From the human T2T-CHM13v2.0 reference genome, Homo sapiens: DNA of 64,000 bases. The notes under the pieces are model-generated. The model searched no databases. It was not told the origin of the DNA and was given only the letters and a program-made list of their open reading frames with translations. Location: NCBI RefSeq assembly GCF_009914755.1, contig NC_060939.1; one strand, 5' to 3'. Within the stretch, counting starts at the first letter, position 1, and every line of letters starts with the position of its first letter. A program made the translations under genes and the position numbers. Shown in pieces: positions 1 to 64,000 of this stretch.

Positions 1-344
1 CCGTGCCTGGCCGGTCACTTTAGTTTAGATTTCAGTCCCTCTGACTACCTGAAAAAACCCTTGTTCTTAACCATGAAGGATACTGCCTTACCCACATGGA
101 ACAGAATATGATAATATTATTACATAAATTAATACGATAATATCCACTCTTCATTATTTCCATCTTTCTAAATTTTTATGTTTTACAGAAAACTTTTTAA
201 AGTCAAATTTGAGTGGTTCTCATTCAAACTAGATATGGCCATACCAATAATGTATTCACTCATTCATTTGATTGAGTACAGTTTGAATAATAATAATATA
301 ATTTTCCTTAATAATAATGCCAGTAATTATACAACTTAACTAAT

Positions 345-550
345 TACATTGATTGGGCAATTGATGTGTGCCATGTACTTTGCAAAATGCTTTACATGCA
401 TTATCATATTTAATTTTGACAACAACCCCATGAGATAGGGACTATTGTTTTCCCCAGTTTTGTAAGTAAAGCTGTGAAGCTCAGGGTACTTCAATGACTA
501 GCCATAGAGAGTGGGCAGAGTCGAGATTCTGACCCAAGTCCAGCCTGCTC
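345..550 (-). mobile_element. MIR
   Basis: tgctttacatgcattatcatatttaat...aacaaccccatgagatagg...ccccagtttt. Confidence 0.75.
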
Positions 551-890
551 ACTGACACAGGACATAGTGATCTCAACACAGCTTATTTGCCCTTCTCTAC
601 AGAGTTTCAGAGCTGGTTTCAAGGGCTTTGCAGTGGAGCAGTCCAATCTTAACCATGTAGCTGTGTCTCACTTAAAAAACAACTGTGAGAACTCTTAACT
701 TTTCAGAAAGATTCATAGCAGGGTGCTTCAAAATTGAGGGCTTTCAAAGTAAATTTAAATGATGACTTGATTTGTAAAATATTCATTTACATGCAATCTG
801 TAAGGCCTATCTCTGGCACAATCCTTTGGCATGGTCTAGGGGATTGTTTTAAACCAAGGCACTAGAGGGATGTCGTTAGGCTTGTATTAA

Positions 891-1250
<360 letters not shown>

Positions 1251-1735
1251 CTTTCCTTCCTTTTTTCCTCCCTCCCTCCCTTCCTTGTTCCCTTCCTTCT
1301 TTTCTTCTTTCCTTTCTTTTCTCCTCCGTCCCTTCCTCGCTTCCTTCCTTCTTCCTCCGTCCCTTTCCCCTCCCTCACTCCCTCCCTATGGCATATTCAT
1401 CCGTCTGTGTCATTCTCTCTGCTTCTTTGGTGTTTGTCTTTCTCTCTGTCTCTAAACCCTGCAAGAAAAAAGAAGTATTTCCATTAACTTCCCGTTCATT
1501 TACAAGGCCATTTATGCACATGCTTGGCTTAAAAATCTGTTTTATTTGGCTCCAACTTTCAAATTGTGTCCTTTGAAAGCTACTCATTCTCATTTGAATC
1601 CTCTTTGGAGCCACATCTCTTAATGGCTACACAGCAGAACTTTTTAAATTCTTGCCTTTAATGCCTGCCTTATTCTCAGACAGGGTGATATCCTACTCAC
1701 TACTCTTTGTTGTTCTAATCCACATTACTTATAAA

Positions 1736-1759
1736 GTGTGTGTGTGTGTGTGTGTGTGT
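1736..1759. repeat. (TG)n microsatellite
   Basis: Directly visible. Confidence 0.9.
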
Positions 1760-2349
1760 ACCAGTCACTGTGCTTGTTTCTAATTACTGGGGAAACAAAA
1801 TTGAATTAAACACATATACTCAGGGGCCTTTTAAAATCCTTTTTAGGCCTGAGGTACTTTAAGAATTGGAGGGCCCATCATATAGCATATTAAACATAAT
1901 AAAATGCAATCACAACCCACATTAAATATCCTTTTTGTCACTGAATTTGAAAAAGTTTCATGTTTGCTTTTACAACTATTTGGCTATGGATGATATTTAA
2001 TTTATGAGTGACTCTTTTGCCATCATTGTCTGTAATTGGGAATTCTTGTGAAGTGTGGAAATCTTACCTACAAATTGCTTTCAAAGTCAATGACATTCTT
2101 ATGAATACTAAATTTAACAATTAATGAAGTTGACATAATATTCTATTTTTTGGACAATTAAATGTTTATTTCAATTTAATAGTTTCTTTTCATGTTTTGG
2201 AGCTGATACACTTTTTTTTTCAGGTCTCAAATATTTTTCTGAATCTTACAAAGTGTGTTGGCTCCAGGAAGACTGGAAACTTAGGGGTAAAGGACCCTGT
2301 GTGTCTTCCCTGCCTTGAGGCTTGTTCTGGCTCAAGACAGATAGAAAAA

Positions 2350-2830
2350 TCTAGAAGTACAAGGCAGGATAGACTGAAATGACCCATGCTATGGTAGAAA
2401 TTAGGGCCAGACAGCATAGGAGAACAGGCACAGGAGAACTTAATTCAGTCTCTAAAGGAGGAAAGAAGGAAATCCCAGAATGGGTGAAACACGACGTAAC
2501 CAGAAGTCCAAGGGAGCTGGTCAAGAAGAGAGGGCGTGAGAGGGCTTTCCTGCAGAAGGAGGGGCCTGTGCAAAGATCAGGAGCAGAACAGAGCATATTG
2601 AACCAAATTGTACTGTGGGGGTGCAGGTGGGGGTCTGTGGCATGGGGTGAACATCTCCCCATTGGGAAGGCAGATCATGAAGGGCCGTGTGCCTCAATAA
2701 GAAGTCTTGATTTTATCTTGAGGCCAATGGGGAGCCGCTGAATATTTGGAAGAAATAGGAATGGAGAGGACGGAAAATATCCAAAAGGTATTTAGGAGGT
2801 GGGAATGATGGGACTTAGTAACGCTCTGGG
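2350..2830 (-). mobile_element. L2 fragment
   Basis: gattttatcttgaggccaatggggagccgctgaatattt and surrounding purine-rich L2-like sequence. Confidence 0.55.
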
Positions 2831-4046
2831 TGCCAGGTACCTCTGTGATGTAGATGTCTTGTGGGACTCCCCCACCGCCCTGCCACATTTCCAGAAGAGT
2901 TGACTAGAAGGGTGGCAATGCAGGGTACCTTCCCCACATCAGTCCCAGGGGATGGGGGGCAGGGGAGTGGGGGACATGCCCCTGTGCAGGGTTGACACAT
3001 CTTTAAGCCATTGTCTCAGGCCACTGCTGGTATGCCACACAGACCCGCAGGAAGGTTTTAGGATGGCAGAAGTAAACTTTGAAACGAAGGGGCCAGAAAT
3101 AAGTCTTTGAGACTGTTTGCAAGCAGCAAAAGACTTTGTATGCAGATCTCAATTTCCCATTTTCAGGCCTAAATGTGTCACTAATATTCTCCGTCAGGCT
3201 CTCTGACCAGACCTGCTCCCCACACACTCTGTTGATTCCACACATCCTAGGAGTTCTTGGCCTGCCAGGGGCTCTTTCTTGTTGCCCAGTCATCTGTAAA
3301 TATACCTAATTCTAAAGGTGAATACATTTAAACGGCTTAAACGTAAAAGGCCGGTTGCCCAGCAACTGGAAATCTGAAATACCCTTGTCAGGCTATGTAA
3401 GTGGAGAACTGGCAGGCCACCGCTGTAGTCATTTTGAGTGAACAGTGGCAACAGTAACAATAATAATAATAATTATTATTATTCTCTTTCTTTTTATTTT
3501 TCTCTGATTTCTTTCCTTCCTCCCTCCTTCCATTTCCTACCAGAAACCAGCAGCTCAGCCTTAATTTTAAAATATAATAGCTCTATTTAAATTAACATAA
3601 GCCCATAACAGTTCTTAATTCTGTTTGTGGAGTAACAAAGCAGCAAGGCCACTTCCCTTTTGCTGACTTCCCCCATTCCTTGAACACCTCCAGAACTGCA
3701 CAAACGACCTGAACTATGCTAAGCTTCGTGAGAGTAAAACAATCCACCTCTCAAAGCAAGTAACCTAGCTATAGAAATTTCCTGACACGGTTTCCATTTT
3801 GAACAGCTCTGCTCTGGTGTCAGCTGGTGACATCTGTTTTTCAGCTTCAGACTCTTACATTTTCACCTTCTATGTTATTGGTCCTTATGGCTCAGGACTG
3901 TCATTTCTTCATTGTGCTGTTCTCATGTGGTGGTTTTTCTGCTGTCTAGATGTCAGCTGTCTTAAATAGCCGGAGCTGGAAAGGGTTTGGGGGAAGCCCA
4001 AGATTCCTGAGAGATGCTGCACTGAAGAGAGTAAGCATTCAGTATG

Positions 4047-4077
<31 letters not shown>

Positions 4078-4104
4078 TAATTGCTTATCTTAAGTATTTC
4101 ACTG

Positions 4105-4441
<337 letters not shown>

Positions 4442-5819
4442 TCACTCCTCTTACCTTTTCCCTGCCGTTCTTCGCTGACGTGTAAGGGCATCCTGCAACA
4501 AAATTGACCCACTTCAGCCCGCTGCAGTGCTGCAAGAGCAGATACTTTGCTTCTAGAGGAAACTCTGTCCCGGAGCCCAGAGCCTGCTTCCTCAAGGATT
4601 TTGGATCTTTCTCCTGTTCTAATACTTTTTTTCAGGCAAATAATGTGGGAAAGAGCAGAGCAAGAAACATATCTGACCTGAGAGCAAAATTATTCACTAG
4701 AATGTATTTCAAAGTTTTCTGAATTAAATCAATAGCTTTCTCTTTCTTCAAGATTGTTATCTCTTAGTGCTTTATAATATGTCTAAACCTAGTGAAATGT
4801 AATAAAGTATAACAGGGTGGGATGTGTTGAATGAGTCTTCGTGGAGCATGTCACGGTCCCCTTCCCATCTCATTTTGGTGATGTGTCTAGATTGCTGTAC
4901 CGCGTGGGCTCCATTGAGGTAGTGCTTAGGGCAGGAGCTCTGGAAGGAGATTGCTTGAGACTTGGCCATGAACAGCCAAACAGAAGTGATCTGGCCTTGA
5001 GGTGTCAGGAGCTTTCATGAGAACTCCTGAAGCTTGAGGGAATCAGTTAATGCTTTCCTCCTGGCAGTGCTAATTTTACCAGGGAGATCTAGGGGCAAAG
5101 GAGCTAGTAGCGTGGGATACAAGTGAGCCAGCCGGCAGGTCTGCACCACAGTTGCAAACATCCCTAAGTGAAATCAGCTGATAGATTGATGGGGGCGGGT
5201 GCACAGCATCTGTCTGCAATTTTCCTGATGCGATTACACACTTCTCCCAAGTGACTGCCGTTTCTGTGTGTAGTAAATTTCTCAAACCCAACCCAAATAC
5301 TTTATTATTATACTGTATATATTACGTATCATTATAGCACAGATGTATTATTTTTTATTCCCAGCATATTATAATATAACAATTTCCAGAGAAATCTGTA
5401 GTTTGATGCAGATGAGGGAATGCAGATGGATTGGCTCATCTTTATTCAGAGTCTAAAATTGTTATCTCAGCCTCGATTACACCACTTCCTCTTGGTTATC
5501 TGAAAATTGCCCAGGAATAGATTTGCTGATTTTCTTTTCATTTATTCCCATTATGTGAGCTCACTTTCTTATAGTTTAGAGACAGAGGGTACAAAATAAG
5601 AAGGCGAGATTACCCTTTGCAAAGAAATACGAGTTGGTAATATTTTGAAATTGGATAGTTTTGTGAGAAAGAAGGCAGCAAAACAGAATGTTTTGAGGGG
5701 AAAAAACCTTATTCTGTTATTCATTTTCTCAGTGTCTCAGCTCTGTTCCATTGGGGTATAGTAAACTTTTACTATTCAGCGTGGTGAGGGGCTTTAGTTA
5801 GCAAGCTGGCAGAGGGTCT

Positions 5820-6145
5820 AGGGCTGCATCTTTCAATCCGGCAGCCACGAGCCTCCTGAGGCTATTGAGTAATTAAAAGTGATTAGTCCAAATTGCTCTG
5901 TGCTGCAAGTATAAAGTATACTCCCAAAAGTCTGATAACTTAGCACCAAAAAGTCTCACTCAATATCTATGTCTCATTCATCATTTTTTCATATGATAAC
6001 ATATTGAAATAGTCATTTTTACTATCTATTGGGTTAAAATATATTATTAAAATTAATTTCACCTTACATTGCTTTTTAAAAATGTGGCTACTAGAAAAAA
6101 TAAAATTACTCGTGCGCCTTGTATTATATCTCTGTTGAACAGGGA
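5820..6145 (-). mobile_element. MER33 (hAT-Charlie)
   Basis: ttgggttaaaatatattattaaaattaatttcacct...aatgtggctactagaaaa. Confidence 0.75.
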
Positions 6146-6149
6146 GAGC

Positions 6150-6307
6150 TTTGCTCCTTAAAAGTCTGATTCCTTAATTTTGGCACCATCTGGGGACTTG
6201 GTAGAAATGCAGAGTCTCAGGCATCACCTCAGACTCATTGGAGCAGAATCTGCATTTCAGCAAGATCTCCAGAGGATTCACACACACTTTGAAGTTTGAG
6301 AAACACT
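6150..6307. mobile_element. MER5A (hAT-Charlie)
   Basis: tagaaatgcagagtctcagg...cagaatctgcatttcagcaagatctccag...aagtttgagaaacact. Confidence 0.8.
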
Positions 6308-6715
6308 TTTCTAGTAGAGGAAAATTTCTGAAAGGCTTAAATTATTTTACTTCCCATAAATACCTATTGGTTTCCCATGGGGAAAGTGGGAGTTCTTTGA
6401 GGACAGAAACTTTGTCTGACACTCCTTGACATCCTCAGGGTTTGGTATAGTCTTTGACACACAGAAGATGATATCCAATAAATGTTGAATACATGAATGG
6501 GCACATAGTCCTGTCTGCCACTTCATGGATGAAGACTCTCAATGGTCACATAAAGTGAAGGGTTCTGATGGGCGACCACTATCCAGTCCAAATAATTTAA
6601 AGTGATGTGTGCATCCTTTGGGTATTTGAAGCACAGAACTGTTTTATTTTCATATGTTAGGATCCTAACTGGTTTTCCTATCTGACTTTTAAAAATTACC
6701 TTGTTTGTTTTATTC

Positions 6716-7090
6716 TCCTCCTCCTCCCCCTCCCCTCCTCCTCTCCTCTCCCCCTCCCCCATCCCCCCTCCTCCCCTCTCCCTCTCATCCTCCTCCTCTC
6801 TCCCCATCCCCCCTCCTCCCCTCTCCCTCTCATCCTCCTCCTCTCTCCCCCTCCCCCTCCTCCCTCTCCTCCCCTCCCCCTCCTCCCCCTCCTCCCCCTC
6901 CTCCTCCTCCCCTCTCCCCCTCCTCCCCTCTCCCCCTCCTCCCCTCTCCCCCTCCTCCCCTCTCCCCCTCCTCCCCCTCCCTCTTCCTCCCTCTTCCTCC
7001 TCCACCCTCCCCTCCCTCCTCCCCCTTCCTCCTCCCTCCCTCCTCCCCCTCCTCCTCCCTCCTCCCTCCTCCTCCTCCTCCTCCTCCTTC
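6716..7090. repeat. ~375-bp CCT/CCCT polypyrimidine tract with an internal 45-bp tandem duplication
   Basis: Almost exclusively C/T; unit ccccatcccccctcctcccctctccctctcatcctcctcctctct occurs twice (marker A at 6761 and 6806). Confidence 0.95.
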
Positions 7091-7093
7091 TTT

Positions 7094-7260
7094 GTAAAGT
7101 GAAAGCAAGTTTATTAAGAGAGTAAAGGAATAAAGAATGGCTACTCTGTAGGCAGAGCAGCCCCAGGCCAGCTGGTTGCCCATTTTCAAGATTATTTTTT
7201 GATTTTATGCTAGACGAGGGGTGGATTATTTGTGAGTTTTCTGGGAGAGGGGTTGGCTTT
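7094..7260 (-). mobile_element. LTR8-family (ERV1) fragment ending at its poly(A) site
   Basis: aagtgaaagcaagtttattaagagagtaaaggaataaagaatggctactc...gcagagcagcc...ctggttgcccatttt...aggggtggattatt. Confidence 0.75.
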
Positions 7261-7399
7261 GACTGTGGTATGGAAAATTATATGGAATGGAGCAAAATTA
7301 CAAATGAGATCGTGGTATTTGGCACGTGGTACCCTTTTCCTCACATACTCTTTGCCATCCCCACTTAAATTCATTTCATTTCTTTAACTGGCCAAGTTT

Positions 7400-7710
7400 C
7401 CTCAATCCAGAGAAGTCTCTGCTTATCTGTCACCTCCTCAAAGAGCCTTCTTTTCTAAAATGATGATTCCACTCCTCCTCTTTCAATCCCCATTACCTCC
7501 CTCTGCTTTAAGTAAATACCCACTAATGCCCAGGACCTCAAGCCTGGGACCTTCATAGTACTTACATGATGTTATTGTCTCCCTTCTCCACTTCCCAGCC
7601 CTTATTTGGCTGGGACTTTAACTCTTTCACCACAGTCCCTATTATAGTGCCTGTTGCATCACAAGACCTCAATAAATAAATATTCTTTGAATGAATGAAT
7701 GAATGAATAA
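7400..7710 (+). mobile_element. L2 3' end
   Basis: atagtgcctgttgcatcac...ctcaataaataaatattctttgaatgaatgaatgaatgaa. Confidence 0.65.
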
Positions 7711-10189
7711 AAAATGAGTGATTATGTTGTTTATGTTGTGACATAACTGGGCATGGAGGAGTTAATGACAGGAGCTAATTACAGTTAATTGCACCTATCT
7801 ACTCAGCAAATATTTTCTGAATAATTCCCGTGTAGACAACAGAGAAATAAGGTATGGAAAGCAGAAAGGGGGATGGAAGAGACCAAATATGAAAATGGAT
7901 TCTAGGGTCACATGGTGAGTTGTACACAGTTGCATAGATGATGTTACATCTATGTAACAGGCGAAAGGGAGTTACTCTTTCGCCTGGGGCATCAAGAAAA
8001 GCTTCAGGTGGAAGGACAATGAGAATTTGCTAGGTAGAAGAAGTGAGGATGAACAGGAAAGGACACAGTGTGTTTTGGGAATAGTAAAAATCAGAGGATG
8101 GGTATTTGGTTCAGGAGTGACAGGAAAGGAGACCAATTGGCTGGGCCAGCTGGAGTGGGGTACACTTTCAATGAGGAGACTAAGGACTGTGGGTTCTACT
8201 ACAGTGTGTTACCTGGAAGATGATACCATCAGACTTAGGTTTTCGTTTTCACACCTTATATGCTGCTGTGTGGCTGGACCAGATGTTAAGGAAGAGGTTG
8301 TAGTAACGCAGTGAAGAAGAAAGGGGGATATATGTTTGAGAGAGAAGGAAAGAGAGAGGGTGGGGCTTGAAGGTCCTGAACATTAGTAGGAAAATATGTG
8401 TATTACTTACAATTTGTGAAGAAGCTGAAAAGATTTAAGAAAAAGATTTGTAGGCTGCCAATAGAATGATCATTATCCTTCAATCAGTTTCCAAAACTTA
8501 TCAGCTACAAAGGGCCTGTGGTCAGCCTTGGCTTCCATGCCTTCCTCCCTGCTGTCCCCAAGAATCCCCAGTGCGGTGAGTAGGACCATCAGAATCTCTG
8601 TTCCCCGCTCTGCCAATGTATGAATCCCCACTCCTTTTTGGTGAAAACTAAGCAAATCCATCACTGAAAGATGTCAGAGCTTCTTGGGCTCCTTGTCATC
8701 TGGAGGTAATGGAGGTCACATGTCAGGTTTTGGGGAAAAGGCAGAGTGCAAAGTTCTGGGAGGGACAGGGTCTGGGGCTACTTCCTGTCACTGGAAGGCG
8801 GGTAGGGCTGAAGAAGAACAATTTCTGGTGAAGGCAAATGGTTTGGAAATGATAATCTGGTCAGTTTATTATTCCAGTGGTATATGGGTCAGAAAGATCA
8901 CAGCTTAAGAGTTTGTAAAAGATGGCTTGGGTGCAGACAAACCCTGCTCATCTGGGAAGGAATTGTGTCCCAGCAAGAGAAAGCCAGCTCACACTTCGTT
9001 GTTCTGAAGCTGATTATTAGCCGTGATTACCTGCACTTTCTATTTTCTTCTGCTACCACCCAACTTTGGACCACTTTTCTGCTTATTAGCACTAGCATCT
9101 GAATATTGGAAAAGAGGAAAAGAGAGATGAAGGAGCTCCATGTAATTTTGCTTCCTGTTAGCAGCTCTATTAAAAGAATACTGAAGGAACCAATAGAATT
9201 AAAGCAGATTGAAACCATTGGGTAAAAAGTTTGATTTTCATCTACCCTGTTTCACATTGCCATTGATAATCATTAAATTTAGTGCAGCAAAGACTTAGGA
9301 GAGCCTTGCTTTATGGGTAGAGAACAGATTTCAAAAGATTTTAATTTTCCCAAATCCATTCAATCAGTGAGAGGCAGAACGAGATCTCAAACCAAAGTCT
9401 TCCAATTCATACTTTACATGGTACTTCTTCCCTCACTATATCATATTTTGTCTCAATAAGATTCATTTTGGCCTTCCTCTTAAATCTATACAGGCAAAAT
9501 AATACATAATGAAATGAAAAGAATATTGGATTTTGATTCAGAACACCTAAGTTTTTCGCTTGCTTTCCCTCTTTTCTTGCCTTATAAGCAAGATAGTGAT
9601 AATTCCTGCCTTGCCTACTTCACAGATTTACTCTCAATACCAAAGGAATAATACAGGTGAAAACGCCTTCTCTGCTGCAAGGTGCTATAAAAATGCCATG
9701 AATGTGTTTACATACAATCCCACACATTTGAACAGAGCTAGTCAGAATTATTTGTTACTATGTCATATATCTACCAGTTGTAATAACATGGCATGAGTTT
9801 AAAGGATTCTTTTTATTTTGCAGTATTGAGAAAATTTTGAGAAATTAGAAATGTATCGGTAATAACTGATATAGCTTTTGAAGAGAAGAAAATACTTTAT
9901 TATTTGCAGGGGTTAGGATTATTTTCCTGGAAACTTTAAGAGAATCAACAGAAAACATTAAAAAAATAAGGAGTATAAGAAAGTTCAATAATCTGGAAAT
10001 TTCGATAAAAGTTTTTTTCCTTGTCTTGGAAAACATGTAGAAAGAACACATACAACAGAAAACAAAAACACACATTTCTATTTCTGAAAATGAGAAGACA
10101 AGTTTCCAGGTACCTAAAGACTGTTAAAAGCTGTCAAGTTCTTGCACAATCTTGGTGGAAGAAACATGGAGAGATGTGGAAAATGGAGA

Positions 10190-12050
<1,861 letters not shown>

Positions 12051-14552
12051 GAAACATCTTTTAATATTGATATGGAAATATCTTCAAGATACATTGGTAA
12101 ATGAAAAATGCACAATGCATAAAATGTGCATAGTATGTACCTTTTTTGGAAAACGTAGCATGTGTCTTATATACAAATTTTTCTCATTTTATTTTTTTTC
12201 TCAGAATCTTTCCACTTCCTTTTCCACTCCTGTTTCCTGTCTCCTTCCTTCCTCTCCTGTTTTCCTTCTATCAGGTTGTGTACACTCTCTTCTAGGATTG
12301 CTGGACTTCATGTTAGCTGCATGATTCCACCTTGAAATCAAACCTGCTCTCCTGGCCATTTCTTCTACCCCTTAATCCCACTATCTAATTCTTCAGCTCC
12401 AAGAAGCCCCGTCTGATCATACCTTTGTATAATGTTGTTGTTGGTTTTTTTTTTTTTTTTTTTTTTTTTTGTGGTGCTTCCATAGCATACAAGATTGTTC
12501 CCAAACCCTTAGTATGCCCCAGAAAGGGCTGCAGAAGCAGGCAGGAACTTAGTTTTTGTACCTTCATTTCTTCTCTTGCCTTCCAAACGGCCTGTGCTTT
12601 AGTCACATTAAACCATTTCATTTTTCCTTGGGTATTATGTACTTTATGACCTCAGACGTTTGCAAATACGTCTACTTAGGCCATTTCTACTACCTTTCTT
12701 TTTTCTTTTCTTTACTTGGCAAACAATTAAACTGGACAGACCAGATCAAATGTTACCTTTTCTGTGAAAATTCATTTTTTTTACTCTTCTTCTCCTGTGG
12801 TGCCTTAGTATTTGAAAATACTTTGCCTTTGTGAAATTGACATATGATTGTTATTCTCTAAAAAAGTAAACATTCCAGATAGGGATAAAGATGACCTAAA
12901 AATCACGTAGATTACCTCTACTTGCAGCTGTCTGTATGTATAGATACCTTTGTATAAATTTTACAGCCACATACAAATGGGATCTTTCTGTGATGCACTC
13001 TGTCGTCTATTTTTTTTTCACTCACTGTTATATCACAGGTACCTTTTTCTGTTGACAGAAAAAGACTTATGTATTATTTTTAATGGCTGCATAGCATTCT
13101 GTTTTGCATATTATTTCCTGAACTAGTTTCCTATGAATGTGTGTTTAAGTCATTTACAGTTGTTTGCGTTAGTATAAATGATGTCACAATGAATACTCCA
13201 CTGTGTTTGAAAATATCCTGATGAATGTCCCTGATGGCATTGGATTGTAATTATCTGTGTGCCTTTCTTTCCTACCAGACTGTTATTAGTTTCCTGAGAG
13301 CAAAAAACCATTATTTATCTTGTAATCTACAGAACCCTGCAGAGTGCCAGTAGAAGCTTAATATATATTGTTGAAAGAAAGAAGGAATAAATGAATGGAT
13401 GTTTATATAGTTGGGTACACATGTTTATCATCACACATGTCTTCAGTTTTTACTCAACTTTTCATTGGCCTAAAGGCCTGATATCTCTTAGGCATTATTC
13501 AATCCCCTACTTGTTCCTAATCTCTTTTTACAGATGTCATTACCACTATAAATTCAATATATAGCTTTAAGAATAAAAATCTGTCCAAACCATGACTCCC
13601 CCGTAGACTATGGTGGTCACTGAAACATATTTTATTAATTGCAGAAAAAAATAAATGCAAATATCTGGCACTTTTTGCCTGACCCTAAGCAGACACGAGT
13701 TACTAAGACTGAGATTGTCAATTGCAAGAAAAAACCACATGGTATGTGTGGTGCATACTATTTACAGCTGTTGTCCATTATGAGTTCTCTGGAGTACCAT
13801 TTGCTGCTACAATTGAATGGTCTTGTAAGTTTAACTTACCAACATGACTGCAAAATTGTCTTAAATCACAGAGGGGAAGAGAGGAAAGCCAACTAGAACT
13901 GGCTAAAATACTGCTTATGTCTTCATGAGAATCCATCGTTGTCCCCATTTGCTTCTTCAGGATACTAGAACAGCCTGCAAGGTCTTGTGGTGTATTACAA
14001 TACAGCAGATTATCAACTTGACTCTCCAATGGAAAGAGACACATTGTTGATGTCTCTCTGTTAGAGCTTGCATTTGGCTTATTGATTAATGTACTGCGTT
14101 GTACTAGGTATATCAGGCAATGGAAGCCAACTGGCCCAGACAATGGAAGTGTTTTGTTAGTGTCAAAAATTTACAAGAGCTTAAGCCATTTTTTATTTCT
14201 TCTTGCTGGGCTGAAAGCACTTACTATTGTTGTCCAATATGCTGCAAATGAACATAGTTCAAAAATCACAAAGAGAGTGATGTGGAATTATAGAACCGAA
14301 AATAGGATACTGGTTGGGTACAAATTCATCAAGCCTCTTTATTTCGAAACAAGCTTTTTATTGGCGTGCCAACACAGCTTGCTTTGGAAAAAGCGAAACC
14401 AACTGTGAGCAAATGATATAGTAGGAAAGTTGACCTCCCGTTAATTTCAGTTGTGCCTAGCTAGCTAACTGTACATCTCCTTCTTTCCAACATTTTTTTT
14501 TAGAAAGTTTCAGTTAGTGAGTCATTAGTCCTATGGTGCAGAACACCTAATC

Positions 14553-14917
14553 TGCTATGGACTGAATATGTATGTCCTCCCAAAATTATATGTTGAAATC
14601 CTAATTCCCAAAGTGATGGTGTCAGAAGGTGGAACCTTTGGAAGTTGATTAGGTCATGAGGGTAGTGCCCTCATAAATGGGATTAGTACTTTAAGAAAAG
14701 AGGCTTGCGGGAACTCAGTTGTCCCTTCCACATGTGAAGACACAGTAAAAAGAAAGTCATCTAAGAAACAGAAGGCGGGGCCTCACCAGGCACAGAATTT
14801 GCTGGCACCGTAATCATAGATTTCTTGGTCTCCAGAACTGTAAAAAAGAAATTTCAGTTGTTTATAAGCCACACAGTCTATGGTATTCTGCTATGGAAGC
14901 CCAGAAAAAGTAAGACA
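14553..14917 (+). mobile_element. MaLR solo LTR (MLT1A0-like)
   Basis: tgctatggactgaat...gattaggtcatgagggt...ctccagaactgt...gttgtttataagccac...taagaca; TG...CA ends. Confidence 0.88.
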
Positions 14918-15319
14918 AATCCATTGCCCAGTTTTTTCAGAAACTTACATAACTCATCTCATGTTAAAAATGGTGAGGCTGGAATTTGAACCCTGGAAAT
15001 ACGGCTCCTAAAGTTGTTCTCTAATTCACTATGCTGTACTGTCCCTGATTGGGTAAACGTGTCATCTATAATAATTTCAGAATTCGTTTTATAAAGCACA
15101 GCCTTTGGCATATATTTCTTCTGATGAAAATGCATCATCTCCCTTTTTCTTAAGATAGCGGTTCTCAGTTGTTCTTTTCTAAAACACACATGTCAAATAT
15201 CATTCTCCCTACAACTATTTCACTCTTTTCTCCACAATCTAGAAAGCACACACGAATGCATGTCATTCAAGGTAATATTATTATAAGGATGACTTTAAAC
15301 CTGATCTTACATTGAGTTT

Positions 15320-15827
15320 AACAGGGTGTAGCAAAAACATGAGTACAGTGGCCTAACCAAATAGTGGTTTACTGTTCTCAAACATCCAGAAGTAACGAAG
15401 AAGCTGGTGAAAATGTGGTATAGCTGCTTAAGGAATTTGCCAAGAACCCTGGCTCCCTCTACTTTTATAGTCACCATCTTTAGCATGTGACTTTGATTCT
15501 CAAGTTGGCTTTCTCATCTGAAGGTATCACATCTATGTGCAAAACTGGAGGAAGAAGAAGGGCGAAGGACAAGACACAAAAACCAAGTAGGCATTTACCA
15601 GATGAAACTGTCCCCTTTAATTAGTTTTCCAGAAGGACTCACACTCTAGTAACACTTAAATGTCACTGGACACAACTGTGTCACATGGCCACTCCTACCT
15701 ACAAAAGGATCCATGAAGCTAGTATTTTAATATGGACAAATTCCTTCCCCTTCAAAAATCAGGGTCCTGGTAATAAGAAAGAAAGGGAGAAAGGCTACTG
15801 GGCAGGTGACCGGCAGTTTGTGCCATG
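15320..15827 (-). mobile_element. MaLR LTR (MLT1K/L-like)
   Basis: caactgtgtcacatggccactccta...taagaaagaaagggagaa...ggcagtttgtgcca. Confidence 0.6.
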
Positions 15828-16759
15828 TATGTAATATCATAAGCACTTGCACTTTTATTGGTAACTGATGACTCTGCAATATACTCTGTTACTTATCACA
15901 GGATATCAGTGAGACACTGACTCTATGGTTGAGAATGTCTGATCTACAGGATGAAGTCCAAATCCCTAAACAAAATATATAAGAAAGGATCTTACCAGTT
16001 TAATATTAGCCTACTTTTTAAAATTTATGTTCCATCATCTCTAGCCCTTTGCTTGAGCCACACATAACTTGTCTTCATTTTTTAATTCATCGACTTTTGC
16101 GCCACTGGTTTTGGCATATGTCCCTTTCTTTGTTCAGAAGACCCTCCTCACCGTCTCCATCTGGTAAATAATACTTATTTTGCAAGCTCCAATGTGAATA
16201 CCATCACATCTTTGGAAATGGCCTTACCTCTCTCAGTCATATCTATTTTGGTGTTTTGTATACACCTCCATTAGCTCACTTGTAATTATTTTCTTTCATA
16301 TTTGTCACTACTGACAAATGCTATGGCCTCTTAGAGAACAAGGACTATAATTTATTCAACTTTTTCTACCCAGTGCTCCTGCAGTTCTTGGAATATGCTC
16401 AAGACACCTGCTTAAGGGAAAATATAGCTGAGTGTTACCTCCAGTGTATAGGTGACCTACAAGGAGCTGAAGTAACCTGTTTTCACCGTAGTCAGTAAAA
16501 ATGCACTGATCTACACCCCTTAAATCTAGACCTCAGTGGATTAATGGCTGTCAGCAGAAATACGGAAGAGACAGATAGTCTTTAGGTTTTATTTTTTTTT
16601 TGGTCTTAGTGATGATAATAACATAATTCAGTAATTTTAAAGTGTTTTCTTTATATCTTCCATTGCCTATTCTTTAGCTCTGTTATCAAAAGATATTCAA
16701 TTTTTTCTTTCTTTGTGCACAATTTGAAACACAGTTTGTATCTTCAAAAAGGCTACGGC

Positions 16760-16912
16760 TTTTTAGATTCTGTATGAGTAAGATCGTATCATGTTTGTCT
16801 TTCCGTGTGTGTCTTATTTCACTTAACACAATGTCCTCCAGACTCATCCATGTTGCTGAAAATGACAGAATTCCATTTTTTTATGGTTGAATAGTATTCT
16901 ATTGTATCTATG
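16760..16912 (-). mobile_element. L1MA-type 3' fragment
   Basis: ttttagattc...tttgtctttc...cttatttcacttaacacaatgtcctccagactcatccatgttgctgaaaatgacagaatt. Confidence 0.75.
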
Positions 16913-17030
16913 TGTGTGTGTATATATAAAATCATATATTCATATATATGTGTATATATATATATATAAAATCATATATTCATATATATGTGTATATATA
17001 TAAAATCATATACGTGTGTGTGTATATATA

Positions 17031-17068
<38 letters not shown>

Positions 17069-17077
17069 CACACACAC
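16910..17077. repeat. Compound (TA)/(TG)/(CA) microsatellite with repeated tatataaaatcatata units
   Basis: Three copies of aaaatcatata separated by TA/TG runs. Confidence 0.9.
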
Positions 17078-17489
17078 GTCAGTAAATGAATCAAAACACA
17101 TTTTCCACCTGAGCCCAGACATGGCTTTAAAATGCATTTCAGCACTATGATACTCCAGCTATCTTCTATAAACAAAGGAGGGAAGACATTCCTATCTTTC
17201 CCTCATCAGCACATTCTCCATAAAGACTGTTCATGTCAATACACTACCTGTAACTGGGCAGAGAGTGTTTTCCTGACTCCCTTTGCAAAGTGAAGCAAGC
17301 ATTGTAACTCCAAGATTGAGCTTCCAGATATTTAACTCTTTTGTCAAATCTCTCTCAAGGACTGGGTTCAGGGTCTTACAGTCATGGAATTCCAAAGATA
17401 CTGCTTCTGTTACTTGCCTTCTATTTCTGCTAAGGAATGAGAGGGACCATCCCACCCACAGACTTTACGAATGAGGAGGGAAAGAGCTA

Positions 17490-17690
17490 ACACATACTGA
17501 ATGGCAGGCAATATAGTGAGTGCTTTATATTTACTTCTTTTTGTTTTTTATAACAACCACATAAAGTCAGTATTATTGTCCCCATTTTATAGATAGGAGA
17601 TAGTGTGAAAGAAATTAATTCATTTGCCTGAGATCCCAGAGGTAGTGAGAGATGAAGATAATCAATCTCAGATTTGTGACATCTAGCATC
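17490..17690 (-). mobile_element. MIR
   Basis: tattattgtccccattttatagatagga...ttgcctgagatccca. Confidence 0.65.
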
Positions 17691-17926
17691 ATGCTATTGA
17701 ACTCTGGAGAATTAGTTATTTCTTTTGTGATCTTGATAAAATCTGCTTCTTGGGTTCTTTTCATACCATCAAATAGTTACATTTTTGATGACAGCCTTGA
17801 GCTGTACCTTCATACTTTCTTGAGTCTTGCAGACCACAGAGGAAGATAGAAAATGGGTAAATGTAGATCAGATATGTGTTAGGAGCAATCCATCTATTTA
17901 AAACCTCATGCCAATCATGTGAAAAT

Positions 17927-18135
17927 CAGTTTGTATCTTCAAAAAGGCTACGGTTTTTTAGATTCTGTATGAGTAAGATCGTATCCCATGAGAAAAAGAG
18001 AATACAAGATAAACTGAAAACATTGAAGGAAACAAAATTCAAAACCTACAATGGAAAATGTATTTTTAATAAAAATTAGTATCAAAGAAGCAAAAAAGAA
18101 GTTTAGAAAACTATAAAATAGAGCAATATTAAAAT
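17927..18135 (+). repeat. Composite templated insertion: copy of 16732-16790 fused to copy of 19218-19372
   Basis: 17927-17985 = 16732-16790 (58/59 identical); 17982-18136 = 19218-19372 (154/155 identical); TATC overlap at the internal junction; AAAAT on both sides (17922-17926, 18131-18135). Confidence 0.95.
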
Positions 18136-18140
18136 TTGGG

Positions 18141-18490
<350 letters not shown>

Positions 18491-18559
18491 TAACAACATA
18501 CTTTCCATACACACTGATGTCAGTCTCATGGTTTCTTTGAATAGAAAGGTATAGAATTG

Positions 18560-18645
18560 ACGCCTAGGCAGGAGGATCACTTGAGACTTGGACCAGTCTG
18601 GGCAACACAGTGAGACCCCACCTCTACAAAACAAATTAATTAAAA
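18560..18645 (+). mobile_element. Short truncated Alu monomer (FLAM/AluJ-like)
   Basis: aggcaggaggatcacttgag...ctgggcaacacagtgagaccccacctctacaaaa; TSD aatagaaaggtatagaat / aataggaagctatagaat. Confidence 0.8.
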
Positions 18646-19217
18646 AATAGGAAGCTATAGAATCACAGGCAATTAATAGCAGAGGAAGAATCTAGTTTAA
18701 CATTTTTCTTTTAAAAAGGAGGAAACTGGTGTCCAGGGTAATCAAATGACTTGTCCAAATCACATGGTGGGTTAATGATAAAGTCAGGGCCCAAACTGTG
18801 ATTTCTTCAGAGTAAGACCAATGCTTTTATTTACTTATTAATATTTACTACAGGGAAATCTTTATTCTCAATTAGCTCTGATAGGACACAGCTATAAGAA
18901 TGGTGTCCCTCTAGCTAAATAAAATGTCAGCTGAAAAACAGAAGTTGAGGTTGTTCTTCTCTTTACCTAGCCCTTACAGAACTCTTCGAAATATATGATG
19001 GGAAAGATGGCTCCTGTGCCTGGTGAGCTCTGTTGAAATGGACCACATTCTCAGAGTTTGTGAGCTGAGGCCCAGACATCAGATGAGGCACCCAAAGTCA
19101 CACAGGTGGTGCATGAGGGTGACAGGATTAACATCCACAAAGAGGTCTTTCAAACTTTGTGGGCAAAGGATAAAGCCGCCCCTTGCCATGGTAATAGATG
19201 AATAGGAATGGACATTC

Positions 19218-19372
19218 TATCCCATGAGAAAAAGAGAATACAAGATAAACTGAAAACATTGAAGGAAAAAAAATTCAAAACCTACAATGGAAAATGTATT
19301 TTTAATAAAAATTAGTATCAAAGAAGCAAAAAAGAAGTTTAGAAAACTATAAAATAGAGCAATATTAAAATT
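19218..19372 (+). repeat. Downstream copy (probable donor) of the 155-bp direct repeat flanking the exon
   Basis: tatcccatgagaaaaagag...gagcaatattaaaatt matches 17982-18136 with one mismatch and continues into A-rich L1-like sequence. Confidence 0.95.
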
Positions 19373-21267
19373 GTTAAATGAAAGAGACAAAATGAGAATT
19401 ATAAAGAAATGCTAAAAGCACAAAAACTTCAAAGAAATAAAATGAAAATGACTTAAAATAAATAAGAATGATGTAAGAAAGATGAAATAATTCAATTTTT
19501 AAGAAACAATTTAAGTGTTAAACAGCCAAGAATAGACTAGTTTCAAAAGATAAGCACCGAAGATAGATAAGTTGAAAAGGTTAAAAGTATGAAGATGATA
19601 AATTACAAAAAGATGAAAAGCATAAATTCCAAATGATGAAATATGTTAAACCAGGTTAAAGGAAAGCAAATAAAAGCTACAGACCATAAAAATAAAATTT
19701 CAGTACACACACACACATACAGAAAGGAAAGACACCCATGTACCCATGTGTTCCTTACAGGTGAGCTCCTCCCAGCTTAGCTGTTGCCAGACTTCATTTT
19801 ATTTACTTTTTTATAGAGATTATTTGAGGGCAGAGAATGTTGGGCAGAGAGCAGGGTTTCTTCTCTTTCTCTGTGGTGACTGATTGGCCTTTAAGCACAT
19901 GGGAAAACTGGGAGGCCAAGTTCTTCACTAAGAAACTCGATCAGACCTTGGAAAGAAATTAGCCTTCTGAGCTCTCAAGCTGGAAAGGCCCCAAAGCAGT
20001 GTTCGCTCCTGGTCAAACAGAACTCAGCCGACTCTTGCTATGTGTTCCTTTAATGGCAGAGAACAGCTCTGGGACATCAGTGAATGGCTCCTCCCTGCTT
20101 GAGCAGCCAAAGATTTTACTAGCAAACTTTCTCAGCCTAAATGGATGGAAAACAGTTATGCAAGGCATCTTGAGGGACATGATCCCATTTTGACATTTTC
20201 TCATCCAAGTTGGCTCTTTTCTGAAATCTCTCCTTCGCTGGAATTGTCTGAGGTCCAGTAGAGAATGGAAAGAGCCCTGGATCTAGAGTCATATGATTCG
20301 TTGGGAATTCTGGCTTTTCTCCTGCCCTAGTCAGTTTTCTCTTCTGTTGGAAGAGGAAGACAACATGCTCCCTGTTGACCATTCTGGAAAAGGTCTCAGA
20401 AACCCAAGGCAATATTCAAGCTCAGGGATTAAGTACTGTAGTTTCTTCAATTTTAAATGCTTACACCACCAAACCAGGGGATTTATCCAGATCTTTGGTT
20501 TAAAGGTTAATGTGATCTCAGTCACTGAGTATCCTCCTGGCCTGGACACACATTATTTCCAGCTCACAGCTGGTTGCTTTGGATTCCCAAATGGCAGGCC
20601 AGCTTCTCCTTAGTGACACTGGCATTTATCATCATTACCATTATTTATTATGATATGACTAAAATTACCTTTTCATTTATATAGCATCTTTCATCATGGA
20701 GCTCAAGGCACTTTGTAGATCACTTGGATTACCCAAACAATTTTGGCTGAAAGGGACTTGGAAATCATAGTGTTATTCTACTGAAGGAAAAATCTACAGG
20801 TCGTAGCACATCATTATGAAAAAACTTGAGACTGCCTGAATGGATAATGCCTCATCATAAAAGAGCTTAAAAGTCTCAGTGCCTGACCCTTCCTTAGAAC
20901 ATACGTAACACATGGTTTATCTAATTTCTGCTTGAACTAGTTCTGTAATTGACATTTTATTTCAGGGCATGCCCACTCTGTTGTGTATCATCAGGTGGAT
21001 TTGTGTTTTACTGTGTTTTGATCTTTGTCCTGTGAGCTTCACCCATTTTAATCATTCCTCCCTTAGGATATCCCATGGATAAAATCTAATCCCCCTCATC
21101 CGTGCCTGAATTTTCCCATGTGAAGTTCTCTCCAACCTTGATGCAGTTCACCTAAATCTTGTGTATATGGTATTTTTTTCGATGTTCTCATCTTCACTGG
21201 TTTTCTCTGGGTATATTCTTATTAATAGGCTCCTTTTTGTGACGCTGTGGTCTTTTGTCCTTTGTAA

Positions 21268-22994
21268 TGTATTTTAACAGTTTTGGGGGAACAGGTTTTT
21301 TTTTTTTGGCTACGTGGATAAGTTATTTTAGTGGTAATTTCTGGGATTTTGGTGCACCCATCCCCCGAGCAGTGTACATTGTACCCAATGTGTAGTCTTT
21401 TATCCCTCACCCCCCAACTCTTCCCCCACAAGTCCCCAAAGTCCAGTATATCATTCTCATGTCTTTGCATCCTCATAGCTTAGCTCCCACTTACAAATGA
21501 TAACATATGATATTTGATTTTCCATTCCTGAGTTACTTCACTTAGAATAACAGTCTCCAACTCCATCCAAGTTGCTGCAAAGGCCATTATTTCATTCCAT
21601 TTTATGCCATGCTGATATATATATATATATGTATTTCTATATATCTCACATTTTCTTTATCCACTCATAGGTTGATGGCACTTAGGTTGGTTCCATATCT
21701 CTGCAATTGCGAATTGTGCTGCTGTAAACATGTGTGTTCAAGTGACTTTCATATAATGACTTTTCCTTTGGGTAGATCCCCAGTAGTGGGATTACTGGAT
21801 TGAATGGTAGTTCTACTTTTAGTTCTTTAAGGAATCTCCATACTGTTCTTCATAGTGATTGTACGAGCTTACATTCCCACCAGCAGTGTAAAAGTGGTCT
21901 CTTTGCACATCTACGCTAACATCTATTACATTTTGATTTTTTAATTATGACAATTGTTGCAGAAGTAAGGTGGTATCTCATTGTGGTTTTAATTTGCATT
22001 TCCTTTATAATTAGTGAAGTTGAGCATTTTTTTCATATGTTTGTTGGCTACTTGTATATCTTTTGAGAACTGTCTATTCGTGTCCTTTGACCAGTTTTTG
22101 ATGGGATTTTTTTTTCTTGCTAATTTGTTTGAATTCCTTGTAGATTTTAGATATTAGTCCTTCGTTGCATGCATAGTTTGCAAAGATTTTTCTCCCACTC
22201 TGTGGGTTGTCTGTTTACTCTGCTGATTATTTCTTTTGCTGTGCAGGAGCTTTTTAGTTTAATTAGGTCTCTTTTTTTGTTGTTGTTGTTGCATTTGCTT
22301 TTGGATTCTTAGTCCTGAATTCTTTGCCTAAGCCAATGCCTAGAAGAGTTGTTACAATGTTATCTTCTGGAATTTTTATGGCTTCAGGTCTTAGATTTAA
22401 GTCTTTGATCCATCTTGAGTTGATTTTTATATAAGGTGAAAGATGAGGATCTAGTTTCCTTCTTCTACATGTGGCTTGCCAGTTATCCCAGCACCATTTA
22501 TTGAATAGCATGTCCTTTTCCCACTTTATGTTTTGTATGCTTTGTCAAAGATCACTTGGCTGTTAAGTATTGGCTTTATTTCTGGATATTCTATTTTGTT
22601 CCATTGGTCTACATGCCTATTTTTATGCTAGCACCGTGCTGTTTTGGTAACTATAGCCTTGTAGTACAATTGAAGTCGGGTAATGTGATGCCTCCAGATT
22701 TGTTCTTTTTGCTTAGTATTGCTTTGGTTATGTGGCCTCTTTTTTTGGTTTCATATGAGTTTTAGGATTGTTTTTTCTAGTTCTTTGAAGAATGATGATG
22801 GTATTTTAATGGGAATTACATTGAGTCTGTAGACTGCTTTTGGCAGCATGGTTATTTTCACAATATTGACTCTACCTGTCCATGAGCATGGGATGTGTTT
22901 CCATTTGTTTGTGTCACCTGTGATTTTTTTTCAGCAGTGTTTTGTTTTCCTAGTAGAGATATTTTACCTCCTTGGTTAAGTGTATTTCTAGGTT

Positions 22995-23028
<34 letters not shown>

Positions 23029-23322
23029 CTGTTGCAAAAGTGACTGAGTTCTTGATTTGATTCTCAGCTTAGTTACTGTTAGTGTATAGCAGTGTGTGTA
23101 CATTGATTTTGTATCCTGAAACTTTACTGAATTCATTGATTAGATGTAGGAGCTCTTTGGATGAGTCTTTAGGGTTTTCTAGGTATATAATCATATCACT
23201 GGCAAACAGTGACAGTTTGACTTCCTATTTACAGATTTGGATGCCCTTTATTTCTTGTCTGATTGCTGTGGCTAGGACTTCAAGTACTATGTTGAATAGA
23301 AGTGATTAATGTGGGCATTCTT
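21268..23322 (-). mobile_element. 5'-truncated LINE-1 (L1PB-type), antisense
   Basis: Minus-strand ORF2 peptide [42 protein letters not shown]; L1PB-like 3'UTR; candidate TSD ttaataggctcctt (21222-21235) / ttagtaggcttctt (23321-23334). Confidence 0.88.
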
Positions 23323-26034
23323 AGTAGGCTTCTTAAAGGTGAAAGAAATGTCCTGTGTGTTGTCTGATCAGTAAAGAGACAATCCTTGCATAAAGATTAG
23401 AGAACCAAAACCTGAACTTGGCACTTAGCCTACAAGGCTTTACTTCTCTCTCACCAATAAAAATGGGCCTTATGGAGCTTGCAATAATGAATAAAAGCAG
23501 ACCCGTTTCCTTTTGTGGTGATGGTGATGGAGCTTCTGAGAGTGCCTGATAGCTTTTGATAAGAGTGTCCAGTGAAATAAAGGCATGATTTCCCAGCAAA
23601 ATTTAGGGAGTCCTGCCAAGCCAAGGATCTCTTAGCAACACATGTCTGAACAGGGAAAGAAAATACAAAGATGGAAGGTTATGTTAAGTTCAAAAACAAA
23701 CAAACAAACAAACATTTTGTCATCTTTCTGGCCTGGTAGTTTGTGTTGAATTGGGCTGAGTTCTAAGTAAATCAGGAGGACTGATCCAGCGGTTTCTTGA
23801 CACTTAAAAATCTTCCCAAGGTGGGGTAAAAATAGAATGGGCAGTCAACAGATTTTCTTAGAGCAGAAGTGATAATTGGTAGCTGGATTAGAGTGGGAAG
23901 TGGGGAGAAGACAGGTGATTCCTGAACTGCATTAAAGGTAGACATGATGTATAAATGAGCACGGGGTGAGGGAGAGGATAAGTCAAGCATGATTCCCAAT
24001 CTTTTTATCTTGGTTGTTGGGTGGTAGTGACAAAATAATTTTTATAAAGTCAACACACAGCCTAACATTTTATTTACAGGAGAACCAGGGCATATTGATT
24101 CTTAGAGTATATACAACTCTAAAAACTTGATTATCTTCTTTCAAGGCCATTGTGGAACAGAAGCAAACAGCAATAAAGAGCAAAGACTCCACTATAAGTA
24201 AATACACCAAGGTATTAAAACATAATAGTTGAATGCACTAGAGGAAACAAATCAAGCTATAAAAATCAGATACAAAATCTTGACCATTTTAACAATCTGG
24301 GACCATTTAAAGTTAGTGCCAGTAGTGTTTACTCCACTGTGGGTTGTGAAGACTTTACAATAAGAGCACTCACAGAATCCATCTAAAAAATTATTCAGCA
24401 CCTTTTATGGGCCAAGAAAGAAGCTAGTTCCTTTACATATATTGTCTTACTTAATCATCACTATAGCCCAACAAATGTAGGTGTTCTATGCAATTTCTAG
24501 ATAAGAAAAGTTGAGCACACAGGCGTTCAGTTTTGAGTGCAGTTTAAACAGCTGGTGTTACAGAGCCAGGAACTCAAGTCTATCCCACATTACTTTGCTG
24601 TAGATATTTAAGGGAGTTAGAATGTAAGAACCTTAACATGTTCTTGCAGGGCAGATTCTTGTATATTATTTAGTCCCAGTCATTCAAATGATAAGGAAAC
24701 TGAGACCAAAGAGGTAAGTGAGTTATCCACAATTACATAGCTAGTTCAACATGGAACTGGCATAAGAAATTGTCTAGATATTGAAAACACACACACACAC
24801 ATCCATGCCCAAGGTTATATGACTAGCTTGTGGGAGAGCTAACTTCAAATCCTTTGTTCATTTTGGTCTATCAGGTCTTCCCAACCTTGGATAGAGATAT
24901 AAATAGAGTCTTAGCCCCATCAGCTGCTTGGTTCTGAAATTCATCTTGCTGACTCAGATCTTCATATCCAGGGTGCCTGGGAGAAGCCATGGCGCAGCCT
25001 TGCCCAGATTTCTGCTATTCTTGCCCGGGATGAATGATTTGGTTCATCCTCACTTCCTAGCTGGGCTTGATCCTGGACACTCTACCTTGACTTTCCAGCT
25101 TTCTCTACTAGAGAATGCTGTGTCCTTCCCTGTCACTGCCAGCTTTTGGCTGCAAACACCTCAGCTGACTGTGAATATTTATTGTCATGGGACTTCTGTT
25201 CTATGGCTCACTTTCACTCAACTCGCCAGGATCACCAGGAGCTTAGACTGTCTCCTCTGGGCTGGGCCAGGCCTTTTCCTTCCCATTTTGAACTCAGCTC
25301 TACTTTTGAATGTATTTAAAGTCCTTTGGTATAATGACATGCAGCAGTGGCTCTCAGACTTTTGGATTTCACAGATCTGTTGAATTTAAATAAACAGAGG
25401 ACTGATTAGTAAGTATGTCATTTTTCATTTGAACAAGTAAGAATGGAAGATACTCTCTGAGATCCCAAACAATTGACTGGGGAAAGTTTCAGTCTCATTT
25501 GTTTCTTGAGCTGCTGCCTTTTCTACATGGGATTATGCAGATAATCTGGGAGATGTGATGCTGGGCCTGTAGATCACGGCAATGAGCATACTTGCCATGT
25601 TCACTATAAGCCATGCTGCTGGTACCCATGAAGGCTTCTTTGTGGACAGGAAGAAGTGTGTAGTCAATAAGTGTGTTAGTTATTCCCACTGTTAATCATC
25701 CTTTTCCAGGAACAGGGAAAATTCTGGAAGAGGAAAATGTACCTGAAAAATGGGCCCTTAAGGGAAAGAGGCAATGCTCTTGAGCTTTAAATTGGGAATA
25801 CTCAGGTCTAACCAGGGGGTCCCCGTAGGTCATAGAGGAATGATGGCCTCTGCCATATGGGGGAGGCCAGAGGAGACAAGTGGCCTCTTGAGAATGAGAA
25901 CAGCTATACTAATAATCAGTTTTAATTTTTTTGAGTAGTTATCTTTTGCTATATAATTGACTATCTAAGTGTTAATCAGTCTTCTAGTCTTGTTTCAGCT
26001 ATGCTACTGGGCTTTAAAGAAAGTGCCTATGCCT

Positions 26035-26344
26035 GGCCGGGCGCGGTGGCTCATGCCTGTAATCCCAGCACTTTGGGAGGCCGAGGCAGGCAGATCACGA
26101 GGTCAGGAGATTGAGACCATCCTGGCTAACACAGTGAAACCCCGTCTCTATTAAAAAATACCAAAAAAAAATTAGCCAGCTGTGGTGGTGGGTACCTGTA
26201 GTCCCAGCTACTTGGGAGGGTGAGACAGGAGAATGGCATGAACCTGGGAGGCGGAGCTTGCAAGTGAGCCAAGATCACACCAGCCTGGGCAACAGAGCGA
26301 GACTCTATCTCAAAAAAACAAAAAAGCAAAAAAACAACAACAAA
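26035..26344 (+). mobile_element. AluY
   Basis: gatcacgaggtcaggaga..gagaccatcctggctaaca; perfect 19-bp TSD aaagaaagtgcctatgcct (26016-26034, 26345-26363). Confidence 0.96.
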
Positions 26345-26524
26345 AAAGAAAGTGCCTATGCCTAAGATTGGTTAAGGGGAAAAGTGGCTCTCATACGTAA
26401 CGAAATTCCTAAGGGAACAGTGGAAATAGTACAATGGCTAATACATTTTAAGAGATGTACTCAGTAAAATGAGAACATTTAAGAAAATAAAATAGATTTG
26501 TTTTCTAATTATAAAAATGATACA

Positions 26525-27115
26525 TGATACAGCCAAGATAATAGGTGTTTCAAAAATAAGACTTAATATAAGGAATTAGTACAAATCTAATACAAGGTTC
26601 GCGCAAGTGGTAGAAGTCTAAGTTCAAAAGGAGATGCTAAAAAAAAAAAAGATTAAGAACTGTAGAGGCAGCTACCACCTGTAATAATGGAGGAAGCAAA
26701 TGCCAGAGGAGGAGTTACCAGAACCTAGCAGGTTGAGGGGCTCCATGAGGCTGGTGTTTGGAACTCTGTGAAGGGAGACTGATCTGGCTAGGGCTTCAGT
26801 GCACAGCAGGCACAGCCTAGAGGGTGAAGGAGTCTAGAGTGGCCTGTATCCAAATAGTAAAGGAACCATTTGGTTCTTCCTGCTGCTGATGCCTTTGATG
26901 GAGTGCAGCAATGCTGGTACTATGGGAGCTGAAGGAGTAGGGATTGACATATTTGATTGCAGCTGCTCTGGTCTTCTTAACTGGAACTGGGAAACAGAAA
27001 GAGTGTGTTTCTTTCTCAACTTGCCTTCCTATCTTTCTCTAGGGCTTCTCATTGGCAGAACCTACTGTCAACTGTCAAGGGCATCTGAGCACTGTAGTCT
27101 GCAGAGTTTTAACAA
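26525..27115 (-). mobile_element. Old LTR (LTR78-like)
   Basis: gcagctaccacc...ggaggaagcaaa...ggagttaccagaacctag resembles LTR78 family. Confidence 0.45.
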
Positions 27116-27321
27116 CAAGTGAAAATAAGTGCAAAGTATCTATTTACCGAGTGCTCAACATGCCGTAGTATGGTTCTTAGCACCCTGTCTATGTGACTTC
27201 ATTGTTTTCAAAAAACAAAATGATTTTATTGTTTCCAGTGGGAAAAAATGCACATCATTATTATAAACAATTCAATATGTATAGAGAAAGCTTAAGGAAG
27301 AAATTTAAAGGCACCTAAATT

Positions 27322-27419
27322 CAGGACTATTGCATTGTATAATTCCAAAGGGCATCATTTACATTATAATCTATTATAATTACATAGTGCCTCTGGAATT
27401 TTGTAACGTAGAGGCTCTT
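27322..27419. mobile_element. MER91-like palindromic hAT-Tip100 MITE
   Basis: Inverted arms ttgtataattccaaagggca / tgcctctggaattttgtaa; 8-bp TSD-like cctaaatt / cctgaatc. Confidence 0.6.
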
Positions 27420-30400
27420 CCTGAATCAAGCTGCCCAGAGAAAAACATTATTAGCAAGTTGAAGGAGATATTTTAGCCATTTGTCTATAAATTGACAGCT
27501 TTAGGTATATCAGCTATATCTTTAAGTATATTTCTATTTTAACTTTCATAAGATAATATATTTTGTAGTATAATTTATAAACTAACCACATCTTCCTATG
27601 GCAAAAATACAAATTAAATGATCAGTTTTAAAAATAACCATCTTTCAGTATTGATGGGGCCATAATTAATGTAAACAATTCTTCATTATAAACTGTAGAA
27701 AGATGAATATTTTGTTTATTCTTAGCATTTTTTCTGGTTATTTTCTTAAGATAAATTTTTAAAGTAGTCAATTGAGTCAGATGTTATACATATTTTATAT
27801 TTGATACATATTGTTGCCAGATTACCCTCCTTAGAAAATTCACAGATTATATTCCTTGTACTAATGGATAGAAGTGACTGGTCCTCATATGCTTGTTAAC
27901 ACTACACATTATCAACCTTTTCATTTTCTGTCAATCTGATTGGATAAACATGATTTTATTTTCATTTTTTATATTTATAACTTCTAATTATTACAACTAC
28001 CTGAAAAAGTAAACTGTTTAATTTCATTTTGCAGACCGAAAAATGAAACTGAGGCAAAAGGAGATTGAGTGACATACTCAAGGTCAGTCCCGTGTCTAAT
28101 AAGTTTCAGAGTCAGAAATTAAACTCAGGTTCATCTGTTTGCAAAGCTCTTGTTCTTTTCACTAGGGTTATACAGCCCCACTGTGTCAAAGCTTCTAGAC
28201 AATCATCCTGGTGTCTTTCCTCTTGAGTGTTTCCAGCATAGAACTAGGGAAGTGGTAAGTGCCCAATATATGTCTTGTAAGTCTAGTTCTGAGTGTACCT
28301 AATCTTTCTAAAGTCTCTTAAAATGTGGCCCTCCAGGTAAGGTCATTCCAGAACAGAAAGGCTTCTAAAATGTTTTACTGTAGGTCAGATAGGAAGGTAA
28401 AGTTTGTGTACTACTCATTGAAGGTATGATTTTTGTTGAACTTGTGCGCATAACAATCACTTAGCATTTTTAATTCCCTTTTTCTCCTTTTAGTCATCAT
28501 TTACTGTCTTGAAAGAATTACTGAAGACATACTGGGGAGCCTTGTTTTATGTCTGGGCATTCTCCAACAGGCTAAGGTTTAATAAGCATGGGGTCTGTGG
28601 ATCCTTCCAAGCTGGATTTATGATCGTGGGACTCTTGGATCATGTGGGGGAATGATTCCCTTTCCCATGATTCGCTGGTCCACATTTGGCTTCTGAAATG
28701 CACATTCCCTGTATGCCTATGGGTGTGAGTTTTGCAGTGCTCACCCACAAAGCTAGGGCAGAGGACCAGGACTCCTCTGCAGGAGGGAGAAGGAGCGACA
28801 GGAAGAAGCAGCGCAGACCAGCAAAGGCAGAGGGCAACTGGCTGTCACATGGTCAGCTCCCAGCAGGCGTTTCTGTCTCTTTCTTTCTTTCCCTGTCTCT
28901 ATCTCTGTTTCTCAATCTCTCTCTTTCTGTAACTCATCAAGGCATTGCATCCCCTCTCTGAAAGCTTACATGATCACAAGCTGAAGAACCTGTAGGAGAA
29001 AGTTCTCTATGTTCTGTGGCCTCTGGGAAATGAATAATTCTATTGATATTCTCTGTAGAAATGATGCTAATGACAAGATGGGGGAGTAAAATTCCCCTGA
29101 CTCCCTTGTGAATTCTCATTCCAAGGTTTCAGCTCCAAACTTCTCCTTTCAGGCACAGGCTAGGGCAATTCAAAGCTCCTGCTGTAACATCTCTCTGTGA
29201 AATGTTTGCTATCCGAAAATCATAATCTCTTCGCAGTTAAAGCTTAACCTCTACCAGTCATCTGTTCCTTCCACATGGAATTCAACTGCTCTTCCTGGGA
29301 GCTGACAAAGGAGCTTAAACTTGCAATCATGTTTAATTCCTGAGTTTCATTCGTCACATTTTAATTTAGATTGCTTTGCTATTTTGTACTGTTTGAAACA
29401 GAGCAGAATTATTGGTGGATGGAAATTTTTGCTTCATTTGGTTTTTAGAAAAATTTAAGAATTTTGAGACATGAAGCAGAGGTTGAGTGTTTGGATGAAA
29501 ATGTCAATCTGGGTTCTGGTTCTACCCTGTTTATCCATCTCTGTGTCAAGATGCTCTAAGGGGAGATGGGCAAAAGGGTTTTTAATCTTCCTTTGCATTA
29601 CTTTCCTTATATTTAAAAATGGGGAAAATTGTTATTCTGATTCAGAAGGGGTCTGAGGAACTACAATTTTTCCTCACTTTCTCCTGCCCTCACTGGGGAA
29701 AAAGTAGGGGTGGAGGTCTCAGCCATTTTGAATGTGAAGATATTCTCCTAGACAAAAAAACAAAAAATGAACATTATAGGAATAGTTTAATCTCACAGCT
29801 TTTGTTTACAACTTTATAAAATGAAAGACAGACACATATTTAAATTTTAAAAAATATGCAGAAGTAACTGTTTTCTGCCTTAAATTCCTGCCTGGCAAAT
29901 GCCTGTCAGTAATTCCCAAATCATGGTCTGTAGAGAATTTGCAGGGCATCCGCAATGCGTCTTCAGACAAGTGGAAGGAGGTGGAGAGACCCGTGAAGAA
30001 CATGGCACTTGGTGCAACCGTCCAAACCTCTGTCCATAAACCACAGACATAGTATGGACTCAGACAGCACTGAGGGCCCTGGTTCTAGAGGGCAACACAC
30101 TCAATCTTTCTGATGAACTTGTTCGTAGAGATCAAAATGGAAATTATTTGCTCTGGGAACTCTTAAGGTCCTGCTGCTAAGTCATTTGCATAGTGTTAAA
30201 TGATGCATAGTGCTGGGGCTGGATTCTGGGAGTGTGTTCCCAAGGGCTTCCTCACATACACCCCATTCCCACCATCGCCTGCATACACAGAAGGCATCAG
30301 GAGCTTGAGGACTCCATTTGCCTTCCTCAGACATTGCCATTTTGAATAAATATTACTATTTATTATCCCCAAATTTAGAGTTATTAATTATATCAGCATA

Positions 30401-31610
30401 AACCTAATTTATGCCATCATAAACAGTGATAATAAATGCTGCCAAATTCTAATACCCAGCTCTTGCCAACTGTGCCTGTAGTTGATGGGTTTCCCCCACT
30501 CACTTCCCAGAAGCATTAAATTAAAAATGATTCAGTGTTGCAGAATCATTGATCAAGTTGGGGCTGAGGCTCCTCAGGAAATGCACTTGTTTTGTTCAAT
30601 GCTTTGCTCTTTCATTGGCCGGGCAGCTTCTGATGTCTGTCTGCATTCCAATGTTTCTCCTTTCCTTCCTCCCCTCCTCTGATCCTCCTATAGGAGGAAG
30701 AAATCCGTGCAGGGATGCAGGGATAGAGGGAGGTAGATGAGCATCTATTATTTCATTCTAAATTTCCCCTTTAGACATCTCTCTTCTTAGCATCCCCACT
30801 TCTAACTCTTTATTTCAACATAAACTTAGAAATCTTTATAAAGCAAACCCTTGGGTATAATATAGATAAGTTATTTCTCAATTTCTAAATACATCTATCA
30901 TGTATTTAGGGATGGATGTGATACATGGCTTCCTAAAATACATGAAAGCCTATAATGGGAAAATAGGAAGCATAGCTCTGAGAACCCCCACCAAAACCGA
31001 GGAAGCTTTTTCTTTTGGTAGTTACTCTCAGGGGTGCTCTGATTTTGCAGAGGAAGAGGAAAAGCCTGTCCCTGTGTTATCAGAACTGTAATGCAATCTC
31101 ACTGCTTTTCTCAAGGAGAAACAGTTTTTACTTTTCCTTCATTCTCCCTGGCTTTTACTTTGTTTTCATCAGTGATGATTGTGGTGGTGATGTAGTATAA
31201 AAAAATTCCAACAAGACAGTCAGAAGAAGACCCACTTTAGGTCAAAGTTAGCTTCTTTATAGCTGTGTGGCTTTGGACAATTTACTTAACTTCTCTACTC
31301 CTGTTTGCTCCACTTTTTAAGGGAGTAGTAAGCCCTAACCACTGCGCCTCACTTGATTAATATCACAATCAAGTACCATAGTACTTCAAAACTATTAAGT
31401 ACTGAACAAAGGTAATGGTTCCTTTTATTGTGTTCTGATGCCTAAATTTCAGTGGTAGGGCATCTATGTTCTTCTCAATGGTAGGGCCAAACAGTCTTAA
31501 TGATCTTTTTCCTGCTTTTCATTTTTTAGTTTTGCAAAGAGATCCAGGATAAGCCATGGCAATAGGATAGAAATTCTAAATTTTGCAGAGGAAGAGACAA
31601 GGTCAAAGGT

Positions 31611-31613
<3 letters not shown>

Positions 31614-31651
<38 letters not shown>

Positions 31652-31842
31652 ATACTATTTTATATATAAAATATATAATATATATTATATAATATTATAT
31701 ATAATATATATTATATAACATATTATATAATATATATAATATTATATATAATATATATTATATAACATATATTATATAATATATATAATATTATATATAA
31801 TATATGTTATATAATATATATAACATATATTATATATATATA
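31614..31842. repeat. (TA)n plus AT-only minisatellite
   Basis: ~230 bp almost purely A/T, tatataatatat-type units. Confidence 0.95.
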
Positions 31843-34296
31843 GAGAGAGATCTTGTTAAAGTTTTGGTTATCCTTTTGATTTTAAAATTATGGGGCAAGT
31901 ATAGAACTGAATAGGTTGTACAAAAAATTCAGCAACAGAGAAAGCTTGGAACTGAGTAGTTCAGCTAATGCCTTTTTTCCTCATGCTTACTCATCAAATA
32001 GATTTAACTGGCACCTTGGAATGGAGAAAAACCCTGGCTTCTTGCCTTCAGAAGCCAGCCTATCATCAGCCTCCATCAAGGTATCTCCAAGAGCTTTTCA
32101 GGGTGTCTGTAATGAGCAGCATCTGTGGTGCATGGAGTCTGTCTTCCCCAGCCGGGGGACTGCCTCCCTGGGGTGGGTACCCAAGCCTCAAGATCACAGA
32201 AGCCCAGTTTCCTAGAAAAGTGCACCTATCAGGAACCAGAAGGAATTGCACCTCGAAGGCTGGCATTGGAAAATTGCCCGAGAGCCTTCTGCTCTCTGTT
32301 CTGGATCACTCTGCCTGGCAGTCTGGAGTTTCTAAGCAGGAAAGTCAAAGGCAGCATATATACTTTGATAATGCAGATCCACCTCCCCACCGCGATTTAC
32401 AGGTTGTCTTTTCCTTGGCTATTCATCTCTCTGAGCCACATAGCCCTTTTGAATTATTAGCCTTACTCCTTCATTGCCCACCTTCCTTCTTGCAAACATG
32501 CTCCCATACATTTTCACTCCACAGAAAATGCTTTCTTCTCTATTTACAGCTTCTTTCTGCCCCCTACCCTTCCCTCTGGTCCGATAACTAATGGCCAAGG
32601 AGATAAATAAGAGACATAACTCTTTTTGGCCATTTTTTTTGTCATTACTCTGCATAATAACAAGGAAACAAATCTTATTACTAAAGTAATTACAATAAAT
32701 AAAAAATAACTGAGAGTGGAGCTTAAAGAAGGGGACATAGCAGGGTAGTGATTACAGCAGGATTTTAAAATTTTAATTTACTAGTGCCAGTCTCTGTTAC
32801 TCTGTTCATACCCTGCTTAGGAGATTGTGTCTAATTAGGGATTGGTTGTTATTGGTCTTTGAAAGCACCCACTCCTAGCTGACTTATCCCTAGGTCTTTA
32901 AAGGAGACATTTGGCCCAAGGAATCCCTTGAAAAATCTCTTTGTCAGCAGCTCAATGTTGGAAAATAGCAGCATTTAGCATGTTAAGTTTCATCATCATC
33001 AAAGCTTGGGAATTGCAAATAATTACTTGGCAATTTTCCCTCTGTAGATAACATTCTCTTAACTAGTCTATACAGACATGCATTCACCCTAACATCCGTG
33101 GATCACCAAGTCGAGGACACAGTACACCCTTTTGTAGAATACACTGGTGCTGACCAATCTTAGAGTTAGACCATTTTTCTTTATAGCCAATCTAATTTTA
33201 TCCAAAAGCAATTTATGTCCTTTGTTTCCACAGAGGAAGTGTGGAATGTTTATTTTTCTTCATTAATCATGACTATTATCCTATTTCTGATAGTCATCTT
33301 TCCAAGTCCTTTTGGTATTTGAGTTGCTTCTCTTTCTTTTTGAACCTAAATCTTGTATGTTCAGTGTTTAGTCCTGATACACAGTGTTTTAACTATAATT
33401 GTCAGTGTTTGGTTTCCTTAACCTTCTCCAAGTTGCTCTTGAGTGTGGAAGCATGAGGTGCAGCATAGTGGCTTTCCCATGCATCTTAGCATCTTTCTAC
33501 AACACCATCCCTAAACTTCAAGTGCATTTATTAATTCATGTGACCATGTGCCCTTCTAAGTTGCTCTAAACAAGTGGTCTTAGTCGTCTACACATTTGAA
33601 ATATAGGGCAAATACAAAATTTAGACACAGTTACTACAACACTTCTTCCCTAAACCACTGCCATCCCCACCATCTCTACTATCACCACCACCATCAGTGA
33701 CATTACAAGAAAATGGCAAATATTGAATGAGCATTTAACACATGCTTGACAATGCCAAGTACTTTACATATATTATCTTTTAATTCTCACACAACCCTCT
33801 GTGGTAAATATTAATAATATCTTGACTTTACTAATGAAAAAAGTAATATTTTAAGAGCAAAATAAGTGTCCCAGGCCATTCAGAACACAGATAGTATTTG
33901 GATAAAAAGAATATTCAATTCAGTTTCTTTCTTTTTTTATTTTGATTCTAGATCCTGCCCACTAACAACTACATTATACATGGAATCAGAAGTTATAGAA
34001 TTCTGTAATGTTAGAGGTGAAAGACATCTTACATTTCAACAAACCGGCCCCACCCTTTCTTTATAGAAGAGAAAAATAAAAGATGCTCAGTAAGGTAACA
34101 GTAGGTTCTTAAATCTCCACAATATTAGAGTTGAATTTGAAGTCCAGGCCTAAAACTTTCCCCACTGAATCTCCATTACATGCAAGGATAACATATTTGC
34201 AATCTAGCCAGACATTTATGTAAACTATTATGCATAATATTATGACATTTGGGAATGCAAAGCAAAGATAAGTTATTCATTAAGACAGATAACGCA

Positions 34297-35222
34297 GGAT
34301 TGAGTGGTAGTTCTATTTTTAGTTCTTTGTGAAATCTGCATGCTGTCTTCCATAGGGATAATAATTTACATTCCTATCAACAGTCTATAAGTGGTCCCTT
34401 TTCTCTGTTTCCTCACCAACATCTGTTATTTTTTAATCTTTTTAATAGTAGCCATTCTGAATGGTATAAGATATTATCTCATGGTGGTTTTAATTTACAT
34501 TTTTCTGATAATTAGTGGTGTTGGGTATTTTTTAGGTGCTTGTGGGACATTTGTATATCTTCTTTTGAAAAATGTCTATTCATACCCTTTGCCCACTTTT
34601 TAATGGGGTTATTTATTTATTTTTTGTTGAGTTGTTTGTGTTCCTTGTAAATTCTGGATATTAGTCCCTTTTCGGATGGATAGTTTGCAAATATTTTTTC
34701 CCATTCTGCACGTTGTCTGTCCACTCTGTTGATTATTTCTTTTGCTGTGGAGAAGCTTTCTGGTTTAATTTTCCCATTTACAATTCACAGTAGCAAAGAT
34801 GTGGAATCAACCTAACTGTCCATCAATGGATGATTGAATAAATAAAATGTGGTATAAGTACACAATGGAATACTATTCAGCCATATAAAAGAATGAAATC
34901 ATGTTATTTGCTGCAACATTAATGGAACTGGAGGCCATTATCTTAAGTGAAAAAAACTCAGAAATGGAAAGACAAATACTGTATGTTCTCACTTATAAGT
35001 GGGAGCTAAATAATGTATACACATGAACATAGAGTATGGAATGAAAGACACTGGAGACTCAAAAGGATAGCGAGGTGAGGAGGAGGTGGGTGATGAGAAA
35101 TTACTTAATGAGTACACTGTACATTATTCAGGTGATAGGTACACTAGAAACCCAGACTTTATCATTATGCAATATATTCATGTAACCAAATTGCACTTGT
35201 ACCCCTTAAATTTATATTAAAA
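34297..35222. mobile_element. 5'-inverted LINE-1 (L1MA1/L1PB4-like): antisense 34297-34780, sense 34781-35222
   Basis: Antisense ORF2 3' region abuts sense caattcacagtagcaaagatgtggaatcaacc...gtaccccttaaatttatattaaaa; degenerate TSD aagacagataacgca / aagagagaatgca. Confidence 0.85.
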
Positions 35223-35377
35223 AGAGAGAATGCAAAGAGTTCTGTGTAGAGATGGTCAAAACATCACAAATATTTTAGCCTGTCTAATATAGCTTCCCAG
35301 AGGTAGTTGGATGTCTAAGGGTGCTTTAAAAGGGGAGGCAGAATACCCTTGGAAGAAGAGTGATAGTATCTCCAGAC

Positions 35378-35668
35378 CAGCATTTTCTTAATGGCTTCTG
35401 CAGGACGCTAGCAGATTGGTGCTAATAGATGTTTCACACAAGAGGGTGCTATGGCTTGAAAAGTTCAAACAATTTTGGGTAAACAAATTTTCTTTTAATT
35501 GTAGAAATGTTCAGTGCCATTAAAATATTAACATGCATGGAGACTCTCCAAGATGGGAAAAAATATATGCCATTTCCTGAAGTTATTTGAACAGGGTCAC
35601 ATTTGTTGAAGTACACCTAAACTATCTAGAGGAACATTAACGATCACTCAACTTGGGCAATGTTTCCC
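35378..35668. mobile_element. MER103C-like hAT element
   Basis: cagcattttc...gctaatagatgttt...ctccaagatggg...catttcctgaagttatttgaac resembles MER103C. Confidence 0.55.
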
Positions 35669-35808
35669 CAGGCTTTTAACTGAGATGCAGACATAAAATT
35701 AAGCCTACTTAGAAGAAGCACATTAGCATCGTGGCTAAGAACACTTAGAATGGAGCTGTATTGCTTGGGTTTGCCATTTACTAGCTGTGTGACCTTGGAC
35801 AAGAAACT

Positions 35809-36268
35809 TGTCATAGGTTGGGTTATTTATGATACAGTCTCCAAGATGGAGACTTGCTGTAGGAAATTAGTTGTGTTGAGTTCTTGGGAATAACACCTAT
35901 GAGAGCGTAAGGGAAGCTGGATTGGGCATAGAGTACAGTTGAATTGTGATGCATTTGCTATTACGAAGGCCTCAGATGATCAGTGGGTACCACTAACTGC
36001 TGGGATGCCTCTTTACCCAATGGCCTTTCAGTGTCTGGAATTAAGGCAAGTGCACTGAGCCTTTCCTTTGTACTCCCCACCAATGATCCGTTCTTGAATA
36101 TGAGCTTCCTGTAGGGAGGGTATACAACCCCAGGGAAAGAAGATCCCTTTGGCTGAGGGCAATTCCTAGGGGAAGTACTCAGTTGTGAGCTTCAGCAGCC
36201 AGTAGCAGCTGAGGAATGAATTCCTTGGTCCTAACGGTACTCTGAGGGATACACCACAGTATCTGCTG
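35809..36268 (-). mobile_element. ERVL solo LTR (LTR33-like) inserted into a MIR
   Basis: agatggagactt...ggattgggca...ggctgagggcaattcc...cagctgaggaatgaa...caccacagtatc; MIR halves at 35725-35808 and 36269-36395. Confidence 0.65.
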
Positions 36269-36475
36269 TGCTTCAGTTTCCTCATCTGTAAAACGGGGAT
36301 AATAGCAAGTAATGACCTTTTTAATAAGGCCATTATGAGTTAAGTGAGTTACTATATAATATGCCTGATACTTAATAGTGTTCTTATACATGTTAAAGTA
36401 AACAACACTTATAAGAACAGTTATTATACTTTAACACCTATAAAATCACTATTAAATAAACTAAATAGTGTATTT

Positions 36476-36719
36476 AGCATGAAGCCTTATTAAGCTCTTT
36501 TGATGGCTTAATCATATTGCTAACTCATTTTTAGTTCATTGTCAAATAAAACATCTAAGATTTTTTAATATTAATTGTCATTAACCTGAATGTTTCCTGG
36601 TATGTCACTGTGTAGTTGATCTAAATGGATCAAGTCTTGAACCCATGCTTATCCCAATTTCATCCAATTAGATTCCATTCTTCTGAGACCACTTTGGATC
36701 TTTAATCTGTCATCCATTT
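36476..36719 (+). repeat. Diverged local direct duplicate of 38756-38997
   Basis: Shared blocks ttaagctcttttgatggc, tattgctaactcatttt, atggatcaagtcttgaa, tttcatccaattagattccattctt, gagaccactttggatctt; roughly 85% identity by eye. Confidence 0.9.
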
Positions 36720-37909
36720 TGTACACTAAGTTGTGCTCTTATAAATGTTATGATTATTCACATTTATAGTTAAGACAATGAAAACTGGAAAAACAAAGAG
36801 AATATATCCTTCATTCCTAGTGTATTAAAAACAAGTGCCTATATGTCATAGTATTTTCACATGACTTTTTTTTCACAGCTTTTTCTTAGCCTTGGACAAA
36901 GAGGCTATTACTGCATTTTCTGCTGTGTTCTTTACCTAATAATGTAGATATCACTGTTATAAGAATGGCCCACTCTTTCAGAAGGTACCCCCTCAGACAG
37001 TTCATGTATTTCATAAACAAACAAACCAACAAACAAAATTCAGTCCAGGCCAAGATGTAATTTGAGTAGAGATGACTAAATATTGACTCGTTTCTAAGAA
37101 GTGGATTGTGATTTTGACATGACCTAAAGGGAACTGTATTCATGGAAAAGATGGCCTATTCCAATATAATGTCAAGAGATTTGATGCTAGCATAGCTGAG
37201 ATCAATTTTTCTTTTATTTTTGTAAATGCGGTGTTAAATGAAAATGTCCAAAGCTTGGGCTGTGCTTTCCAATGTCAGGGCAAAAAATTTGAGTGTTTAT
37301 GAGTCCTGATCAGGCTGGGCTTCTCTCTAGAAGGGGAGACTGCAGCACATTAGTGCCTGTCATTTGTGATAGTAACTGTGGAAACTCAGCCAGCAAGACT
37401 CCTTTCAGCAGTAATCAGGGCCATTGATGTCCATCTGATCTCAGGTGGGGAACACTTTTTTATAAAAAAAAAATGTAATTCAATATCTAGCTATTAATCT
37501 AGCCATCTTGGCAGTGCATTATTGAGTGTTCTAATTCAGTGGATTTGGCCACTGAGAGACTCAGCCATAATGCATGTAATGTAACGGATATCATCTGAAA
37601 AGCAATTGTTCTCCTTGGCTAGGTTATTTAAAGCCATTGAATAACATAAAATAGATTATATATCCATAATAGTATTGAGAATCATTTTGTTCAACCTAGT
37701 TTTTCATTGTATGGAAAAAGAAATAGGCTTAGCAATTCGATGCTATGTAAAAAGTTTACCCAGTTTCCTGGCATAGATAAGATCAAGTCAAAAGACAATG
37801 GACTCTTCCATTCCAGTGATATGCAATTTCTCTTGGACAAAGATCTTATCCCTATTATTCCACAGAGGAAGACAGTGTGAGCTCTACATGAATATATTTC
37901 TGTGACTTG

Positions 37910-39510
37910 ATCATACAACCATGGAATCTTAGAGGACTTAACGTCTAGTTCAGTTTTTCAACTTGCACTTAAAATTCCTTTATAGCATTCATCACATGTG
38001 GCCAAATAGCCTGTGCTCTAGCATGTCTGTAGTGTGTGAACTTATTTCCTCTCATGTGAACTTATTTCATTTTCGATAGTCCTCTTAGAAAGTCATTTCT
38101 TAAACCATGTTAATATATTTCCTCTCAAAGCTTCTATCCTTCATGCCACATACAGTAAGTTGAATTACTCTTCTTTGGACTTTCACACAACTGAAGACTA
38201 CCCTCATATCACCTCTATATGTTTTCCTTTCTCCACAGTAAGAATCTGTAGTTTCTTCAATCACTTGTCTTGGGATGTATTTTTGGATCTCTCCATCATT
38301 CCGATTGTTATCTGAATTACCTCACTCATTAATGCAATAAATGTTCATTGAACATATCCTAAGTAAGAAACATTGGTAAACCTGTGGATGTAACATTGAA
38401 CAGAGCAAGCTGTTTACAGTAGAGAGGTGGAAACAGACAATTCAAAATAGTATCATACAGTGTTAGACATCATCTGATGGCTGTTAGCCATACAGATGCC
38501 CAGAGAAAGGGGACCTAATTTGGTCCTGAGGTCTGGGACAACTTCTTGTAGCATCTACATTGAGAGCTGAAGGAAGGGTTAGCCAGCGGCAAAGAGTGTG
38601 TGTGCAGTAGAAGCAGGGAGGTGTCAGAGCATGCTGGTCTACATGAGAGACTGGCATGTTCAGAGCCCAGGAATATCTAAGTTTTTATTATGATGGAATT
38701 CCCGGATGACCACCATTATTATTCTGAAAACCAAATTGCTATTCATGAAGCCTGAAGCATGAAGACTTAAGCTCTTTTGATGGCCTAATCCTATTGCTAA
38801 CTCATTTTCAGCTTATTGTCAAATAAAGCCTCGAAGTTATTTTTTATATTAATTGCCATTAACCTGAAAGTATCTTGCTGTATCACTCTATAGTTGATCT
38901 AGATGGATCAAGTCTTGAATCACACTTATCCCAGTTTCATCCAATTAGATTCCATTCTTTGGAGACCACTTTGGATCTTGAATCTGCTATCCATTTCATT
39001 TGGCTTTCTACTAATTTACATGGAAACTTCAGAGCTGACAAGAATTTCTTTTATCTTTTTATCATGTCATTGATACATTTGTTGAACTGGAGAGAACCAA
39101 GGACAGTGTACTAGAAGACATATCACCAAAGGCACAGGTCCATTTAGTTATGATCATTCAACCACTTTCTAATCTATTTTAGTGCTGCCATTGAACCCAT
39201 CTTTCTTTATATAACTTGCAAGGATATCTTGAGAGACTTTTGCAAATTCCTCACTGAAGGCCTGTTAAGCTCTGTCTCCTTATCTAATAACCTGTCAAAG
39301 TGTGAAACAAAGTTGGGCTGGCACAGCTGGAACAATTCCCAAAATTGTTCTTGGTTACAGGTGCTGGTTTTTATGAGTTCTACTTCCTTTCCTAAGAGAC
39401 CCCATATTTCCCTGTTAATATGCTCCAGAATTTTGCTGAAGATCAGTGTCAAGCTCACTGGTTTCATCTGCCATTTTCTCTTTTTTCAAAAATGGAGACA
39501 TATTTGCTCA
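37910..39510 (-). mobile_element. L3/CR1 LINE remnant interrupted by an L2 (~38325-38670)
   Basis: Minus-strand peptide KPVSLTLIFSKILEHIN...CQPNFVSHFDRL matches CR1 RT motifs (RPVSLTS..GKIME, SCQTNLISFFD); CR1-like 3' end at 37910-38100. Confidence 0.7.
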
Positions 39511-40442
39511 TCCTTAGTCTTGATAATTTCCCATAGATTACTGACATTGTCTTAAGCTAAGGGTGGGCTAAGCCACTGCCTTTGAAGAGTGAAGAGGAGA
39601 CCCCAGCTCCTGACTTAGGATGATTCAGACTTCCCACAGGCACCTCTCATAATTGAGAACTTGCAGCACTTAGTCTTACCTGTCCCCAGAATAGATCATT
39701 CATCATGCTTGTCGGGATGATTTAGTCTGGGGGTGTGAAACTGCAATTCCTTTGACCTTGGTTCACTGAACTGACATGTTACATATGGGCCCAAATCATT
39801 GTAACTTCAGGTGTTTTAATCTAGAAAATGCTTTATGACACTACATTGTTTTACTTCCATTGACTTAATGCTCTGTAGTACTAACCAAGTTCCCTCTTGG
39901 ATATGAGTAGATCATAGATGGCAAAGACTGAACATTTTTTGATAGTGTGATATGCTATCAAAGATACATGACTAAGATATGTCCTGCATATCTTGGCACT
40001 TTTGTCCACATGTGGTAAGCTTTCAGGGGTTAAACGGCAAAATTTGGGGGGTGGCTGGCAAGATGGCTGAATAGGAACAGCTCCGGTCTATAGCTCCTAC
40101 CGAGATCAACACAGAAGGCAAGTGATTTCTGCATTTCCAACCGAGGTACCTAGCTCATCTTCATCTCATTGGGACTGGTTAGAAAGTGGGTGCAGCCCAT
40201 GGAGGGTGAGCAGAAGCAGGGTGTTGCCTCACCTGGGAAGTTCAAGAGGTCAGGAAACTCCCTCGTAGCCAAGGGAAGCCGTGAGGCACTGTGCCATGAG
40301 GAATGATGCATTATGGCCCAGATACTATGCTTTTCCCACAGTCTTTGCAACCGGCAGACCAGGAGAATCCCTTGGGTGCCTACACCACCAAGGCCCTGGG
40401 TTTCAAGCACAAAACTGGGTGGCTGTTTGGGCAGACACTAAG

Positions 40443-40685
40443 CTAGCTGCAGGAGTTTTTTTTTTTTTCATACCAAAGTGGTGCAGGAATGCCAGCAAGA
40501 CAGAACCATTCACTCCCCTGGAAAAGAGGCTGAAGCCAGGGAGCCAAGTGGCCTAGCTCAGTGGATCCCACTCCCATGGAGCCTAGCAAGCTAAGATTCA
40601 CTGGCTTGAAATTCTCGCTGCCAGCACAGCAGTCTGAAGTCGACCTGGGATGCTCTAGCTTTGTTGGGGGAGGGGTGTCCGCCAT
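40443..40685 (-). CDS. L1 ORF0-like antisense ORF (80 aa), translation unproven
   Basis: MADTPPPTKLEHPRSTSDCCAGSEN...SMGVGSTELG resembles L1HS ORF0 as I recall it (MAGAPPPASLPPCSLISDCCASNQRDSVGVGPSEPG); Kozak context gtaATGG; lies in the L1 5'UTR. Confidence 0.5.
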   Translation of the reverse strand: MADTPPPTKLEHPRSTSDCCAGSENFKPVNLSLLGSMGVGSTELGHLAPWLQPLFQGSEWFCLAGIPAPLWYEKKKNSCS

Positions 40686-41393
40686 TACTGAGACTGGAGT
40701 AGGCAGTTTTCCCCTCACAGTGTAAACAAAGCCGCCCAGAAGTTAGGACTGGGCAGAGCCCCCTATAGCTCAGCAAAGCTGCTGTAGCCAGACTGCCTCT
40801 CTAGATTCCTCCTCTCTGGGCAGGGTATCTCTGAAAGAAAGGCAGCAGCTCCAGTCAGGGGCTTATAAATAAAACTCCCATCTCCCTGGGACAGAGCACC
40901 TGGGGGAAGGGGTGGCTGTGGGCACAGCTTCAGCAGACTTAAAACATTCCTGCCTGCTGGCTCTGAAGAGAGCAGTGGATCTCCCAATACAGCACTAGAT
41001 TTCTACTAAGGAACAGACTACCTCTTCAAGTGGGTCCCTGACTTGTGTGCCTCCTGACAGGGAGACATCTCCTAGCAGGGGTCGACAGACACCTCACACA
41101 GGAGAGCTTCGGCTGGCATCCAGTGAGTGCCCTTCTAGGATGAAGCTTCCAGAGGAAGGAACAGGCAGCAATCTTTGCTGTTCTGCAGCCTCTGCTGGTG
41201 ATACCTAGGCAAACAGCATCTGGAGTGTACCTCCAGCAAACTCAAGCAGACCTGCAGCAGAGGGGCCTGACTGTTAGAAGGAACACTAACAATCAGAAAG
41301 GAATAGCATCAAAATCAACAAAGAGAACATCCACACAGAAACCCCATCCGAAGGTCACCAACATCAAAGACCAAGGTAGATAAATGCACAAAG

Positions 41394-42404
41394 ATGAGGA
41401 AAAATGTCCAAAAATGCTGAAAATTCCAAAAACCAGAATGCCTCTTCTCCAAAACCTCACAACTCCTCACCAGCAAGGGAACAAAACTGGATGGAGAATG
41501 GGTTTGACGAATTAACAGAAGGAGGCTTCAGAAGGTGGGTAATCACAAACTCCTCTGAGCTAAAGGAGCATATTCTAACCCAATGCAAGGAAGCTAAGAA
41601 CCTTGAAAAAAGTTAGAGGAATTGCTAACTAGAATAACTTTAGAGAAGAATATAAATGACCTGATGGAGCTGAAAAACACAGCAGGAGAACTTCATGAAG
41701 CATGCACAAGTATCAATAGCCAAATCAATCAAGTGAAAGAAAGGATATCAGAGTTTGAAGATCAACTTAATGAAATAAAGTGTGAAGATGTGATTAGAGA
41801 AAAAAGAATGAAAAGGAGTGAACAAATCCTCCAAGAAATATGGGACTATGTGAAAAGATCAAATCTATGTTTGATTGGTGTACCTGAAAGTGACGGGGAG
41901 AATGGAACCAAGTTGGAAAACACTCTTCAGGATATTATCCGGGAAAACTTCCCCAACCTAGCAAAACAGGCCAACATTCCAATTCAGGAAATACAGTGAA
42001 CAATACAAACAGCAACTTCATCAAGAAGAGCAACCCTAAGACCCATAACCGTCAGATTCACCAAGGCTGAAATGAAGGAAAAAATGTTAAGGGCAGCCAG
42101 AGAGAAAGGGCGGGTTACCCATAAAGGGAAACCATCAGGATAACAGCATATCTCTCTATGGAAACCCTACAAGCCAGAAGAGAGTGGGGCCAATATTCAA
42201 CATTCTTAAAGAAAAAAAACTCAGAATTTCATATCCAGCCAAACTAAGATTCATAAGTGAAGGAGAATAAAATCCTTTACAAACAAGCAAATGCTGAGAT
42301 ATTTTGTCATCACCAGGCCTACCATGCAAGAGCTTCTGAAGGAAGTACTAAATATGGAAAGGAAAAACCAGTACCAGCCACTGCAAAAACATACCAAAAG
42401 GTAA
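41394..42404 (+). pseudogene. L1 ORF1p remnant (frameshifts and stops)
   Basis: Fragments NAENSKNQNASSPKPHNSSPAREQNWMENGFDELTEGGFRRWVITN and LEKNINDLMELKNTA...EIWDYVKRSNLCLIGVPESDGENGTKLENTLQDII split over frames. Confidence 0.9.
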
Positions 42405-42464
42405 AGAACATTGACACTATGAAGAAACTGCACCAACTAATGGGAAAAATAACCAGCTAGCATC

Positions 42465-46225
<3,761 letters not shown>

Positions 46226-46567
46226 GCCATGAAAACACATGGACACAGGCAGGGGAGTATCACACACCAAGGCCTGTTTGGGGGTGGGGGGCTAGGGGAG
46301 GGATAGCATTAGGAGAAATACCTAATGTAGATGATGAGTTGATGGGTGCAGCAAACCACCATGGCATGTGTATACCTATGTAACAAACCTGAATGTTCTG
46401 AACATGTATCCCAGAAGTTAAAGTATAATTAAAAAAACCCAGCAAAATTCCAGACTATTAATAGAAATTGGGAAGCAAGTTAAAGTCAATGATTCCTGTA
46501 TAGTGCAGAAAACATTTTCAATAAAGTGTGTTTTATTTTTCAGTTAAACTTCTGGTAATTTATAATC

Positions 46568-46720
46568 AGTGATTTCCAAATGTAGTTGATCATCAGAATA
46601 CCCCAAGGAGCTTTCTAAAAGTGATGTCCAGGGCCAACATGCTATAGTTTCTGATATCTGATTCAAGAGGGAGAGGTGGGCTCTGGGTGTCTGTATTTTT
46701 AATATACTGGATAATTCTAA
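46568..46720. mobile_element. MER5-type DNA transposon fragment
   Basis: cagtgatttccaaa...catcagaataccccaaggagcttt...tctgattca...ctgtatttttaa. Confidence 0.6.
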
Positions 46721-47660
46721 AAGTAGGCAACTCTATGCTACTCATCTGTATAATCTTTTTACCGTCACACTGTCAGATGATTGTGGAGAGATCTTTGTCC
46801 GTCTATGGATGGACAAAGACGTGTTTGTGTGTGAGGGAGATAGAGACATAAAAATAACACACAGAGATAATTCACCAAGAGAAACAGGAAGAAAATGCCA
46901 ACCCCATGGGAGAGGTAGCAAACATTTTTTTCAAAGCATCAGCTAGAGTATTGTTACTTCTCTAGTATATAGTAGAACATATGTAGCAGAACACATGTAG
47001 TAGAAAACAGGAACCAATATAGAAATGAAGCTAGCTAAAACTCTATATTTAGAACTTGAACATTGAAGATTTGTACTCTGAAAGACTGCGAATTCTTTGA
47101 AGTTAATGTAAAAGCCCTCATACAAAGGAATGTCAGCTTAGCCATGGGTGGGTCTAAGACAAATTTGTATGATGTACAAAAGGATTAAAGGAAAATCTAG
47201 AACCTTTGTTACCAAAGAAAGGTGTTCTGGCAGATCCAGGACAAAGAAAATCTCTTTTCCCAGGTCTGTCAAATGATTTTACATATATTTTGTGTCTACC
47301 AGCTATTTGCTTAAGTGAGCACCAAGAGAAATTGTGTATGGTTCCATAGTGTGGGTTCATTCACACAGGGACAATGCTGTCTAAATACCTTTGGTCCTAA
47401 CTACAAAGGTTCTTTCAGGAAGTATCAACTTCAGCCAGATGGAACCGGCCAACAACTGAAGCCTCAAACATGGTGGCCAAAGTGAGTAGTGGACATGAGT
47501 TATGCCCTGCCTAAATGCAGCCTTAAGGCTGTTCTGCTGTAAGAATACATTATAATATAAATGCACACATTAGTTGAAATCCTTTGTGGATCATATCCTA
47601 AAGCTGCCCAAGTGGGGCTGCTTAACTATTTATTTTGTCCACTATGTTATGTGTTTTGCA

Positions 47661-47958
47661 TTTTATTTATTTATTAAGAGATGGAGTCTCACTCTGTCAC
47701 CCAGGCTGGAGTGCAATGGCACCATCTTGGTTCACTGCAACCTCCGCCTCCCTTTTCAAGTGTTTCTCCTGCCTCAGCCTCCCAAGTAGCTGAGATTATG
47801 AGTGCACACCACCACTCCCAGCTAATTTTTGTACTTTTAGTAGAGTCAGGGTTTTGCCCTGTTGACCAGGCTGGTCTTGAACTCCTGACCTCAGGTGATC
47901 CGCCTGCCTCGGCCTCCGAAAGTGCTGAGATTACAGGCATGAGCCACTGCACCTGGCC
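47661..47958 (-). mobile_element. AluS
   Basis: Antisense dimeric Alu with (TTTA)n tail. Confidence 0.95.
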
Positions 47959-48502
47959 TTGTTTTATTTAATTTGAGTCAAATGGAGATCACCTAAAGAA
48001 AAAAAAATTGACTTCATGTTTTCTTTGTCACCAAATGACTTTGTTTTTGACTGAATTACTGGGGTAGACACTGCATAAAAGTATTTTTTATAGGCAGGAG
48101 GGAAAAAGAGGAACAGTTTGTGAAATGAAATTATAAAAGTTTCATTTTATAAGGGTGACGACAAATGTGCTAGACCTTTTTGTAATGTTCACAGCCGAAA
48201 AACAGAAATTGCATAAGGATGAATATTAGGGTCTTTCATAAGATGTTTTAGTACATACTGTGTGTCATTAATTAGGCAATATTTCTATGAGGTCAAAACT
48301 AGGACATCTCCAGAGTCCTAAATGACATTTCCAGCTTTATGTTGCCATTCAGTGTCTTTTATGCTATTTTATTTTTTTTTCAGTCTGTTTGAAGCATTGA
48401 GACCCACAGTTCATGATAAAATACATTCTTCAATTTTAGTGCATGGTTACAAAAAAAAAAAAAGGACACCTATTGGCATTTAGCAAGGTGACCATTCATA
48501 AA

Positions 48503-48628
48503 GTTTTGACTATTTATAGTAGTTTTCATGAGACAGCCCCAGTTTATATTTGGTTTTCCAGTGTAATTATTTAATAGTATACCAGTTTATTCTCAAAAAC
48601 TGTAGATGATATATTATGTGGCATCCCT
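48503..48628. mobile_element. MER94-like hAT element
   Basis: gagacagccccagttta...tgtaattatttaatag...ctcaaaa...gatgatatattatgtggcatccct. Confidence 0.55.
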
Positions 48629-51107
48629 TAATATAGTTAACAGAGTCACTACTTATTTGACTTTAACACTAGCGGTTTTTGTGCTTGTTTAGGCCTATTC
48701 TTCCCAGCTGTGTCTTCTCCAGGAATTAAAGCTCATGTTCCCAGTCTTTCCTTGGGATCCAAACACTGTGAACATGATAGAAGTTTGCAAAGCTTACGGA
48801 CAAATACCCTCTCCCTTTTCCTTTATTATTCTTGACCTCGTAGAGAGAAGTAACATACAAAATGGGATAGATCTTAAATACGTATTCAGGTATCTCTGAC
48901 CCTCCATTCTGTAGATGATGTAACTGGGATTCAAAGAGGGTATAATGGGTTTAGCCCATGGATGGCTTGTCTCTTAGACCAGCATGCTTTTCAATTTAAT
49001 TAGTATTTAAAAAGGGTCCTAAATAAACTCACTAAAAGGAGGGATCTGAAAAACCAAGCCAACATGAAGGTGGAATTTTACATAAATCCAAATGAAACCC
49101 TGGGTATTTGGAATCCTCATGCAGCACAGCTTTGGGTAGAAAGACTGCTAAACAGAGTAGGACAAGAGGGAGTTCCTGTTGCTCTAGGGTGCCACCTGCA
49201 ATACCTGGGCTCTAGGAACCATTCCTGTGACAGCACAATTAACTATCCCAAAGTAGGGGAAATATATTAAAGAGGAATACTCCAGGGAAGGCAAATACAC
49301 ATCTTCTTATTGATAGTCCTATTTTCCCCCGTCTTTTTTTCTAAATACACGGACTTCTTTAACTTCCATAATCAGAAATAATCTATTTCTCAGAGTCCTT
49401 ATTGTCTATTGGACAAATCCAGTAAAAGATATGCATTGTGTTTTTCATATGTCTTTGTTATTTTATGAGTTGATTTGAGTTCTACCTCTCCTCTGAGAAA
49501 ACCAAACAAGAGGAACTCTGTAATAGGGAAGACTGTGACTAGAATTAAGGACTCATATATTGACCACTGGGGCTGTTAATCATGAGGATGGATCAATAAT
49601 AGAGTTCGCAGAATATCTGAAGGTCATTAATTGTACCTTGGATTTCTACCTTCCTGGAATAAATTAGGAATAAACTGAGTCTTTCCAAAAGCAAAGGAAT
49701 ACATGAAACCCTTTCTTGCTTTGTGAGTAAATAACTTTGCCCTTTTGGAGACTCATGTTCTCATCTATTACAGAAGGAAAGAAAAAATAATGGAAAGGTT
49801 TATGTCCCAGAAGTTCCTGATTCCATGGTGTGTCCCTGACGAGGTGGTGTCTTTGGGACCAGTGCTACTAACAAGTGAATATTGAGAAATAGGATAGACA
49901 CAGGTGGGAAAATATGGCTGCTGGTTTCACAGAAGTTTCCAGAAACACATAGACAATATCCTTTCCCTTCGCTCTGCCTCCTCACAAAGACATTCCAAAG
50001 GGCATCAATTCCTTGGATCACCAGGTCATGAGGACCTTAGGTCTAGAATAGCAAGTAGAGTGCTCTCTCTGTTGGGAGATTCCTATCATACTCCGGATGG
50101 CAAGAAAACAAATATGCAATGGTATCTCTCAGAACTGGTTTAAAACATGCCAAATGTGGGATCTTGGCCTCTGCCTTTCTCCAGGGCCAGTCTTATGGCA
50201 AAACTCCATGGGCTGGGCCTATTCTACCGCATTGAGACCAAGAAAATTCCAAGACTCCACCTTAGCAACACGGACGTATGATGAATAGAAAAGAATAAGG
50301 AAGCTGTGATTTTTCTTCGAAAGTAAAAGTTTTAAAAAATGCATTGAGCATAATAGACTGTCAGCCATGCTATCAAACTTAAAATTATAGCTGGACCCAG
50401 CAGACTCACAATGTAAATCTGACAGGTAGGGCAACAGGCAAGTGTTGCACAAATGCCTCCTGGGACCGTAACTTCAATTCATCTCTGAGGAATCTACATG
50501 AAAGCTCCACTCTCCCTAATACTCATGCCCCTATAATTTCATGCTCTGTTCTCACCATGTGGATGAATACAACCTTGAACCATGTCTACATTTTTCATTT
50601 TATTTCAGGCAAATGAATTCCTTGCAGGACATATTGTATGTGAAATCAGGCATTTTTCTTAACATTGCCTTTGAGCATTGCCACTTATAATTCTAAGAAA
50701 GCCAGAGACATTAAAAGGAACCCAAGGGAAATTCGTAGTTGAAACAAATAACAACAATGCATTGACTTTGATATTCTTTACCCTTGTCCACACTGGCCTG
50801 GAGTTCAGTCAGCTCTTTAGCCTGCAGTGATGAAGCTTGGAGCTGCTTTTCTGGGGGACAGCACAATGGAATAGAGCCTATTTCAATTCCAACATTTTAG
50901 GGTGTCTACACTGATGTAGCCAATCTTTGAATTTCGAAGACATTGCGAATCAAAGCATCGTATCAATGTCATTATATGTTGGAGAGTATACTTAGATAAG
51001 GCAAATTGTACTTTCAGTGCATATGTTTTAGTTGTGATATTTAACATTTTCTTAATAGGATTTACTAAGCACCTTAAAGCAGAATTCAGTGATTAAAGAT
51101 ATATCTC

Positions 51108-51399
51108 AGCCAGGCATGGTGGCTTAGGCCTGTAATCCCAGCAGTTTGGGAGGCTGAGGTGGGTGGATCACGAGGTCAGGAGATCGAGACCATCCTGGCT
51201 AACACGGTGAAACCCCATCTCTACTAAAATACAAAAAATTAGCTGGTCGCGGTGATAGGCACCTGTAGTACCAGCTACTCAGGAGGCTGAGGCAGTAGAA
51301 TGGCGTGAACCCAGGAGGTGGAGCTTGCAGTGAGCCGAGATCACGCCACTGCACTCCAGCCTGGGTGAAAAAGCGCCGTCGCAAAAAAAAAAAAAAAAA
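51108..51399 (+). mobile_element. AluY followed by (TG)n
   Basis: gatcacgaggtcaggagatcgagaccatcctggctaacacggtg; aatggcgtgaaccc; A tail. Confidence 0.95.
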
Positions 51400-51759
51400 T
51401 GTGTGTGTGTGTGTAACTTTTGCCAAGTGCTAGACACTATTCTAGATCTTAGGGAAGCAGTGATATAATCTTATCCTCAAAAGCACACATCAAGCTTGAA
51501 AGAGAGACCCAGAAGAACTAACCACACTGCACATAGGATAGATGCTTTAATAGATGCATCAGTAATTTGCTGTGGAAGCAAAGAAAAGGCACGCTGAGAA
51601 TTAACTTTGCTCTGAACAGTCCACAGGTGATAATTGGGGTTTTAGTGGGGCTTTGAGAGAACAAAGACTTCACAGCACTCACTTTTGAGAATGTGGGTTG
51701 TATTACGTATAACTTTGTGATACATATACATTTTTAAAATGAATTATTAAACTGGTTGT

Positions 51760-51968
51760 TTACTATGTAACAATAAATAGTTTCTAGCATTTTATACTAC
51801 AAAATCTCTTTTAATTCTTGTGACAGTCCTATGGAAGGGGTAATACTAAAATGCCTTATATAGATAAGGAAAGTGAGACTCAGAGATGGTAAGTAACTTA
51901 CTCAAGTTCTCACAGTTACCAAGTGGCGGAGCTGGGATTAGAACCTGGTCTATCTTGCTCCAAAGTCC
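51760..51968 (-). mobile_element. MIR
   Basis: tagataaggaaagtgagactcagagatggtaagtaacttactcaag...gagctgggattagaacc. Confidence 0.8.
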
Positions 51969-53074
51969 CAGTATTTTAATGGACCTGTTTGCTTGTTAGC
52001 AGTGACCTTACTGATTGGCTAACCCTTCGTAAGATCCCACGATGAACCTCACTTCCCAGAACTTGGCCTGAAACCATGACCAGGAGAGATTAGTGCCTGA
52101 CTTGGCATCTGGGGATTCTCTGTTTCTTTCAGTGTCAGTTTCAGTACTCAAGTGGTCTTGGGACAAGTTACATAAAATTGAATAGCCCTACTTTCTTATA
52201 AGTAAAATGAATATAATGTTCCCTTCATTATGAAGTATTTAGTAGGGTAATCTTTAACCTATACACGTGGACAGCTAAGCACACAGTGCTAAGCACAGGG
52301 CACATAATATGGTGTCCACAAAAGTGTCTGTTACCATATACATTTCCGAGTAATTTGCAATAGGGCAATTTGGAGTATCCCAACCTTTGCGCTAATGCCG
52401 TCCACAGTGTCTGCTTCTGTCTCCATAGGACAAAGTGAAAGAACTATGTGTAAAATATTTCTGTAACTTAGACTGACTTTCACACTAATTAGTCTTGGTT
52501 TATAAGCTTTTATTTTACTTTTTGTTACTAATCCTGAGTTATTATGCAATGTCTGGTAAGCCAAAGGATTCCACACGCATTTCTAAATGTTAATGCTTAC
52601 TGAATACACTGTATCAGCTTTTGGACTGAGTTGTGGTCATTTTATTAGGACCCTATTATAGTGCTTATGATGTTATCCCCTCTTTGACTTCTCTGACTCT
52701 ACTACCTTCCTTGACTCCACTTGGTTGAGACTCCCGGTTGCTGTGACATGGGAAAGTCAGTTTTAAATCATCTCAAAGGCTTCCCCTCCCTCCAGCAGAC
52801 CTGAACACCCCAGGGCTACTGGGCTGTGTATTGGCAACACGATAGCTCTGAATCCCCTCTCCAGCCAGCCAGCCCTAGAATCCAGGGACTCACCTGTTAT
52901 CCTCCCATCCTTCTGCTAAGGTGGGGCCCTTGTGATTCTCAGCAACCCAGTTCCCAGGATCAGGTTTTAACTCTGTGGTTCAGGATTCTGTTTGCTAAGG
53001 ACCTGGCATAAGGGCTTGAGTCCAGCTTGCCCTGGGATCCGACCTTCTGACAAACAACTACATACATGTCAAAC

Positions 53075-53540
53075 TGCAATTAATGTAAGCCAATGTTAAG
53101 ACATTTCTATTAAGTAAAGTCCATACTTTATTCAGATGTCTTTAGTTTTTACCTAGGGTATTTTTTGTTCCCAGAATCCCATCCATGACATCACATTACA
53201 TTTGGTCCTCTCATCTCCCTAGGTTCCTCTGGGCCATGGCAGTTTCTTGGACTTTGTTTTTGATGACTTCGATAGTTTTGAGGAGTCCTGGTCAGATATT
53301 TTGTAGAATGACCCTTAATTAGGATTGAGCTAATGTTTTTCTCATGATTAGCCTGTGTTAGTGTGTATTTTTGGGAAGAAGACTGTAGGTGTAAAGTGCC
53401 ATTTTTATTGTATTCTATTAAGAGAGCTATATCAATACGACTTATCACTATTGATGTTGACCTTGCTGAGGTAATGTTGCTGGGTTTCTGTATTGTAGAG
53501 TTACTCTTTTTCCCTCTCATTTTATACTTTACTCTTGCTG
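53075..53540 (-). mobile_element. L1MC/MD-type 3'UTR fragment
   Basis: aaagtccatactttattcagat...gatagttttgaggagtcctggtcagatattttgtagaatg...gatgttgaccttgctgaggta. Confidence 0.7.
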
Positions 53541-54097
53541 GCCAACCTTTTTCACTTAAATAATATCAGGTCACCACCAAGGATAGCAGAGATAAAGGAG
53601 CTTAGATAAAAGCCTGAAGGAGGTAGGGAGATCTAAAGCCTGAGGCTATTCTGCTTTGGGTTTAATTTTTTTCTTGGGTCCAGTGGTGTGAAAAATTGAA
53701 AGAGGTTTTTTTTTGCTTTGAGAACAATGAGGAGCAGCCCCTGGCAGGTGGCTGTAAGCCAGTGTGTCAGCACAGGGGCAGGTTGCACTGACTGGAGTGG
53801 CCCCTGTCCCCATGTCTCCCTCAGGGTTCTGGCAGGGCCTGGCTGCAGGGCTGCTAGGGGCCATGCTGAGGTCCAGTCCTGGTGATCATATCAGGACAAG
53901 CGTGCACATTCAAGATGCTAAGAACAAAGTTCCCAAGGATGACTCAGCTGTGCTCAAGCCAGGGCAAGTCTGATAGGCCGGAGCAGGGTGGATGCAGGAG
54001 CCAAAGGTCAGTGGCCTGGGAGGACTGAGAAGAAGCCACTTCCTGGCCTTAAAAAGATGAGGAGTCTGAATAAATTCCTAGAAGAAGATGAAGCTCC

Positions 54098-54156
54098 TTT
54101 CCTCCTCTTCTTCTTCTTCTTCTCCTCCTCCTTCTCCTCCTCCTCCTCCTCCTTCT

Positions 54157-54193
<37 letters not shown>
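54098..54193. repeat. (CTT)/(CCT) run plus poly-T
   Basis: Directly visible. Confidence 0.9.
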
Positions 54194-54195
<2 letters not shown>

Positions 54196-56554
54196 CATTG
54201 GCCACATAGTTAATGGATGGGTAGAGGAAATTTAAACAGAACCAGGATGATTGCATCATTCTAAATGAGCTTGTTTAGCCCCTTCTAGAAGGAGGAAGGT
54301 GAAGGCCCCTGTTCAGGCTGTTCCCTGGAAATTACGTTGGCATTTCTTGTGCAAGGAAGACTGAATGAAACATTGAATGAAATATATCTGTCTAAGAAAA
54401 CCAGTTGCTCCCAAATCCTGCCCCTTGACTGACAGAGCAGCAACTTTGACCGCCATTCACATTTCTTGGAGAGAGAAGTGTGTCAGGGTCTCTACTTTTA
54501 AAGCCCAGTAGGGATGTTCCCATGAGAACTCTGGCATGCACTGTGTGGCAATTGGTACCTCCAGGGAGGGTGCCCCTCAGTTTAAGCTTCCAGTGTCTAC
54601 TCCCACTCAATCTCCAAGCTTCAGCCTTTCTCTGTGAGATGTGCTAAATTTGTTAATGTATCCACTAATACAATCCAGAAACTAATACTGAGTGAGCGAG
54701 TGAATGAGTAAGCAGAGGCAGGGATGAAATAACAGCATCTTTCTCAAATAACTCTCTTCCTTTCCTTTCTAACTGGAATGTGTCCCTGTGGCCTTTTCCT
54801 CTAAGAGACAGTGATTTACAGAAACAAAAGCTATTGGGACCCAGTTTATAAAATGTTCCTGACTATATTCTACCATCCAGAGTGGAGCACCTGTAATTGA
54901 TCCAGAAATTCTAGTTGATCCAGCCAGTGGAGGAAATTACAGGCATCTACAAACCCAACTGATCCTTTTATCGTGGCTGAAATATTCGATCATTCACTTA
55001 CCTAGTCATTTCAGCTTTCAAAAAATTGAGTCTAGGTAGTTCTCTGACCAAATTAACCTTTTTGATGACTGTGCTAACCATCTGGATTAATCACCGTGGT
55101 GAAAGCTGTTGTCCACACAGAGTTTTACGAGTCTCATTTCCTTTGACCTTTATTCTCACCACCCAGTTATCTGACAACATGTGTCTAAAAAGTGAAAAAA
55201 GGTCCACTTGCTTTACACTGAATTCAATAATGTCTGACCTTGCTCTTCAGCTGTAGAGTATATTGTTTAGATTGTGAAATTGATGAGGCGAGAAGAGATG
55301 CTGAGAGGAAAATAGCTGAAATGCAGGGAGAGCAGATAGTGCAGTTTGCTTACATTTAAATTAACTGATGCTAATTTATTTACTTATTATATTTATGGGA
55401 TGCACCCATTACTTATTAGCCTCTGGATACATGTTAAGAGGATCATAAAAGAGACACTCCTTGTCATTATGGCTAATTAACATTCAAATTGACTAACATT
55501 TAAGCGCTAAGAATAAAATCGGTCATGGGCCAGTCAACATTTTCATCAAATGTCCTTAAATAGAATCCATTAGTCGGTCCCCTCTATTTTTCTACCTGCT
55601 GCCAAAATATCTGACACCAGAGGATGTCAGAGTTGATAAGGGAACTATATCTGTAGCATTGCAGCAACTAATATCAGGTGTGTCTCTGGACTCATGCAGG
55701 GTAGTATGCAAAGCTTGATTAAATGGACATGGCTTCCTCTCAGAAGAGGTTTATAGTCCAGCTGTAATTGATGTAGAAGAAATGAACACAACATTCAGGG
55801 CTTTTATATCCTATTGTTCTGAAGTTGTTTTGCTCACATAGCCGCAGCAATTACTAAAGCTTACAAATTAGGGTGTGTGTCCAATAGTAAGTTTTTCTAT
55901 TGAATATATACGCTGAAAGATCCTTGAGCTATTGTAAATCCATCGAACTGAAATATGTAGGACAGTGAGAAATACTGAATGGACAACTCAGATGGTTCTT
56001 TTCATAATTTCTAGGAGGAAAGGACTAGAAAGGGAAGGAAATACATATTTGTCATTAACCTACCAAGTAAATCTCTACATAAGCACATATGAGTCCCACA
56101 TTAAAATATGTGCATATTAAATTTTCTGTCCCTTTTTCCATTTATGTTCTTGATGTTTTCACTGTTTTAGCTCTGAGTTGAGGTTATGCTGAAGGCAGTT
56201 GGGGGTGACTGAGATCAGGCAGGGAGAAGATAAGCTGTGAATTATGAAGATATTCCACTAAGTATTGTGAGGATTATTGTTACTAGGTGAGAACCAGGGT
56301 GATATTGCCGGATGAGAGTCAATAGTTTCACTTCAATCAGACTTTTGGTAAATTTACATTTTTGAAGAATCCTATGTTTTAAGCCATGAAAGGTGCTCCA
56401 TTTAGGCTAATTTTAAAAGAATAATCTCCATGTGAATCAGAAGTTCAAGCCAAATTAGAGATTTAAGGTTCTGTGTCATTTTATTAAAACTCAATGGGCT
56501 GCTTTAGAATTTGGAGCATCTGAAGTTAATTTTTAGATTGGTCATTCACCTAGT

Positions 56555-56765
56555 GTAGTATATAGGTGAAGCAAATGGGCTCTGGAGCCAGAATTCTTAA
56601 ACTCCCAGGCTAGCCAGAAACCTCGGGTACATTTATTTACCTCTCTGCGGCTCGGATTCCTTCCCAGTAAAGTCGTGAAGATAATAGAATCCATTAATTC
56701 AATGAGATAATAAGGTACAGTGCCTAACACTGTTCCTAGTATATAATAAAGGCTCAATACATCTT
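56555..56765 (+). mobile_element. MIR
   Basis: ggctctggagccaga...ttacctctctgcggctcgg...aatgagataat...gctcaata. Confidence 0.7.
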
Positions 56766-58711
56766 CAGCTATTGTAATTCTAGTTAATTACCAATATATT
56801 ACCAATATATAGCAACACAATAATAATTATTAACAACTATCATTAACTAATCCTATATTAACTTAAATTTCTTCTCACAGTGGTTCATTAGTCCAAGGAA
56901 TATTTAAATTCAGTTTTCTTTCCCTAAGATGGTACTTCAGGGTGATTGCAATGGAGCTTCTAAACTTTCCATTCAATCCCTTTCCTCTCTTTTTTTTTTT
57001 TTTTTTTGTCCCATTTCTTAGTGAAATCCTCAATTCTAAGCCTTGCATGCATATAGAAAATTATTGTCTTACCGCTCTCTGTGGTGGTGGAGAAGGTGTG
57101 TAGGGAGATCTAGTAGCATCCCAGTGAGGGCTAAGCTTAGAGGAAGTCTCATCTCCTACCCAGAACTGTGCCTTGCTAGAGTCAGGTGGGGGAGAAAGGG
57201 CAGGGCTGCAACAAATGAAACACCAAAGAAGAGATTGAAAATAAATAATGAAAGAGGTAAATGTGGAGAATGATAAAATTAAGCTAAGGAAAAAAATAGA
57301 CATAAAGATGGGATAAGTGTGTCTGTTGGGTGTATGGGAGCAAGGTTCTTGTTCAGAATGATAGTCTTATCCAGGATTAGCTTAATGTGCAAGAAGAGTT
57401 TCAGGGCCAGGAAACTCTAGCTCATGCCATCCATTTAATACATAGTTAATGTGTTCCCACTAGGTGACAAGCACTGTGCTAAGCATTGTAAATAGAGTGA
57501 CGAAGACCAGAGACATGACCTTTGCTGCCATAACAATTACACTAAGTTAATGGGAAGACTTATATTAGTGATAATATTTGTTGACAACCATGATTTCAAA
57601 TTTATTATTTTGCAAATAGGCAGAGCAGCAGCTGTTAATGAGGAATAGGGACCAAAAGTTAATTAGTTTAATGGATTAGCTGAGGAAAGACTAAGGATGT
57701 ATAAATACTTTTTTTAGAGAGTGCCTAAGGAACTGCTTATGGTTCTGGAAAATAACTACAGGGCAATAAAGAGTAAGTAATCACCAAAGTTGGGCCTTCT
57801 AGTATGTTTCAAGACTCTGTAACTCACCAAAATAAAACAAACTGGCCTTGCCAAATCTTGAAAAAGCATCATTGTGCAGACGGATTTGAGCAGGACTTTG
57901 TTTTTTTTTTTTGCATCAAATGACTCCAAATTTCTTGGGGATTTTCCATTGAAACTATTTTTAAAGCAGCTTCTCCCCTAGTTGCTATCATCAGAGAGAG
58001 TGGTTTTTATAATTTTATAAGTTAGCTTAATTTGAGGACACTGAGGGTGTGTAAGAAGGTATGGACTAGAGAAGCTAAATAAGAAAGACTGAGAATAAAT
58101 ATTGCTGTCAAATATTCGATAGAATTCTAAATATCTTGGTGTTGTGACCAAAACTCCCCTCTCCGAGTCCTGGTATTTGTAGAAATAATTTTGGCTTTTT
58201 GTGAAGCACTAGCCCAGTGATCAGCCACTTCTTCTCTCCAATAGAGAAAAGAGAAAGGGCTTAAATAAGATTGAGGAGGCACTGCTCCTGCTTCAGAGCT
58301 CCATTATGTTACCATTATGAGACATTTATTGAGCACCATCATTTTAAAAATCAGAGTAAGATGTAGTCCCTTCTTCACAGTCTGGTGCTCTCAAAGAACT
58401 ACCTTATCCTGAACCTTCAATTCATTTTTTTTCCCAATATGCATGCAGTTTCCCCAACTCAGCTGGGTCCCGCCACCTAGTCTGTCACAAGCCCAGCTAA
58501 TCCTAATCCTGGTTGGTGACTAAAGTGCTAGGCCTCTTACAAGAACATCAACAGTTTCATCTAACATGGAGTGAGCACTTCAGGATGGAGGTTAGGCTTT
58601 AAAAAGTGCCAATCCTACCCTTATGAGCTCCCAGTCTCTTCATCTGTCTCCTCCCACCCTTCTGTTTCTATCATGAGTGGCGTGTAGAGTGGATGAGCTC
58701 ATGCCATCTGA

Positions 58712-59103
<392 letters not shown>

Positions 59104-59381
59104 AAGCCTCAGTTTTTTTATAAAGTGGTGAATGTTTTAGGTGGATTTTGAGAAAAAGGCAGGCTAAACTAGGTAAGAGAGATCTGACATGAAATGCTCA
59201 ATATACCTAAGTTCTTATTTTTATTATCTCATTATCTCCTAATACTCCACAATCACATGCTCTGAGCAGATTGGAATACTCTCTTTCTCAGGAATATACT
59301 TTTTCTCTCTCTCTACTCTTTAAAATAACATTCGCTTTATCAGAAATGACCTCCTTATCCCCCAATTCCTCTATCACCATC

Positions 59382-59883
<502 letters not shown>

Positions 59884-61378
59884 TCCCTCCTTCATTGTCT
59901 CCTGCCTACCAAGCCCTATCTGCTATTGAAAATCTTGTTTGCGGGTGGCAAACTCAACCAGGTAGGGAATGCTGATGGGTGGAAGAGTCCCGATGAGGAT
60001 GTCGTAATGGGGCAGTGTATACAGGGGAGCAGCATCTCATCTCCTGCTTGTTTCTATGTGTGAATGTAAAACTTGTGTTGCTAGTGTCCCCAGTATTTAA
60101 GGGTAGTCAGAAATTCAAAAAATTAAGTGTGTTTTATCTGCCAATATTTAAACGTTGAAACTAATTTAAAAATCACTCAAGGGTCGCAAATTTGAAAACT
60201 CCAGCCGGTATAATTACATTTCCCCCCACATGACTTTCCTTGATATCCCACACTTAGAGATGACATCTCGTTCAGCTGAATTCCCTATAGGGAGCTGCAT
60301 TCTTATGGCTCAGTATTAATGGCCCTGTATGGTACATTTTAATTTTTTCCAAGTAGACTATAAATTTGAAGACAGTAGAAACAATGTTCATTTTTTTATT
60401 CTCCAAGGCTTAGTATTTAATGTGTTATCAGTTGAAAGAATGAATAAAGGAATGCATAAATGAATAAATACATTTCGGTTTAGCAGGAGTCAGCAAAGAT
60501 CACTAATAGGGTCAACAACAGGAGTGAGACAAGGCAATACTGAGCAAAGCACAGAAATCCAACACTTTTCAAACCATGACCAGGCAGCAACAACTTGATC
60601 CCGTTGTGGTATTTTCTTGTGGTTCTCAATTAAATACATTTACTTGAGGTGTTATGAAATGAGTTAAATTCCTCCTCTCTCCAACAGCTGCTGTCCCTCA
60701 GGCCTCAGTCGCTCAAACAGCCCACAGCAGATAGGCTGTGTAAACAGAAGCATTCCCAGTTTACTTAGGGAAAATCCTTATGTCAGAGCACAGAGCACAC
60801 GGCCCCAGTGAGAACGGCCAGAGGGTTCCTGAAGTGGCCTTCATCAGTACCCTAGCCAGTCTTATATCTGAAGTTTTTAGCCATAATTTTTTCCCTGGAT
60901 AGAAATTAATTTTAAGTCCCACAATATTAATAACAGCATTAAGAACTAATATAATAAAAGTTTATTGACTAATTTTGCACCATAATTTGTGTTTGATTCT
61001 TGTGCTGCCATGTTTTTATGAAATGGAAACACTGTTTGTAGGCTGAATAATAATGAAAGAAAAAGAGCAAATGATACTTTGAAAATCATTCATTGGGATT
61101 TAAGATGTTTTGGGTCAGGAAACTTAATGCTATTTTCATGAGGGATGGGTAGAATAATTTAAAAAATAATAAAAGAATCTGCCCAACCAGAGAAATGCTT
61201 AAGAATACATAATCACTTATGGTAGGTTTATATATTATTTGGCTATACTCAGAAATTGATGTCTTTGTAAAAGCCTTTTTAGATCATCAAGAAAGGAGAA
61301 GTTGAGAGTACGATCAAGAATCTGTTATCAAGGGCTAAATTGACATGTGTGATTGTCCTATCACCACCATGGGATGGA

Positions 61379-61379
<1 letters not shown>

Positions 61380-61417
<38 letters not shown>
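61380..61417. repeat. (TAA)n microsatellite at a MIR end
   Basis: About 12 TAA units followed by antisense MIR-like sequence. Confidence 0.9.
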
Positions 61418-61419
<2 letters not shown>

Positions 61420-63204
61420 GTTAATGGAAGTTAACCAGTTTATTCCAGGCACTGTGCCTACCATTTCATAGCCACAATCTCATTTATTCCTCATAACCAT
61501 CCTATGAGGTTGATTTTCTTACTAGACAAGGAAATGAGTCCAGTAGTTAGCCCCAAGACACATATTCGTGAATGATATCATTGAAGCTTTAACCCAAGGT
61601 AGAGTATGTACCTACTGTGCCTTTGACATGGTCTCCTGCTATAATACTGCAGCACAAACACAATAGGAATGGAAACCAGGGAGCTTCCATCAAACTCCAG
61701 AACATTCTCATAAGTGACAGTTGAACCAAGGGAATATAGTTAAAGTAAGGTGCCTTTTACTGGGACATGAGATAAAAGAGTTGAGTAGCACAAGCATCAG
61801 AATCAGAATCAGGCATAGGAAACAGGCTCAAGAAACAAAAAGATCAAACACAGTGTCAGGAGTGGACATTGGGGTCAGAGTCATACATTAGAGCAAGGGT
61901 CAGGACAGATGGAGTAAAGACCTAACATTTAGAATTAGAAATATGGTTAAAGAACAGGGACAGAAACCATCCATTCTACTATAAGCTCTCAAGAAAGATG
62001 ATTTTCTCAAATCTGGTAGGTGAAGGCTTGCTGGCAAGAGCTGTATTATAAAGGGTGCTCGGTGTGGTTATTGTGCCACGTGACTGTACTACATAGCCCT
62101 GAGTGATGGTTATTCTTATAGTAAATTTGGATGCGTGGATATAATTATCACTTGTTGTTGAAGAACCCTTTAAACTAGTGAAGTCCGAATCTTACTTTTT
62201 TTAAAAAAAATATTGACCTAGTGTTTTTCCTTTGGAACCAAAATCTTCAACATCTCGTGCTATGGAAAACAAAAAAAATTCTTCAGCGGCTCTCTCCAAT
62301 TCCTGCTCAAACAAAATGTACCACCTTTTAAGCAGTGAAGAGCACACATAGTGGACTGCTTTTAATGACTCATTCTGTTTAATAAATGACTTTGAGAACC
62401 ATCGAAGACGGTGTGAGAGTAGGGGTGCCAATGACATAGATATGCTTCTAGGAGAATATCCAGGTATCCGTAAAGGCAGACCCATGCCAAGGCCTTACCA
62501 TTATTCCTAAAAGGACTAAATGACTAAATAACAGTGTGTGTACTTGGACAGGGGGCATTGTATCCCCGTTATTGGAAGAGGTTGGGTAGCTTCCCTTCTC
62601 CAGAATCTAACCATAGCTGTTGTCCAACCAAAGGGTCCATTACCAGAGATGAATGTAATAATAATGGAGTTGGCAGCAGGAGTTAAGCCAGAATCTTCTG
62701 TCTGCATTGATCACAGGGAAGAGACAAGTCCAGCAGAGATGCTAGCCCAGCAGCCTGGTGTCCATTCCACCTCTCAGGTGCTGGGCTGAGATCCGTTCTT
62801 GAACAGGGAAGGATCAGAAGAACTTAAGGAAAGTTAAGGTCATGCTTGAAAGACCTCTGTGTATCAAAGGGAAAGCTGCCAAATCCACAAGGGTGGGGTA
62901 GATGGTAACACAACTGATGAAATTTGGAACTTTACGAGCCCAATACCCTCAGGAACTGAGAAGGGAGCTAAGAGTCAAGATAGAAGCAAAGCATGGTTCG
63001 AGACAACTGTTTGCAAGGAGCCGGGAGGCTGTGCCTTGTCACTGGGTACCAGCTATGTGGTGTGTGGTATTCAGCTAGGTTTAAAGGCATATGGTCAGGT
63101 CAGAAAAAGAAAACAAAAATCCCTGGCTTTGAATCTGAGGAGCAGGCTGAGAGTGAAGGAGATATTTCCCCCATCTCTTAATATTCTCAGGGCTACAGTA
63201 TAAT

Positions 63205-63375
63205 GGAATGAGCCTGAGCCTCTGAATCAGACAGAGCTGGTTTCAGGTTCTGGTTTCATTCCCTGTTACCTGTGTCAAGCTCGCCATTTTCTTTTCTGGC
63301 CTAGATGCCTCTTCCTCATTTGTAAGTGAATATAATCATATTTACCTCACAAAGGTTTTCAAAATTTCATTGGGA
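63205..63375 (+). mobile_element. MIR
   Basis: ctctgaatcagacagagctggtttc...ttcctcatttgtaa...tacctcacaaagg. Confidence 0.6.
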
Positions 63376-64000
63376 ATGTCAACCCCGGAGCCTGAGTCAA
63401 AGTATATTTTTAATCTTGCCATTAATAACGATAACAGTCCTAATAAAAGATCATTTTAGATCTGTCATTGTTGGTAAGCCGCTTTCTCTTCCTTCATTCA
63501 ATCCACCATTGTGGCTCAAGGAAATGGCTGGAATGAATTAACTTTGGGAAAGAACTAGATATAATAGTGGGAGAATCAGTGCTGGAGAGAGAAGTAAAAA
63601 GCCACCTCTTATAGCTCTGGTGGATTATGGGAAGCAAAAGAACAACAGCAAGAAAAGCAAGGGCTTCGTCATAGGCATCCTGGCCTCCATTCTCAGGGCT
63701 GAAGTGTTTTGGGGAAAATGTGTTAGAGAAAGGTGAAGAGGAAGCAGAGGAGACAGATGTGACTGTCTCTAGAACTCTGGAAGAAAAAGCAGAGAGATGC
63801 GATTGCTGTGTAGAAGGGTTTCTCCTCCCACCCCCTGCTCCTGCCCGCAAGGCAAGGTGGCTGCAAGGAAGTAAAAGTGATGGGGGCAGGGTCGTGGGTG
63901 TTACTGCTATTCTGTCTGGATCTCCTGTACCAGCCTGTGCATCTCTCCCCGGATACTGTATTGTCTGACAAGGAGAAACTGTTGTTCTCTTCTGTTGTTG

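What the first reader, a model, noticed from the sequence alone, without database searches (positions are those of the whole stretch)
17927..18135. Two-donor templated insertion ending just upstream of the AGBL1 catalytic exon
Seen: 17927-17985 copies 16732-16790 (58/59), and 17982-18136 copies 19218-19372 (154/155). The two pieces overlap by TATC, entry is at imperfect homology (tgaaaAT|cag vs tgaaaCA|cag), and AAAAT brackets the insert. The locus reads A-X-[A-B]-exon-B. At 16790 the L1 fragment continues in register, but in the copy it stops at TATC, so the exon-proximal copy looks derived. Known: serial microhomology template switches are the signature of FoSTeS/MMBIR or polymerase-theta templated insertion. 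Inference: this was a recent three-jump event using donors ~1.2 kb on either side of the break. It stopped ~10 nt short of the putative branch point (A18145), which may be why it was tolerated.
Basis: partly seen in the sequence, partly recalled or inferred. Interest (0 to 1): 0.8.

Follow-up and report, generated by a model that had tools for sequence, protein, structure and literature searches.

The report
Two-donor templated insertion in AGBL1 intron
A 209-base patch just upstream of a coding exon of the human AGBL1 gene was stitched together from copies of two nearby intron stretches, a neat but ordinary example of a known kind of DNA copying error.

Summary
Window 17927-17985 copies 16732-16790 (58/59). 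Window 17982-18136 copies 19218-19372 (154/155). The two pieces overlap by TATC. These are the only long near-identical pairs in the 64-kb window. The composite has no other match in the T2T-CHM13 genome.

The left outer copy is original. Other copies of the same interspersed repeat (L1) align straight across 16790, where the composite switches to piece B. The right outer copy belongs by base composition to a longer A-rich block.

The A-to-B junction has 4 nt of microhomology and the exit has 6 nt. The entry has none, only TGAAA followed by two mismatches.

Best reading: one local, DNA-templated, three-switch insertion of the FoSTeS/MMBIR or serial-slippage kind. It leaves the last 34 intron bases intact before an exon that encodes the HPGE zinc-site segment of the M14 carboxypeptidase domain.

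Multi-template germline insertions are already well documented (PMC8421209, PMC7615360). This is a new member of a known kind.

No outgroup or other human haplotype could be examined. Age, fixation and any splicing effect are therefore untested.

The parts
16732..16790 (+). Donor A, the original copy. It lies inside an old L1 remnant in minus orientation, at the ORF2 C-terminal end.
   Evidence: 58/59 to 17927-17985. Other repeat copies align across its right edge. Weak ORF2p C-terminus match across 16790.
16722..16731 (+). Left flank of donor A, ATTTGAAACA. It is homeologous to the target's left flank (7/10; TGAAA then 2 mismatches).
   Evidence: (family D3 extends to 69 nt at 94%).
16758..16905 (-). 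Interspersed-repeat (L1) remnant that contains donor A and continues beyond 16790. It is cut off by the microsatellite at about 16905.
   Evidence: 3960 first-look candidates, 40 scored, 79-88% identity..
16895..17085 (.). Compound (TG)n/(TA)n microsatellite with a perfect 40-nt tandem duplication and palindromic arms. It lies between donor A and the insertion point and is a possible fork-stalling site (inference).
   Evidence: TRF: 16921-17002, period 40, 100%. (I13, 20-nt perfect inverted repeat). (ssDNA fold z=-3.29, 0 of 200 shuffles as stable).
17917..17926 (+). Target left flank, ATGTGAAAAT. Its last five bases, AAAAT, recur at the end of the insert.
17927..17985 (+). Copy A' (first templated tract).
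17982..17985 (+). TATC, a 4-nt microhomology shared by the end of A (16787-16790) and the start of B (19218-19221). This is the A-to-B switch point.
   Evidence: In one search the microhomology at this junction is 4 and P(>=4)=0.023.
17986..18135 (+). Copy B' (second templated tract). It ends in AAAAT, and the match to the donor extends one base further, to 18136.
18131..18136 (+). AAAATT, the exit microhomology. It is shared by donor B (19367-19372) and the target site.
   Evidence: Read. P(>=6 nt)=0.0024.
18137..18170 (+). Retained 34 nt of intron: T-rich tract, two branch-point-like words (TTAAT with A18145; CTTAT with A18153) and the CAG acceptor.
   Evidence: sequence reading only. No AG lies between 18124 and the acceptor.
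18171..18351 (+). AGBL1 coding exon encoding the HPGE zinc-site segment of the M14 carboxypeptidase domain.
   Evidence: Hub annotation. (Peptidase_M14, E 9.1e-7, 29.2 bits against a cut-off of 21.6, profile 47-103 of 286). (translation). (CCP5 residues 247-300, E 3.4e-13).
19218..19372 (+). Donor B, the original copy, at the left end of an A-rich block.
   Evidence: 154/155 to 17982-18136. Composition continuity with 19373-19700.
19222..19700 (+). A-rich block (54-55% A, 9% C) of unknown repeat family that contains donor B.
   Evidence: No other copy in the assembly at DNA level. No Pfam family in three read-through frames. The hub's mask covers 19222-19512.

Best explanation
The 209 bp at 17927-18135 are a single templated insertion, made when a growing DNA strand left its proper template three times.

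Proposed path:
1. At the target word GTGAAAAT|TTGGG the 3' end disengaged.
2. It copied 55-59 nt from an L1 remnant about 1.2 kb upstream (16732-16790).
3. It switched through the shared TATC to a point about 1.2 kb downstream (19218) and copied 151-155 nt of an A-rich block.
4. It re-annealed to the original site through AAAATT.
The same path can be read in the opposite direction on the other strand. In that case the two microhomology-primed steps come first and the flush junction at 17926|17927 is the final join.

Both donors stayed intact, so this was copying, not cut and paste. All pieces are in direct orientation and lie within 2.7 kb.

This is the signature of serial microhomology-mediated template switching: FoSTeS/MMBIR, serial replication slippage, or synthesis-dependent break repair with out-of-register invasions of the sister chromatid or homologue. 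The tract lengths and donor distances fit those better than classical polymerase-theta fill-ins.

Shown: the copies, their uniqueness, the junction anatomy, and the polarity of A. Inferred: the polarity of B, a single event, and the pathway. The insert left the last 34 intron bases and the exon untouched and is probably neutral.
For: Copies and junctions. Chance excluded: 103-nt exact repeat against at most 17 in 200 shuffles; the only 2 qualifying pairs in 64 kb.

No other source in the assembly: 3 of 3 matches are local; B has only itself and B'.

Polarity of A: 33 of 39 non-self repeat copies cross 16790; 2 window copies cross it; 9 of 11 fetched loci align from 16760 or 16773 to 16905; ORF2p C-terminus alignment crosses it; E 0.8.

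Polarity of B: (composition) and the hub's mask.

Microhomology: 4 nt (P=0.023) and 6 nt (P=0.0024) against random junction pairs from the same region.

Literature, passages read:
- PMC8421209 reports about 100 germline templated insertions of >=25 bp per person. Of these, 33 of 103 and 26 of 99 are 'complex' multi-template events with up to five templates. Priming occurs even with mismatched 3' bases.
- PMC7615360 reports complex germline structural variants with template switching and microhomology, enriched below about 2 kb.
Against: - The entry junction has no perfect microhomology. The TGAAA match is followed by two mismatches, so either a mismatched primer was extended or the last join was flush.
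- Polarity of B rests on composition and parsimony only. B has no relatives in the genome that could show register.
- The B copy starts exactly where the A-rich block and the mask start (19218/19222). This coincidence is unexplained.
- No outgroup, second haplotype or read-level data were available. A single event, a pure insertion (rather than insertion with replacement of target bases) and the reality of the assembly are all unverified.
- The MMB-TI class as operationally defined in PMC8421209 is inverted and within 100 bp. This case is direct and 1.2 kb away.
Confidence: 0.75

Rival explanations
1. Two separate events. One templated or duplicative insertion brought A' (or B') to the site. 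A later one added the other piece next to it.
For: Nothing in one haplotype can prove simultaneity. The two tracts differ slightly in identity to their donors, 98.3% against 99.4%, but that is one mismatch each.
Against: The pieces abut exactly, with a 4-nt shared word and no filler. Two independent hits at one nucleotide position, each from a donor about 1.2 kb away, are far less likely than one multi-switch event. The window holds no other such copy.
Confidence: 0.07
2. RNA-templated insertion. Nascent AGBL1 pre-mRNA, which carries A and B in sense and in this order, was reverse-transcribed into a break or nick. The enzyme could be L1 ORF2p (TPRT-like, primed on the A-run at the end of B) or a polymerase with reverse-transcriptase activity, with one template jump from B to A.
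For: - Both tracts are in the sense orientation of AGBL1 and in transcript order (hub annotation).
- The insert is bracketed by AAAAT, formally a duplication of >=5 bp as required for class 1 TSIPs (PMC5110952, passages read).
- The bottom strand at the site reads TTTT followed by C, close to the L1 nicking word.
Against: - There is no non-templated poly(A). The terminal AAAAT is itself templated by donor B.
- The nick word is TTTT/C, not TTTT/A.
- The only AATAAA (18068-18073) lies 62 nt from the end, not 10-20 nt.
- No GT-AG or AT-AC signals sit at the A|B join in any register of TATC, so the join is not a splice.
- The AAAATT word is fully explained as annealing microhomology.
Confidence: 0.06
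3. Reverse polarity. The A'-B' composite is the old sequence and the outer stretches were copied from it.
For: Only that B has no relatives to fix its register.
Against: The outer A is continuous with its repeat across 16790, which a 59-nt import could not produce. The outer B matches the composition of the 330 nt that follow it. Two separate exports would be needed.
Confidence: 0.02
4. Assembly artefact in T2T-CHM13 at this spot.
For: None found. Reads could not be inspected.
Against: The composite differs from each donor by one base. It has clean junctions and lies in otherwise unique sequence. A mis-join would not create a 209-bp mosaic flanked on both sides by correct unique sequence.
Confidence: 0.02

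Closest known systems
FoSTeS/MMBIR complex rearrangements and serial replication slippage (names, definitions and the primary papers are recalled, not read here)
   Same: Several consecutive template switches within one product. Short microhomology at the switch points (4 and 6 nt). Donors nearby and left intact. A homeologous or flush junction is tolerated.
   Different: The scale is small: a 209-bp insert with tracts of about 57 and 153 nt. There is no copy-number change beyond the patch, and all pieces are direct. The initiating lesion is unknown.
Germline MMBIR-linked templated insertions (MMB-TI), complex class; PMC8421209 (passages read)
   Same: Germline multi-template insertions mediated by microhomology or microhomeology. 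They are common in normal human genomes: 33 of 103 and 26 of 99 events of >=25 bp were complex, with up to five templates.
   Different: That class was searched for as inverted copies of templates within 100 bp. Here both copies are direct and the templates lie 1195 and 1236 bp away on opposite sides.
Complex structural variants from meiotic break repair with template switching and TMEJ signatures; PMC7615360 (passages read)
   Same: Germline origin. Inserted sequence homologous to more than one nearby locus. Microhomology at junctions. A size range within the roughly 2 kb of resection.
   Different: No PRDM9-type 13-mer lies within 9 kb of the insertion point (the nearest is at 8703-8715). 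A link to a hotspot is therefore unsupported.
Templated sequence insertion polymorphisms (TSIPs), classes 1 and 2; PMC5110952 (abstract and passages read)
   Same: A patch of templated sequence inserted while the donors remain intact. A 5-bp flanking duplication resembles the class 1 criterion.
   Different: TSIP donors are distant and RNA-derived. Class 1 needs a poly(A) tail, a TTTT/A site and a polyadenylation signal, all absent here. These donors are local and flank the site.

Membership tests
Serial microhomology-mediated template switching (FoSTeS/MMBIR/serial slippage) | Inserted tracts have identifiable templates nearby, and the templates remain intact | tested here: met
   donors at 16732-16790 and 19218-19372 are both present, and there is no other source in the assembly.
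Serial microhomology-mediated template switching (FoSTeS/MMBIR/serial slippage) | Two or more switches joined in one uninterrupted product | tested here: met
   target to A, A to B, B to target, with no filler bases.
Serial microhomology-mediated template switching (FoSTeS/MMBIR/serial slippage) | Microhomology at the switch points | tested here: inconclusive
   Two of three junctions have it: TATC (4 nt, P=0.023) and AAAATT (6 nt, P=0.0024). The entry junction has 0 nt of perfect microhomology, only TGAAA followed by 2 mismatches.
Serial microhomology-mediated template switching (FoSTeS/MMBIR/serial slippage) | Replicative origin (stalled fork or one-ended break) | not testable with these tools
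   Only circumstantial: a hairpin-prone microsatellite lies about 850 bp upstream.
MMB-TI as defined operationally by MMBSearch (PMC8421209) | The insert is an inverted copy of a template within 100 bp | tested here: not met
   Both tracts are direct, and the templates are 1195 and 1236 bp away.
Polymerase-theta end-joining templated insertion | Short fill-ins copied from sequence close to the break ends (typical sizes are recalled, not read here) | tested here: inconclusive
   The tracts of 55-59 and 151-155 nt from 1.2 kb away are long and distant for this class. The microhomology lengths would fit.
L1 ORF2p-mediated insertion (class 1 TSIP; PMC5110952) | Target-site duplication of at least 5 bp | tested here: inconclusive
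   AAAAT brackets the insert, but the right-hand copy is also templated by donor B.
L1 ORF2p-mediated insertion (class 1 TSIP; PMC5110952) | Non-templated poly(A) of 10-40 nt, with AATAAA 10-20 nt upstream | tested here: not met
   There is no poly(A). AATAAA at 18068-18073 lies 62 nt from the end.
L1 ORF2p-mediated insertion (class 1 TSIP; PMC5110952) | Insertion at 5'-TTTT/A-3' | tested here: not met
   The bottom strand at the site reads TTTT followed by C.
NAHR or tandem segmental duplication | Long homology at the breakpoints, with the duplicated unit contiguous to its source | tested here: not met
   The intervening stretches 17082-17926 and 18137-19217 have no similarity to each other. 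The junction words are 0-6 nt long.

The most novel reading that the evidence does not exclude
The patch was written from RNA, not DNA. Nascent AGBL1 pre-mRNA at its own locus served in cis as the template for break repair. Priming was on the A-run at the end of B, with one template jump to A. This would make it a fossil of transcript-templated repair in the human germline. A second, independent bold reading is that the insert is specific to the human lineage or still polymorphic, and that it changes the use of the zinc-site exon of AGBL1.
Probability: 0.05. Interest if true: 0.7.

Novelty: new member of a known kind. Interest (0 to 1): 0.28.

Why it matters
This is a clean single-haplotype example of a multi-template insertion. 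Both donors, all three junctions and the polarity can be read directly, so it is useful as a teaching case or as a benchmark for callers of complex indels.

It ends 35 nt before an exon that encodes part of the zinc site of a carboxypeptidase. From recall, not checked here, that gene is linked to corneal endothelial dystrophy. If the insert proved polymorphic or human-specific it would deserve a splicing test. As a mechanism it adds nothing new.

Tried and rejected
- **Naming the A-rich block B.** Three plus-strand frames of 19222-19760 were read through stops as X. Pfam found 0 families in 3 of 3 frames. The first attempts failed on stop codons. DNA searches of the assembly found only B and B'. 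A blastn with word size 9 against the window found no other copy.
- **Naming the repeat that holds A.** Pfam found nothing for the translated 16734-16853 minus strand, and nothing relevant for 5 open frames from 4 fetched loci. Six proteins were scanned; the only hit was a chance one at E 0.14. The PDB gave only weak LINE-1 ORF2p C-terminus hits at E 0.8. It gave nothing for 16847-16906.
- **Polarising the A mismatch at 16759.** The scored alignments to the L1 homologues start at 16760. The ungapped flanks disagree (T, A, G and C are all seen). The result is inconclusive.
- **Looking for stray human or primate copies of the locus.** An exact 50-nt exon pattern gave 0 hits in genome contigs.
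- **Meiotic hotspot idea.** The 13-mer CCNCCNTNNCCNC occurs 6 times in the window but not within 9 kb of the site.
- **Microhomology script lines.** In one search the lines 'MH entry 27' and 'MH exit 103' compare the derived allele with its own donors, so they are not microhomologies. The values 0 and 6 were read.
- **Literature on AGBL1 variants.** I saw only the listing of 12 of 7,806 papers, and none looked relevant.

Full report
**What is there.**
- The repeat finder on 16000-20000 returns two non-microsatellite families of note: 17982-18136 vs 19218-19372 (155 nt, 99%) and 16722-16790 vs 17917-17985 (69 nt, 94%).
- Compared base by base, 16732-16790 vs 17927-17985 is 58/59 (16759 C vs 17954 T).
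- 17982-18136 vs 19218-19372 is 154/155 (18032 C vs 19268 A).
- The two copied tracts overlap by TATC (17982-17985). This word ends donor A (16787-16790) and begins donor B (19218-19221).
- The insert is 209 bp (17927-18135), bracketed by AAAAT at 17922-17926 and 18131-18135.

**Not chance, and not a dispersed repeat.**
- With the microsatellite removed, the longest exact direct repeat in the 4-kb region is 103 nt. The maximum in 200 dinucleotide-preserving shuffles is 17, with a mean of 11.7.
- A self-megablast of all 64 kb, with the dust filter on, gives only these two non-self pairs at >=93% identity and >=40 bp.
- The window's assembly could be searched. The stretch 17900-17170 region query (17900-18170) finds three places: itself and the two local donors (3 of 3 candidates scored).
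- That tool skips very common words and scores only the best candidates, so weak copies could be missed. A near-identical third copy should not be.

**Which copies are original.**
- The stretch around donor A is a high-copy interspersed repeat. There were 3960 first-look candidates and 40 were scored.
- Of the 39 non-self rows, 33 align from window 16758-16777 through about 16905, straight across 16790, at 79-85% identity.
- The other 6 rows begin at 16790-16795.
- Two further copies inside the window align over 16773-16905.
- Of the 11 fetched loci, 9 align from 16760 or 16773 and 2 from 16791.
- Translated on the minus strand, 16773-16853 gives as its only PDB hits the last residues of LINE-1 ORF2p (1246-1272 of 1275). 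That alignment crosses 16790, but at E 0.8 it is weak on its own.
- The outer A is therefore in register with its element, whereas the composite leaves that register at TATC and continues with B. The composite is derived.
- For B there are no relatives anywhere in the assembly and no Pfam family.
- The argument for B is compositional. B is 55% A and 9% C. The following 328 bases (19373-19700) are 54% A and 9% C. The sequences around the composite are 31-32% A and 20% C.
- The hub's mask 19222-19512 also runs through the exit point.

**Junctions.**
- A to B: 4 nt (TATC).
- Exit: donor B ends with AAAATT before diverging, and the target carries the same AAAATT. That is 6 nt of microhomology, and it also explains the 'bracketing' AAAAT without any staggered cut.
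- Entry: no perfect microhomology. The flanks share TGAAA and then differ by two bases (AT vs CA).
- Among random junction pairs drawn from the same region, microhomology of >=4 nt occurs in 2.3% and of >=6 nt in 0.24%.
- Read right to left on the bottom strand, the path is two well-primed switches (AAAATT, then TATC) and a final flush or homeologous join.
- Read left to right, it begins with extension from a primer mismatched at its last two bases. PMC8421209 (passages read) reports that this happens in such events.

**Mechanism.**
- All three pieces are direct, both donors are intact, and everything lies within 2.7 kb.
- I therefore favour one DNA-templated multi-switch event. It could have arisen at a stalled or collapsed fork (FoSTeS/MMBIR, serial replication slippage). 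It could also have arisen during synthesis-dependent repair of a break with out-of-register invasions of the sister chromatid or homologue.
- After long resection, the other end of the same broken molecule would offer the wrong order of pieces (B' before A'). That is my inference from strand geometry.
- Tracts of about 57 and 153 nt from donors 1.2 kb away are longer and more distant than the short fill-ins I recall for polymerase theta. I cannot exclude that pathway.
- A hairpin-prone (TG)n/(TA)n block lies between donor A and the site. It has a perfect 40-nt tandem duplication and a 20-nt perfect inverted repeat, and its single-strand fold has z=-3.29. This is circumstantial support for fork trouble, no more.
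- No PRDM9-type 13-mer lies within 9 kb.

**Rivals.**
- Two successive events cannot be excluded from one haplotype, but they require two hits at one nucleotide.
- An RNA template (nascent AGBL1 pre-mRNA, in sense and in order) is conceivable. Measured against the class 1 TSIP criteria quoted in PMC5110952:
  - the 5-bp duplication is formally present;
  - the poly(A) tail is absent;
  - the TTTT/A word is not met, because the site reads TTTT then C;
  - the nearby polyadenylation signal is absent, since AATAAA lies 62 nt away.
- The A|B join has no splice signals in any register.
- Reverse polarity and assembly artefact are unlikely for the reasons given above.

**Age.**
- There are two differences in 210 non-redundant copied positions, 0.95%.
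- The exact Poisson 95% range for two events is 0.24-7.2, which gives 0.1-3.4% divergence.
- With recalled human mutation rates of 0.5-1 x 10^-9 per site per year, that is roughly 5-10 million years. The range runs from under 1 to about 30 million years.
- The event is younger still if either difference was a copying error. Both differences sit at homopolymer edges.
- L1 homologues could not polarise the A difference.
- 'Recent' is true relative to the host repeat (79-88% identical to its relatives). It is otherwise open.

**The exon.**
- The translation of 18173-18349 contains RVHPGES.
- It matches Peptidase_M14 at E 9.1e-7 and 29.2 bits, above the 21.6-bit cut-off.
- It matches human CCP5 residues 247-300 at E 3.4e-13, with RVHPGE conserved.
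- That HPGE holds two zinc ligands is recalled, not tested.
- The insert ends 35 nt before the exon. The retained 34 nt hold the T-rich tract, the acceptor and two branch-point-like words (A18145 and A18153), with no upstream AG after 18123.
- That this is why the insert was tolerated is a reasonable guess and was not tested.

**Comparison and verdict.**
- Multi-template germline insertions are common. PMC8421209 counts about 100 events of >=25 bp per person, of which 33 of 103 and 26 of 99 are complex, with up to five templates. Its search definition, inverted copies within 100 bp, differs from this direct, 1.2-kb case.
- PMC7615360 describes complex germline variants with template switching and microhomology below about 2 kb.
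- This locus is thus a well-resolved new member of a known kind.
- The decisive tests could not be run here because no such sequences were available. They are outgroup and pangenome alleles, read support, repeat-library annotation and a splicing assay.
- Supplements of the cited papers were not opened.

Noticed in passing
window 16895-17085: Compound (TG)n/(TA)n microsatellite that truncates the L1 remnant. It contains a perfect 40-nt tandem duplication (16921-17002) and a perfect 20-nt inverted repeat (17012-17031 / 17060-17079). The single-strand DNA fold has z=-3.29.
   Followed up: partly
window 6756-7014: Three matches to the 13-mer CCNCCNTNNCCNC cluster within 260 bp of a masked C-rich repeat. 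The window holds 6 matches against 0.86 expected, and 0 of 100 shuffles reach 6.
   Followed up: no
window 19222-19760: A-rich block (54-55% A, 9% C) with a 24-nt tandem unit at 19583-19641. It is masked in NCBI's file, yet it has no other copy in the assembly at DNA level and no Pfam family. Its repeat family is unknown.
   Followed up: partly
window 19218-19222: The template switch into donor B lands exactly at the left edge of the masked A-rich block. This coincidence of a switch point with an element edge is unexplained.
   Followed up: no
window 18559-18656: A short fragment in the downstream intron is similar to 4354-4409 and 26077-26322 (69-82% identity). It looks like an Alu-type SINE piece, but that name is from recall only.
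   Followed up: no
window 16732-16806: The hub's mask for the L1 remnant starts only at 16807, although repeat copies align from about 16758. The mask boundaries therefore understate repeat extent and should not be read as element edges.
   Followed up: partly
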